Source: a virus
Lineage: Duplodnaviria; Caudoviricetes
IMG/VR virus record: IMGVR_UViG_3300030372_003784
Coordinates: 1 to 50,898 of that record
Reading direction: 5' to 3' (one strand)
Length of the DNA: 50,898 nucleotides
Shown here: positions 1 to 50,898 of the stretch, one piece after another
Numbering within the stretch: the first letter of the stretch is position 1
How the letters are laid out: every line of letters begins with the position of its first letter
Notes under the pieces: generated by a model
What the model was told of the DNA's origin: nothing
Database searches by the model: none
What the model saw: only the letters and a program-made list of their open reading frames with translations
Position numbers and translations under genes: made by a program

Positions 1-138
1 TTAAAGCTTCGTGAAAAAGGATGGCACACTATCAGTGATGTCAACGACAGTCACACAGTTCCTACTGAAAAAGAAGGACTTTCTGAGTTCCAGGAGACTA
101 TGGAGGTAGAAGAATCCGACGTAGATACTAACGAGTAA
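1..138 (+). CDS. 3' end of a truncated CDS (acidic C-terminus), product unknown
   Basis: Frame 1 is open from base 1 to TAA at 136-138 (LKLREKGWHT...EESDVDTNE*). Confidence 0.6.
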   Translation, partial: LKLREKGWHTISDVNDSHTVPTEKEGLSEFQETMEVEESDVDTNE

Positions 139-158
139 TTGTGCTATATTGCCCCTTT

Positions 159-335
159 ATGAGCAATGAAGAGCTAATTGTAAAGGGGGCTACAGGAATA
201 ACGGGATCTTTGATTGCTGTTACTATTCCTTATGCTGAAGTAATTCAATGGGGCATCCAAGTAGTTGGTGGCCTGTTGGGTATTACAGTAGCTATTATCA
301 CGCTCTATAACCTGTTAAAGAAGAAGAAGAAATGA
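159..335 (+). CDS. small membrane protein, putative holin/antiholin
   Basis: ATG at 159; two hydrophobic stretches and a KKKKK C-terminal tail; first gene of the lysis cassette; ATGA overlap with the next gene. Confidence 0.6.
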   Translation: MSNEELIVKGATGITGSLIAVTIPYAEVIQWGIQVVGGLLGITVAIITLYNLLKKKKK

Positions 336-496
336 ACAAAGAATCAATATTAGGAATTGTAAGACACTTCCTTACGTTTGGTGGTGGTTTTATGACGCAG
401 AATGGGATGGCTTCAAATGACGAAGTTACTACAGGAGTATCTGCTGCTGTAACACTTATAGGCGTTATTTGGTCTATAATGTCTAAAAAGAAGTGA
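332..496 (+). CDS. putative holin (54 aa, not in the ORF track)
   Basis: MNKESILGIVRHFLTFGGGFMTQNGMASNDEVTTGVSAAVTLIGVIWSIMSKKK*. The ILGxVRHxLTxxGG start, C-terminal hydrophobic helix and basic tail are typical of short phage holins. 4-bp overlaps with both neighbours. Confidence 0.75.
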   Translation: MNKESILGIVRHFLTFGGGFMTQNGMASNDEVTTGVSAAVTLIGVIWSIMSKKK

Positions 497-687
497 GGCA
501 TTTTTTGAGGATAATAGTATTAGCGTTAGAGGCTTATGTGAATTATACTAGGTCGAAACAACGGAAATACGTATATGGCCTTGAAGACGAAATTGACCGC
601 CTTGCTGCTGATGGTAGCCCTGCTGCCAAATTGCGCCTTGAACGACTTAGTGGGCGACTCAGCATTGAACGAAAGCGCAATATATGA
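493..687 (+). CDS. putative i-spanin (Rz-like)
   Basis: GTG start in a GTGA overlap; short N-terminal hydrophobic segment then a helical charged region; overlapped by a lipoprotein-like ORF within the lysis cassette. Confidence 0.45.
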   Translation: MRHFLRIIVLALEAYVNYTRSKQRKYVYGLEDEIDRLAADGSPAAKLRLERLSGRLSIERKRNI

Positions 688-844
688 TCCACCTACAGTT
701 ACCCTAATTCAAGGGTACGATTACCCCTTTAAAGAAGGCAATCTCATGGGACGTGGGCAGAAGTTCCACAGTGATTTTTCCTACAGACGTGCTATAATAA
801 TAGGAGATGATAGCAATATGCGTAGGACACAGCCGTCAAAATGA
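575..844 (+). CDS. putative lipoprotein, o-spanin (Rz1-like)
   Basis: Signal peptide MALKTKLTALLLMVALLPN-C with Cys20; starts inside 493-687 in another frame; directly precedes the endolysin. Confidence 0.5.
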   Translation: MALKTKLTALLLMVALLPNCALNDLVGDSALNESAIYDPPTVTLIQGYDYPFKEGNLMGRGQKFHSDFSYRRAIIIGDDSNMRRTQPSK

Positions 845-1364
845 CTCAGGAGCCTCTTCTGTAGATGGGACAACTGAATATGATTATAATTGTGATCTAG
901 CTAACCTAATATCTTCTAATTGTAATCAAGAGGTAAGAGTATATAACGCATATCAAGGTAAAGGTTACACAGGGGCTATGCGGTGGTTAGCTAAAAAACT
1001 GCGTAAGGATAAAGCTGAATTTGCTGTTGAGTTGCATTTTAATGCTGCTAGTCCAAAAGCTACAGGACATGAGTGGTTGTATTGGCATACAAGCTCTAAG
1101 GGAAGGCTGTTAGCTAGGTCTCTACGGGACTCTATGGAAGACACTTTTCCTTTGTTTACTAGTCGTGGTATTAAATTTAGACGGAAAGGACATAGAGGTG
1201 CTGGTTTTTTAAGGTTAACACACTGTCCAGCCGTTATCGCAGAACCTTTTTTTGGATCTTGTAAAGACCCTGATTGGGACTTAGCTGTCAATCATAAAGA
1301 AGGAATAGCTAAGTCAATTGCAGGTGGAATTTCATTATATAAAGATTTGGTATCTAAGTGGTAA
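807..1364 (+). CDS. endolysin, N-acetylmuramoyl-L-alanine amidase (Amidase_3)
   Basis: IAICVGH, E(YDYN), VELHFNA and PAVIAEPFF zinc-amidase motifs. Confidence 0.92.
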   Translation: MIAICVGHSRQNDSGASSVDGTTEYDYNCDLANLISSNCNQEVRVYNAYQGKGYTGAMRWLAKKLRKDKAEFAVELHFNAASPKATGHEWLYWHTSSKGRLLARSLRDSMEDTFPLFTSRGIKFRRKGHRGAGFLRLTHCPAVIAEPFFGSCKDPDWDLAVNHKEGIAKSIAGGISLYKDLVSKW

Positions 1365-1370
1365 AAAGAA

Positions 1371-1673
1371 ATGACAATTCCAAAAGTAATCACTATAGGT
1401 GGTCAAAAAGTCAAAGTTAAGTTTGAGCCTTTTAAAGATTACGGTGGATACACATTTGGACAATACTTTCACGATGATAAGTTAATTCAATTAAATACAG
1501 ATTTAACTGATGAAGATATTATAGAGACTTTAAGGCACGAAATGATGGAGGCATCTTTGTTAATTTCAGGTGTTGGTTTTTCTGAAAGGTATGAACAAGA
1601 AGCTGTTGTTCGATGTATGGAAGAAATATTTTTCCCTGCCTGGGAGAGTGCTTTTAAAAAAATTAAAATTTAA
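1371..1673 (+). CDS. hypothetical protein, metallopeptidase-like fold
   Basis: GQY...IQL...TLRHEMMEA resembles the short HExxH-type phage proteins, but the second His is Glu. Confidence 0.55.
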   Translation: MTIPKVITIGGQKVKVKFEPFKDYGGYTFGQYFHDDKLIQLNTDLTDEDIIETLRHEMMEASLLISGVGFSERYEQEAVVRCMEEIFFPAWESAFKKIKI

Positions 1674-2204
1674 ATGGGCAACAAAAAAAGGTTTAGTGTT
1701 TCTGACGACATCGTTGTATATACTCCAACTAGTGATGATGTTGGCCTAGCTCACAAGAGGTCTTGTGAAATGGGTATACTACCAGGTTCTTACATGAGAG
1801 GCATGGGTAGGATGACAGGTTGTTTAGGTGAAATAGCTGTTAAAACTTTTTTACCTAGAAGCCGTTTTGTAGGGAATAAAATTTACGACTATGATATAAC
1901 TTATAAAAAACAAAAAATAGAAGTTAAATCTAAAAGTTGTGGTGGCATACCAAAACCTGAATACAATGCTTTTGTAAATTGCAAAGAAAATTTTGAATTT
2001 AAAAATGATTTTTTCTTTTTTACAAGAGTTAAACGTGATTTTTCTTTTGTATATATTGTAGGGTGGATACCTACTAAAACTTTTTTAAAAGAATCTTCCT
2101 TTGTAAAAAGGGGAGAGTCAGATGATTCTGGTTTTGTTTATAAATCTTCAGGCCGTTGTATAAATATTTCAGATTTAAACTTTGCAAAAGATTTTATACA
2201 TTAG
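1674..2204 (+). CDS. PD-(D/E)xK restriction-endonuclease-like protein
   Basis: GCLGEIAV...YDYDI...IEVKSK catalytic pattern. Confidence 0.65.
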   Translation: MGNKKRFSVSDDIVVYTPTSDDVGLAHKRSCEMGILPGSYMRGMGRMTGCLGEIAVKTFLPRSRFVGNKIYDYDITYKKQKIEVKSKSCGGIPKPEYNAFVNCKENFEFKNDFFFFTRVKRDFSFVYIVGWIPTKTFLKESSFVKRGESDDSGFVYKSSGRCINISDLNFAKDFIH

Positions 2205-2472
2205 TGTGTATAAATAAAGGGCTGGACTCCCCTAAATTTACAGCTTCATAATTACTTTTTTCTTCTAAATCATAAACCATTTCCATACACTCTTTACGTT
2301 TATGCTTTGACATAAAATGTTGTTCACATAGTTCTATACTATAAACAGCTCTCATTTCATTAACATCTATGCCTATAAAAGCCCTTCCCATATCTTTTAT
2401 AAGATAAATTGTACTTACTTCATTAGATTCTACTAAGTCTTCAACAAATTCTTCTACTTCTTCATCACTCAT
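2194..2472 (-). CDS. hypothetical phage protein (distant paralog of 11326-11598)
   Basis: AFIG...AVYS...C...GE.SPLF pattern. Confidence 0.65.
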   Translation of the reverse strand: MSDEEVEEFVEDLVESNEVSTIYLIKDMGRAFIGIDVNEMRAVYSIELCEQHFMSKHKRKECMEMVYDLEEKSNYEAVNLGESSPLFIHTNV

Positions 2473-2473
2473 T

Positions 2474-4636
2474 TTAATTATCTTTAACGGTTACTGGTTC
2501 TTTATCTATATCGTATTTTTGATCAAGGTCAATCTCCCATATTTTACCTCCCCCAAACCCAATTGATTTAATCGGCCTAGCACTTTTGTTATGTGCACTT
2601 GTCTCTTCTAATGTTAAAAAACCTCTCCGAACAAATTCCATACTACCAGAGACACCTATGTTTCTACCTCCATTAAATTCAAGAATACTTCCTTGAAATT
2701 CTGTTAAAGTCCCTCTCCATATTGGGTTAGTAAAATACTCTCTTGCTCTTTTAACAAAAAACTCAACAAGTTCAGCCACTGTTGATCTACTAGAGTTGTC
2801 ATAGGCAGCTGACTCAATTGTTTTATCAATATAACTAGCCACCCCAAACCTTGAAGCTCCTTGGATCTCTTTAGGTATTTCCCAATCAATAAGCCACTTA
2901 GCAAAAAAAGGTAACTCATTTCTTATTATTTCCTCTATTTCAGAATTAGGGGGAAATTTGCTTGTAGCTTTTGGACTTATCCTAAGTGCCATTAGCTTAT
3001 CTTTATTGCTAGAATCTAAAGCAGGTATAACTGATAAGCTGTTCGCATCCATATTCAAAGACATTATAACTCTACCCGTCCAAGGAACCGAAACAGCGTC
3101 TACATATTTAGCGTGGTATTCTATCCTTGGATTAGCAACACTCCTTTTTATCAATTCAGTAGCTCTTCTTTGATCTTGAAAAGAAGCCGCTGATGTTGTG
3201 TCATCTATAACCCAAGCAGCCACTCTAGCTAGATCTTTATTGAAATTTGTCTGACCACTTAAATAATCAGAAGCATCTGCAAAGCCACCCACTAATGCGC
3301 TTATGACTCTATTAGAAAGTAAACTTTTACCTTTATTGGTTTTACCAACTAATAGTAATGCCTGCCCTTGAACAAATTCTTTTTGTAGCACAGCCATATA
3401 AAACCTTTTAAGCCATGCATAAAAATAAAACTTTGTTTCAGTAGCACCATTAGCAAATAGCTGACTTAACCATTTATCTAAGAATGGCCAATTATTAGGG
3501 TCACCATGTTCAGCAGGTTGTATTGGTGAAATATTTGCGTTATTTAAAATCCTGTGACTATTATATTCAACAACTCTTTCATCACTAAAAACAACAGGAG
3601 CTACCTCATCAATCCTATTCTGTTTAGCTATTGTCAAAACCGCTGCTTCCATTTCAGATAATGGTTGACCTCTTCTTGGTCTAGGTGAAAAACCCGCCTG
3701 CCTTAACTCTAGACAAAGCTGATCTTTAGGAATTTGCTGAGTAGATCCATGATTTAAAGTGTAGTAATTTTTACCATTAAACCAGTAAAGGTCTAAGAGC
3801 TGACCCATTTTTCTAGTTTCATACTCCTCAACAAACTTAGCTCCAAATATATCCCTCCATGTAACAATCCCTTTACCTGCTCTATCACTATAACAGACAA
3901 CTCCGTCATCAATTATTTCACAACCATCTCTTTCAATCCCATCATCAATCCAAAACAAAGGACCACGAGCACCGACAACGAAGTCACCACTCCACCTACC
4001 AGGAAACTTTTCATTAACAGCTTCTGCAACTACGTTTATTGGTATTGAGCTTCCTGATGCTTGTGGGGCTTTTTTATTTACTGCTTTTAAAAGACAAGTT
4101 GTATAAACCTCCTTTTTAATAGGCTCCCCAACTTTTTTCCATTCAGACCCAAGTTCAAAGTATTGGTTTGGTCTGTAAGAAGCAACATCAAAACCTGCAA
4201 AAACACGATCCACATCAATGTGCTGTCCTAATTTTTTTATAAAAGAATCATAAAGCTCCGCATCAATAGGTAGTACCCCCTCAAATTCCCAAACTAGTCT
4301 TATATACCCTGATTGAGTTTTAGATCTCCATGTTGGGCAAAGATCTTTACATTGTGCTTTTATAAGTTTATCAACAATGTCCCAGTCTACGGGAGCATCA
4401 TAGTCAGCAACAATACCCATAACTTTATTTACAGGATTTTCTGAAGAAATCCTTACATTAGGATTATCCCCCTCACACATAGAATAAAAAACATGAGTGG
4501 TCTTAGAGTCACCACACCACTCTCTAAACTCTGCTTTAGTTTTAAATTTTGGTTTGTCTGCACCAACAATACTAAATATTTCATCTGTGCCTTTTGCTTC
4601 TTTGCTTTTGTGATTCTCAATATATCTATATTTCAT
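2474..4636 (-). CDS. primase-helicase (N-terminal primase-like domain plus SF3/DUF5906-type helicase)
   Basis: Walker A GKTNKGKS, Walker B WVIDD, motif C MSLN; N-terminal ADYD and SGYIRLVW primase-like motifs. Start set at ATG 4636 (ATGA overlap with the polymerase stop). Confidence 0.8.
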   Translation of the reverse strand: MKYRYIENHKSKEAKGTDEIFSIVGADKPKFKTKAEFREWCGDSKTTHVFYSMCEGDNPNVRISSENPVNKVMGIVADYDAPVDWDIVDKLIKAQCKDLCPTWRSKTQSGYIRLVWEFEGVLPIDAELYDSFIKKLGQHIDVDRVFAGFDVASYRPNQYFELGSEWKKVGEPIKKEVYTTCLLKAVNKKAPQASGSSIPINVVAEAVNEKFPGRWSGDFVVGARGPLFWIDDGIERDGCEIIDDGVVCYSDRAGKGIVTWRDIFGAKFVEEYETRKMGQLLDLYWFNGKNYYTLNHGSTQQIPKDQLCLELRQAGFSPRPRRGQPLSEMEAAVLTIAKQNRIDEVAPVVFSDERVVEYNSHRILNNANISPIQPAEHGDPNNWPFLDKWLSQLFANGATETKFYFYAWLKRFYMAVLQKEFVQGQALLLVGKTNKGKSLLSNRVISALVGGFADASDYLSGQTNFNKDLARVAAWVIDDTTSAASFQDQRRATELIKRSVANPRIEYHAKYVDAVSVPWTGRVIMSLNMDANSLSVIPALDSSNKDKLMALRISPKATSKFPPNSEIEEIIRNELPFFAKWLIDWEIPKEIQGASRFGVASYIDKTIESAAYDNSSRSTVAELVEFFVKRAREYFTNPIWRGTLTEFQGSILEFNGGRNIGVSGSMEFVRRGFLTLEETSAHNKSARPIKSIGFGGGKIWEIDLDQKYDIDKEPVTVKDN

Positions 4637-6393
4637 TTTTCGTATTTCTTTAATATTTTGCCTTCTGCGTCTAGAGGTAAGTCTGATATCCAACTAGGTG
4701 CTTGTTTCATAATGTTTAAAACATCATCTAGTGTTTGCTTTGATTTATCTTTAGTTGCTTCGACGATAACTTCATCGTGTACATGGAATATTGTTTCCAT
4801 GTTGTTGTTTTCTATTCTAAGGAGAATGTCAGAAAAAACTTCTCTAGCTAAAGCTTGCGAATAGTTCTCAGCTAGGAGACCTCCCCAAAGACGTACGGGG
4901 ACTTTTTTAGATCCTTTATAAATTGTAGCTATAAAAGTCCTCCTACCATTTTGAAGAACTGTTTTTATTTTACCATAATTAATGTACCTACCTGATGGTA
5001 ATTCTAATTTAAATTCTCTATTAGTTGAGTATGCAACATGCATTTTACGTTGGAGTCTGTTCCAAAGCCCACAAACTTTATTCATTTTTAACCTATACAA
5101 ACCAACTGCTTTAGTAGCTTCCTCTACAGACATGTTAGATATGATTGCAAATTTATTTGCTGATGCCCCATAACCACAACCTAAAACCATCTGCTTTACC
5201 ATGTGCCTAAGTTTAGGATTGTTATCTTTTAAAGGCCCTTGATCTTTACGCCACTTACCAAACCTTATTGCAAAAGCTTCGTATATATCATCACTGTTTT
5301 TTATCTCCTCTAAACTTTCCCAATCATTAGCTAACCAGCAAAGTGTCCTGACTTCAATTTGAGACAAATCAGCTACAATAAGTTTACTACCTTCTGAGGG
5401 TGCTATTAAACTTCTAAGATTCACACCAAATATTTCACCTCTTGGTAAGTTCTGTAAGTTTAAATTACCCCCACTTCCACTAAACCTACCTGTGTGAGCC
5501 CCCATATACATTAAACCACCATAGTACCTACAGTCTGGCATTGTGGCATAATCAAAAGAATCTAGTTTTCTTTTAAGTGCATTAATTCTCCTGTAGTCTC
5601 TAACAGAAGCTACCCAAGGATACTCTTCGGTATTTTTATCAATCCAAATATTAGCCTCATCGCTTGATAAGGCTAAACTTGCAGGTGGTTTTATATTATT
5701 TTTCCTACACTCTTCATTAAAAGCTTTTCTTGATAAGATGGGACTTTCTTGTATCCAAGGTATTTTATTTTCAGTTTCAAAACGAAGCTCTGCTATACTT
5801 TCTTTTTGTTTTTTTAGCAGTTGTGTATCAATTGGAATCCCCCGTTGAACTATATTCCTATTAACTCTAGATATATCCCTTTCAAACTGAGGCCATTTAC
5901 TCTCTAGTTTTTTCCATATATCTAGACATAGTTGTGAATCTTTAAGAGCATAATCTAAAACATCTTTCCTAAAAGATTCATCCATGCTTTCCCACCGCTT
6001 ACCTAACATTAAGTTTCTAGTTTCTTTACTAATTTCAAGGTCAAACAAAACTTGCGATGCTCCTTTCAAAGAGCGTGGCAAATCGCAGAAGGCGCATAAG
6101 TCTGCTGTACAATGCCATTCTGCATAGTTTGTGCTATCCCACAAACCCTCTTTAACCCCATATAAATAAAGAGTTTCATCGAATGATGCGTTGTGGGATA
6201 GCACTCTGTTACCCCCTAACAGAAACCAGTCAAAATCTTTTGGGTGACCAACAAACTCTGTACCATCATCACCTACGACAGAAACCATGTAAGCATCAAA
6301 GCTTGGGTGTGAGAAATAACCTAAAGGCCCAAGTGTTTTAATCGAGCATTCTTTATCATAATATGTTTCAAAATCTAATGCGTAGGTATTCAT
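4633..6393 (-). CDS. polA: phage DNA polymerase, family A (3'-5' exonuclease plus polymerase)
   Basis: Exonuclease LDFET, HNASFD, YALKD; TGRFS, NLQNLPR; motif A DLSQIEVR; motif B RxxxKxxxLGxxYG; motif C VHDE. Confidence 0.95.
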   Translation of the reverse strand: MNTYALDFETYYDKECSIKTLGPLGYFSHPSFDAYMVSVVGDDGTEFVGHPKDFDWFLLGGNRVLSHNASFDETLYLYGVKEGLWDSTNYAEWHCTADLCAFCDLPRSLKGASQVLFDLEISKETRNLMLGKRWESMDESFRKDVLDYALKDSQLCLDIWKKLESKWPQFERDISRVNRNIVQRGIPIDTQLLKKQKESIAELRFETENKIPWIQESPILSRKAFNEECRKNNIKPPASLALSSDEANIWIDKNTEEYPWVASVRDYRRINALKRKLDSFDYATMPDCRYYGGLMYMGAHTGRFSGSGGNLNLQNLPRGEIFGVNLRSLIAPSEGSKLIVADLSQIEVRTLCWLANDWESLEEIKNSDDIYEAFAIRFGKWRKDQGPLKDNNPKLRHMVKQMVLGCGYGASANKFAIISNMSVEEATKAVGLYRLKMNKVCGLWNRLQRKMHVAYSTNREFKLELPSGRYINYGKIKTVLQNGRRTFIATIYKGSKKVPVRLWGGLLAENYSQALAREVFSDILLRIENNNMETIFHVHDEVIVEATKDKSKQTLDDVLNIMKQAPSWISDLPLDAEGKILKKYEK

Positions 6394-6408
6394 ATCTTTG
6401 GGGTTGCC

Positions 6409-6496
6409 CCAACAACTTTAAGAGAAAGCAAAAAAACTTAAAGTTGTTGGAGCCTAAGAAGGCACCGAAGGGGAAAACGAAAAAGCCCTTGATGCC
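6409..6496 (-). promoter_or_regulatory. tandem hairpins in the polymerase leader
   Basis: Perfect 14-bp inverted repeat (6409-6422 / 6437-6450) and an 11-bp G-U-containing stem (6461-6496), both with U-rich loops on the minus strand. Confidence 0.6.
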
Positions 6497-6502
6497 AGAT
6501 TG

Positions 6503-6766
6503 TTATTCAGTTTCTTTCCCTGAATCAACAGTCTCCTGCGATTCATCTTTTTCCTCTTCTATATCTAACTCTTGCTGTTCTGGTTGTTTTTTCATTTCAT
6601 GAACAGAAGCTGCGATATGTTCGTAGACAATTTTCATGTCTTCTTTCTTAGTAGAAGTTTCATCTATGATTTGAGAATATGTAGAAATAAGATTTTCTAT
6701 CTCATCAAGTTGATGATCTAACACTTCTATAATTTTATCTCGTGTATAATAAGTTGTGTCTTCCAT
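6503..6766 (-). CDS. hypothetical acidic coiled-coil protein
   Basis: 87-aa ORF with TAATG overlap, in the replication operon. Confidence 0.7.
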   Translation of the reverse strand: MEDTTYYTRDKIIEVLDHQLDEIENLISTYSQIIDETSTKKEDMKIVYEHIAASVHEMKKQPEQQELDIEEEKDESQETVDSGKETE

Positions 6767-7509
6767 TATACTTCGTTGTACCAGTTTGATTCTTTATACC
6801 AGTCATCAAGCCACTCCATAGCTTCAGCAGAAGCATTTGTTTGGCCATCCTTAACCCTTGCACTGAGTGATGGGTAAAAATAACTTCCCCCAGATGTAAG
6901 TTTGAAAGTCCACAGCTTAGAAGCTATGTCATTTCCTACTCTTCTACCACGAGTTTGCTTATATACAGGGTGCCACATTCCTTTGTACCCAAAGTTTTGT
7001 GTTCTTAGTATTCCACCAGCCCATTTATTATCATCCATATCATATTCAAATGCCTCTTCATCACAGGTATTACCCTCTTGATATGGGAAAAATAAATCAA
7101 ACTCGCAACATTCGATAATTTTTCTAGGTTTGTCAGATGGTTCCTTCTCTTCTCTGTTCCACCTCTCGACATCTGCAATAAGAACTTTAGCTTCTTCTTC
7201 TGTCCAAACAGTCCTACCTGGACCATGCTTATCCCAATCCGTTTGTTCAGCCCAACCTTTTTTATGTGCTCCAACTAGAACGGCTGTTTCTTCTTTAGCT
7301 GTAGTAATTACAAACTCTTTTTTTACAAAAAGGTTTCCAATATCGCTCGGCTCCGCAAACTGTGAAGTCGGCTGTCTTATGTTTAATCTATCTAATTGTA
7401 GATCATTACTAGGTTTAAAAACAACATCAAGGTTTGCTACTGGTTCAACAATTGCATTTTGTGTCGATTCTATTATTTCTGTTTTTATTTTTTTTGTTTT
7501 AGTACTCAT
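6766..7509 (-). CDS. putative single-stranded DNA-binding protein
   Basis: Positional only: lies between the DUF2800-type exonuclease and the family A polymerase, where such modules usually carry an SSB. Confidence 0.4.
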   Translation of the reverse strand: MSTKTKKIKTEIIESTQNAIVEPVANLDVVFKPSNDLQLDRLNIRQPTSQFAEPSDIGNLFVKKEFVITTAKEETAVLVGAHKKGWAEQTDWDKHGPGRTVWTEEEAKVLIADVERWNREEKEPSDKPRKIIECCEFDLFFPYQEGNTCDEEAFEYDMDDNKWAGGILRTQNFGYKGMWHPVYKQTRGRRVGNDIASKLWTFKLTSGGSYFYPSLSARVKDGQTNASAEAMEWLDDWYKESNWYNEV

Positions 7510-7519
7510 TTATTTTATT

Positions 7520-8641
7520 TTATTTTAATGTGTATCTTGTTTCAGATACATCTATTATGGAAGCTTCAGTTAAAGCATCCATAAAATCTCTAGATCTCTG
7601 ACCTTTCTCCCCATCAGGGGCTAGTCTACCTACCTCATCAGATATTTTTTTCAAGGGAAAGTTAGCGAATCTGATTACATCTTCTTCATCTAAGTTAAAT
7701 TCTTTAGCTAGCTCAACTAGTTTTTGATTGTCTATACACTTACGGCTAGCTCCCATGCTTTTTAGTTTCAATGTAGGAAACTCCATTCCCTTTTTTGCTT
7801 CGTCTACGGCAACTGATTTAATTCTGCTAGCCCAGTTTGTAACTATTTTAGCTATACTCCAGAGTTGTTCTAAAGTTTGTGGATCTTTAGGATCAATTAT
7901 ATCTGTTTTAGGGATAGCACTTTCACTAACACGATGTGCAATTTCCAAAGCAACATTTCCTAAAGCAGGGCATTTTTCCTCGTGTTTGCAGAACCTACAA
8001 TTAATGTTTGGGTTTAATCTATCTATATCAGGAACGTCATCTTCCCATTGAGGTCTTATAAGTTCTCCTGATTTTATAACATATGACAAATCTTTAACTA
8101 CTTTTGATAACCCTTCCCTTGTGAATGTTCCAGATAAAACCTCATTTCTAGCAGGTATGTAGAATACAAAAATGATTTCATTTAACTTTTGAAACTTTTG
8201 AAAGGCTCCTGTGCTGTACGCTTTTGCTTGCCAGTTTTCTGTGGGTTCATCAATAATACTAATACCTGTTTTATAGTCACCCATAACGGCTTTGTCGTCA
8301 TCATACAAAGTTATCCTGTCACAAGTCCCCCACGTTTGAGTACCATTTAATTGAACGTCTACCTGTATCTCATTGTGATCAATACGCTCTACATCACCTA
8401 TAACTTCATCTAAAAAATTATCTTCCTGTTCGACAGTTTTTTCATAGAGCATGACCTCCTCTTCATTATGCAACGCAGAGGGGTCACGAATTTCTAAAGC
8501 TTCGTGGATGCGTGTTCCCTTTTCTGCTGCTGCGTTTGTTCCACTACGTCCTGTGTAACCTGAGCAGGCTGCAACGTATTTAAGGCTAGATGGTGAGAAT
8601 TCTGCGTGTCCTCTGCTACTATGATCTGGTTGATTATTCAT
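7520..8641 (-). CDS. DUF2800/Cas4-like PD-(D/E)xK exonuclease
   Basis: HAEFSPSS..C, GTRIHEALE, WGTCD, DYKTG and the CRFC.....CP Fe-S cysteines; start set at ATG 8641. Confidence 0.85.
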   Translation of the reverse strand: MNNQPDHSSRGHAEFSPSSLKYVAACSGYTGRSGTNAAAEKGTRIHEALEIRDPSALHNEEEVMLYEKTVEQEDNFLDEVIGDVERIDHNEIQVDVQLNGTQTWGTCDRITLYDDDKAVMGDYKTGISIIDEPTENWQAKAYSTGAFQKFQKLNEIIFVFYIPARNEVLSGTFTREGLSKVVKDLSYVIKSGELIRPQWEDDVPDIDRLNPNINCRFCKHEEKCPALGNVALEIAHRVSESAIPKTDIIDPKDPQTLEQLWSIAKIVTNWASRIKSVAVDEAKKGMEFPTLKLKSMGASRKCIDNQKLVELAKEFNLDEEDVIRFANFPLKKISDEVGRLAPDGEKGQRSRDFMDALTEASIIDVSETRYTLK

Positions 8642-9257
8642 TATAATATCTAGTAGTAAACCACTGATTATATGTTTGAGGTTCCGCAGCTGCATCCCAC
8701 TCCCGTTGTTTTTTAATTTTTTTAAAATTTTTTATATACTTAATATCATCATCACTTAAATCAAACCATTCACCCCGCCCTCGTTTAGCGCGAAAATGTG
8801 AATGTAACTCTTTTTCATCTTCATTAAATCCCTCAAATGAAAATAAACATTCAATTTTTGGTGTTCTCGCTCCAAGTGTTTTTTCTCTTTGAATGATATG
8901 TTTCGATCTCCCTATTTTGTGCATACCACATGCGTGGTCTACCATAAGGTATATGTTTGTTTCTTTACCACGTTTTGTTTTAGACAAGCGCACTACAATA
9001 GGTTCTTTTTTAAATTCTATTAAATAATTTATATATGATATATGATTGTCTAATTCTTCCCTTCTATAATATTCTTCTGTACCCCACTCATTAAAAGTAA
9101 AAAAACCTTTAGCTTTGGCAATTTTCTCACGATCTATCTCCTCTTTGTAGTCGGGTAGTTCAAAAATTTCTTTTAGTTCATTAATGCTCATAGCATGCCA
9201 TTTTTCTTTTTCAGGGTCAGCATGCTTAATATTTGTATGTTCTGGTTGATTATCCAT
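8634..9257 (-). CDS. T5orf172/MUG113 (GIY-YIG superfamily) nuclease, possible homing endonuclease
   Basis: IYLM......KIGRS....R...L...EKELH..F.....RGEWF motif set. Confidence 0.8.
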   Translation of the reverse strand: MDNQPEHTNIKHADPEKEKWHAMSINELKEIFELPDYKEEIDREKIAKAKGFFTFNEWGTEEYYRREELDNHISYINYLIEFKKEPIVVRLSKTKRGKETNIYLMVDHACGMHKIGRSKHIIQREKTLGARTPKIECLFSFEGFNEDEKELHSHFRAKRGRGEWFDLSDDDIKYIKNFKKIKKQREWDAAAEPQTYNQWFTTRYYNE

Positions 9258-10554
9258 GTAGTGCTTCTAGATTTTTTATTTTACTATTTATTGTTTTCAT
9301 TACCCTTTCCTCAACAGAACCAGCAGCTACTAAAACTTTTTGTATAGCGTCTGATTTAGCCCCATTCCTATGTATTCTCCCTAAAGTTTGTAGGTGGTTC
9401 TTTGCAGAAAAACAAGGACTGATAAGGCTTACCCTTGGCCTATTCCCATTTATATCATGTAAAGAAACACCAGTACCACCTGCTGCGATGTTGCACACAA
9501 TCAAATGTTCTTTGTCTTTTTGAAAATCATCAATTGCTCTTTGTCTTTCATCAGCCGTTTGATTGCCTTGTATACTTGGGCAATTAAGTTTTTCACATAA
9601 CGCTGCAAGAGAATCAGCAAAATTCACAAATATGACTACAGAGTTTCCTTGCTTAACAAGATCTTCTGCAATATCTACAAGGTCTGGAACTTTAAAGGAT
9701 TCAGCAAGTTGCCTAGCTCTAAGTATATCAACTATAGCAAACCCACTATTTTCTAAAGACTTTTTGTCTAGTATGAAGGCTTCAATAATTGCAGGCGTTA
9801 TACCTAACTCTTCATATGATTTTATAATATCTTTAGTTTTACTAAATTGAGTTGGCTCTACAAAAACTCTATTGTCCCTAAAAGAATCTGGAAAGTCTTC
9901 AACAGTCAACTTGTGACCTGTTACACCATATATTTCATTTTTAACATGTTGTAATTTTTCACGGCTAATTAACCTCCACTGATTCCATTGGTCTTGAGCA
10001 CAGCCATTTTGCAACATCCAAGAAAACCAATTTCGTTTTAAACCTTCTGTCTTATTAAGACTATGTAGTCCTAACATATATCCTATAGATCTCATCTCTG
10101 TAGGATCTTCACAAGCCGTTGCACTTAGCCCATGTACTTTGTACCCTTGTTGTACTAATGAAATGAGTAGTTGTGCATTTTGTGTGAATGGTCCTTTTGC
10201 CTTATGTATCTCATCTACAATAATCAAAGTGTCTTTAGGTAAATGCCACTGCATTATTTTCTTACCTCTTTTTGTCATGAAGGGTTTTTTACCCCTACGA
10301 ATAAGCTCATAGTTAATGACAAAAAGTAGTTTATCTTTAGGTATGCCAAACTCTTCTAACTCCCTTGTCCATGAAGGTATAACGGCTTTTGGGCATATTA
10401 CAGCAACATGACAATCAAGTTCTTTAGCTATAAACGCTGATACTACAGTTTTACCAGTACCTACACTTGATGTATCAATGGTATTGTTACCTTTCGACAA
10501 AGATTCTAGGAAAAAGCAAGCAGCCTCCGCTTGCTTAGGGTAAAGCGTTTTCAT
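9250..10554 (-). CDS. superfamily 2 DNA helicase (SNF2-like)
   Basis: VGTGKT, DEIH, SAT, GGTGVSL and QTLGRIHR motifs. Confidence 0.9.
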   Translation of the reverse strand: MKTLYPKQAEAACFFLESLSKGNNTIDTSSVGTGKTVVSAFIAKELDCHVAVICPKAVIPSWTRELEEFGIPKDKLLFVINYELIRRGKKPFMTKRGKKIMQWHLPKDTLIIVDEIHKAKGPFTQNAQLLISLVQQGYKVHGLSATACEDPTEMRSIGYMLGLHSLNKTEGLKRNWFSWMLQNGCAQDQWNQWRLISREKLQHVKNEIYGVTGHKLTVEDFPDSFRDNRVFVEPTQFSKTKDIIKSYEELGITPAIIEAFILDKKSLENSGFAIVDILRARQLAESFKVPDLVDIAEDLVKQGNSVVIFVNFADSLAALCEKLNCPSIQGNQTADERQRAIDDFQKDKEHLIVCNIAAGGTGVSLHDINGNRPRVSLISPCFSAKNHLQTLGRIHRNGAKSDAIQKVLVAAGSVEERVMKTINSKIKNLEALHG

Positions 10555-10561
10555 TTGTCTT

Positions 10562-10590
10562 GCTATACCATATTGGGAAAGACGTGTCTA
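10562..10590 (-). promoter_or_regulatory. putative sigma70-type promoter for the helicase/replication genes
   Basis: Minus strand TAGACA-N17-TATAGC with a TG one base upstream of the -10, ending 7 nt before the ATG. Confidence 0.45.
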
Positions 10591-11109
10591 ATCTTTTTTA
10601 TGCCAATCTTTAACAAACTTTTCTGATTTCCTTATGTAGCAGGCTATTAAATAAGCATCCACCATTCCATCATGAGCCTTAGAACATCGTTTACTTTTTA
10701 GCCAACACTCTTCAGGAGCTAATAGGTTGGCTACACCTAATGCAGCTTTCTTTGTATCATATGGAGGTGATAGGTGCCCTAGCATAGATTTTTGCCAATT
10801 GTGTACTTTAACACAACGCACATCCCATTGTTTAGTTTCTGCCATACCTAACAATTTACCGAAAGATATTCCCATAGACCTTACGGCTTGAGAAGATTTA
10901 GCGTGGTGTAATGGCTCTTCTATTGCGACAGTAAACTGACTAGGAAAAGGGTCACACCCTAAGATCCATTGATAAACTTTATAAGTATCGATTTCTCTTT
11001 TCTTACAACGATGCAGTGTTGGCATTACTGTTTTAGCTATGACAGCCCCTGTTTGTTTTGATATGGCTACTAGACCCCCATTAAGACCATTATCTATCCC
11101 TATAATCAT
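10588..11109 (-). CDS. RuvC-like Holliday junction resolvase
   Basis: IIGIDNG, IEE, FG, W.K and HDGMVDAYLIA acidic catalytic pattern. Confidence 0.85.
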   Translation of the reverse strand: MIIGIDNGLNGGLVAISKQTGAVIAKTVMPTLHRCKKREIDTYKVYQWILGCDPFPSQFTVAIEEPLHHAKSSQAVRSMGISFGKLLGMAETKQWDVRCVKVHNWQKSMLGHLSPPYDTKKAALGVANLLAPEECWLKSKRCSKAHDGMVDAYLIACYIRKSEKFVKDWHKKD

Positions 11110-11357
11110 AACCCTATGATATCTCTTTCTCTAATTAAAAGACCATCACCTTCTGAGGGCACAAACACAGAAATATTTTTATCTAAAAGTTGAAGATAAT
11201 AAATTTCTCTATAGCTACTTGGAATTACTAAATAGAAAACACCTAACTGAGTTACATTGCCAAACTTAAAATCTTTGTTTGGAAGATCTTCTCTAATAGC
11301 AACTAAAGGATTTTCTACCTTAACCCTATTCTGAAACATTTGTGATTGGCTCATCAT
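11106..11357 (-). CDS. hypothetical protein
   Basis: ORF with ATGA overlap into the resolvase gene. Confidence 0.6.
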   Translation of the reverse strand: MMSQSQMFQNRVKVENPLVAIREDLPNKDFKFGNVTQLGVFYLVIPSSYREIYYLQLLDKNISVFVPSEGDGLLIRERDIIGL

Positions 11358-11598
11358 CTAAGAAGACAGGTGTTGCATCTCCCATGTCTGTTTGTAAGTA
11401 TTCATATTCATATCTCTTTCGAGCTTCTTTCTCACTTATTTCAAAATTCTTCTGTAAGTACTCAAGCGTTAACTGCTTCGAGTAACATGCTACAGGTGGC
11501 CTGCCAAAGGTTTCAACTGTACCTATAAAGGCATCATTCAAACCTGAAAATTGTATGGTAAAATTATCTGGGTTTTCATAAGAATTATTATCCATCAT
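11326..11598 (-). CDS. conserved hypothetical phage protein
   Basis: GLNDAFIG...VACYS...EA...YEY...GDATPVF pattern seen in many phage small proteins. Confidence 0.7.
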   Translation of the reverse strand: MMDNNSYENPDNFTIQFSGLNDAFIGTVETFGRPPVACYSKQLTLEYLQKNFEISEKEARKRYEYEYLQTDMGDATPVFLDDEPITNVSE

Positions 11599-12193
11599 TT
11601 TTTTCTTCTAATGTTTCAACATCAATAATTTTTACATCTTGTACCTTTGGCGAGTCTTTTTTAGATCCATTCAAGATAGATATATCAATGTGCATGCTTC
11701 CTGCAACACCTGTCTTTTTATCAATGTTCAAATTCCTTCTTATCATTTGATCCAGAACATCTAGATCTTTAATTGTTCTAGCGTGTTTTATATTCTTTAG
11801 GCTTTGCTTTAGTAATTGGATTCCAGAAGCTGCCATATACGCTTGATACTGTTCTGCTGGAGAGCTCTGTGCTTCAGCTAATTCTTCAATATCTTTAGTC
11901 TCTTGTACTTTTTCGTCATGCGTTTTTATACACTCCTCTAATTTTTCTTCAGCCTCATTTTTAACTTCAATGTCTTCTTCCTCAAAAGCTTTCTGAAGTG
12001 CTTCATCTTCTTCTACCTTTTTATTTTTATCATACCTACTTGTTTTAGCCATAACACCAGCACTTCTTAACCATCTACGTACGGTGCTTACATGAATGTT
12101 CAGCTCACGAGATATACTTACAACCTTATAACCATCATTATAAAGTTGTATAGCTCTGTGAAGTAGTTCAGCTTTCTGCTTAATCTTGCTCAA
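11588..12193 (-). CDS. HTH DNA-binding protein, candidate terminase small subunit
   Basis: N-terminal HTH (AIQLY..G...ISRELNIHVSTVRRWL), coiled middle and IIDVE tail; head-to-head with terL; TTG start. Confidence 0.55.
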   Translation of the reverse strand: MSKIKQKAELLHRAIQLYNDGYKVVSISRELNIHVSTVRRWLRSAGVMAKTSRYDKNKKVEEDEALQKAFEEEDIEVKNEAEEKLEECIKTHDEKVQETKDIEELAEAQSSPAEQYQAYMAASGIQLLKQSLKNIKHARTIKDLDVLDQMIRRNLNIDKKTGVAGSMHIDISILNGSKKDSPKVQDVKIIDVETLEEKNDG

Positions 12194-12229
12194 TCTATAT
12201 AATTATACTATTTTTATACATATAATCAA
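12186..12229. promoter_or_regulatory. overlapping divergent promoters between the HTH gene and terL
   Basis: Minus strand TTGATT-N16-TATAAT (12229-12202); plus strand TTGCTC-N17-TATTTT (12186-12214) and TATAAT at 12221. Confidence 0.45.
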
Positions 12230-12234
12230 GTTCT

Positions 12235-14001
12235 ATGGCTAGCACACTACATGTATATGAACCTCGAATAGATCCAACTACTAAGAAGATGGATGTTGGA
12301 GGTTTACTTATATCACCAACAAACACACTAACAGCTCTTTTATATGGGCTGTCTCATCACGATTCTAACAAAGCAAAAGAATATTATTTTTGGAGACTTT
12401 GCGATATCTTGTGGAATAACGATGACTTACCAGAGAAGATGATGGTTAAACATCCTTGGGCAGAGGATATGATCAAAGCAGTTATCCGTAATAAGTATGT
12501 GGCAATAGGTGGTGCTGCTTCGTCTGGTAAATCACATACAATGGCTGCCTGGGGTATACTTAACTGGTTAGCTGCTCCAAGAGACACACTAGTTCTTTTA
12601 ACATCAACCACGTTACGTGAGGCTCGTAAACGTATTTGGGGATCTGTAATCAGTTTATTGTCTGTTATTGAAGGTGCCCCATTAAAAGTAAGAGATTCTA
12701 TTGGTAATGTTGCTTATATAAATGAGCAGGGGAACTTAATAGAGCGAGCAGGTTTATCTTTGATTGCTGCTGAACGATCTAAAACAAGGGAAGCCGTTGG
12801 TAAATTTATTGGAATAAAGCAGAAGAAAGTAATTCTTATTGGGGATGAGCTCGCTGAATTAAGTGAAGCTATACTACAAGCAGGACTATCAAACTTATCA
12901 AAAAACCCTTCATTTCAGTTAATTGGCATGTCTAACCCATCTAGTAGGTTTGATGCTTTTGGTGTTTGGAGTGAACCAAAACATGGTTGGGATTCAGTAG
13001 ATACAAATATTGATGATAAATGGAAAACTAAATGGGGTGGTCAGTATGTGCGTTTTGATGCAGAAAGAAGCCCTAATATCAAAGCTGGAGAGACTGTATA
13101 TCCTTGGTTACCAACGGCAGAAAAGTTAGCTGAAGATAAAGCTTTATTGGGTTCAGAATCAAGGGGTTACATGCGTATGGTTCGTGCTGTTTTCTTTGAT
13201 TCGGATGAGACAGATGGTATTTATACGGAGGCAGAAATAACTCGTTCAGGATCAATGGGGTCTGTTGAATGGTCTGGTACACCAATACCGATTGCTGGTT
13301 TAGACCCTGCTTTTACTAATGGTGGGGATAGGACAATACTATATACAGGACTAGTTGGGTATGATAACACAGGTCAGTATGTGGTTGAGTTGCAAGATTC
13401 AATACACATTAATGACGATGCCACCAACAAAGCGGTCCCCCGCACGTACCAAATAGTTCGTCAGGTGAAAGACATATGCTTGAAGAAAGGTGTTCAGGCT
13501 CAAGATCTTGCGGTTGATGCAACAGGTGCTGGTGCTCCTTTTTGCGACGTTCTAGCTGGTGAGTGGTCAGATCAAATTCTAAGGGTTTCTTTTGGTGGTA
13601 AGGCATCAGATCAACGGGTTTCTTCTAATAGTAAACAAAGAGGGCAGGAATTATACATGAATAGGGTCAGCGAACTTTGGTTTGTTGGCAAAGAGTTAAT
13701 GCGAACAAAACAATTTTTTGGCATTACTAATGATTTAGCTCAGGAAATAACGGGTAGGAATTATGATATGGTGAAGGGATCTAGTTTGAGAATGAAGATT
13801 GAGTCTAAAGTAGAGTACAAATCTAAGTTTGGTAAGAGTCCTGACTTAGCTGATGCGGCTTTTTTATGTCTTGATTTAGCCCGACAACGTCACGGCCTTG
13901 TGGCAGTAGACCCACCTGAAGACAATTCTTTAGGAACTAGGGTAGCAAAGAAACGCACGATTAAAAAGTTAGCTTCAATACTTACTGTAGATACAATATA
14001 A
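12235..14001 (+). CDS. terL: terminase large subunit
   Basis: Walker A GAASSGKS, Walker B ILIGDE, MSNP coupling motif; nuclease GLDPA, DATG.G and SPDLADA. Confidence 0.9.
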   Translation: MASTLHVYEPRIDPTTKKMDVGGLLISPTNTLTALLYGLSHHDSNKAKEYYFWRLCDILWNNDDLPEKMMVKHPWAEDMIKAVIRNKYVAIGGAASSGKSHTMAAWGILNWLAAPRDTLVLLTSTTLREARKRIWGSVISLLSVIEGAPLKVRDSIGNVAYINEQGNLIERAGLSLIAAERSKTREAVGKFIGIKQKKVILIGDELAELSEAILQAGLSNLSKNPSFQLIGMSNPSSRFDAFGVWSEPKHGWDSVDTNIDDKWKTKWGGQYVRFDAERSPNIKAGETVYPWLPTAEKLAEDKALLGSESRGYMRMVRAVFFDSDETDGIYTEAEITRSGSMGSVEWSGTPIPIAGLDPAFTNGGDRTILYTGLVGYDNTGQYVVELQDSIHINDDATNKAVPRTYQIVRQVKDICLKKGVQAQDLAVDATGAGAPFCDVLAGEWSDQILRVSFGGKASDQRVSSNSKQRGQELYMNRVSELWFVGKELMRTKQFFGITNDLAQEITGRNYDMVKGSSLRMKIESKVEYKSKFGKSPDLADAAFLCLDLARQRHGLVAVDPPEDNSLGTRVAKKRTIKKLASILTVDTI

Positions 14002-14064
14002 GTACTACGTATTTACGATGTATATGAATTTCAATTTGACATCCTACATAAAAGTTTCCCCTGC

Positions 14065-14110
14065 AAGCGTATGTCATTTGTTCTGTTAGTAGAATAAATG
14101 ACATACGCTT
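14065..14110. repeat. palindromic element, copy A (20-bp stem)
   Basis: AAGCGTATGTCATTTGTTCT-gttagt-AGAATAAATGACATACGCTT; its 41-nt core matches 41240-41280 at 35 of 41 positions. Confidence 0.85.
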
Positions 14111-14191
14111 TATAGAAAATATTTTATAGTAGTGGTTTGGTTTCCAAGTTAGCTAGTTGAAAAACTCAATAAAAAGATTAAATTTACTATT

Positions 14192-15451
14192 ATGGCTTTA
14201 AATTATAAGGATCTAACTTCTAAAGAAAAAGACAACTATGCTTCACAGGTTGCTAAACAGTTACAACGAGCTTTCAGGACTAAACTAGGTGTAACAGGAC
14301 CTATAAGTGGTACGGATGAAAAAGCCGTATCTAGTATTCTTAAAGATTTAAGGGGGATAGGTTCTTCTGACTTAATAAATAGAATTTCAAATGCTCGCCA
14401 ACTTATTGATAATAAAGGGAGGGTTTCAAATAAAAAATATTTTCCTGATGGGTTGCGAGAAGCTTTAAAAAATGAGTATTCAGGATCAGCAGAAGATAAC
14501 ATTCTTCGTCAATTTGGATATGCTTCAGATAAACTATTTAGAGATTCAGAAGATGAAACTTTTTTAAGGAGAAAAGGTTTAGATACAGATAAGTCTTATT
14601 TTGATTTGCTTGGAGGTATTAAAAAAGGCACCTCTACTGGTAATATTCCAGACACAATGCCTGTATTTGATCCTGATGTACAGAAAAGAGTAACAAGACT
14701 AGCCAACGAAGCAACCAACAAATCAATCGGTGAAGAGCTGGGTAAAATGATGCAACAAAAAGCTAGCTCAGGCTCATCAACTTCTGATCCAGCTCCAGCT
14801 TCAGGCTCAGGCTCATCTCCAGGCTCAGGCTCATCTCCAGAGGATCTTAGTAAGCCAGAGGATATTAGTAAGAGAAAGTTTACTGGACCCTATTTAAATA
14901 GTCTGTTTCCCGATGAATCAAACTATCAAACGATGACAGCACGTCAACTTATTAATGCTGGTCTAGCCAACAAAGATCAAATTCAAAATTATAAAAATTT
15001 CCCTAGTGTGCGAGGAGAGAATAATGAAGTATCAGAACAACAAAAGCAAATAGCCAAAAGATTACAAGGCACAAGCGACCCTGCTAAAGAAGTGTTGTCA
15101 CAAAAAGATAAGATTGCCCGTATTAGATCTAACTTTGCAAATAAAAGACAAGCAGACTTCCAAACTCAAAAGAACAAGAGTAGGCAATTTGTTGATGAGA
15201 TTCTTGATGACCCTCGTCGCTGGAAGATGACGGGTTCTACTCCGTCAGGAGAAGGAAGGACTGTTAACCGTATGATGACTGGAGATCCATCAGGCCGTAG
15301 AGATATCCGCAGTGCTGCTGCACAGGAATCAGAAAGAGGTAGGAGAAGATTTTTTGATAATCGTAGGCGTAAGCGTGAAGCACGTCGTAATCGTCGTAAC
15401 AATCCTGTTGCTATGAACACAAGAAATATGCCAAATAACTACACCGCATAA
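14192..15451 (+). CDS. putative internal virion protein with N-terminal annexin-like repeat
   Basis: Position before the giant virion protein; A..L..A...GTDE..V..IL...L...LKNEYSG motif; SGSGSSP low-complexity linker; Arg-rich C-terminus. Confidence 0.5.
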   Translation: MALNYKDLTSKEKDNYASQVAKQLQRAFRTKLGVTGPISGTDEKAVSSILKDLRGIGSSDLINRISNARQLIDNKGRVSNKKYFPDGLREALKNEYSGSAEDNILRQFGYASDKLFRDSEDETFLRRKGLDTDKSYFDLLGGIKKGTSTGNIPDTMPVFDPDVQKRVTRLANEATNKSIGEELGKMMQQKASSGSSTSDPAPASGSGSSPGSGSSPEDLSKPEDISKRKFTGPYLNSLFPDESNYQTMTARQLINAGLANKDQIQNYKNFPSVRGENNEVSEQQKQIAKRLQGTSDPAKEVLSQKDKIARIRSNFANKRQADFQTQKNKSRQFVDEILDDPRRWKMTGSTPSGEGRTVNRMMTGDPSGRRDIRSAAAQESERGRRRFFDNRRRKREARRNRRNNPVAMNTRNMPNNYTA

Positions 15452-16596
15452 TGGCCTTTTCATTACAAAGAGAGTCTAGCAAATTACGTAATGCTGCTAG
15501 GCGACTAAGAAAGAAAGGTTACTCTGGTGAAGCAGGTAAGATGATGGCTGCTTCTGAAATGGCCAGAATGCGAGAGCCTAACATTATGACTCCTGAGTTT
15601 AGGAGAGCAGAAGCCTCATCACAGACGGCATTGAGGAATGCACAGTTAGCTGCATCTAGCCCTGACTTTGATCCCGTTAGAGATATCCAACCTTTGAAGC
15701 AACAGTTTTTTAGGTCTAGTGCTTTATTACCTGCGAGTCAACAATCAATGGTAACTGCTAAGTTTGGTTCACAAATGGATGCTATTACTCAGTCTTCTAC
15801 AAGAGATGCTGCTGCAAGAAAACAGATGAGAGCTCAAGACTTAGCTTTCCAAGCTTCCCAAAGAAAGTTTAAAGAAGATAAGCGTCAATTAAAACAACAA
15901 CGTAAACTTGAAAAAGCTTTACCTGACGTTGGTAAAAGATTAGATAGTATCATACAGAGTGTTGATACGCCTGAGCAAAAACAAAAGAAAGTTTTATCTG
16001 AAGCATTTTCAAATCCTAAGTTATATGCTTTACCTGCTGCATCTGCGGCTATTGGTAGTGCTATGGGATTAATCCAACAACAAGATGCAAAAGTTAATAG
16101 GAAGCAAGAAAGGGATACAGATCTCAGTGTTATTGCTGCCCGTTTAGGTGCTACTGATGCGATTGATTTAATCAAACAAGGTAACCTTGGAGATGCTATA
16201 AAAATAATTGGTCAGAAAGTTGATCAAACTAAAACTGATGAGCTTAGTGCAAGAGGCTTTTTAAGAAAACAAGGAGATATAAAATCAAGGTTAACAACAT
16301 TTGAAGCTGCTGTGAAAGAACTCAGAGGTGAAGATAGTTTATTTTTAGATCCTAAAGATGTAGCCACTGCACTGACATTAGCTAAAGGGCAATTGTTACC
16401 AACAGATAAAAAATTAATTGAAGAGTTTAATAAACTTATAGAACAATTATTAGCTAAAGATGAGTTTACAGATAACGACCCAATCCTTGAAGAGATGAAA
16501 AGACTATTGAGAGCGGGTGGTGAAAGCCTTGGTCCTAATAGAACGATGCAGTCTGCTACCCCTGTGCAAACTACCAGGAGTGAAATGGGTCTTTAA
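15451..16596 (+). CDS. putative internal virion (ejection) protein
   Basis: Ala/Gln/Lys-rich helical composition, TAATG overlap, position in a three-gene core-protein-like cluster. Confidence 0.5.
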   Translation: MAFSLQRESSKLRNAARRLRKKGYSGEAGKMMAASEMARMREPNIMTPEFRRAEASSQTALRNAQLAASSPDFDPVRDIQPLKQQFFRSSALLPASQQSMVTAKFGSQMDAITQSSTRDAAARKQMRAQDLAFQASQRKFKEDKRQLKQQRKLEKALPDVGKRLDSIIQSVDTPEQKQKKVLSEAFSNPKLYALPAASAAIGSAMGLIQQQDAKVNRKQERDTDLSVIAARLGATDAIDLIKQGNLGDAIKIIGQKVDQTKTDELSARGFLRKQGDIKSRLTTFEAAVKELRGEDSLFLDPKDVATALTLAKGQLLPTDKKLIEEFNKLIEQLLAKDEFTDNDPILEEMKRLLRAGGESLGPNRTMQSATPVQTTRSEMGL

Positions 16597-16613
16597 TAAA
16601 AAAAATTAATATC

Positions 16614-19600
16614 GTGTCAGAAACTATTTTTCCAGAATTAGCACCACCTACTTATTCAACACCTGAAACACCTGCAACAGCTCCTATATTAAAATTTAAC
16701 GAGTGGCAACAAACAGAAGCAGAAGGTATAGAAGATTTAAAGGATCAAGAAAGAAGCTACTTTGATTATTTTAGGTTGGAGAAATTTAAAAGGGATGAGT
16801 TAACTCCATCAACGGAAGCTGATATTAGGCAACTTTATTTTGAAAACTTAGGTGTTGAGCCTGATCTTAGTGAAGAAGAAAGATCTCAGATTGGGTTACA
16901 ATCAACGGCTTTCAAACCTTCTTTAGATCAACAAATTGAGTTAGTTAAAGGTGGGTATGGTGAAAAAGAAATTCAACCTTTTTTAGATCTCCCTGAAGTA
17001 GATCAAAACAAAAAGTTTTCTGATGCTAAGGAGATGCTAGTCCGTCGTGGTCAGTTATCCTTTGCGTCTTTTAAAAAAGATGGTAAGAGCTTTGTACAAG
17101 CAGGTAACTACGATAAGTTAAGTCCTAATGACATAAGTTTTGCAAAACAAGAAGCTTTATCAGCTATAGAAACTGGAGCTCTTAACCCTACAGACCTTTG
17201 GCAAGTATCACAGGGGCTTACTAAATCTGGTGTTGGTGAAAGGTCTATATTTCAAAATGAATTAGACCAAGACTTATTAGGTAAACTACAGGATATATTA
17301 ACTAAAGAAGCCAGTGGTGCAGAGTACCAACCTTTAACGGATGCTCTTGATGAAGTTATTACTACAAAAGATGAGAAGAGCTTTTTCAGTCAATTAACGG
17401 ATGATGACCCAACAAGTATTACTCAAGTACTTATTGATGAAGATCCTACTGGCATACGCTCTGTACAGAACACCTTGATAAGGTTGTTCAATGAGGATAA
17501 AGGGGTCACTACAAAAGCTAACTTTGAAAGAATATCTGACTCTGATGTTTACACAAGGGATAGAGTTATCACTTTAGTTCAAGAGTTAGCTGTTCGTCAT
17601 GCTAATGATAATAATGAATTTGCATATACTGATGACCCTAAAAGTCTAAAAGATAATATTCGTCGCTCACAACTAGGCGTGCCTATGGCAGACCCAAGGT
17701 TGATGATGCAGAGAGATAACTTTAAAAAATCATTGCTTCAACATCAAGGATTATCTGACGTTGAAAAAGACCTCCTTAAAAGACAAAGAGAGTTTTATAT
17801 GCTTTCAAGAGCTAAAAGGTTTGACAGCATACTTTCTGATTTCAGTGCCACTAGCGACAAATGGTTAACTTTAAAGACTTCCGATCCTGAAGCATTTAAA
17901 AATAATCCTGTTGAAGTTTTTGATGAATTTTTATCAGACGATGATAATTATAAATCTTTTCAGAATAAAGCTTTGGGTGTTGCTTCCTCTGTAAAGGATG
18001 CTCTTTTTGGTTTAGTAGCTAGTGTTGGTGCTCTTGCTGGTAATCAGAACGCTGTAGATTATTTGTTTGAATACCAAAAGGAGCAGCAAGAAAGAGCTGA
18101 GTTAGCAAATCTTTTTGGTGATGAGATGGGGACAACTTATCAGGTCTTATCTACAGCAACACCAATGATAGCTGATATAGGTATTACTACGTTGTTGACC
18201 ACAACAACGGCTATGGGTGGTGCAGGTTATGTTGCTGCAAAAACTGCGGCAAAGAAAATGGCTAAAGAATTAGCTGAGGACGTAGTTAAAGGCGTTAAAC
18301 CACCAATGACTTTTGGTAAAGTTTTTTCAAAAGAACTTACTAATAATTTAGGTAAAATGGGTTATCAAGTTCCTGCACTTACTACTTCTACAGCTGCTAG
18401 AATCTTTGGTAATTCTTATGCTACAATTTATTCTGCACTACCTGATGATCCAGATCTGAGTGCAGAAGAAAACCATCAATACAAAAGAGATCGTGCTTTA
18501 GGTTATGGTGCTAGAGCGGCTGTTGGAGGTGGTTTAATTACAGCAGCTTTTAGTGCGCTTGGTTTTGGTGGTTTTGAATCTGTCTTTTTAAGACGAGGCA
18601 CATTCAGACAGCTAAAGAATGTCCATGATAAGTTTGCTTCAAAGCTAAATGCTTCTTATGGGGGTGCTGGTATGAGCTCTGCTCAGTTTAAAAAGTTTTT
18701 AATTGATTCATCTAAACGGGTCAATAAAGAGTTGTTTGCTGGTTTAAAAGGAAAAGGTTTTATACCATTGACTTTAACTCGTGCTGCTGAAGAAGCAGTT
18801 GAAGAAGGTCTACAAGAAATTTTTATAGGCACAATGGAAGAAGCGGGACATAAACAAGATGTTCCTTTGCTTGATTTACTTCATCGTGGTTTAAATGCTG
18901 CTAAGGTCGGAGGAATTCTTGGTGGAGCGGCTTCTGCTGTTAGGTCTGGGGTACAAGCAATATCAGGTAAAGATACTTTTGTTGGAGATGCTGGTTTATT
19001 TGAAGCAGAGCAAGCACGTCTTATATCACAAGATAGAAAATTATTAAATAGGCTACGTGCAAATGATGCTAACTTAACGGCTGAGGTTTTAGAAGGTATA
19101 CTTTTATCTGCTCCTGCCAGAACAGGCACAGGTAGTGCAGATGGAACTACTACACCTACTACACCTACTACCCCCACCCAACCTGACGCAAGCCCTCGAA
19201 AACCTGATACTAATTTAAAAAATAAAGTAGATGAGGCTAAAAACAAGGAGGCTGCTGCAAAGAAAGAGGTTGAAGTTGCAGAAAAAAATCTGCAAGAAAA
19301 GCAATCTGGAACACCCCTTAAAAATAGTAAAGGTCAAAATGTAGGCTCAACAAAACAAGTTGACTCAGAAGCAGTAGAAGAAGCAGAGGAGAAACTTAAT
19401 CAAGCGACGACTAATTACAATGAAGCAGTAGAGACTCGTGAACTTGCTGAACAAGTTTATAAAGCTAGTACAACCCCATCAGAGGAAAAGGGAGATTTAA
19501 CTAAGGGAGATTTAACTAAGGGTGAGACGAAAACTTTAGAGAAGGTTGTCCCTTCTGAAGCATTAACAGAAGTATCAGGTTTATCTACGGTATTAAACCA

Positions 19601-22600
19601 GTGGCAGATCAAAAACAAAAAAGCTTTAATCACACATGGTATTAAAATCAAACCTGTTTCATCTATTAATGTTGGAAATATAGAAGATAGGACAGGTTTA
19701 GCTAGAGTTGTTGCTAATGATGATCTTAGCATAACTCTAGAAGTGAATACATCTGCTTTGTCAGGTGCCCTTAAAGGTTCATCAGATCCTTACGATACCT
19801 TTCAATCAACTATGGGGCATGAGATAATACATGCTCTTGAGTTTGTACATTTAAGGAGAGAATACTTAGCTTTAACACCTGCTCAAAGGAAACAACAATC
19901 TTTCAATAATTTTATAATCAATAGGAAAAGAGAAATTTATAATTCTATTGAGGGTTCCGAAGATATTACGGAGGATATACGTAGAGAAGTTGTTTCATTG
20001 TATTTAAACATGCCCATTGAAGATGTTGTTCTTCCTGGTGAAACCAAATACACAGCTAAGATTGAGTCTCAAAAAGATTTATCAGTTCCTGTTTACAGTA
20101 GAGTAACTAAAAAGTTTAACGCTGACCTTAACAAGGTACGTCAAAGTAAACCATTTTTTGTATCTTGGGAAGCGAGTGACTTTGAACTTAATTGGGAGAC
20201 AGAGAATAAAAGAATTGGTGAGCGTATAGATGGTAATAATATTGGTATCTACAGATACGAAACTACATTTGAGGGAGACACTAACCCAACAAAATATAAA
20301 ATAGAACTAGTTTCTACTAAAACGGCTAAAGGTGAGAAAGTTAAAGCTTGGGAATTAAAGATTACCAAAAAAGAAATTGTTGATCAGAGAGGTTTAGCAA
20401 ACACTCGTGATGTCATTGAGCCAGAAGTAAACATAACTAGAAAGTTTTTGCTACCAGAAGATGAGTTTTCCTCCAAAAGAGCTAGGAACGAAGCTGAAAA
20501 ACATATTAGAGAAAGATTAAAATTACCACCTAAAGGTAGTAAGAAAGGAAACATTGTTAACTTAAATGCTTCTGTTGTTACAACACCTTTTAACTTTGAG
20601 TTCAAATCAGAGCCACCGCACTTTGCCTTACAGACAAGGCAATTAGTACAGCGTCCTGCTAAGGTAACTGTTACTGAAGGTGTAGCTGGTGATACTATAT
20701 CTTCTCCAGAAGGAGACATTGTAAACAGAGATACCTTTGACACAAAAGAAGAAGCTGAAAAAGCTGCAAGGCAAACTGTAGATAACTTCATTGGTAAGCT
20801 TAAAGAACAAGCTGAAGAGAATGCTCGTAAAGAATTATCTGGACCACTATATACTTACACCGAAACCGAAATCAACGAGGGTTTCAGTAAAGATGAAAAT
20901 GGTAACTACAAGAATGATGAGTTCGCATCTTTTGTAGCCACAGAGTTTAGTCCTGAGCAAGAGCAACAAGTACGTGATGCTTTTGAAATTAAAGTAGATG
21001 AAAAGAAACCTCAATTAAATGAGGAGTTAATTCTTTCAGAAGCTACCCGTATGATCATTGAGGCTAGAAAGTCTGGAGATGGTAAGCTTTCTCAAGAAGA
21101 GAAGCTTATGAATAACTCTAAGTTTCCAGCTTTCCTTCAAAACATTTTAGACTTACTTAAAAGCTACGCTAGAAGAATTGCTGCTACAATATCAGATGTA
21201 CCAAAACAACTTAATGATTTAATTATTTCTGTTGAAGACATATTAGCTGATTATAATTCTAGGCTTTTAGAAGTTGAATTAAGGGGCACAGAGATGCCAC
21301 CAAAGGCAGAGAGCTTTTACTTTGCTAGATTACTTAAAGAGGCATCAGCTAGGTTGTTAGGTAAAAAAGGTAAAGTAAGACTAACAGCCGTTAACTCTGA
21401 CAAGTATCAATTTACTGGTGAGTCTGAGGATGTAACTATAGAAAGAATACCTTACGCCAACAACGTAGATTTAGGTACAACATTTCGTGTTACTAAAAAA
21501 GATCAAGATAAGTGGGTCGTGCGTAGAAATGGCAAGCCACTGATGATGCGCTTACTATCTAAATCTGAATCTATGGAGTCAGAAGTTCATGCCATCTTTG
21601 ATTCTCCTCAACAAGCATCTGTTTGGTTTGCATCACAAGAAGAATCAGACACTCCTGAGATTACATTTAATAAAGTAGAGACTGCTGATAATAAAGAAGA
21701 GCACATTTCAAATGCAGGTATAATTAGGATTGTTAAAGAAGATACTAAATTTAGACTTTATGTAGATGGTCAACTTTATGGTAGTGATACTAACACAGAC
21801 TTAAATACTTTTGATACTCTTGAAGCAGCAAAAGAAGTAGCACAGAGTGAGTGGGAGAATTTATTTTCTGAACTTGCACAACCACAGACGGCTTCAGCAG
21901 CTACGGAAGCTTTCCTTGCACGACAACGAATTTTAAAAAATATAAAGTATCCTTCTCCAAGTATTGAAGTAACAAATTTTTACAAAAACAATTCTGTTGA
22001 AGTCGATGAGAGTAAACAAGACTCTGTCTTTCCAGAAGATACTTTTAACGAAGGGTTTAGAAAAGATTCCAAGTGGCTTAAAGAAGCACCTGATCAATCA
22101 AGCAATGATTATGTAAACTCATTGCTAGTAAATTTATTGGGAGCTAAGTCTGTTAAGGAGGGAACAGTTGTAAGTTATAAACAGATTGAGTACACACCTT
22201 TCTCTGATACTAATGAAACCCCTGCAAAACAAACATCGGCTATCCTACGACATGGCAATGAAATAATTATGTTAGTCGATGTTGCCCCTAATGTTACATT
22301 ACCTTTCTATATATTCAATGGTCAACATGATAACACTGATGGCTTATTTGAAATGGGTAAGTGGTACCCATTCTTAGGTATCTCTGAGTCAGGTGGCTGG
22401 ATGTCAAAACTTGATGGGTTCAATGCTAGAAAAGGATTTGATATTGATGGCGTTAAACAGACACAGCTTGAGCTTAATAAAGCAATCCCCCCGTCTATCA
22501 TTGATGCTTCTCAAATACCATTAGCTAAATTTTCTGAGGGTAAAGAGAAACAGGAAGCAGGATTCATGACTCATGTTTCATGGATCAATGATGTTACATT

Positions 22601-25600
22601 TAATAATCTCAGACCACAGTTGGCGGTTGAAGTTGAAGAGACTGAAGAGTTAACAAAAGCTCAAAAAGCTATTGAAAAGAGGTACATGGCTGCTGTTAAA
22701 AAAGGAGACATGGATGCTGCTGACAAAGCACTATATGACTTTGCTAAGTCTGTAGGTTTTAACACCATTGCTTGGCATGGCAATCGTAAAGGGGGAGACT
22801 TCACTGTATTCGATGACGCAAAATTAGGGGATACTACAGGTTCTATCAACACAGAGTTAGGTCACTTCTTTGCTACCAGTAAAGATACAGCACAGACATA
22901 TAACAATCTGACTTTCTTCAAAGGATTTGAAACCAAAGGAGCTGACAAAGGTCTTCTTGATTCTGCTAAAGCTCTTATGAAATCAATTGTGGATGCTGTT
23001 AAAAAGTTTCCTACGATGCCAGACAACGAGAATCCTCTTTTTCGTAAGAAGTCTACTTTTACTTTTGTTGAAAAAGAAGGAACCGTTAAGTTTTTTGATA
23101 GTGATGGTAAACGTGTGCTTTCTGAGGAATCTAAAAAAAGTATAACTAAAAATGTTCTTGATCTAAACCCAATACCTGCTGGTCAAGCTAAGTCGGCAGA
23201 AGCTTTTCTGTTAGGGATACAACAATTAATGATCCTAGCTAAATATGTAAATGTTTATTCGTGGGCAGGTTCTAGGTTACTCCATCAAGCAGCGGCAAGT
23301 TATGATTTTAATAACCCACAGAGTTCGATTGCTATTGTTCCTTCTAAAGATGGAAATGTCCGACCCTTCTTCTTGAAGACGGGAGAGCAAGGAACTTTTA
23401 AGTCACCTTATTTAGTTTCTCAGAAAACTTTGCATAAGCCCCAAAGGTGGCATGCAGAAATGGCTCAGAAGATGAGGGCAGGGGAAACCGACCGTACTGC
23501 TTTTGCTACTGAAGATCCTACTACAGATGCAGGGATATCAGGGGTTAAACAGTTGAGTCAGGAGGAACTGCTAACAGCGATACGAGAAGGTGGTGAACTG
23601 AAAGGTGGGATAGGGGCTGCCAGCATAGAGAAGTCCCATATCTGGATTATTCCAGATACATCTAATATAAGGTCAGCAGATACAGTAGTAAAAGATGAGT
23701 CAGGTAACGTGATACCTCCATCCCAGAGATTTGCTTCTGGTAAACGAGACATTTATGGTAGAGACCCTAACAGAGTTGTTGTACCAGAAAAAGATTCAGA
23801 CTCTTTTTACAAATCTTACAAAAACTTACAGGTCAAGAAGGAACAAATTGAGGAAGCAGAGAGTGCAACTCCAGAACCTGTACCTACTGAACCTGTAACT
23901 CCAGAACCTGCAACAGAACCCAAGCGGGCATATGGGGATAGTGATACTAGAGATCCACTTGAATTCTTTTATAGAAGGCCAGAGCTCCATATTCTCGATA
24001 GAGCTAAAAAGGCAATCAGTAGGCTTAAAGAACAGATTAAAGAGAAGGAAGAGGAGGATGCTGGTGGTAAACCTTTGATCAAGAACAATATAGTGGACAT
24101 GGTAAGGAGAAGGCTTGGCAAACTTGAAAAGATTTTTGAGAATTTTGGTGGAAGAGAGACTGCACGTAAAGCTGTCACTAACTTTACTGAAACAGAAACT
24201 TTAGTACAAAAATACAAAGACCTTAAATCTTTACCAGATGATCAGGCAGATGTCTTTACTAATATATTGATCTTGGCTAGTGAGCTAGAATTAATAGACT
24301 TTTCACAAGGCAGACCAGAAGTCACAGAGAGCACTCCTAAAAAGGTTGAGCTACCTCCTAAAGATGAACTAGTTTCTGTTACCAAAGAACAAACACCAGC
24401 TAAAGAAACTATTTATGTAGCCCGTGTCGAGGATCAGGTTGCAGGTGAGTTTAAAACTAAAGCCGAAGCGGATGCTGGTGTGGAGGAAGCTTATCAAACA
24501 GCTTCTGAACCTGATGTTATTCCTGAAGAAGGAACCTATGAGTTGACTCCTCCTACTAGGAAAAAACCTGTGAAGGTTAAAGGGTTTGGAGCGGACATGA
24601 AGTGGTATAACGAGGAGGTAGGTGGGTGGTTCACACCTGAACCTGCATGGATGAATGCATGGTCTGCTCAGATGAAAGACCCCACTGTAGCCACTGATGA
24701 AACTGTTGAAGAAACCCCTGTCGAAACACCTTCTAAGGTTAAAGTTACGAAGATGGGTGTTGCTGCTTATGATAGAAATGTTCAAGATGGAACCATCGTT
24801 GAAAACAAAGAAGAAAAAACTTTTACATATGAGAACCGTAAATACAAAGGTCCATATCGTTACCCTAAGTCTAGTGACCCTTCTTTAATTGAAGGAGTTG
24901 AAGTTGATGAAACAGCCTCAGCACCTGCAACGATGATTCCCGAAAGAGTTTATGAGATCTCTGGTGGAGAAACCACAGCAAGTATATCACAAGATCAAGA
25001 GCGTGTAGCTCAATTAGCTAACACGGCTAAGACTTCAGCCTTACAATTTACTAATGCTGTTCAAAATGATATTGACCCTAACATTGAGAATGGGGCTATA
25101 TGGTTTGAAGTACAGGAGAAAGAAACTGTTGTTCATGTAAACCCTTATGGTATCCATGAGATTACAGATGGGTTGGCACCACAAGAAGCAATTGATTTAG
25201 TTAATGCTGAGGTTGTGAATGTTATGGCTCGTGCTTCTGCAATGAGAGCTTTATCTAATTCAGATCTTGATGCTTCTGTTGCTACAATGACTGATGCTCA
25301 ACTAGACAATTACATCGATGATGTGTTTACTGATGAAGCTAAACAAGAAGAGATTAGACAAGCATTAAATGACCCCGACACTAGAACAGAAGCTGCGAGA
25401 ATAATTATTGAAGGTCACCTTGTTAACTATAGTCTCCGTACTTTAACTGGGAGTTCTATAACTCAAGACAGACACTTCGCTAGATCTGAACCTACATTTA
25501 AAGCAGTCGTTTGGAACTTCTTTAAGAAAGTACTTACAAGGTTATACGCAGGGCAAAGACTTAATAGGGAGAATCCAACCATAGCCCTTATGGTTAATCG

Positions 25601-28600
25601 TGTAGTCAGTGAGTTAAGAGTTATTAAGGGGGGCGTTAGAGCTCAAAGGAATATAACTTTCAACCCTGATGAGCCTGACTTAGGTGGGCAAGCTTTGATA
25701 GAACAATATCAAAAAGATTATGAGACAGGTGAAGTATCAGCTCCTGCTACTACGGTTCCTGCTAGCCCAGGAGATGCCCCAACTGCACCTCAACAAGGGA
25801 GCCCTGAGGATATAACTAACAAATTAGACTTCGAGCCTGTAATAACATTACTTGAATTACCTGTAGCTGCTTTAGGTAAATACAAGAAACCTAAACATAG
25901 GTACTTTGCAGGAGAAAGAGATCCAAGGTTGCAGGCTTTATACTTACAACATAAAGGATATAAAAATTTTATAGAGGAGGCTCTTGGGCAGTTTCAAAAA
26001 GAATATGAAGACGCTGTCAATGATGTATTCCCTGACACAGAGGATACCCCAATAGGTTTACTCAGGAAAGCAATAGGTAATGCTTCAGGAGTGGAGACAG
26101 AAGAGTTTCAAGTTAGGAAAGAGGAAATAATAAATCAGTATGAAGAAGATCAAAGAGATTTATCTGAAAGGTCTTTAAGTAAAGATGAGTATAACGACCG
26201 CCTTGATGAAATTAAAAGTAGATATAAAGAGCTTATTTCAGAAGCAAAGGCTGATGTTATTCAAAATATAAAAGAAGATCAACAACAAGCCCTTGAAGAG
26301 ATTCGATCTCTTCCTAATGGTGAAAAGTTAGCTATAATACTTGAGAGATTTAGAGCTAAGATAGATAAGATGTCAGAAAAGTTTGCTGAGATGCAGGACA
26401 AAAGAAGTCCTGAACTTAACGCACACCTTACTAGTCAACTAGGTATATACATAACAAGGTCATATAAGATCTTTCAGGATGAAGGTTGGATCTCAAAAGT
26501 TTTATTCCCAGAGAATGACCGCTTTGCTCAGATCAGACAAGATGGTATTGATGGACTACGTGCCAACTATATTCCTTTAATGATTAACCGTAAGATAGAA
26601 CAGGTTGATCGGAATCCAGAAAAGTATGAAGAGTACAGTGATTGGACTAACTTAACAACTAGAGAGAAAAAAGAAGCTATAAAAAACAATAGTAAGTACA
26701 TGGCTGAGATTGAAGCTGACCTTACAAATGATGATCAATCTATTCTAGAAGACTTCATGTATTACTATCAAACAGAGGTCAATAATCAAAGAGATGGCAA
26801 TGCTATTTATTTAGATAAGAATAGATCTGTTGATAGTTTACGTCAGAAAAAATACCTACCAAAATACATAAGAGATTTGTTAGGTGAAGTAGAAACACCA
26901 GATTTCAATTTAATAAATACATTTTTAAATGTAGGTAACATACTTAATAACCATAACTTCTTTCAAAATATTATTGATACAGGTAGGAGGGGAGAAACAA
27001 TAAGTGATAGATGGTTCTTAACCCCAGAAGAACTAAGTACTCTTAGCCCTGAAGAACAGAGAACTTGGATAAGAGTAGATGATCCAAAAAATGGTATTCA
27101 AATAGGTGGAGTACAGACATCAATACCTGAAAAGAATAGGTCTGGAAGAGACCAACTTAATCCTTTTAATAACTTTATAGATACGGATGACAAACGAAAG
27201 AAACTCTTTGCTCAACAAGATACAATAGATGGTATCAACACACTTAGAAGTCAAGCTGCTGATAAGGCTAGCTTAGGCTATGCTAAAAAACTTGAGGAGA
27301 ATATTAATGGGGCTGCCCGTAGTTTAACAGGCTATGCTATGGCAGGTAAAACTTTAGGTAATGTTGGATTCTACATTAGAAATGTTGTGTCTAATATATT
27401 ATTCTTTGGTCCTGCCCAAGGATCTTTTGTGAATCCATTTAGAATTTTTAATCAGGTTAAAACAAGTAGATCTTTATACACTCCTGACTCTATTGAGGAA
27501 TACAGAGAGCTATTAAAAGGATTATTTATTATAGGTGATGATGTAACGAGTGAGGTTTTAAGTGATTTGATTAACAATAAAATCACAGAGGAATCTTTAC
27601 TTGATAGTATAGATAACACTAATAAGAAAGACCTGAATAAACTAGGTAAACTTGCAGGTAAACTTGCAGGAAAACCAATTAAGTTTTTAGCTAAACAATC
27701 AGCTTTAGTAGATTCTTTCTACAAGATTGCAAGGTTTGAAGAAGAGTTAGCAACCTTTAAGAAAGCTCAAGAGGTAGCAAAAGATGGGGATGATTTACAT
27801 GAAAAGACGCTTGGACAACTTCAAAGGCTTGCTGCTCACAAAGTCTTAGATACATCTCAGTCTTTTGTACGGACAACCCCTGCTGCTAAGGCAATGCAGA
27901 ATTCTATTCTTGGTTTGGCTGTTGTCCCCTTCGTTAGATTCTACATGGAGGTGCCAAGGATAATGTACAACACAATTAAAGTAGCTACTCAAGAGATGGC
28001 TTCTGGAAACGCTGTGTTAAAAGCTAGAGGGCTTAGAAGAATCACAGGTTTTGCAACTACTGTTGCTGGTGCTGGTTATATTGCACCATCGATATTTAGA
28101 CAGTTAGCTAACATTACTGACGAGGAAGAAGAAGTACTTAGAGAAGCCGCTCCAAACTATTCACAGACTCATACATTCTTCTACACTCGTGTCGGTGATA
28201 AACTTTTAAGCTGGGACTTTACATTCGTTAATCCTTTTGCCCAGATGACAGATGGTGGTGCACGGTTCTTTGAGTATGCTCGACGGGGTGACATGGAGAA
28301 AGCTACTGAACTGCTACTAAAAAGTTTCATTGGTGTCCCATTCCTTCAAGGTCAGATATCAACTGGAGCTATCATCGAAGCTATTAATGATAAAGATTCT
28401 TTCGGTAAAACCATTTCTAAAGTTGGTGATGGTGAGATGGAAAACTTAGCTAGAAAGTTTTTACACGTATTTGAAAGTGGCTATGAGCCACCAACTGTGC
28501 AGAGAATACGTACTAAAATGTTTGCTGCTTCAGACGCAGACAGGGAAGAATTCTTACAGACACCTTATGGAATGTTGTTAGCAGAATTCTTACCTGCTAA

Positions 28601-29039
28601 ACCATACGAGATAGACCCTAACAAAATTGCTGATAAGATATTCAGGAAGTTAAGTGCTCAGAAAGCACAACTCTCTTATGAGAAAGGTGTCCTCAAGTAT
28701 GATAGACCTTTGTCCAGAGGGAATGTAGAAGATCTAGTAGCTGATCAGATAGATGGTTTGATGACTATAGCAGACAGAGCTTTACACTACGAGAACGGAC
28801 TCAAAGCTTTAGGTGTGTCAGATAAATACTACAGGAACAAACTTGATAAGCTACTTACTAAAGCAGATGCTGCTCTCCTTAGACGCACTGGTAAGATACG
28901 CTCACCACAACTCTCCGATAGTATTAAGAAATCTATCAGGAAAGTATCTGTAAAATACCCTGATGTGGGTGACAGATTACGTCTGTGGAGAGAAGCTATC
29001 AATGAGTATGGTCAAACAATAGACGTGACAGGAGATTAA
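16614..29039 (+). CDS. giant (4141 aa) polyvalent internal virion protein with zincin (HEIIH) and ADP-ribosyltransferase-like domains
   Basis: Uninterrupted 12.4-kb ORF; Gly/Ala-rich hydrophobic segments in the N-terminal part; GHEIIHALE at about 19815; YMAAVKKGD..., WHGN...F.VFD...GHFFAT...A.TY, VRPFFLK and NIRSAD...GNVIPPSQRF match the ART-PolyVal pattern. Confidence 0.75.
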   Translation: MSETIFPELAPPTYSTPETPATAPILKFNEWQQTEAEGIEDLKDQERSYFDYFRLEKFKRDELTPSTEADIRQLYFENLGVEPDLSEEERSQIGLQSTAFKPSLDQQIELVKGGYGEKEIQPFLDLPEVDQNKKFSDAKEMLVRRGQLSFASFKKDGKSFVQAGNYDKLSPNDISFAKQEALSAIETGALNPTDLWQVSQGLTKSGVGERSIFQNELDQDLLGKLQDILTKEASGAEYQPLTDALDEVITTKDEKSFFSQLTDDDPTSITQVLIDEDPTGIRSVQNTLIRLFNEDKGVTTKANFERISDSDVYTRDRVITLVQELAVRHANDNNEFAYTDDPKSLKDNIRRSQLGVPMADPRLMMQRDNFKKSLLQHQGLSDVEKDLLKRQREFYMLSRAKRFDSILSDFSATSDKWLTLKTSDPEAFKNNPVEVFDEFLSDDDNYKSFQNKALGVASSVKDALFGLVASVGALAGNQNAVDYLFEYQKEQQERAELANLFGDEMGTTYQVLSTATPMIADIGITTLLTTTTAMGGAGYVAAKTAAKKMAKELAEDVVKGVKPPMTFGKVFSKELTNNLGKMGYQVPALTTSTAARIFGNSYATIYSALPDDPDLSAEENHQYKRDRALGYGARAAVGGGLITAAFSALGFGGFESVFLRRGTFRQLKNVHDKFASKLNASYGGAGMSSAQFKKFLIDSSKRVNKELFAGLKGKGFIPLTLTRAAEEAVEEGLQEIFIGTMEEAGHKQDVPLLDLLHRGLNAAKVGGILGGAASAVRSGVQAISGKDTFVGDAGLFEAEQARLISQDRKLLNRLRANDANLTAEVLEGILLSAPARTGTGSADGTTTPTTPTTPTQPDASPRKPDTNLKNKVDEAKNKEAAAKKEVEVAEKNLQEKQSGTPLKNSKGQNVGSTKQVDSEAVEEAEEKLNQATTNYNEAVETRELAEQVYKASTTPSEEKGDLTKGDLTKGETKTLEKVVPSEALTEVSGLSTVLNQWQIKNKKALITHGIKIKPVSSINVGNIEDRTGLARVVANDDLSITLEVNTSALSGALKGSSDPYDTFQSTMGHEIIHALEFVHLRREYLALTPAQRKQQSFNNFIINRKREIYNSIEGSEDITEDIRREVVSLYLNMPIEDVVLPGETKYTAKIESQKDLSVPVYSRVTKKFNADLNKVRQSKPFFVSWEASDFELNWETENKRIGERIDGNNIGIYRYETTFEGDTNPTKYKIELVSTKTAKGEKVKAWELKITKKEIVDQRGLANTRDVIEPEVNITRKFLLPEDEFSSKRARNEAEKHIRERLKLPPKGSKKGNIVNLNASVVTTPFNFEFKSEPPHFALQTRQLVQRPAKVTVTEGVAGDTISSPEGDIVNRDTFDTKEEAEKAARQTVDNFIGKLKEQAEENARKELSGPLYTYTETEINEGFSKDENGNYKNDEFASFVATEFSPEQEQQVRDAFEIKVDEKKPQLNEELILSEATRMIIEARKSGDGKLSQEEKLMNNSKFPAFLQNILDLLKSYARRIAATISDVPKQLNDLIISVEDILADYNSRLLEVELRGTEMPPKAESFYFARLLKEASARLLGKKGKVRLTAVNSDKYQFTGESEDVTIERIPYANNVDLGTTFRVTKKDQDKWVVRRNGKPLMMRLLSKSESMESEVHAIFDSPQQASVWFASQEESDTPEITFNKVETADNKEEHISNAGIIRIVKEDTKFRLYVDGQLYGSDTNTDLNTFDTLEAAKEVAQSEWENLFSELAQPQTASAATEAFLARQRILKNIKYPSPSIEVTNFYKNNSVEVDESKQDSVFPEDTFNEGFRKDSKWLKEAPDQSSNDYVNSLLVNLLGAKSVKEGTVVSYKQIEYTPFSDTNETPAKQTSAILRHGNEIIMLVDVAPNVTLPFYIFNGQHDNTDGLFEMGKWYPFLGISESGGWMSKLDGFNARKGFDIDGVKQTQLELNKAIPPSIIDASQIPLAKFSEGKEKQEAGFMTHVSWINDVTFNNLRPQLAVEVEETEELTKAQKAIEKRYMAAVKKGDMDAADKALYDFAKSVGFNTIAWHGNRKGGDFTVFDDAKLGDTTGSINTELGHFFATSKDTAQTYNNLTFFKGFETKGADKGLLDSAKALMKSIVDAVKKFPTMPDNENPLFRKKSTFTFVEKEGTVKFFDSDGKRVLSEESKKSITKNVLDLNPIPAGQAKSAEAFLLGIQQLMILAKYVNVYSWAGSRLLHQAAASYDFNNPQSSIAIVPSKDGNVRPFFLKTGEQGTFKSPYLVSQKTLHKPQRWHAEMAQKMRAGETDRTAFATEDPTTDAGISGVKQLSQEELLTAIREGGELKGGIGAASIEKSHIWIIPDTSNIRSADTVVKDESGNVIPPSQRFASGKRDIYGRDPNRVVVPEKDSDSFYKSYKNLQVKKEQIEEAESATPEPVPTEPVTPEPATEPKRAYGDSDTRDPLEFFYRRPELHILDRAKKAISRLKEQIKEKEEEDAGGKPLIKNNIVDMVRRRLGKLEKIFENFGGRETARKAVTNFTETETLVQKYKDLKSLPDDQADVFTNILILASELELIDFSQGRPEVTESTPKKVELPPKDELVSVTKEQTPAKETIYVARVEDQVAGEFKTKAEADAGVEEAYQTASEPDVIPEEGTYELTPPTRKKPVKVKGFGADMKWYNEEVGGWFTPEPAWMNAWSAQMKDPTVATDETVEETPVETPSKVKVTKMGVAAYDRNVQDGTIVENKEEKTFTYENRKYKGPYRYPKSSDPSLIEGVEVDETASAPATMIPERVYEISGGETTASISQDQERVAQLANTAKTSALQFTNAVQNDIDPNIENGAIWFEVQEKETVVHVNPYGIHEITDGLAPQEAIDLVNAEVVNVMARASAMRALSNSDLDASVATMTDAQLDNYIDDVFTDEAKQEEIRQALNDPDTRTEAARIIIEGHLVNYSLRTLTGSSITQDRHFARSEPTFKAVVWNFFKKVLTRLYAGQRLNRENPTIALMVNRVVSELRVIKGGVRAQRNITFNPDEPDLGGQALIEQYQKDYETGEVSAPATTVPASPGDAPTAPQQGSPEDITNKLDFEPVITLLELPVAALGKYKKPKHRYFAGERDPRLQALYLQHKGYKNFIEEALGQFQKEYEDAVNDVFPDTEDTPIGLLRKAIGNASGVETEEFQVRKEEIINQYEEDQRDLSERSLSKDEYNDRLDEIKSRYKELISEAKADVIQNIKEDQQQALEEIRSLPNGEKLAIILERFRAKIDKMSEKFAEMQDKRSPELNAHLTSQLGIYITRSYKIFQDEGWISKVLFPENDRFAQIRQDGIDGLRANYIPLMINRKIEQVDRNPEKYEEYSDWTNLTTREKKEAIKNNSKYMAEIEADLTNDDQSILEDFMYYYQTEVNNQRDGNAIYLDKNRSVDSLRQKKYLPKYIRDLLGEVETPDFNLINTFLNVGNILNNHNFFQNIIDTGRRGETISDRWFLTPEELSTLSPEEQRTWIRVDDPKNGIQIGGVQTSIPEKNRSGRDQLNPFNNFIDTDDKRKKLFAQQDTIDGINTLRSQAADKASLGYAKKLEENINGAARSLTGYAMAGKTLGNVGFYIRNVVSNILFFGPAQGSFVNPFRIFNQVKTSRSLYTPDSIEEYRELLKGLFIIGDDVTSEVLSDLINNKITEESLLDSIDNTNKKDLNKLGKLAGKLAGKPIKFLAKQSALVDSFYKIARFEEELATFKKAQEVAKDGDDLHEKTLGQLQRLAAHKVLDTSQSFVRTTPAAKAMQNSILGLAVVPFVRFYMEVPRIMYNTIKVATQEMASGNAVLKARGLRRITGFATTVAGAGYIAPSIFRQLANITDEEEEVLREAAPNYSQTHTFFYTRVGDKLLSWDFTFVNPFAQMTDGGARFFEYARRGDMEKATELLLKSFIGVPFLQGQISTGAIIEAINDKDSFGKTISKVGDGEMENLARKFLHVFESGYEPPTVQRIRTKMFAASDADREEFLQTPYGMLLAEFLPAKPYEIDPNKIADKIFRKLSAQKAQLSYEKGVLKYDRPLSRGNVEDLVADQIDGLMTIADRALHYENGLKALGVSDKYYRNKLDKLLTKADAALLRRTGKIRSPQLSDSIKKSIRKVSVKYPDVGDRLRLWREAINEYGQTIDVTGD

Positions 29040-29383
29040 CCTTTCTTCCAACTGTCAACTGTAGCATGATACCTGTTGCCTGAATCATCTTCAACTTTGA
29101 TACTCCGTATGATACCCTCTGATTCTTCATGGGTAACATAGAAAGTATCTGCCCACTTGAGTTCCTCTGCTAACTCATTACTACTAATACCTTTGCCTGC
29201 TACCTGTACCCCTGTTAACTCATCAAGGATTTCTGCTAAGGGTTTCATGTTGCGTGGTGCACCTCGCTTCCCCTTCTCTTTGAAGAGGAGCATTGGTTCT
29301 TTATCTATCACATCCAGTGTGACATAATATTGCTTTCCATCTAGGGTTGTTTCTCTTGTTATGTGGCTTGTTAGTTTAGTCAT
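29036..29383 (-). CDS. hypothetical protein
   Basis: 115-aa ORF converging on the giant gene with a TTAA stop overlap. Confidence 0.7.
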   Translation of the reverse strand: MTKLTSHITRETTLDGKQYYVTLDVIDKEPMLLFKEKGKRGAPRNMKPLAEILDELTGVQVAGKGISSNELAEELKWADTFYVTHEESEGIIRSIKVEDDSGNRYHATVDSWKKG

Positions 29384-29389
29384 TTCGTT

Positions 29390-29557
29390 TTATTTATCAT
29401 AGCTTTTTTCTCTTATTACAGTGCGTCTGAGGTAGCTATTTACCCTCATCGCCTGCTTGTAACTATTGTATACCCTGCGTTCCATTTGTGGTTCAACTAA
29501 AGTTACCCATTTATCACCATCCTTATAAAGGAAGGCTCGTAACTTTCTTATACGCAT
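29390..29557 (-). CDS. hypothetical protein (55 aa, not in the ORF track)
   Basis: MRIRKLRAFLYKDGDKWVTLVEPQMERRVYNSYKQAMRVNSYLRRTVIREKSYDK* exactly fills the gap between the methyltransferase and 29383. Confidence 0.6.
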   Translation of the reverse strand: MRIRKLRAFLYKDGDKWVTLVEPQMERRVYNSYKQAMRVNSYLRRTVIREKSYDK

Positions 29558-30780
29558 AGTCTATCTGCTAATACTCTGAACGCTCGTTCGGCAACTTGTG
29601 GTACAACACCGTTACCTAACAGTCTTAGTCTATCCATTCTGTTGGAAGCTGGGTCCACCCCACAGGTAATCCCATCAGTTGCTCCACCCATGATGGGTTG
29701 AGTTTGTTGGGGTTGCTTATCTGTGTAGTTATCCTCTTCTGTTTGCTGTTCTTTCCTGGGTGACTCATGTCCCTTGTTGATGGAGTTCCCCAAGACTCTT
29801 GGCTCTTCCCACTTGAACTGTTCTTTGTTGGGTCTGGCTGGCCAGCTTTCGGTAAGCCCTTCCTGTCCTTGTGTAGTGGTTCCCTCTGGACTTCGTACCC
29901 ATGTACTTGTGGATGGTTGCTCAGTCCCAACTGCCCATAGTTCGGGTTGTTCCCAATCTTTCCTCCTTCCGCTACGGTTGGCGTTGGCCAATTCTCCTCC
30001 TTGTATATCTCCACTGCCTTCGGATCTACTTGTTCTCTCAAGTTTGCAGGGCTCTTCCTGCCCTTGCGTGTTGTAGTTGCCTGCCTCCTCAAGGCTTCTT
30101 CCGATCTTGGAGCCATGCCATCCATCGTGTTGGGGGTCGCCCAATTCTCGTGTGTCGGCCAGTTGCATAGCTCTATGTCTGCTAAGTTCTCTGGCTTCCC
30201 CTTGTATGCTCGCCCACTTGGACCCTTCACATCTCTCGCTGTTGGAGTAGGCCATGATGAATACCCGCTTCCTCTGATGCGTGGCACCGACTTCACTCGC
30301 TGAGAATATTCCTGCCTCTGCTCTATAATCCAACTCCTCCAAGCTCCGAAGGACATACTTGAGAACTGATTCTCCATCGGCTGTCTTACTGCTGATGATT
30401 CCCTCGACGTTCTCAAGGAAGATGAGCTTGGGTCTACACTCTCTGATCCCTTCAAGGATGTAGGGGAACAGGTGTCTTGGGTCTTCTGTTCCTTCTCGCT
30501 TGCCTGCTGTTGAGAACGGCTGGCAGGGGAATCCACCACTGAGGATGTCAACGCATCCACGAAACTTTCTGAATGGGAATTCTTTAAGGTTCGTGAACAC
30601 AGGTGCTGGATGTATTTTATTCGCTTCCATCTTCGCAACCAAGTTGGCGATAGCGAAGGCTTCGATTTCGACATGAGCGATTTCTCGCACATCAGGGAGA
30701 ACTCTTCTGAGTCCACTTCCGATTCCCTCGTAACCACTACAGAGGGATAGGTGTCTGATATATTCTTTGGTATTATCCAC
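29548..30780 (-). CDS. C5-cytosine DNA methyltransferase, catalytic polypeptide (motifs I-VIII and X)
   Basis: LSLCSGYEG (I), GFPCQPFS (IV), ENV (VI), HQRKRVF (VIII), RLRLLGNGV (X); motif IX not seen in this frame. Confidence 0.9.
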   Translation of the reverse strand: MDNTKEYIRHLSLCSGYEGIGSGLRRVLPDVREIAHVEIEAFAIANLVAKMEANKIHPAPVFTNLKEFPFRKFRGCVDILSGGFPCQPFSTAGKREGTEDPRHLFPYILEGIRECRPKLIFLENVEGIISSKTADGESVLKYVLRSLEELDYRAEAGIFSASEVGATHQRKRVFIMAYSNSERCEGSKWASIQGEARELSRHRAMQLADTRELGDPQHDGWHGSKIGRSLEEAGNYNTQGQEEPCKLERTSRSEGSGDIQGGELANANRSGRRKDWEQPELWAVGTEQPSTSTWVRSPEGTTTQGQEGLTESWPARPNKEQFKWEEPRVLGNSINKGHESPRKEQQTEEDNYTDKQPQQTQPIMGGATDGITCGVDPASNRMDRLRLLGNGVVPQVAERAFRVLADRLCV

Positions 30781-30782
30781 AT
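29625..30782 (-). CDS. overlapping alternative-frame ORF, probable second methyltransferase polypeptide (WxTP repeats plus motif IX-like C-terminus)
   Basis: 385 stop-free codons; WPTPTARD, WATPNTMD, WPTPTVAE, WGTPSTRD repeats; LNPSWVEQLMGLPVGWT resembles motif IX. The true start may be internal. Confidence 0.65.
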   Translation of the reverse strand: MWIIPKNISDTYPSVVVTRESEVDSEEFSLMCEKSLMSKSKPSLSPTWLRRWKRIKYIQHLCSRTLKNSHSESFVDALTSSVVDSPASRSQQQASEKEQKTQDTCSPTSLKGSESVDPSSSSLRTSRESSAVRQPMENQFSSMSFGAWRSWIIEQRQEYSQRVKSVPRIRGSGYSSWPTPTARDVKGPSGRAYKGKPENLADIELCNWPTHENWATPNTMDGMAPRSEEALRRQATTTRKGRKSPANLREQVDPKAVEIYKEENWPTPTVAEGGKIGNNPNYGQLGLSNHPQVHGYEVQREPLHKDRKGLPKAGQPDPTKNSSSGKSQESWGTPSTRDMSHPGKNSKQKRITTQISNPNKLNPSWVEQLMGLPVGWTQLPTEWID

Positions 30783-30806
30783 TATTTGCTTTCTATTTTT
30801 TTGTTG

Positions 30807-31004
30807 TTATTGCTTATCATCCTCAAGGATCATGTTGAAATATTTATCTGCTATTTCTTCATTGTCTCCTTGGTATATGATTGTGTTTGGTTCTTTTTCT
30901 TTTACCCCCACAACTTTCCATATCTCATTACTACCATCGTAGAGAAGAGCTACAGATTTGAAGGAGAAAAATTCAACGGGTCTTTGATTTAGTATCGTTG
31001 ACAT
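30807..31004 (-). CDS. hypothetical protein
   Basis: 65-aa ORF in the leftward operon. Confidence 0.55.
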   Translation of the reverse strand: MSTILNQRPVEFFSFKSVALLYDGSNEIWKVVGVKEKEPNTIIYQGDNEEIADKYFNMILEDDKQ

Positions 31005-31092
31005 CTCTCTTTATATCTTTGGTCATGGCCATAAACCTGCACATAAAGATGCAGAATAATAACCACAGTATTGTTCCTATTAATATTATCAT
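30973..31092 (-). CDS. small single-pass membrane peptide (39 aa, not in the ORF track)
   Basis: MIILIGTILWLLFCIFMCRFMAMTKDIKRDVNDTKSKTR*; ATGA overlap with the stop of the preceding gene. Confidence 0.5.
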   Translation of the reverse strand: MIILIGTILWLLFCIFMCRFMAMTKDIKRDVNDTKSKTR

Positions 31093-31385
31093 TTTGTTTC
31101 TAGTTCATTTCTTATTTCTTGTAGCACTGGCACACCTTGCAGTAGTACCAAAGTTTTAACTTTGCCATACTGCCTCGCACAGTAGCCATGTGTTTTGTCA
31201 AACACGTCAGCCATTTCTCTGTATGTTAATCCTTCTTCTCTAACAAGGTACATAGCGATGGCAGTCCAAGGTGTTATCTTGTGCATGCTTGAGTTTAGTA
31301 GCGTCTGAACGCTGTAACCACATACCTTTGACACAGCCTCCAGTATTTTGTGTGGGTCTATTTCAGTTTTCTTTTTTAGTATCAT
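31089..31385 (-). CDS. stand-alone DnaA domain IV-like HTH protein
   Basis: ILEAVSKVCGYSVQTLL.S......IAMYLVREEGLTYREMADVFDKTH resembles the DnaA C-terminal domain; start set at ATG 31385. Confidence 0.65.
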   Translation of the reverse strand: MILKKKTEIDPHKILEAVSKVCGYSVQTLLNSSMHKITPWTAIAMYLVREEGLTYREMADVFDKTHGYCARQYGKVKTLVLLQGVPVLQEIRNELETK

Positions 31386-31551
31386 TATTTTTTTTGCCGT
31401 ATAGGACTCGTTCACCAATGACTTCAACACCATTGGCTTTGGTTATTATTGGGTAGATGTTGAATGTAATTTCTCCACCATCTTTATCACATACTCCATC
31501 GTATATAATTGGAAGACCTTGTGGTTTTACTTCTCTTACTATCCGTATCAT
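31363..31551 (-). CDS. hypothetical protein
   Basis: 62-aa ORF with A-rich leader. Confidence 0.5.
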   Translation of the reverse strand: MIRIVREVKPQGLPIIYDGVCDKDGGEITFNIYPIITKANGVEVIGERVLYGKKNNDTKKEN

Positions 31552-31563
31552 TTTTGTATTATA

Positions 31564-31977
31564 TTAGTTGATAAAATCAGAAGCATCAAGCTCCATTTTA
31601 TTTAGTGTTTTGTGAATCCACTCACTAAGGGTTATGGATTCAGGTTCGTATTGTCTTGTTATGATACAAGCCCAACCATCTACATGGTCATCATTGCCTG
31701 ACATAACACCAACAAGAATAGCTGTATCTCCCCACACCAGATGTTTACGTATAGTATTTCTGATGCAGAAACCTTCTAGCTCTTCTTCATTAGGACGTTG
31801 TATCAATACAGGAAACGTGCCTCCTGTTGCAGGGTCTGCTGAGATGGCAACCTTGTGTGGTTTTGATACATGCGCCCAACATTTGATACCTGCAATGTCC
31901 ATGTCAGCAAAGAATTTATCTTGATCTTCTACTGCAAAGTAATTGCTTCGTTCAAATGCATGGTTTTTTCTTATCAT
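31564..31977 (-). CDS. hypothetical protein
   Basis: 137-aa ORF preceded by the AACCTAAAC leader motif. Confidence 0.7.
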   Translation of the reverse strand: MIRKNHAFERSNYFAVEDQDKFFADMDIAGIKCWAHVSKPHKVAISADPATGGTFPVLIQRPNEEELEGFCIRNTIRKHLVWGDTAILVGVMSGNDDHVDGWACIITRQYEPESITLSEWIHKTLNKMELDASDFIN

Positions 31978-31999
31978 ATATTATTTGTGTTTAGGTTAA

Positions 32000-32119
32000 T
32001 AAAAAGAGTGCACCCTCATGGTTTGATTCAGGTGTTCAAATGACTAGTAAACCTAAAAACCAGTCGTTCGGAACTCTCTTCCGACTCTATTCCTGAATCA
32101 AACCAAGAAGGTGCACTCT
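32000..32119 (-). ncRNA. candidate structured RNA (long stem closing a three-way junction, followed by a U-tract)
   Basis: Outer stem of about 28 bp between 32005-32032 and 32092-32119, with one G-U and one mismatch on the minus strand; two inner hairpins (TCGGAA/TTCCGA and GACTGGT/ACTAGTC); U-tract directly 3'. Confidence 0.6.
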
Positions 32120-32158
32120 CTGTGAATCTATTGAATACCTACTTAGTTTTCAATGCTT

Positions 32159-32572
32159 TTATTTTACTTCAGCCTCTTGTAATTTTAAATAAAATTTGAC
32201 CGTGTTCTCCTTAAACTTGTAGACCTTATCGGTTCCTATCTCTTTAGCTAAGATTGGATACTTCTTTGATCTAGGTTTGAGCCCCCATACTTCGTATGAT
32301 TTACCACCTGTCTCAAAGGTTTTGAACAGATCATCAGGGGATAAGCCAAAGAGTTCAGCATTATCTTTGAACGCTATCTGATCTTTAGTTGTGGCTACCC
32401 CTTCCTCTGTTTCAATTGCCCCCTCTATCTTAATAGAGAAGTAGGTATCAGAATAACTGCAATGGCCTGCCGTTAGTTTGATTCCTTCTTTCTCTCCTAG
32501 CTCTTGAAGAACATGGTCGAGTTGTATTCTGAAGTCCTTGAGGAACTCTCTTGTTATGTTTTTTACTTTCAT
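32159..32572 (-). CDS. conserved hypothetical protein
   Basis: Start set at ATG 32572 after GAAAGTAAA; F...A..FGL..DDL...GLKPR..KYPI pattern. Confidence 0.7.
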   Translation of the reverse strand: MKVKNITREFLKDFRIQLDHVLQELGEKEGIKLTAGHCSYSDTYFSIKIEGAIETEEGVATTKDQIAFKDNAELFGLSPDDLFKTFETGGKSYEVWGLKPRSKKYPILAKEIGTDKVYKFKENTVKFYLKLQEAEVK

Positions 32573-32592
32573 TTTACTTTCTGGTTTGTTGT

Positions 32593-33438
32593 TTAGTGTA
32601 TGCCAATAGCTATTGGCACGTTGGTAAATGATTCTGATCCACAGGCATGGCCTTTTGGTGTACATGTATCACAGGTTCCTGGGCATACAAACACTCGCTT
32701 GCCTACTGCATTACGCACTGCTTTCGTATACTCCCGTGTCTTGAATCCTGCTTTCGCTGCAACTTTATCTATTGCTACAGCAAGGAAGTCACCTCTAGTA
32801 CATGGCAACTCCATCATCTGTCTACGAGTGGCCTCGCTGTATCTGCTACCACTCGACAGGTTGAGCTTGTAGTTAGGTGGGAATGGCTGACCAACCTCAT
32901 GCCAGTCTAAGAACACGTCCCAACTCTTACTGTACCCGTAAGCTTTGATGTCTGGTCGTAGCTCTAACATCTTGAACCAGAAGGCTAGTGTCTTTGTATC
33001 ATGGATGTCACCATCTACATATAGCCTGACAGTTATGTCTTTAGGTAGGTACTCCCATTCAAGTTCAATGGTTCCTGTATCATGGTTCAGGAGCCATAGG
33101 TTCTGTGCTTGTCTGAAGAAGGCAGCAGGGTATCGCCATGCCTTGAAGGAATAGCAGAACTTGCCACACTCTCCTGCACCAGGGCAGGAGACTAGTGGTA
33201 GTACAGACCACGCCTTGAAGGATAGCTTCTTGTTGCCATCGACAAACAAGGAGAACTCTGGTCTACCTGTATCTAAAAAGCGTTGGAACTTGTGAGCATA
33301 GTAAGCCCACGTTCCAACCTTTGTGATGTCACTTCCCTTTTCGGAAAGGACGTTCTCGTCTAGCCATTGTTCTAATGGCCATGTTTTATTTTCAGTCTGC
33401 ACCATACGGGCAAACTGCATTAGTTGCTTTCTGTTCAT
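32593..33438 (-). CDS. GP88-like (radical-SAM-like, Cys-rich) phage protein
   Basis: GNKKL, CPGAGECGKFCY, VRLYVDGD, YGYSK and C-terminal CPG.C.TC....C. Confidence 0.7.
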   Translation of the reverse strand: MNRKQLMQFARMVQTENKTWPLEQWLDENVLSEKGSDITKVGTWAYYAHKFQRFLDTGRPEFSLFVDGNKKLSFKAWSVLPLVSCPGAGECGKFCYSFKAWRYPAAFFRQAQNLWLLNHDTGTIELEWEYLPKDITVRLYVDGDIHDTKTLAFWFKMLELRPDIKAYGYSKSWDVFLDWHEVGQPFPPNYKLNLSSGSRYSEATRRQMMELPCTRGDFLAVAIDKVAAKAGFKTREYTKAVRNAVGKRVFVCPGTCDTCTPKGHACGSESFTNVPIAIGIH

Positions 33439-33445
33439 AAGATTA

Positions 33446-33946
33446 TTATTCCGCTTCTACTAAATCATCTATGGATAGTTTTTTACACAAATCTATTAAA
33501 GGAAGATGCCAGTTACTATTGACCCAATCAGGATGAACATGTTCTAGCTCGACAATACAATTGTTGTATTCATAAGGCCATGAGTCCTCATATATCCAAC
33601 CATCTTCCTCTTCTTCAATTTCCTCCCAAACTGAGAAGGTTGTCTTATAAGGTATGATACTCGTGTACTTAGATTTGAACTCATCTGACTCCATGTACTT
33701 CTCTCTTTCCTTATACTGCTTGTATGAATATGCACTAGAGGATAGATGTTCTTTATTGTGCTTCGTTATAATAGTTTGATCTTCTCGTGCTCTTATAGAC
33801 TTATCTACAAGATAAGCGAAGTCATCTACAATATCCCCGATAGTATACTTACTCTTCTCTTTACAGGGCTCATCATATAGCCCTCTTTCTTTTAAGAAAC
33901 CTTTGATATTCTCAAGGTCTTTTCGTGCTTGTTCGTTGTCTTTCAT
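33446..33946 (-). CDS. hypothetical protein
   Basis: 166-aa ORF with ATAATAAAATG leader. Confidence 0.7.
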   Translation of the reverse strand: MKDNEQARKDLENIKGFLKERGLYDEPCKEKSKYTIGDIVDDFAYLVDKSIRAREDQTIITKHNKEHLSSSAYSYKQYKEREKYMESDEFKSKYTSIIPYKTTFSVWEEIEEEEDGWIYEDSWPYEYNNCIVELEHVHPDWVNSNWHLPLIDLCKKLSIDDLVEAE

Positions 33947-33950
33947 TTTA

Positions 33951-34244
33951 TTATTTCTTTATGGTTAATTTATCAAGGGCTTTAGGCACGTCACCAAACA
34001 TGTGGTTGAGTGACTCTCCTCGCTTCTCTACGTAACCGAACTCCTTAAATGTTTCGGCTAGCTTTATAGCACCATGCATAGATACAGGGATTGAGGTTTC
34101 CTCTGTTCCATTATTCCACTCAAATATAAATTCGGAAGAGTGCTTCCCAGAAAGGTAGGTTTTAAAGGTCTTCATTTTATTTTTTTTATGTTGTTCTGCC
34201 AACCATTCATGGTATGGCTCATTGCTTATATGATTACTAGGCAT
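33951..34244 (-). CDS. hypothetical protein
   Basis: Tightly packed ORF; an internal start at MKTFK is possible. Confidence 0.6.
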   Translation of the reverse strand: MPSNHISNEPYHEWLAEQHKKNKMKTFKTYLSGKHSSEFIFEWNNGTEETSIPVSMHGAIKLAETFKEFGYVEKRGESLNHMFGDVPKALDKLTIKK

Positions 34245-34247
34245 TAC

Positions 34248-34802
34248 TTAAAAGTCCTCCAGTTTAGCTAGACGTTTCTGTGGTGAGCCATCTAGTCTCC
34301 AGTATACGTTTGATATCTCATCGTGTTTCATTGCTCGCTCGTAACCATTGGTCACGGGGTTACGGTTATAGGATATAATCCCATCAGTATCTCCCTTATC
34401 AAACAGGTAACCTTGAAACCTAGAGACTATAAACTCAGGTCCATTGGTATAGTTATTACAGAGTAAGAGTACACCTTCCATGACTGAATCATTTTGATCG
34501 ATGTAGTAACACTTCTGGTAACCTAATCGGGGGGTTATACAACCAGCTATCAGATGTCCTAAGTCTGGTGGACTTTGAACTTCTCCTTTACTGTATTTAT
34601 CTGCAAACATATCTGTCAGATATGATGCAATGTATACTGTTATATGTGGCACTGATTCAATTATAGGTTGATCCAGATGAGCAATCAGGGGGTCAGGCAA
34701 ATGCCACCCCTGACGGGTGTGTCTGTCATTGAATACATCCATGTCTGACTTGTTAGGTATTTCTAATTTCACATTTAGGGTTGGGTCTATTGTATCTTTC
34801 AT
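34248..34802 (-). CDS. hypothetical protein
   Basis: 184-aa ORF with AAACCTAACAAATAATAAAATG leader. Confidence 0.7.
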   Translation of the reverse strand: MKDTIDPTLNVKLEIPNKSDMDVFNDRHTRQGWHLPDPLIAHLDQPIIESVPHITVYIASYLTDMFADKYSKGEVQSPPDLGHLIAGCITPRLGYQKCYYIDQNDSVMEGVLLLCNNYTNGPEFIVSRFQGYLFDKGDTDGIISYNRNPVTNGYERAMKHDEISNVYWRLDGSPQKRLAKLEDF

Positions 34803-34806
34803 TTTA

Positions 34807-35043
34807 TTATTTGTTAGGTTTGCTTTCGTTGCATATCACTTCACCTTCTGTCTCTATCCACACCTTTGCACCACAGGACAATGGCTTGTCTGGTGAATAG
34901 ATGACAGTGCATGGCTCAGTGATGGTTACTGAATGACAATAAGTATTATCCTTGTATGTCTTCACTGTTATGACAGGCTCTCTGCTTCCTGTCTTCGCAT
35001 TACTTCGTATCTTGTGTTGGTTTATATGTATCTTCTTTTTCAT
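34807..35043 (-). CDS. conserved hypothetical phage protein
   Basis: IHINQH.IR.N.K....PVITVK...YSPDKPLSCGAKVWIET pattern common in aquatic phages. Confidence 0.75.
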   Translation of the reverse strand: MKKKIHINQHKIRSNAKTGSREPVITVKTYKDNTYCHSVTITEPCTVIYSPDKPLSCGAKVWIETEGEVICNESKPNK

Positions 35044-35258
35044 TTTATTCTTTTAGTTTCTACTATTTCACACAGATCCATCTGTACTTTATCAAGATCT
35101 ATGATTGACTCGCAGTATCCCAACACTTCTATGACATCACTCAAGACATCTTTATGCGTTAGGTTCTTGCCGTTCTGTTCGTGCCAAGGATTTTTACAGG
35201 CGTAAAATATGAACTTGTATACCTCTGGCTTTTCATCTTTTGGTTTTGCTTTACTCAT
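35040..35258 (-). CDS. hypothetical protein
   Basis: ATGA overlaps with both neighbours. Confidence 0.65.
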   Translation of the reverse strand: MSKAKPKDEKPEVYKFIFYACKNPWHEQNGKNLTHKDVLSDVIEVLGYCESIIDLDKVQMDLCEIVETKRIK

Positions 35259-35500
35259 TTTCTTTTTCTAGTTTCTATTAGTTTATATTCCCCATCTTTG
35301 TATTGTACTACAGACAGACGAACTACATCTTGGGTTGCTATGAGTTCACTCTTTGCGTCTGCAATCTGTTGGCTTGTCGGGATGTTCTCTGGATCATCCA
35401 TGTTTACAATTATGGTGAACGCTGCACCATCTTGGTTGTAGAGTTGCCATTCATATGGCATCCCGTTGCTTGTGTATTCTAAGTAGTCATCGTTTATCAT
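35255..35500 (-). CDS. hypothetical protein
   Basis: ATGA overlaps with both neighbours. Confidence 0.65.
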   Translation of the reverse strand: MINDDYLEYTSNGMPYEWQLYNQDGAAFTIIVNMDDPENIPTSQQIADAKSELIATQDVVRLSVVQYKDGEYKLIETRKRK

Positions 35501-35736
35501 ATCTTTTTCTTTGTGTTTTGTTTACTCAAGACCCACTTGTTTCCGACAGCTAGGTCATTCAAAAGATCTAGAGTCTTCTCTAAATTCTCTATCTCTTCTG
35601 ATGCTCCTGTGTGATCTGCTCCCTCCAGATCATCTACTCTCCACTTGATTAGCTCATACGCATGATCTAAATAATCAAGGGGTGGGTACCTGAGAAGGCT
35701 AAAGGGGGAGTCCTTAACGTTTCTATCTGTTGTCAT
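35497..35736 (-). CDS. hypothetical protein
   Basis: 79-aa ORF; its start region is one copy of a 31-bp direct repeat. Confidence 0.65.
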   Translation of the reverse strand: MTTDRNVKDSPFSLLRYPPLDYLDHAYELIKWRVDDLEGADHTGASEEIENLEKTLDLLNDLAVGNKWVLSKQNTKKKI

Positions 35737-35959
35737 ATTTTCTTTTTGTTTAGCTTGTGTATTCTACTGGGGTTGGCACGTCTTCTATGATTTCATAACA
35801 GCTTATTTTATTATGTCTTTTTCTTGCTGTTATCTTTTCTTCTTCTACATGTTTCAACGCATCCTTGTACGTGAACCATGCATGTATCTTCTCGTCACCG
35901 TTAGCATGTAGCAGGTGAACTTGGTATATTCTATCTGATGTCATATTTTCTTTTTGTTT
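35721..35959. repeat. 31-bp direct repeat pair (35721-35751 and 35929-35959)
   Basis: TTCTATCTG(T/A)TGTCATATTTTCTTTTTGTTT, 30 of 31 identical; each copy covers a leader plus the first five codons (MTTDR / MTSDR). Confidence 0.9.
35750..35944 (-). CDS. hypothetical protein
   Basis: Start set at ATG 35944 because it sits in the duplicated leader. Confidence 0.65.
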   Translation of the reverse strand: MTSDRIYQVHLLHANGDEKIHAWFTYKDALKHVEEEKITARKRHNKISCYEIIEDVPTPVEYTS

Positions 35960-36251
35960 TATTGATGTTGTGTTCATAATATTTCAGGTCATCCCTGTCA
36001 TCTTCTTGTCCAAAGTAAGCATGCCCAATGGTTACTTTGTGCAACTCTATGCCAAAGTAATCATTCAACTCCTTCATGGACTTGATGTGTTGTTTCTTGT
36101 CTCTGTTCCAACGTGGTGATATGTCTTTGTAGGCTCGCCATAAAGCTGACTTGGCTTCATGTGCTGTGTATCCTGTTGCAAGTAGCCCGTTGCAATCAAA
36201 GACTTCTTCACACTGGGCTATCCATATGTTCTTTTGTCTGTGTTGTTTCAT
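35931..36251 (-). CDS. hypothetical protein
   Basis: 106-aa ORF with ATGA overlap. Confidence 0.65.
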   Translation of the reverse strand: MKQHRQKNIWIAQCEEVFDCNGLLATGYTAHEAKSALWRAYKDISPRWNRDKKQHIKSMKELNDYFGIELHKVTIGHAYFGQEDDRDDLKYYEHNINKTKRKYDIR

Positions 36252-36652
36252 TTATCAAACGTAAGAATGTATTTGATTTCATTCTCAGTGAACTCAAGAA
36301 CCAAGTTCTTTACGTCCTCTAGCTGAATCATCTTCTCCAGATCATCAGCATCCATTGACTCAGAGCCATCATCTCCACCCCAAGTATGTCTCTTGGTCTC
36401 ATACCAATCGTCACATGTTTCAGGGTTGCACTCCTTAGCATAGGCTATCGGTCCATACTCCACACCACTACCACCAGGCATGTAGTATACTCCTTCATCA
36501 CCAACCAACACCACTGTTGGGTGCTCTACTCTTCCATTAATACACTGGCTGTATTGCCACAGCGACTTGTTCTCTTTGTCCCGTAAGGGATTCAGTCTTG
36601 CATAGTCAATGACCTCTTGCAGTTTATCTATATCGAATGTTAGTCTATTCAT
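36248..36652 (-). CDS. DUF3085-like protein
   Basis: LVGDEGVY...YA..CNP...DW......GGDD..E signature. Confidence 0.75.
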   Translation of the reverse strand: MNRLTFDIDKLQEVIDYARLNPLRDKENKSLWQYSQCINGRVEHPTVVLVGDEGVYYMPGGSGVEYGPIAYAKECNPETCDDWYETKRHTWGGDDGSESMDADDLEKMIQLEDVKNLVLEFTENEIKYILTFDK

Positions 36653-36673
36653 TTTATTATCTTGTTAGGTTAT

Positions 36674-36713
36674 AAAAAGAAAGCCACACCCCTAGCCGTA
36701 AGGAGTGTGGCTT
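36674..36713 (-). terminator. intrinsic terminator after the DUF932-like gene
   Basis: AAGCCACACTCCT-loop-AGGGGTGTGGCTT followed by TCTTTTT on the minus strand. Confidence 0.8.
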
Positions 36714-36730
36714 ATCTTAATTAGTTTTGT

Positions 36731-37864
36731 TTACTTCTTCTTTGTTGGTGCTTTCAATGCAGACACTGCATTCCATAAGCTGTCTGAGAACTCAAGCACT
36801 TCACCACCAGCCTTCTCAAGCTCAGACCTTCTACTGAATGACCCACTATCTTGAGCCGTCTCAGTTATAGCAGCCTGTAATCCAAAGGCGTTATCCTCTG
36901 AAGAGTTCCAGTTTGCTAAGGTATCTATCCTCTCTTGTTCTGTGAGTCCCACACGCTTACCAACTTCCTCAATAACAGTAGGCACATGCCCTGTTATCTT
37001 CCGCTTTTCTCCTGTCTCGATGATGGTAGCAATCTTAGTGTGGTAACTATCATCCAACGCTTTGAGTGTAGCCTCAGCGATTGATGCCCTGATAGACGCA
37101 ATCTCTGCCGCTTTAAACTCATCACCAAACACCTCACCAAACTTAGTATTTAGTTTGGCACCTCTGTGAACGAAGTTAACTTGGAACAAATCAATTGATC
37201 CAAACACACAACCATTCTCACAGAAGGCATCGAACAGGAAGGCTGAGTACTTTGCAGAACCCATCCCAACTTCTGAGTTGGTCAACTGAAAACCTGCAAA
37301 CAGGTCACGGTTACCAACTTTATATGTCTGCTCTCTGCTGATGAACTTGAGACAAGTCTTACTATCAGTACGCTGACCTCCCAACGTACGGAACTTATCC
37401 GCATGATCACCGATGACTTCCAACGCTGGAAGGAAAACATCAGGATCATCAACCACCTTGTACTTGTTTGATAGGAAAGCACGGGCAGTTGGTTCCTCGT
37501 TAACAACAGTACGGATAAACGCAGTGTCTTCACTGCGATCCAACTGCTTGTTAACATTATCAACCAACAACTCCTGCTGGCTTGTCTCATTCAAGTACCT
37601 ACTATAGGCAACCATTCCTGGTACACCTTTAGTACTAACACTCTTCGATGCCACTTGGCTCTGGAAGTGTTCGTTAGTATTGAACTCATGCTGGTCTCCC
37701 AACCGAACACGATACTGTCTGGCATCGGCATTCCAATGTAACCGTACTTGATTACGTGGGCATGCCCAGTCTTGCTTACGTGTGTTTCTTACACGGTCAA
37801 GTACCACATCAATATCATGGTTGTCGGCAGGTCTAGCAGTTGTCATTTCTGTATTTATATTCAT
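36731..37864 (-). CDS. DUF932-like protein
   Basis: RAFLSNKYKVVD and LTNSEVG.GS....F.F...CENG motifs. Confidence 0.7.
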   Translation of the reverse strand: MNINTEMTTARPADNHDIDVVLDRVRNTRKQDWACPRNQVRLHWNADARQYRVRLGDQHEFNTNEHFQSQVASKSVSTKGVPGMVAYSRYLNETSQQELLVDNVNKQLDRSEDTAFIRTVVNEEPTARAFLSNKYKVVDDPDVFLPALEVIGDHADKFRTLGGQRTDSKTCLKFISREQTYKVGNRDLFAGFQLTNSEVGMGSAKYSAFLFDAFCENGCVFGSIDLFQVNFVHRGAKLNTKFGEVFGDEFKAAEIASIRASIAEATLKALDDSYHTKIATIIETGEKRKITGHVPTVIEEVGKRVGLTEQERIDTLANWNSSEDNAFGLQAAITETAQDSGSFSRRSELEKAGGEVLEFSDSLWNAVSALKAPTKKK

Positions 37865-37923
37865 TGTTTTCTTTTGTTTAGGTTTGTTTATCTGACTACC
37901 AAATCATATGGCAGTCAAAATCT

Positions 37924-38100
37924 TTATCTCTCCAGCTTAATTCCATGCCTCGTTTTGTAAACTCTTACTTTCTTACGGGCTCTCATCCTACGCCTGTCAT
38001 CCCATGCCCACAATTTCTTCAAGCCTCTCACAGCTAGAAGGGATAAGGCTACCGATACAAGTAGCCACGTTGCTAGTATCATCGTTGTTATATCTATCAT
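37924..38100 (-). CDS. small membrane protein (58 aa, not in the ORF track)
   Basis: MIDITTMILATWLLVSVALSLLAVRGLKKLWAWDDRRRMRARKKVRVYKTRHGIKLER*; AGGAG 7 nt upstream; one TM helix and a basic tail. Confidence 0.6.
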   Translation of the reverse strand: MIDITTMILATWLLVSVALSLLAVRGLKKLWAWDDRRRMRARKKVRVYKTRHGIKLER

Positions 38101-38124
38101 TTGTTTTCTCCTACCCTAGATAAT

Positions 38125-38167
38125 AAAAAAGGCATCATGCTACAGGGTACAGGTAACATGATGCCTT
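38125..38167 (-). terminator. intrinsic terminator
   Basis: AAGGCATCATGTTAC-loop-GTAGCATGATGCCTT followed by TTTT on the minus strand. Confidence 0.8.
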
Positions 38168-38181
38168 GTTAGGTTTGTTGT

Positions 38182-38421
38182 TTACTTCTTAGCGTATGGG
38201 ATCTTTAACGACTCTTCAGGTATATAACTAACTAACTCGTCAATTAAATCCATAGCTGCTCTGAAGTCTTCAGCCGTCATCTCTGACCCACTGTCTTCAG
38301 AATCTTCTACTCTCTTAGCGAAATACCAGAAGGCATAGTTCACCTTGTCATCAAGGTCTTTCAACGGTTCCTCTGATCCTTCGTTTGGAAAGAAGGTATT
38401 ACTATATTGTGCTGTTTTCAT
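38182..38421 (-). CDS. hypothetical protein
   Basis: 79-aa acidic ORF with AAAGGAACAA leader. Confidence 0.65.
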   Translation of the reverse strand: MKTAQYSNTFFPNEGSEEPLKDLDDKVNYAFWYFAKRVEDSEDSGSEMTAEDFRAAMDLIDELVSYIPEESLKIPYAKK

Positions 38422-38435
38422 TTGTTCCTTTCTTT

Positions 38436-38792
38436 TTAATAATCATCTACATAACAGAACACTTTATTGTTACATACAATCCTAGTGCCTGCTTCCATTG
38501 ATTCCCAATAGCCAGAGGCCGAATCATAGCCCTTTGTATAAGCTTTGATAGATGCAAGGGCAATACCACAGGATACTCTATCGAGATCCTTAGCTTCATG
38601 CTCCCACAGAGTCGGACGTGGCTCGTCTTTGTCTTCTTTCCCATACCAGATGATAAGCTTACGGTTATCACCCCACTTCTCATAGTTACCTATGTAGCCG
38701 AACGATAAACCGTCAGCTTTATCAACGGCTTTTCTTATGTGCTTTTCAAGCACCCATTGAAGTTCTAATTCTTCTCTTTCTTCTCCATCCAT
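38436..38792 (-). CDS. hypothetical protein
   Basis: Start set at ATG 38792, one base after the upstream stop. Confidence 0.65.
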   Translation of the reverse strand: MDGEEREELELQWVLEKHIRKAVDKADGLSFGYIGNYEKWGDNRKLIIWYGKEDKDEPRPTLWEHEAKDLDRVSCGIALASIKAYTKGYDSASGYWESMEAGTRIVCNNKVFCYVDDY

Positions 38793-38793
38793 A

Positions 38794-38988
38794 TCACTTC
38801 TTTGGTTTTGCCATTGCTCTCTCCCCTGCTTCAAGCACCCTCGCTATTGCTAACCCCAAGTTGTTGAAGTTAGTGATCGGCTTTACTTCACCATCTCGTT
38901 TCTCTTTTGCACACCTATCAAAGTGAGCTTGACCCTTCTTAGTAATCAGGTCAGTCACACTTCGCTTGTTTCCATCTGGGTAGTTCAT
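38794..38988 (-). CDS. hypothetical protein
   Basis: ATGA overlap, GGAGG upstream. Confidence 0.6.
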   Translation of the reverse strand: MNYPDGNKRSVTDLITKKGQAHFDRCAKEKRDGEVKPITNFNNLGLAIARVLEAGERAMAKPKK

Positions 38989-39167
38989 GAGTTACCTCCA
39001 TTCATCTTCTTAGACGCTTCTATGTCTATCGGAAATGGTAACCCATATCTATCGATAGCATTGACAGGCTTGCCAGACCAACAGATGTCAGTCGGACGTT
39101 TAGCCTCTTCCTTGTTGATAGCCTGCAACACAGGTGCAGGTATCTTACGGTATACTTCTTGTTTCAT
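38985..39167 (-). CDS. hypothetical protein
   Basis: GAAAGTAAAATG leader. Confidence 0.6.
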   Translation of the reverse strand: MKQEVYRKIPAPVLQAINKEEAKRPTDICWSGKPVNAIDRYGLPFPIDIEASKKMNGGNS

Positions 39168-39272
39168 TTTACTTTCTTTTGTTATTCAATAATAGCGTTT
39201 TGCTATCCAGTTACATCAGTATAACTGGCACTCATCCACACCAAGGCACGTCCCTGAGTGAACGAGGGTCAG

Positions 39273-39494
39273 TCATACTAACTCACGAATCTCATCTAAT
39301 GTGAACATCTTCACTTCATCCAACACAGTATCATCAATCATCAAGTTTTTGTTCATACGGTCTTGTATCAACAAATGAATCTTGATCAAGTCATACCTCT
39401 CTTCTTTAGGTAAATCCCAAGAACAACAGTCCTTTAGATAATCCTTACGGATACTTAACTTTGTTGCATCACCAACATTTGTATATTCTATCAT
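39273..39494 (-). CDS. hypothetical protein
   Basis: GAAAGTAAAATG leader; first gene after the long structured tract. Confidence 0.6.
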   Translation of the reverse strand: MIEYTNVGDATKLSIRKDYLKDCCSWDLPKEERYDLIKIHLLIQDRMNKNLMIDDTVLDEVKMFTLDEIRELV

Positions 39495-39986
39495 TTTACT
39501 TTCTTATGCTTTCACCAGATGCATTAATCACCTCGACTAATACACCTGTCGAAAGCATGACACCCTTACGGATGCCATGCTCGTGAACATCATGCTTTCA
39601 TGTCGTGCTACATATTACATGATGCAGGTTGCACGTTACAAAAGATCACAAAACAGATTCTTTCTCCTAGTTACTTGTTAAGGTAACAGACTCAGGCAGA
39701 GCATAGATCATTCCTAGTTATTCCTGCTATTGATTGTCAGACAAATGACGGCAGACCGTAGAACAAAATAGCTTCACACTCCACTCCAGTTGTATGCTGG
39801 CATGGGTTTAGCTCAGGTCATTTCGGGCAGTCTATCGACTTGATAAACTGTATGGGATGGACTTGTCAAAAGTCCAATATCGCTTGAAATGGTATAGCTT
39901 GAAGTGTCGTAACATTCCAAGTCTATAGAGCATTTGATTCTGTTAATACAAGCTAGAATCTCATAGCCATTATTGATAATCAATTA

Positions 39987-40086
39987 TAGTGACGTATCAC
40001 TAATTGAATAATGGCACTGGTAGGATATTGACGTATCAATATATGATTAAGGATTGCGAGATTAGATATTGACGTATCAATATCTA
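39987..40086. repeat. three palindromes with identical core TGACGTATCA
   Basis: Cores at 39990, 40029 and 40070 (spacing 39 and 41), each extended by self-complementary flanks. Confidence 0.9.
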
Positions 40087-40100
40087 GATCTAGTCACCTA

Positions 40101-40150
40101 TTACCAGACATCAAATTCAATTAACTAGGGTTGAATTTGATGTCTGGTAA
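40101..40150. repeat. perfect 20-bp inverted repeat; one arm recurs at 40510-40528
   Basis: TTACCAGACATCAAATTCAA-N10-TTGAATTTGATGTCTGGTAA. Confidence 0.9.
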
Positions 40151-40155
40151 CAAAT

Positions 40156-40192
40156 AAAAAGGGGGTAGAAGCTATTAAACTCCTACCCCCTT
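40156..40192 (-). terminator. intrinsic terminator after 40201-40563
   Basis: AAGGGGGTAGGAG-loop-CTTCTACCCCCTT followed by TTTATT on the minus strand. Confidence 0.8.
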
Positions 40193-40200
40193 AATTTGTT

Positions 40201-40563
40201 TTAGTCCATTAATGACTGTATAACTTCAATAGCATTTTCTAAGTTATTAGGCTTAGAAAGCTCAAACCATTTCTCATAACGAGCCTTGTATTTGATAGCC
40301 ATTTCCAATTCCTTGCCTTCTAATTCCCATTCAGTTTTAGCTTTAAACTTCAACTTTCCATGTCCTTCTGTAACTGTGGTTTTTGTATATTTATCTGCTA
40401 CTTCTATTCTTACAGTAATGCCAAGTTTCACACACTCTTTATGAGCATTTGCTTTCTGAACATTTACTTTCTGTTTAGCTTTCTCAATATTAATTAACTT
40501 TGTAAGGTCAATTGAATTTGATGTCTGGGCTTCTACTACTACTTCGTTTTCTAATGTTTCCAT
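40201..40563 (-). CDS. hypothetical protein, first gene of the leftward early arm
   Basis: 120-aa ORF with its own promoter candidate and terminator. Confidence 0.7.
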   Translation of the reverse strand: METLENEVVVEAQTSNSIDLTKLINIEKAKQKVNVQKANAHKECVKLGITVRIEVADKYTKTTVTEGHGKLKFKAKTEWELEGKELEMAIKYKARYEKWFELSKPNNLENAIEVIQSLMD

Positions 40564-40627
40564 TTTACTATTTTCTAGGTTTATTTTGTTTATTATATGA
40601 ACTACTTAGATTTCATTCACTGCAATC

Positions 40628-40655
40628 AATATACACTATGTTTACTTATTGTCTA
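40628..40655 (-). promoter_or_regulatory. putative leftward early promoter
   Basis: Minus strand TAGACA-N16-TATATT; same -35 hexamer as the candidate at 10590. Confidence 0.4.
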
Positions 40656-40842
40656 GTTCTTTAGGTTTATAAGGGTAATATTGATAATATCTATTAACCC
40701 TATTTTTAAAGGCTAATTTGCATCATGAAACGTGCTGAATGTTACATAAGTCCTTGATCCTGAAGCAGTTGACACGCCACCCCTACACCCCCTATTTTTT
40801 TAGACACGCTCCGTATACATATATACACGTGTATGAAAAAAT

Positions 40843-40871
40843 TTGACACTTTTAAATGATGTGGGCATCAT
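40843..40871 (+). promoter_or_regulatory. putative rightward promoter
   Basis: TTGACA-N17-CATCAT ending 5 nt before ATG 40877. Confidence 0.4.
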
Positions 40872-40876
40872 GTTGC

Positions 40877-41143
40877 ATGGATAAACTTAAAAAGAAGGAG
40901 TATTACATTAAAAACAGGGACAAAAGATTAACGTATCAGAAGGAATATTATAAGATTAACAGGAAGTTAATAGAGCGCAGAAAGGAGCTCAAGCGAGCAG
41001 AAGACCCAAATTGGGCAGAGAGACAACGGCAATACAACAAAAATTACTACTCTAGAAACAAAGATCGGATAAAAAAGCAAAGATCTGAATTTAAAAGGAG
41101 CAAAAATGCACTTTCTAAAAAGTCGGATGCAAAAAAGACTTAA
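40877..41143 (+). CDS. basic helical hypothetical protein
   Basis: Repeated KEYY.KNR.K-type motif as in N-termini of phage HNH proteins, with no nuclease domain; start set at ATG 40877. Confidence 0.65.
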   Translation: MDKLKKKEYYIKNRDKRLTYQKEYYKINRKLIERRKELKRAEDPNWAERQRQYNKNYYSRNKDRIKKQRSEFKRSKNALSKKSDAKKT

Positions 41144-41239
41144 TGCGTTATTTGCGTAACAATAGTTCTTTTGAACAATAGTTTTGGATACAGTTTGGAT
41201 ACTTGTGCATTAGAATTAGACTGAAAAGTTTTTTAAAGA

Positions 41240-41280
41240 GCGTATGTTATTTATTCTGTTAACAGAAGAAAAGACATACG
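41240..41280. repeat. palindromic element, copy B
   Basis: GCGTATGTTATTTATTCTGTTAACAGAAGAAAAGACATACG; 35 of 41 identical to 14067-14107. Confidence 0.85.
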
Positions 41281-41351
41281 GCCTTTAGAAAAAAGTTTAT
41301 ATAGGGGGTAGCGTCAATGTCTTTTCTGTGTTAGCGTCATCCACGCAGAAA

Positions 41352-41825
41352 ATGACACTAGAAGAAAAAATAAACTCGCATGAAAAAAGAATCCCTATAC
41401 CACACACTTTGTTCTATGAGATAGATCAACATGGTTTTGTTTATAGGAAAGGTAAAAAGCTTAAACTTAGTAAACGTGGCCCGAAGTGGTATGCTCAAAT
41501 ATATGACAAAGATAAACGCAAACACGTTGTTAATTCAGAAGCCCTTGCTAGGCGGCTTTTTGGGGAAGAAGAATATATCCTCAAGCGTCAAGAGATTGAA
41601 GACAACTTTAATGTTCGTGTTATCCCTGATTTCCCTCGTTATATGATAACTCCATACGGAGCAGTTTATTGTGTTGATCCACCTAAACGTGGCAGGCGAG
41701 CAGGTGAGTGTTACCTGTTACGAATTAACCAAACAACTCGAAAGCCGACAGTGACTTTGTATTTGGCTGATGGGAGGAGAAGAACTCGTTATGTTGATAA
41801 GTTGGTGGAACAGGCTTGGGGTTAG
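41352..41825 (+). CDS. protein with two NUMOD4-like DNA-binding repeats, no HNH domain
   Basis: IP....YEIDQHGFVY and IPDFPRYMITPYGAVY...VTLY..DG..RT.YVDKLV..AW resemble NUMOD4. Confidence 0.55.
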   Translation: MTLEEKINSHEKRIPIPHTLFYEIDQHGFVYRKGKKLKLSKRGPKWYAQIYDKDKRKHVVNSEALARRLFGEEEYILKRQEIEDNFNVRVIPDFPRYMITPYGAVYCVDPPKRGRRAGECYLLRINQTTRKPTVTLYLADGRRRTRYVDKLVEQAWG

Positions 41826-41870
41826 CATTAGCCCTTGAAGCATTGGAAAAAAGCTTTAAATTTAACATAC

Positions 41871-44090
41871 ATGTCAACAGAATATTCACAGATAAACAAG
41901 CTAGATGGTTTAGGTAATTTGGAACCAGATGGCAAGGTTCCTGTTTCAAGGGTAAAAGACGTTGCCAGTGCTATATCTATTTACAAAGGTTTAAGGAAAG
42001 CCGATGAAGGATCTTCTGTTAACAGAGCTCGTGTCGATGCTATGTTTGACGGGGCTAGTCCATATAACCAGTCGCAGTTAAATACTAGTGGTCAGGGCTT
42101 AAAGACTAATTTGAATTTCGGGGAAGCCCAAAGATTACTCGACGTATCTTTATCTGCATACGTTGATTTATATTCTTCTTTGGAAACTCTGGTAGAAGTA
42201 AAAGGTACTGAGGGGGAGCCTTCTGAAATAAAAGCGCAAGAGGATATTGTTTCGGAGGAGATCACTCATATGCTTCGTAGTTGGCCTGAGTTCCATAGTA
42301 GCTATCTTCGCCTCTGCAACACATTCATTAAGCATGGCGTGGGTGTTTCGTACTTTGACACACCAGATGACTGGAGGTTCAGAGTCGGGGGTTTTGCCGA
42401 CATCCTGATACCTCGACAGTCACCTGCTTCAGAAGACATGATTGATGTTGCAGTAGGTCGGAGGCAGTATCATTTGCATGAATTATTTTCTTTTATTAAG
42501 AACCCTGACATCGCCAAGAAGGTTGGCTGGAATGTTGATGAGGTCAAGCGGGTAATTATGAAGTATGCGGATAGTAGTGGTAGGAGAAAGTCATATTCTT
42601 TGGAGGATGATTGGGAGACACTACAGCAAGAGTTTAAAAACAATGACATCCATGAAGGTTATCAAAACCCTACAGTATCCGTTTTACATTATTGGGTGCG
42701 TGAGTTTGATGGTTCGATATCTCATTACATTAGTTCTGAGACTTCTCCAAAAGATTTCATGTATCGTAAAGTATCTCGTTATGAGAAGCCAGAGCAGGCA
42801 TATATTTTATTTACGTATGGCGTTGGTTCTAATGGTACCTATCATTCTATTCGTGGTTTAGGGCACAGGATATTTAACCACATTCAAACCAGCAACAGGT
42901 TACGTTGTCAGATGGTTGATGGTGCAATGTTAGGGTCTGCTGTTATGATTCAGCCAGACAGTCAACGTGCTATGGATGAGTTAGGTTTCACTTACTATGG
43001 TGCCTATGCTGTATTGTCACCAGGCGTAAATATTATTGAGAAGGCTGTTCCTAATTTGAGTACTGCTGTTACTCCAGCGTTGCAGGATATAACGAATCAG
43101 TTAGCGCAGAACACTGATACAGTTAGCACTTACGGGCAACAGAGTTCACCATACAGGAATCAGATGCAAGTTGTTGCAGACATGGATGTGCAGACTCGCC
43201 TGTCGGGTGCAGCACTCAACCTGTTTTATGCATCATGGAACAGGTTACTTCGAGAGATTGTCAGGAGGATTGTTACTGGAGTTAAGCGGGACAAAGCGTT
43301 GAATGAGTTTTACGTACGTTGTGCTAAGAGGGGTGTATCGGAATCATTTATTAAGACTTTGGATTTGGCTAGAACAAAAGCCGTCCGATCTATTGGTAAT
43401 GGATCATATGCCAATAGGTTGGTTGCCCTTCGAGAGTTGCAGGCTATATCGGGTTCGTTTGATGAGGTTGGGCGTAAGAACCTTACTCGTGATATAGTTT
43501 CTACTCGTGTTGGGCATGATTTAGCGGATAGGTATATTCCACAGATGCAGCAGGAGAGGCCGACAGTTGATAATAAGATTGCGTTCTTTGAGAACCAGCA
43601 GATGATGTCTGGTATGCCTGTGCCTGTTGAGAGTAACGAGTTGCATGGTGCACATATGCAGATTCACATACCTGCGTTGATGCAGATTATTGAGCAATTG
43701 GACACTGGTACTGCTGATCCTGTGCAGGCGTTGCCTATAATTCAGTCCTTTTACCAGCATATTTCTGATACGTTGCAGATGTTGGCTGGAGATCCGACGC
43801 AAGAAAATTTGGTTTCTGAGGCAAAACAAGCTTTACAATATGCCGAAGAGATGATTAATAATACATCTAAGAAAGTACAGAAGATGCAACGAGAGCAAGC
43901 TGAACAGGAGGGAGCTCCACAAGGCGGTGTTAGTGAGTTGGATCTTAAAGTACAAGAGCACCAGATGAAGATGCAGATGGCACAGCAGAAAGCTGAAGTT
44001 GATATGAGTATCAAGCAGGCTAAGTTTGAGCAGGAGCAAGCGATTCGGGATGCTGAGAATGCTGCAAAGTTGCAGTCTTCTTTTAGTTAG
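41871..44090 (+). CDS. portal (head-tail connector) protein
   Basis: About 740 aa, helical, with a Gln-rich coiled-coil C-terminus like P22-type portals; heads a portal-small gene-scaffold-capsid order. Confidence 0.75.
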   Translation: MSTEYSQINKLDGLGNLEPDGKVPVSRVKDVASAISIYKGLRKADEGSSVNRARVDAMFDGASPYNQSQLNTSGQGLKTNLNFGEAQRLLDVSLSAYVDLYSSLETLVEVKGTEGEPSEIKAQEDIVSEEITHMLRSWPEFHSSYLRLCNTFIKHGVGVSYFDTPDDWRFRVGGFADILIPRQSPASEDMIDVAVGRRQYHLHELFSFIKNPDIAKKVGWNVDEVKRVIMKYADSSGRRKSYSLEDDWETLQQEFKNNDIHEGYQNPTVSVLHYWVREFDGSISHYISSETSPKDFMYRKVSRYEKPEQAYILFTYGVGSNGTYHSIRGLGHRIFNHIQTSNRLRCQMVDGAMLGSAVMIQPDSQRAMDELGFTYYGAYAVLSPGVNIIEKAVPNLSTAVTPALQDITNQLAQNTDTVSTYGQQSSPYRNQMQVVADMDVQTRLSGAALNLFYASWNRLLREIVRRIVTGVKRDKALNEFYVRCAKRGVSESFIKTLDLARTKAVRSIGNGSYANRLVALRELQAISGSFDEVGRKNLTRDIVSTRVGHDLADRYIPQMQQERPTVDNKIAFFENQQMMSGMPVPVESNELHGAHMQIHIPALMQIIEQLDTGTADPVQALPIIQSFYQHISDTLQMLAGDPTQENLVSEAKQALQYAEEMINNTSKKVQKMQREQAEQEGAPQGGVSELDLKVQEHQMKMQMAQQKAEVDMSIKQAKFEQEQAIRDAENAAKLQSSFS

Positions 44091-44095
44091 AATTT

Positions 44096-44398
44096 ATGCC
44101 TAAGAAAATAACTGTCCCCATTCCTTTGGAGTGGTGGTTTAATGATGCCGAAAAAATTGAGGAACTGCGAAATGTCTTGGAAACTGAGGCTTTCCAGACG
44201 GCGGTTGCAATCCTCAAAGATATTGCAGGACCCTCCTATGGATCAATCGGAGATAGTCATGATGCAAATAGCAGCAGACATGCCTGGCTCGCTGGTTACT
44301 GTGATGCTTTTACGGATTTACGAAAACTAACCAAAATAAAAGGAGAAACTCCTAATTTACAACCTGAAGAATGGACACACATACAGACACCGCAGTAG
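44096..44398 (+). CDS. small head-module protein
   Basis: 100-aa ORF between portal and scaffold. Confidence 0.65.
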   Translation: MPKKITVPIPLEWWFNDAEKIEELRNVLETEAFQTAVAILKDIAGPSYGSIGDSHDANSSRHAWLAGYCDAFTDLRKLTKIKGETPNLQPEEWTHIQTPQ

Positions 44399-45585
44399 CC
44401 ACTGAAGAGGCACCTAAGCCTGAAGCAGCCCTTGATGGGGTTGCAGAGAGTAATGAAAACCTAAGCTTCTCTGATGCCCTTGAGCAGGCATTGGGAGGGC
44501 TTGAATCGGGTAGCCTACCTGAGACAGTAGAGCAACCTGTTGAGCAAGAACCTGAGAAGCCTGTTGAAGAGAAAAATGTTGACGATGTTACTGAGGAGTT
44601 AAAATCGGAACCGACGGAAAATGATTCGACCGAGGATTCTAAAAAAGCCGACGTTGACCCTCTTGATGAGCTTACAGCGGATATAGGTGATGATTGGACA
44701 CCTAAAGCTGCTGATCGTTTTAAACAACTGAAGACTGAGTTGAAGACTAATCGTTCTGAGATGGATCAGCTTCGTCAGACGGTTAAAGAGCAGGAGCAGA
44801 AGATGAAAGAGATGTCTGGTTTAGTGGATAACCAAGACATTGATCAATTAAAAGAGACCTTGGCTATGTATGAGCATGAGAAATCTTTTAGTGATTTGGA
44901 GTCTACTCAAGCATACCAAGAAGCTGTAACTGAGCCTTTAGGTGCTCTTTTAAATGGTGTTAATGAGATAGGTGAAAAGTATGATGTTGATACTGATAAG
45001 CTGCTAGATATTATTTCAATGGAGGGTGCAGATGAGCAAGATGCGGCTATTCTTGAGAATTTAACAGACATGGGGGACAGGGATAAAGCTAAGTTATATA
45101 GGATTATTGATGAGCTTGACCCTATCATGAGGCGTAGGGATGAGTTACATGAGTATGCCGCTGACGCTTTAAATGAGGCTAGGATGCTTGAAGAAGAAAA
45201 GAGTAACGCTAAGATGGCTGAAGATGCTGCTATGCGGGCTAATGTAACCCGTAATGTGATTACAAAAGTAAAAGAAAAATTACCATTCCTTAATGGGATT
45301 GAAAATGTGAACATGTCTGATATTGAGGCTAAAGCTTCTGAGTTAAGACCTGATGTGATTCACCCTGTAGATTTTGCTTATAATTCTGTTGCTGCTCAGA
45401 TTTTACCTACAATTGTGAAGGAGTACATAACATCACGTAAAGAGGCTGAGACTTTGATGAATAAGCTAGCTGAGTATGAGGAAGCGGAGCCTACGTTATC
45501 TGGTTCACCAAAATCTGACTCTGGTTCTCCTATATCTTCTGATATGTCCTTTGAGCAGGCTATTTCTGCTGCTTTAGGTTCTTGA
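44371..45585 (+). CDS. putative capsid scaffolding protein
   Basis: Very acidic disordered N-terminus, long coiled coils, position between portal and capsid. Confidence 0.7.
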   Translation: MDTHTDTAVATEEAPKPEAALDGVAESNENLSFSDALEQALGGLESGSLPETVEQPVEQEPEKPVEEKNVDDVTEELKSEPTENDSTEDSKKADVDPLDELTADIGDDWTPKAADRFKQLKTELKTNRSEMDQLRQTVKEQEQKMKEMSGLVDNQDIDQLKETLAMYEHEKSFSDLESTQAYQEAVTEPLGALLNGVNEIGEKYDVDTDKLLDIISMEGADEQDAAILENLTDMGDRDKAKLYRIIDELDPIMRRRDELHEYAADALNEARMLEEEKSNAKMAEDAAMRANVTRNVITKVKEKLPFLNGIENVNMSDIEAKASELRPDVIHPVDFAYNSVAAQILPTIVKEYITSRKEAETLMNKLAEYEEAEPTLSGSPKSDSGSPISSDMSFEQAISAALGS

Positions 45586-45615
45586 TTTTTATAACAACTT
45601 GAATATAATATAATT

Positions 45616-45816
45616 ATGAAAAATAAATTAATGTGTTTGGTGGCGTTGCTTTTCGTTTGTTGTGCTAATATCTCTTGTGAGAATATAAATGCTGAAGCAG
45701 GTGTTCCTGTTCCGTTTACATCTGGTGTTAATGGTGCTCCTGTACGTGTTGCCCTTGATGTGCATGCAAAGCTTTTACCACCAAAGTTTTGTATTGGTTT
45801 AGATGTTAAAGAGTAG
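45616..45816 (+). CDS. small secreted or lipoprotein-like protein
   Basis: Basic-hydrophobic signal peptide with several Cys residues. Confidence 0.55.
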   Translation: MKNKLMCLVALLFVCCANISCENINAEAGVPVPFTSGVNGAPVRVALDVHAKLLPPKFCIGLDVKE

Positions 45817-45850
45817 GCACTTGCAGTGCTAATAAATTCTGGTATTTTAT

Positions 45851-46282
45851 ATGATGCCAGGACGTAGAAAACCACCAAAAGAGAATACAGTTGATGAGCT
45901 CACTGCTGTTAGGCGTAGTATGCCTAAGAGTAACGCTGCTACTGGGAACACTAAAAAAAGCAGGGCTGATCAGATAAAGTTTCTGAAAGCCCGATCAGCA
46001 GAGCAAAGAGCAAGAGCTAAGAAAGAAGCAAAGGCTCGTGCAGACAGAGCGGCTAATAAAAAGAAAACACTTAAATTCTCAGAGTTGCTAACGGGCAAGG
46101 GGGTTAAAAAGAAACGTCAGCAGAAACCCTCGAACAAATCATCCATGCGGAAACCCTCGAACAAATCATCCATGCGGAAACCCTCAAACACACCTTCCGT
46201 GAGAGAAATGCGTGAACAACTAAGTGAAATTTTATTGCAAGAGTACAGACCCGATGAAATAAGCGACAAGTTTGGCCTTTAA
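45851..46282 (+). CDS. basic hypothetical protein with 9-aa tandem repeats
   Basis: Lys/Arg-rich; KPSNKSSMR repeated. Confidence 0.6.
   Translation: MMPGRRKPPKENTVDELTAVRRSMPKSNAATGNTKKSRADQIKFLKARSAEQRARAKKEAKARADRAANKKKTLKFSELLTGKGVKKKRQQKPSNKSSMRKPSNKSSMRKPSNTPSVREMREQLSEILLQEYRPDEISDKFGL
46123..46190 (+). repeat. 27-bp tandem repeat, about 2.5 copies
   Basis: GAAACCCTCGAACAAATCATCCATGCG twice plus a partial third copy. Confidence 0.9.
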
Positions 46283-46284
46283 AT

Positions 46285-46575
46285 ATGTCTAAGGGTTACA
46301 AGAGACTTCCTTCTGGTAAGATTAGTTATAGGGGTGAGACCTTTCCTGGTTTCAATAAACCTAAGAAGGCTCCTGCTGGTAGTAAGAAGAAGTTTTTTGT
46401 ATTAGCTAAGAGTGGTGATAAGATCCGTAAGATAGGCTTTGGGCATAGAGACTATCAAGATTTCAGGCAGCACAAAGATCCTAAGAGGCGTAAGAACTTT
46501 AGGGCTAGGCATAATTGTGCTACCGCAAAAGATAAACTAAGTGCTCGTTATTGGGCGTGTAAGAAACTTTGGTAA
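46285..46575 (+). CDS. small basic conserved phage protein
   Basis: K.IGFG...KDPKRRKNFRARHNC...SARYWAC pattern. Confidence 0.75.
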   Translation: MSKGYKRLPSGKISYRGETFPGFNKPKKAPAGSKKKFFVLAKSGDKIRKIGFGHRDYQDFRQHKDPKRRKNFRARHNCATAKDKLSARYWACKKLW

Positions 46576-46754
46576 TGAAGAAAAAAAAGTCAAAGGTTAA
46601 CGAAGCTGGTAATTATACCAAGCCAGGAATGCGTAAGAGATTGTTTAAACGTATTATGGCGGGTTCTAAAGGTGGTAATTCAGGTCAATGGTCTGCAAGA
46701 AAAGCTCAGATGTTGGCTAAAGCATATAAAAAAGCAGGTGGAGGTTATACATAA
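46575..46754 (+). CDS. small basic protein (DUF5872-like, N-terminal part)
   Basis: NYTKP.MRKR...GSKGG..GQWSARKAQMLAK.YKKAGGGY; TAATG overlaps. Confidence 0.7.
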   Translation: MKKKKSKVNEAGNYTKPGMRKRLFKRIMAGSKGGNSGQWSARKAQMLAKAYKKAGGGYT

Positions 46755-47023
46755 TGGCATTACGTGAGCCACAGAAAAATTTAAAACGCTGGGGAGAGCA
46801 GAAGTGGCGTACTAAATCTGGTAAGCCTTCTGCTGAAACAGGAGAGAGATATCTCCCTGAGCGAGCGATTAAGATGCTTTCTTCTGCAAAATATGCAGCA
46901 GGAACCCGTAGAAAAAGGAAAGCTACTGCTAAAGGTGAGCAGAGAGCTCCTTATACTAAAGCTGAAAAATCTGCCTTCATTAGGGCAACAGGTAAAAAAT
47001 ATAAAGCTAGAAAGAAAAAATAA
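46754..47023 (+). CDS. small basic protein (DUF5872-like, C-terminal part)
   Basis: QK.LK.W..QKWRTKSGK....GERYLP..AI..LS pattern. Confidence 0.7.
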   Translation: MALREPQKNLKRWGEQKWRTKSGKPSAETGERYLPERAIKMLSSAKYAAGTRRKRKATAKGEQRAPYTKAEKSAFIRATGKKYKARKKK

Positions 47024-47024
47024 C

Positions 47025-47093
47025 ATGGCATACACTAAAAAACCAAAAACAAAACCAAAACCAAAACCAAATTATTCAAAATCAAAGGCATGA
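47025..47093 (+). CDS. 22-aa basic peptide
   Basis: MAYTKKPKTKPKPKPNYSKSKA*; fills the gap with an ATGA overlap. Confidence 0.45.
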   Translation: MAYTKKPKTKPKPKPNYSKSKA

Positions 47094-47311
47094 AAGTAGA
47101 CAATAAAGAGTTTAAGCCTCATCTGATGTTTGAGCCTAAGACTGGAAAGTCTATGATGGCTGATACGATGGAGGAGCATTTAATCTTCAAAGAGCTAGGT
47201 CTAGTTCACGAAGATGAGTTAGATGAAAAGCATAAAGGCAAAGCCAAGAAAGGTGGAGCTGTTGTTATTTCGTTTATGGATGCTGTTGAGGATGGTGTGA
47301 ATAAAAGTTAA
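47090..47311 (+). CDS. hypothetical protein
   Basis: 73-aa ORF, FKPH.M..P..G...A.T..EHL pattern. Confidence 0.65.
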   Translation: MKVDNKEFKPHLMFEPKTGKSMMADTMEEHLIFKELGLVHEDELDEKHKGKAKKGGAVVISFMDAVEDGVNKS

Positions 47312-47749
47312 TTGAAGCAGTTAATCAAAAATATTATTACACCTAAAGAAGCTGGTTATCTTATAACTTTAACTAGTGGTGAAAAGATTTCAGTCAAACA
47401 TCCTAAAATTAAGAAAGACATAACTGATAAAATAAAGAGTGTAATAAACAATTTGGTTCAGGTTAGTTGGGATAATCCTTCTTATATAAAACTAGAATGC
47501 AACAGGCAAAAGCCACATAACTGGCACCTTGATACAGGAAGCAGGAATCATATGGCGTGGTGTTCTTATGGTTGTTCAATTTTATTAAATGACCAAGAGG
47601 GAGCAGGCTATTTAGAGTACAGGGATGGCACTGTAATAGAAGCTGAAGACCACTATTGTAGTCTTGCTATTCATAGTAGTGATGAGGAGCACAGGACGAT
47701 TCATGAGCCGAATAAGAGGACAACATTGCTAGCTTTTCTGACAAGTTAA
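47312..47749 (+). CDS. putative 2OG-Fe(II) oxygenase
   Basis: WHLD (HxD), SILLN, G.L.Y, distal H (EEHRT) and R..L; TTG start. Confidence 0.65.
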   Translation: MKQLIKNIITPKEAGYLITLTSGEKISVKHPKIKKDITDKIKSVINNLVQVSWDNPSYIKLECNRQKPHNWHLDTGSRNHMAWCSYGCSILLNDQEGAGYLEYRDGTVIEAEDHYCSLAIHSSDEEHRTIHEPNKRTTLLAFLTS

Positions 47750-47756
47750 TCCTTAT

Positions 47757-47785
47757 TTGCATATTTATATTTTTAAGGTTATCTT
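47757..47785 (+). promoter_or_regulatory. putative capsid-operon promoter
   Basis: TTGCAT-N17-TATCTT. Confidence 0.4.
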
Positions 47786-47803
47786 TTTGTAGTTATATGA
47801 GTC

Positions 47804-47883
47804 GGTTGCTCTAGCCATTAATTAGTTCAGTCTTTTATAGCTAACATCAAATTTTGCTGGTTGCTCTAGCCATTGAATAGTTC
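47804..47883 (+). repeat. 25-bp direct repeat pair in the capsid leader
   Basis: GGTTGCTCTAGCCATT(A/G)A(T/A)TAGTTC at 47804 and 47859, 23 of 25 identical, 30 nt apart. Confidence 0.85.
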
Positions 47884-47975
47884 TAGGCAGGATTTACAAC
47901 ATTTTGAACTAGATCGCTTTACCGACCGAAAGGGGAGCGGTCTGCCTTAACTTAAACTATAAATTATTAAAATAG

Positions 47976-49331
47976 ATGGCTCTAGAACACCCAAATACCG
48001 TTACATCTCCTGATAATGCTGGTCCTATTGATGTTATATTAACTCAAGAGGCTAACAGAATCGGTGCAGATATTCACAAGGCTACTCTCCACACATCACC
48101 GTGGATTGACCTTATTAAACAAGGCACATTCCCTGAAGGAATGGGCTATTCACTAAGCACACTTATCTATGACCGTGCGCTTCCACTTAGTCCTAAAGAC
48201 AAAGAGTTAGGAGAAGCTTCAAACGCTGGACTTGATTCTTCTGTTGATTGGCAAGCTGTTGGAACAGAGCTTGCTGCTGCTGATTCTGTTGGTTATACCG
48301 CAGGACAACAGGATAAAACTTCTGCTTTTGGATCAGGCAAGACAAATGTAAACGTCATTGACTTTACTAAGAAGCTCAAGAGTTACTCTTTGAAGAGAGC
48401 TGTTATTGAGTCTCCACGTATTAATGTTGAAGAACTTCGTTTTGCTGCTCATCGTACAGAGCAACTTCGTGCTATTATGGACCTCCTTAAAGAGGCTACC
48501 CGTAATTCATGGGAAGATAGATATCGTAGAGAATATGATAGACTTGCTGATAACATCGTTCTTTGTAAGACTGCGTCTTCTTCTACTGTCACAGGTGTCG
48601 AGAACACAGCCGCTGAAGCTGTTGACGTAGATAGATCTCCTGATGATGGCACAATTGATATTAATGCAAATATCTCCAATAAGATTATGGATGATATTTA
48701 CTTTAAGTTGATCCGTGCTGGTGCTGGTGCAAACTCTTATGGCCGTGAAAATGGTCGTCCAGTTTTCTCAGTTGTCCTTTCATCTGAAGCTTCTTATCAG
48801 TTGATGACAGAAGCTGGATTCCGTGATGATGTTCGTTATAACAACTCTGCTGTAAGTGATCTTATTGCACCATTAGGTGTAGAGAAAAGCTTTAGAGGTT
48901 TCTATCACTTGATTGATGATTTGGCTCCTCGTTATAGCACTACTTTGAAAGACATCAGTGGTGATAGTCCTGATGGAGGAACAGAGTTCCTTACTCCAGT
49001 TCTACCATTTACACATGATCATGGTACTACTAAGACTATCATTCCAAATACAGCTTATGAGACTGCTGATCTTGAGGCAGCTTATGTTCTTGTTGATAAC
49101 GTAATGGAGTCATTGATTCCTGCACCTATCACTAACGTGAGTGGAATGTCATTTGATCCTGTTAATTACAAGGGTGACTTTAAGTGGACTAACATCCGCT
49201 CAGAGACTAAAAACCCAGATGGAACTAACGGTTTCTTCAGAGGTATACTTGCTTCGGCTTCTAAGCCAATTAAGACTAACTTTGGTTACGTCATATTGTT
49301 CAAGCGTACAAGTACTACACCTGCTGCTTAA
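47976..49331 (+). CDS. major capsid protein
   Basis: 451 aa, follows the scaffold region, long dedicated leader and a strong downstream hairpin; assignment mainly positional. Confidence 0.75.
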   Translation: MALEHPNTVTSPDNAGPIDVILTQEANRIGADIHKATLHTSPWIDLIKQGTFPEGMGYSLSTLIYDRALPLSPKDKELGEASNAGLDSSVDWQAVGTELAAADSVGYTAGQQDKTSAFGSGKTNVNVIDFTKKLKSYSLKRAVIESPRINVEELRFAAHRTEQLRAIMDLLKEATRNSWEDRYRREYDRLADNIVLCKTASSSTVTGVENTAAEAVDVDRSPDDGTIDINANISNKIMDDIYFKLIRAGAGANSYGRENGRPVFSVVLSSEASYQLMTEAGFRDDVRYNNSAVSDLIAPLGVEKSFRGFYHLIDDLAPRYSTTLKDISGDSPDGGTEFLTPVLPFTHDHGTTKTIIPNTAYETADLEAAYVLVDNVMESLIPAPITNVSGMSFDPVNYKGDFKWTNIRSETKNPDGTNGFFRGILASASKPIKTNFGYVILFKRTSTTPAA

Positions 49332-49338
49332 TTCTAAA

Positions 49339-49366
49339 GTGGGGTTCCCGTAAAAAGGAACCCCAC
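49339..49366 (+). terminator. hairpin after the capsid gene (terminator or stabiliser)
   Basis: GTGGGGTTCC-N8-GGAACCCCAC; weak U-tract. Confidence 0.65.
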
Positions 49367-49395
49367 ATAATATTAATTTTAATTATTAAAAAATT

Positions 49396-50049
49396 ATGCC
49401 AACTTTAGATGATACAACAACGCTACAACAAAATGCTGCTGTGGCTGCAAATGATGCACTTGCTATAGTTAACAAAGGTTCGGTAGCTTCAAGTCAAATT
49501 GAACAAGTACCTGCTGCTTTATTAACTATGGGGTATACACATGCTTGGAGGATTGATTATGATCACCCGACGCTTGCTGCTAACACAGATGCTGATGCTG
49601 TTATTGGGCTTCACACTTTTGGGGTGGGGGATGTAATAACTAAGTGTGCTGCTGTTGTAGTTACTGGGTTTGATGATACGGCTTCTCCTTCTGTTACTAC
49701 AGGAGTTACATTAGATGTCGGTATTGATTATTCCGATGGGACTACTGATGATCCTGATGCCTTCATTGATGCTATGGCTATAGGAAATAATGGCAGTGTT
49801 ATTTTCCGTCAAAACACAGGAGCTGCTCTTAATGCAGATGCCACGGGTGAAAAGCTTAATACTGGTCTTTCTTTTTCAGTTGCAGCTAATTTAGAAGCTA
49901 CGATTACCGCTGCTGGTTCGGGCGACTATGAAACTGACCATTTAGGCCAAGGAAGTGTCATTATTATGGCGCAGATCATTGTTCCTTCAGAATTCAGTGA
50001 ATTAGTTTCGGCTACTACAACTGATATTACTGCTGGTGGTGCTGGTTAA
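49396..50049 (+). CDS. putative capsid decoration / virion structural protein
   Basis: Ala/Thr/Gly/Asp-rich beta-type sequence directly after the capsid gene. Confidence 0.55.
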   Translation: MPTLDDTTTLQQNAAVAANDALAIVNKGSVASSQIEQVPAALLTMGYTHAWRIDYDHPTLAANTDADAVIGLHTFGVGDVITKCAAVVVTGFDDTASPSVTTGVTLDVGIDYSDGTTDDPDAFIDAMAIGNNGSVIFRQNTGAALNADATGEKLNTGLSFSVAANLEATITAAGSGDYETDHLGQGSVIIMAQIIVPSEFSELVSATTTDITAGGAG

Positions 50050-50070
50050 TCAGTAACATAACAAATCACA

Positions 50071-50117
50071 ATAATCCCCGATCCTCTTGATAAAGTAGGG
50101 GATCGGGGTTATTTTTA
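50071..50117 (+). terminator. intrinsic terminator
   Basis: CCCCGATCCTCT-loop-AGGGGATCGGGG followed by TTATTTTT. Confidence 0.8.
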
Positions 50118-50135
50118 TCTAACCAATTAATTATT

Positions 50136-50573
50136 ATGCCAGAAGTAGCAGGACAAGACTTTCCATACACCGAAGAAGGGGTTGCCGCGGCTGAAGAAGC
50201 TGCTAATGAGATGCAACCTGAAGAACAACCTATTGATGAGCAATCTATTCTTGCGGCTTTGATGGGAGAAATGCCAGATATGGCTGAAGAATCAGTTGAA
50301 GAATCAGTTGAAGAATCAGTTGAAGAATCAGTTGAAGAACCCTCAGAGAGTTCTGAATCTACAATGCCTTCCTCTGAATCTATGTCTCAACTTTTTGAAG
50401 TTGTCTTTGGTGATGATTTTGATGCAAGTGATGAGGTAGATGTGGCAAAAATGAATGATATACAATCTTTCTTAGCACAAGACCCTGTTATGGCAGAAGC
50501 TGTAGCTGCTGGAGAGCTAGGATTAACTGAAGTTGCCTTAAAGTTTTATAGATCTTTAAGTAACCTGACTTAA
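50136..50573 (+). CDS. acidic hypothetical protein with EESV repeats
   Basis: 145-aa ORF; MP.V.G..FPYT..G..AA start. Confidence 0.7.
   Translation: MPEVAGQDFPYTEEGVAAAEEAANEMQPEEQPIDEQSILAALMGEMPDMAEESVEESVEESVEESVEEPSESSESTMPSSESMSQLFEVVFGDDFDASDEVDVAKMNDIQSFLAQDPVMAEAVAAGELGLTEVALKFYRSLSNLT
50285..50339 (+). repeat. 12-bp tandem repeat, about 4.5 copies
   Basis: TGAAGAATCAGT four times plus a partial copy. Confidence 0.9.
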
Positions 50574-50574
50574 T

Positions 50575-50898
50575 ATGGATCTAACATCTATAAATTTAGT
50601 ACAGCAGATATCCGCAAATGTAACTTCTACTAGTGGTTTAGAAGGTAGTGTACGTGTAGGAGGTACAAACACTACAGCACTTACTACAACAAATGCTGAC
50701 AGTATATTTGCTTTTTCTCTTACGAGTGGAAACGTTTCAAATCAAGTCATTTGGAATATAGATACAAGTTCTCTTGAAATAACAGGGGCTTCTTATTCGG
50801 GAGATAATTTAATTTCTTCTAATCCTGTTGGGGCTAGTGGTAGCCCTTCAAAAATTATAGATGCTGCTGGAGCTCAAGTAGCTAACAGTGCTACTGTA
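50575..50898 (+). CDS. 5' part of a truncated probable virion structural protein
   Basis: ATG 50575, open to the window end (MDLTSINLVQQISANVTSTSGLEG...), Ser/Thr/Gly-rich. Confidence 0.65.
   Translation, partial: MDLTSINLVQQISANVTSTSGLEGSVRVGGTNTTALTTTNADSIFAFSLTSGNVSNQVIWNIDTSSLEITGASYSGDNLISSNPVGASGSPSKIIDAAGAQVANSATV

Follow-up and report, generated by a model that had tools for sequence, protein, structure and literature searches.

A structured, gene-free spacer ending in a conserved stem in the predicted early operon of an uncultured marine phage

The window analysed here is the whole stretch of 50,898 nucleotides that makes up IMG/VR record IMGVR_UViG_3300030372_003784, a Caudoviricetes genome that CheckV rates as 84% complete and whose ends are undefined. 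The record occurs in marine metagenomes, whole or partial in 20 rows from 13 studies, six of which hold at least half of its words; no RNA dataset is among those listed. It encodes a terminase, a family A DNA polymerase, a helicase and an endolysin (Pfam, PHROG). A 751-aa protein at 41835, which has no family hit, is read as the portal on account of its size and position. It has 55 relatives in IMG/VR at 60–77% identity and no match among 50,697 named phage records, and on this ground the phage is not T7-like. A 4141-aa protein (16614–29039) has no Pfam or PHROG family; six of seven RNA polymerase catalytic patterns are absent from it, in a record 84% complete, and near residue 1069 it carries HEIIH, a metal-protease-like motif.

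A minus-strand run of small genes extends from 40563 down to 29036, which we infer from its gene content to be the early operon. The cumulative GC skew turns near 40500–41000, and a non-coding motif at about 40770–40850, kept across many relatives at the early/late strand switch and close to the skew turn, is a candidate packaging site, genome end or origin. A sigma-70-type early promoter (TAGACA-16-TATATT, 40628–40655, minus strand) is predicted by a consensus scan, a method that yields no more matches than it does on shuffled sequence; a 10/12 consensus promoter is present at the same place in one distant relative (L002). The motif AACCTAR recurs on the minus strand in A-rich leaders ahead of early starts (40667, 40581, 38175, 37884, 36671, 34820 and 31997) and also ahead of the first genes of the relatives L001, L002 and the L036 group, where it may be a translation or promoter signal.

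The first early gene (40201–40563) encodes 120 aa of unassigned function. Twelve homologous proteins were found, and the protein has no PADLOC, Pfam or PHROG family and no Atlas feature match; its structure model (pLDDT 68) has no Foldseek match at E 0.001, the best match with VIA (Z 6.4) being to generic helices. Querying viral contigs with the 120-aa and 377-aa proteins gave no neighbour proteins.

Between this gene and the next (39273–39494, minus strand, 73 aa, no Pfam or PHROG family) lies a gap of 706 nt (39495–40200), the longest in the window when gaps are defined between ATG-started ORFs of at least 55 aa. The lack of ORFs that the earlier note had seen at 39495–39960 is thus real, and the tract is larger than first stated. 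The longest ATG frames inside it encode 33 aa (minus strand) and 34 aa (plus strand). The sole TTG frame noted there (56 aa, 39983–39813) is still open in a close relative, L182, has no ribosome-binding site ahead of it, and has no counterpart in L001 or L002. The tract of the window holds no minus-strand consensus promoter, and a TATAAT at 39988–39983 was rejected as one because L182 loses the motif. Across four DNA runs the single tract variant was A39703G, in one contig at a depth of 2.8. Of four RNA runs, X22 gave five contigs of 155–272 nt, all in coding parts, and the other three gave none, which is uninformative on transcription of the tract.

Read in the direction of the early genes, that is, on the minus strand, the tract is a succession of hairpins. 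An intrinsic-terminator-like hairpin with a U tract (40151–40192) directly follows the 120-aa gene, and is succeeded by a 20-bp perfect inverted repeat (40101–40150), which can be assigned to neither strand. Then come four hairpins with UACG loops: R1 (40063–40086, 10 bp), R2 (40025–40042, 7 bp), R3 (39966–40015, a long irregular stem) and R4 (39893–39927, 14 bp). The last is the long UACG-capped stem that had been counted as part of the tract while the palindromes beside it were set aside; it is a fourth copy of the same motif, and the palindromes belong to the element. Two short hairpins follow, at 39876–39858 (7 bp, p 0.94) and 39850–39828 (9 bp, p 0.98), then a weakly folded middle (39650–39825) with one small hairpin (39805–39781), and then a 14-bp hairpin with an internal loop and three G-U pairs (39587–39625, p 0.96), which is strand-biased. 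The tract closes with hairpin A (39553–39582, 13 bp, with a GUAA loop of the GNRA type), which abuts hairpin B (39506–39558, 22 bp), a predicted processing or protein-binding stem. Immediately beyond lies AGAAAG (39499–39504), the likely ribosome-binding site of the 73-aa gene; the same AAGAAAGTAAAATG also stands ahead of 39167.

All the pairing arms named in the earlier note sit where it placed them, and five of its nine stems hold. The GGACUU/AAGUCC (p 0.94) and CAGUUUAUC/GAUAGACUG (p 0.98) stems are firmly predicted, the UACG stem (39927–39893) and the CCAG/CUGG stem are present in the centroid, and the GUAA-capped stem is well supported (p 0.75) with 13 bp instead of 11. The GAUUCU/AGAAUC stem is weak (p 0.37). 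GUUAC/GUAAC is missing from the centroid, CGUGC/GCACG would cross the stem at 39625–39587 (p 0.96), and UCGAC/GUCGA is displaced by hairpin B, the strongest structure of all (39558–39506, upper helix p 0.96), which had been overlooked. A helix closing the 5' end of the tract on its 3' end has a p of about 0.4.

The minus strand of 39490–39990 folds at −143 kcal/mol (z −3.21), a value equalled by none of 100 shuffles; the plus strand has a z of −2.22, equalled by two of 100. Both ends fold well on the minus strand, with z −6.4 (plus, −1.6) for 39500–39640 and −4.3 (plus, −2.8) for 39825–39930, but the middle, 39650–39825, does not (z +1.4; plus, −0.2). Twenty same-strand coding windows had a mean z of −1.1, with one as low as −4.7, so only the ends of the tract stand out. 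The strand-consistent G-U pairs claimed earlier are found in the 3' hairpins and at 39850–39828, but not in the UACG hairpins or at 39876–39858. Accordingly, the 3' hairpins are far more stable on the minus than on the plus strand (−28.9 against −14.4, −21.2 against −10.5 and −13.4 against −8.3 kcal/mol), while R1–R4 fold equally on both.

A metagenome scan with the 73-aa gene returned four loci, two of which are this phage. L181 is identical across the tract. L182 shares 97% identity with the window as a whole but diverges in a block that runs from about 40660 to 39887, in which the promoter boxes are retained except for one change in the −10 box. The part at 39886–39495 is unchanged in L182 and so carries no selection signal. 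In 40200–39887 there are 40 differing columns, 37 of them substitutions, and seven of the 40 fall within the interval first described. The block 40200–39870 nevertheless folds as well in L182 (−115.8 kcal/mol) as in the window (−110.1 kcal/mol), whereas placing the same substitutions at random sites gives −78.1 kcal/mol (sd 7.1), with none of 300 trials as good. Pairing in the upstream half of the tract is under selection.

Individual changes show how the pairing is kept. The terminator-like hairpin has a compensatory change from G-C to A-U, both arms of the 20-bp inverted repeat are altered together, an A-U of R1 has become G-U, and R3 is remodelled with its pairing retained. R4 has four changes, of which one gives a U-G, one mends a mismatch and two jointly open a G-U, at an unchanged energy of −9.8. 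One C-G of a weak long-range helix has become U-G, and two changes lie outside firm stems. Three one-sided changes yield G-U pairs on the minus strand.

The 120-aa gene lies in a recombinant block (L182:1830–2610) and is 53% identical in a phage that is otherwise 97–99% identical, so the gene has been swapped or is under fast selection. One arm of the inverted repeat also matches 40507–40528 within this gene at 17 of 17 positions, against a chance mean of 0.26 for matches with three or fewer mismatches; the match decays in L182 and is possibly a relic of template switching or conversion. An antisense role of the arm at 40125–40104 against the 120-aa gene was dropped, with about five of 22 pairs lost in L182.

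More distant relatives were sought in 49 whole records, drawn from the loci of the 55 relatives. Two of these, L001 and L002, hold the terminal motif of the tract, and the same two hold a homologue of the 120-aa gene, at 33–35% identity; the other 47 have neither the gene nor the stem. The window, L001 and L002 have a common layout, in which four copies of a tetraloop hairpin follow the homologous gene and two adjoining hairpins close the tract, 10–25 nt ahead of the next ribosome-binding site; the invariant stem ends 1–20 nt from that site. The gene downstream of the stem differs in L001 and L002. The whole element spans 700–920 nt, the tracts differing in length by 140–220 nt. Across all viral contigs the terminal motif was found at 44 loci and the stem is formed only in L001 (−27.0) and L002 (−29.6), the other 42 giving −2.9 to −17.5; none of five prokaryote loci forms it.

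Whole-tract global alignment to the window gave z 3.3 for L001 and 6.8 for L002, compared with −1.7 to 0.6 for eight syntenic control tracts. With the terminal stem removed the values were 1.7 and 3.5, and for the middle alone −1.0 and 0.1. A profile built from L001 and L002 did not find the tract of the window, so homology rests on motifs, layout and the global alignment. The two-sequence consensus fold had no broken pairs, as its construction ensures, and this was given no weight.

The terminal stem has 18 pairs in the alignment of the three, of which nine are invariant, five double-changed, three changed on one side and one broken once. Overall 98% of cells are paired, compared with 28–46% in slid controls, in an alignment that was built by choice around the shared motif; the covariation rests on four lineages and is not a formal covariation statistic. 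The base of hairpin B, CUUUC-GA-CAG paired with CUG-GU-GAAAG, is invariant, and its top covaries; the hairpin has 22 bp in the window and 18–20 bp in L001 and L002. At the place of hairpin A both relatives form a stem of different sequence. Each of the three sequences pairs over 12–14 bp there, but a shift of the window's stem makes the alignment poor (82% of cells paired). A short motif similar to the hairpin at 39587–39625 can be seen by eye in both.

The repeat hairpin occurs in exactly four copies in each lineage and nowhere else in each record, with a short-short-long spacing (41/39/85, 50/57/88 and 50/58/106 nt). The loops UACG, CCCG and UCCG fit UNCG or YNMG (PMC5311481). In L001 and L002 the repeats have a fixed core with a 2×2 AA/GG loop, and their outer stems swap CAAG and CUUG between copies, which an RNA hairpin would explain better than a DNA palindrome. 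Between L001 and L002 there are 17 compensatory pairs on either strand, so that the count does not pick a strand; the energy is better on the early strand (−301.5 against −280.6). Neither relative has a minus-strand terminator in its tract, including the position of 40151–40192, so the tract there is likely to lie inside the first transcript.

Searches for a known RNA returned none. Infernal found no match in the window to any Rfam family at the gathering score, including SRP, 6S, group I and II introns, GOLLD and ROOL, and ARAGORN found nothing, in agreement with the earlier impression that the tract is not a tRNA, tmRNA, RNase P or group II intron. With Rfam thresholds relaxed to E 10, one chance match of 16.5 bits touches the tract. 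A likeness to group I introns, noticed by eye, was dropped, as RF00028 gave nothing at E 10 and there is no split gene. The L002 tract matched only miRNA-type hairpins, below threshold. Nucleotide searches with nhmmer and blastn, over 55 and then 179 loci, found no match below E 0.6 outside the phage's own genome. INPHARED gave two chance matches of 25–29 nt, a 16-mer search gave one unrelated match, a loose stem pattern gave at least 120 chance loci (about 530 estimated), and a covariance model run over the 49 records found only its three training sequences. No published description of such an element was found in the literature searched. Fremin, Bhatt and Kyrpides (2023) describe candidate structured RNAs of phages, with a mean length of 67 nt (29–151) (PMC10690425). 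These resemble the present element in covarying, in being intergenic and ahead of phage genes and in coming from IMG/VR, but it is far longer at 700–920 nt; the three contig names and the core motif are absent from six of that paper's supplementary files. The covariation in relatives, together with the lack of an Rfam match, supports a selected minus-strand structure in the early region, and the element is a real, uncatalogued one, a structured early spacer that belongs to no Rfam family.

Folding is seen in six further early intergenic gaps longer than 25 nt; in four of these it takes the form of a single long hairpin ahead of a start, in one case of 31 bp with seven G-U pairs. Between the 73-aa and 60-aa genes, 39209–39286 (minus strand) forms an irregular 31-bp stem (−37.7 kcal/mol, z −5.4 compared with −1.7 on the plus strand), a candidate for a second processing site, and a 181-nt gap at 31978–32158 (minus strand) forms a stem of about 28 bp enclosing two hairpins (z −9.8). 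Many other relatives have ORF-free tracts of 0.3–1.4 kb at this place, of unrelated sequence, and several of these finish with covarying hairpins ahead of the first start. It is thus normal in the group for the early operon to open with a long, structured non-coding region, the sequence of which turns over. In L036 (5549–6918), L037, L045, L012 and L050 such tracts are AT-rich, 1.0–1.4 kb long and rich in repeated palindromes, and end in two covarying hairpins ahead of the first gene. A different element of about 280 nt occupies the same place on the minus strand in L005 (5905–6290), L006 (5945–6290), L007 (5940–6330) and L043 (5410–5720). It has several covarying hairpins, a multibranch that a conserved helix closes, and strongly conserved unpaired motifs, with ten of 43 pairs double-changed; it has no Rfam match, is not alignable to the window and, compared with the tract of the window, more closely resembles a compact RNA family.

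The tract is non-coding, its pairing is selected, its layout is common to two distant relatives, and its last stem has a fixed base beside a ribosome-binding site. The reading we favour, tentatively and by analogy with T7, is that it acts in cis as a folded spacer within the early transcript and that its last stem would be an RNase III-type processing site. T7 transcripts are processed by RNase III (PMC6938266). Substrates of the enzyme typically span two helical turns, and internal loops in them can confine cleavage to a single strand, so that a protective hairpin remains (PMC1540722). Hairpin B, with its 22 bp in the window and 18–20 bp in L001 and L002, agrees with the rule that a substrate has about two turns of helix, at least 11 bp of it beside the cut, with small loops allowed (PMC1540722); the rules for proximal and distal box pairs are those of E. 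coli and take their register from the cut site. It also lies between early genes and ahead of a ribosome-binding site in three lineages, on a transcript that is itself predicted. Like the T7 sites, it is a long, irregular stem between genes of an early operon that host polymerase would transcribe, it stands shortly before a ribosome-binding site, and its two or so turns are interrupted by a small internal mismatch; unlike them, it ends a spacer of 700–920 nt with four repeat hairpins. Processing is the simplest known role of such a stem, a reading that we put a little short of even odds, and a stem that stays fixed ahead of a ribosome-binding site, while the gene behind it changes, was counted in its favour.

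Under this processing model, host RNA polymerase would transcribe leftward from 40655 through the 120-aa gene and, by terminator read-through, the tract. The four repeat hairpins could be docking sites for one protein, possibly the 120-aa product, whose docking would tune read-through or stability. Hairpin B, with its two helical turns or so, fixed base and small mismatch, would be cut as in T7 early transcripts, freeing the next ribosome-binding site; after this cut by a host RNase III-type enzyme, the message downstream would begin at a defined and protected end. The earlier note had proposed an undescribed early structured RNA, as decoy, antitermination element or large leader; the structure and the minus strand stand, and of the three options the large leader is the best fit. 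The case for one large RNA standing alone is weaker, as the middle folds no better than chance and is unalignable, the lengths differ by 140–220 nt, and the only sequence-invariant piece directly precedes the ribosome-binding site. The processing model has its own difficulties. A terminator-like hairpin lies directly upstream and no consensus promoter lies inside the window's tract, R1–R4 fold equally on both strands, and no other intergenic stem in the window repeats the invariant base of hairpin B (next match 16 bits, compared with 84.6), where sites of one enzyme might have it in common. A length of 700–920 nt and four repeats go far beyond what a processing site needs, and that the model explains neither keeps two further explanations alive.

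In the first, which we consider doubtful, processing at the long stems at either end would free the tract as a stable RNA of its own, which would work in trans as a decoy, its four repeats soaking up a host or phage RNA-binding protein. The invariable number of repeats, their spacing in all three lineages, and the long stems that bound the tract at both ends would suit such a role. CsrB and RsmZ are repeat-hairpin decoy RNAs with GGA loops, and likewise bear a small hairpin in multiple copies on a single RNA; the loops here are UACG or YNYG, the repeats vary by lineage, and no Rfam match is better than E 9.5 (CsrC). A fixed host target would resist such variation in repeat sequence. There is also no conserved global fold, the middle being unalignable and no better than shuffles, and the closing helix is weak (p about 0.4). 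The perfect co-occurrence with the 120-aa gene in two of 49 records is in keeping with a decoy but may be simple linkage. It is conceivable, though on present evidence we would not expect it, that protein and tract form an RNA–protein module, the protein binding repeats that are cut free, so as to control early transcription or to decoy a host defence or RNA-binding protein, with the repeat sequence shifting with the protein lineage.

In the second, which is unlikely, hairpins A and B would be a nascent-RNA antiterminator like HK022 put or, together with the repeats and the 120-aa protein, one like lambda N and nut, carrying polymerase past the terminators of the early operon. The put sites are about 70 nt long with two stem-loops and lie downstream of early promoters, putL adjacent to its promoter and putR about 270 nt away (PMC9378689). 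Hairpins A and B match them in size, as two abutting stems of 77 nt (39582–39506) with a fixed base on an early transcript, and terminator-like hairpins lie downstream at 36713–36681 and 38167–38128. They do not match them in position, since a put site lies within about 270 nt of an early promoter and before terminators, and A and B lie about 1050 nt from a promoter that is only predicted, behind the first terminator. There is a single copy, hairpin A keeps no sequence, and the place beside a ribosome-binding site is explained without antitermination.

It is less probable still that the palindromes act as DNA, either as operators of a phage regulator or, close to the genome end, as single-stranded or cruciform DNA that signals injection, replication or packaging, although this may hold for R1–R3 alone. 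R1–R4 and the 20-bp repeat favour neither strand, whether taken as RNA or as DNA; the skew turn and the conserved motif at about 40770–40850 lie nearby; and other relatives have repeated palindromes of their own here. T5-like phages provide a precedent, as a non-coding region of theirs carries an injection stop signal (PMC10644984). Against this, there is covariation between arms 30 nt apart, the AA/GG loop of the L001 and L002 repeats is asymmetric, and G-U pairs give the 3' hairpins a strong minus-strand bias. N4-type hairpin promoters require a virion RNA polymerase in the genome, and in this 84% complete record the 4141-aa protein, which lacks a family hit and six of seven catalytic patterns, offers no clear sign of one. 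That the tract is small genes or decayed filler, a view that the open TTG frame and the identity of 39886–39495 in L182 might suggest, is already largely refuted and very improbable, given that this frame lacks a ribosome-binding site and counterparts and that the L182 substitutions track base pairs.

The structured element occupies the point where infection is first controlled in a large group of uncultured marine phages. As a processing leader it would extend a known theme; if the four hairpins and the 120-aa orphan protein pair with each other, it would be a new early switch or decoy, which can be tested with that protein and a 30-nt RNA.
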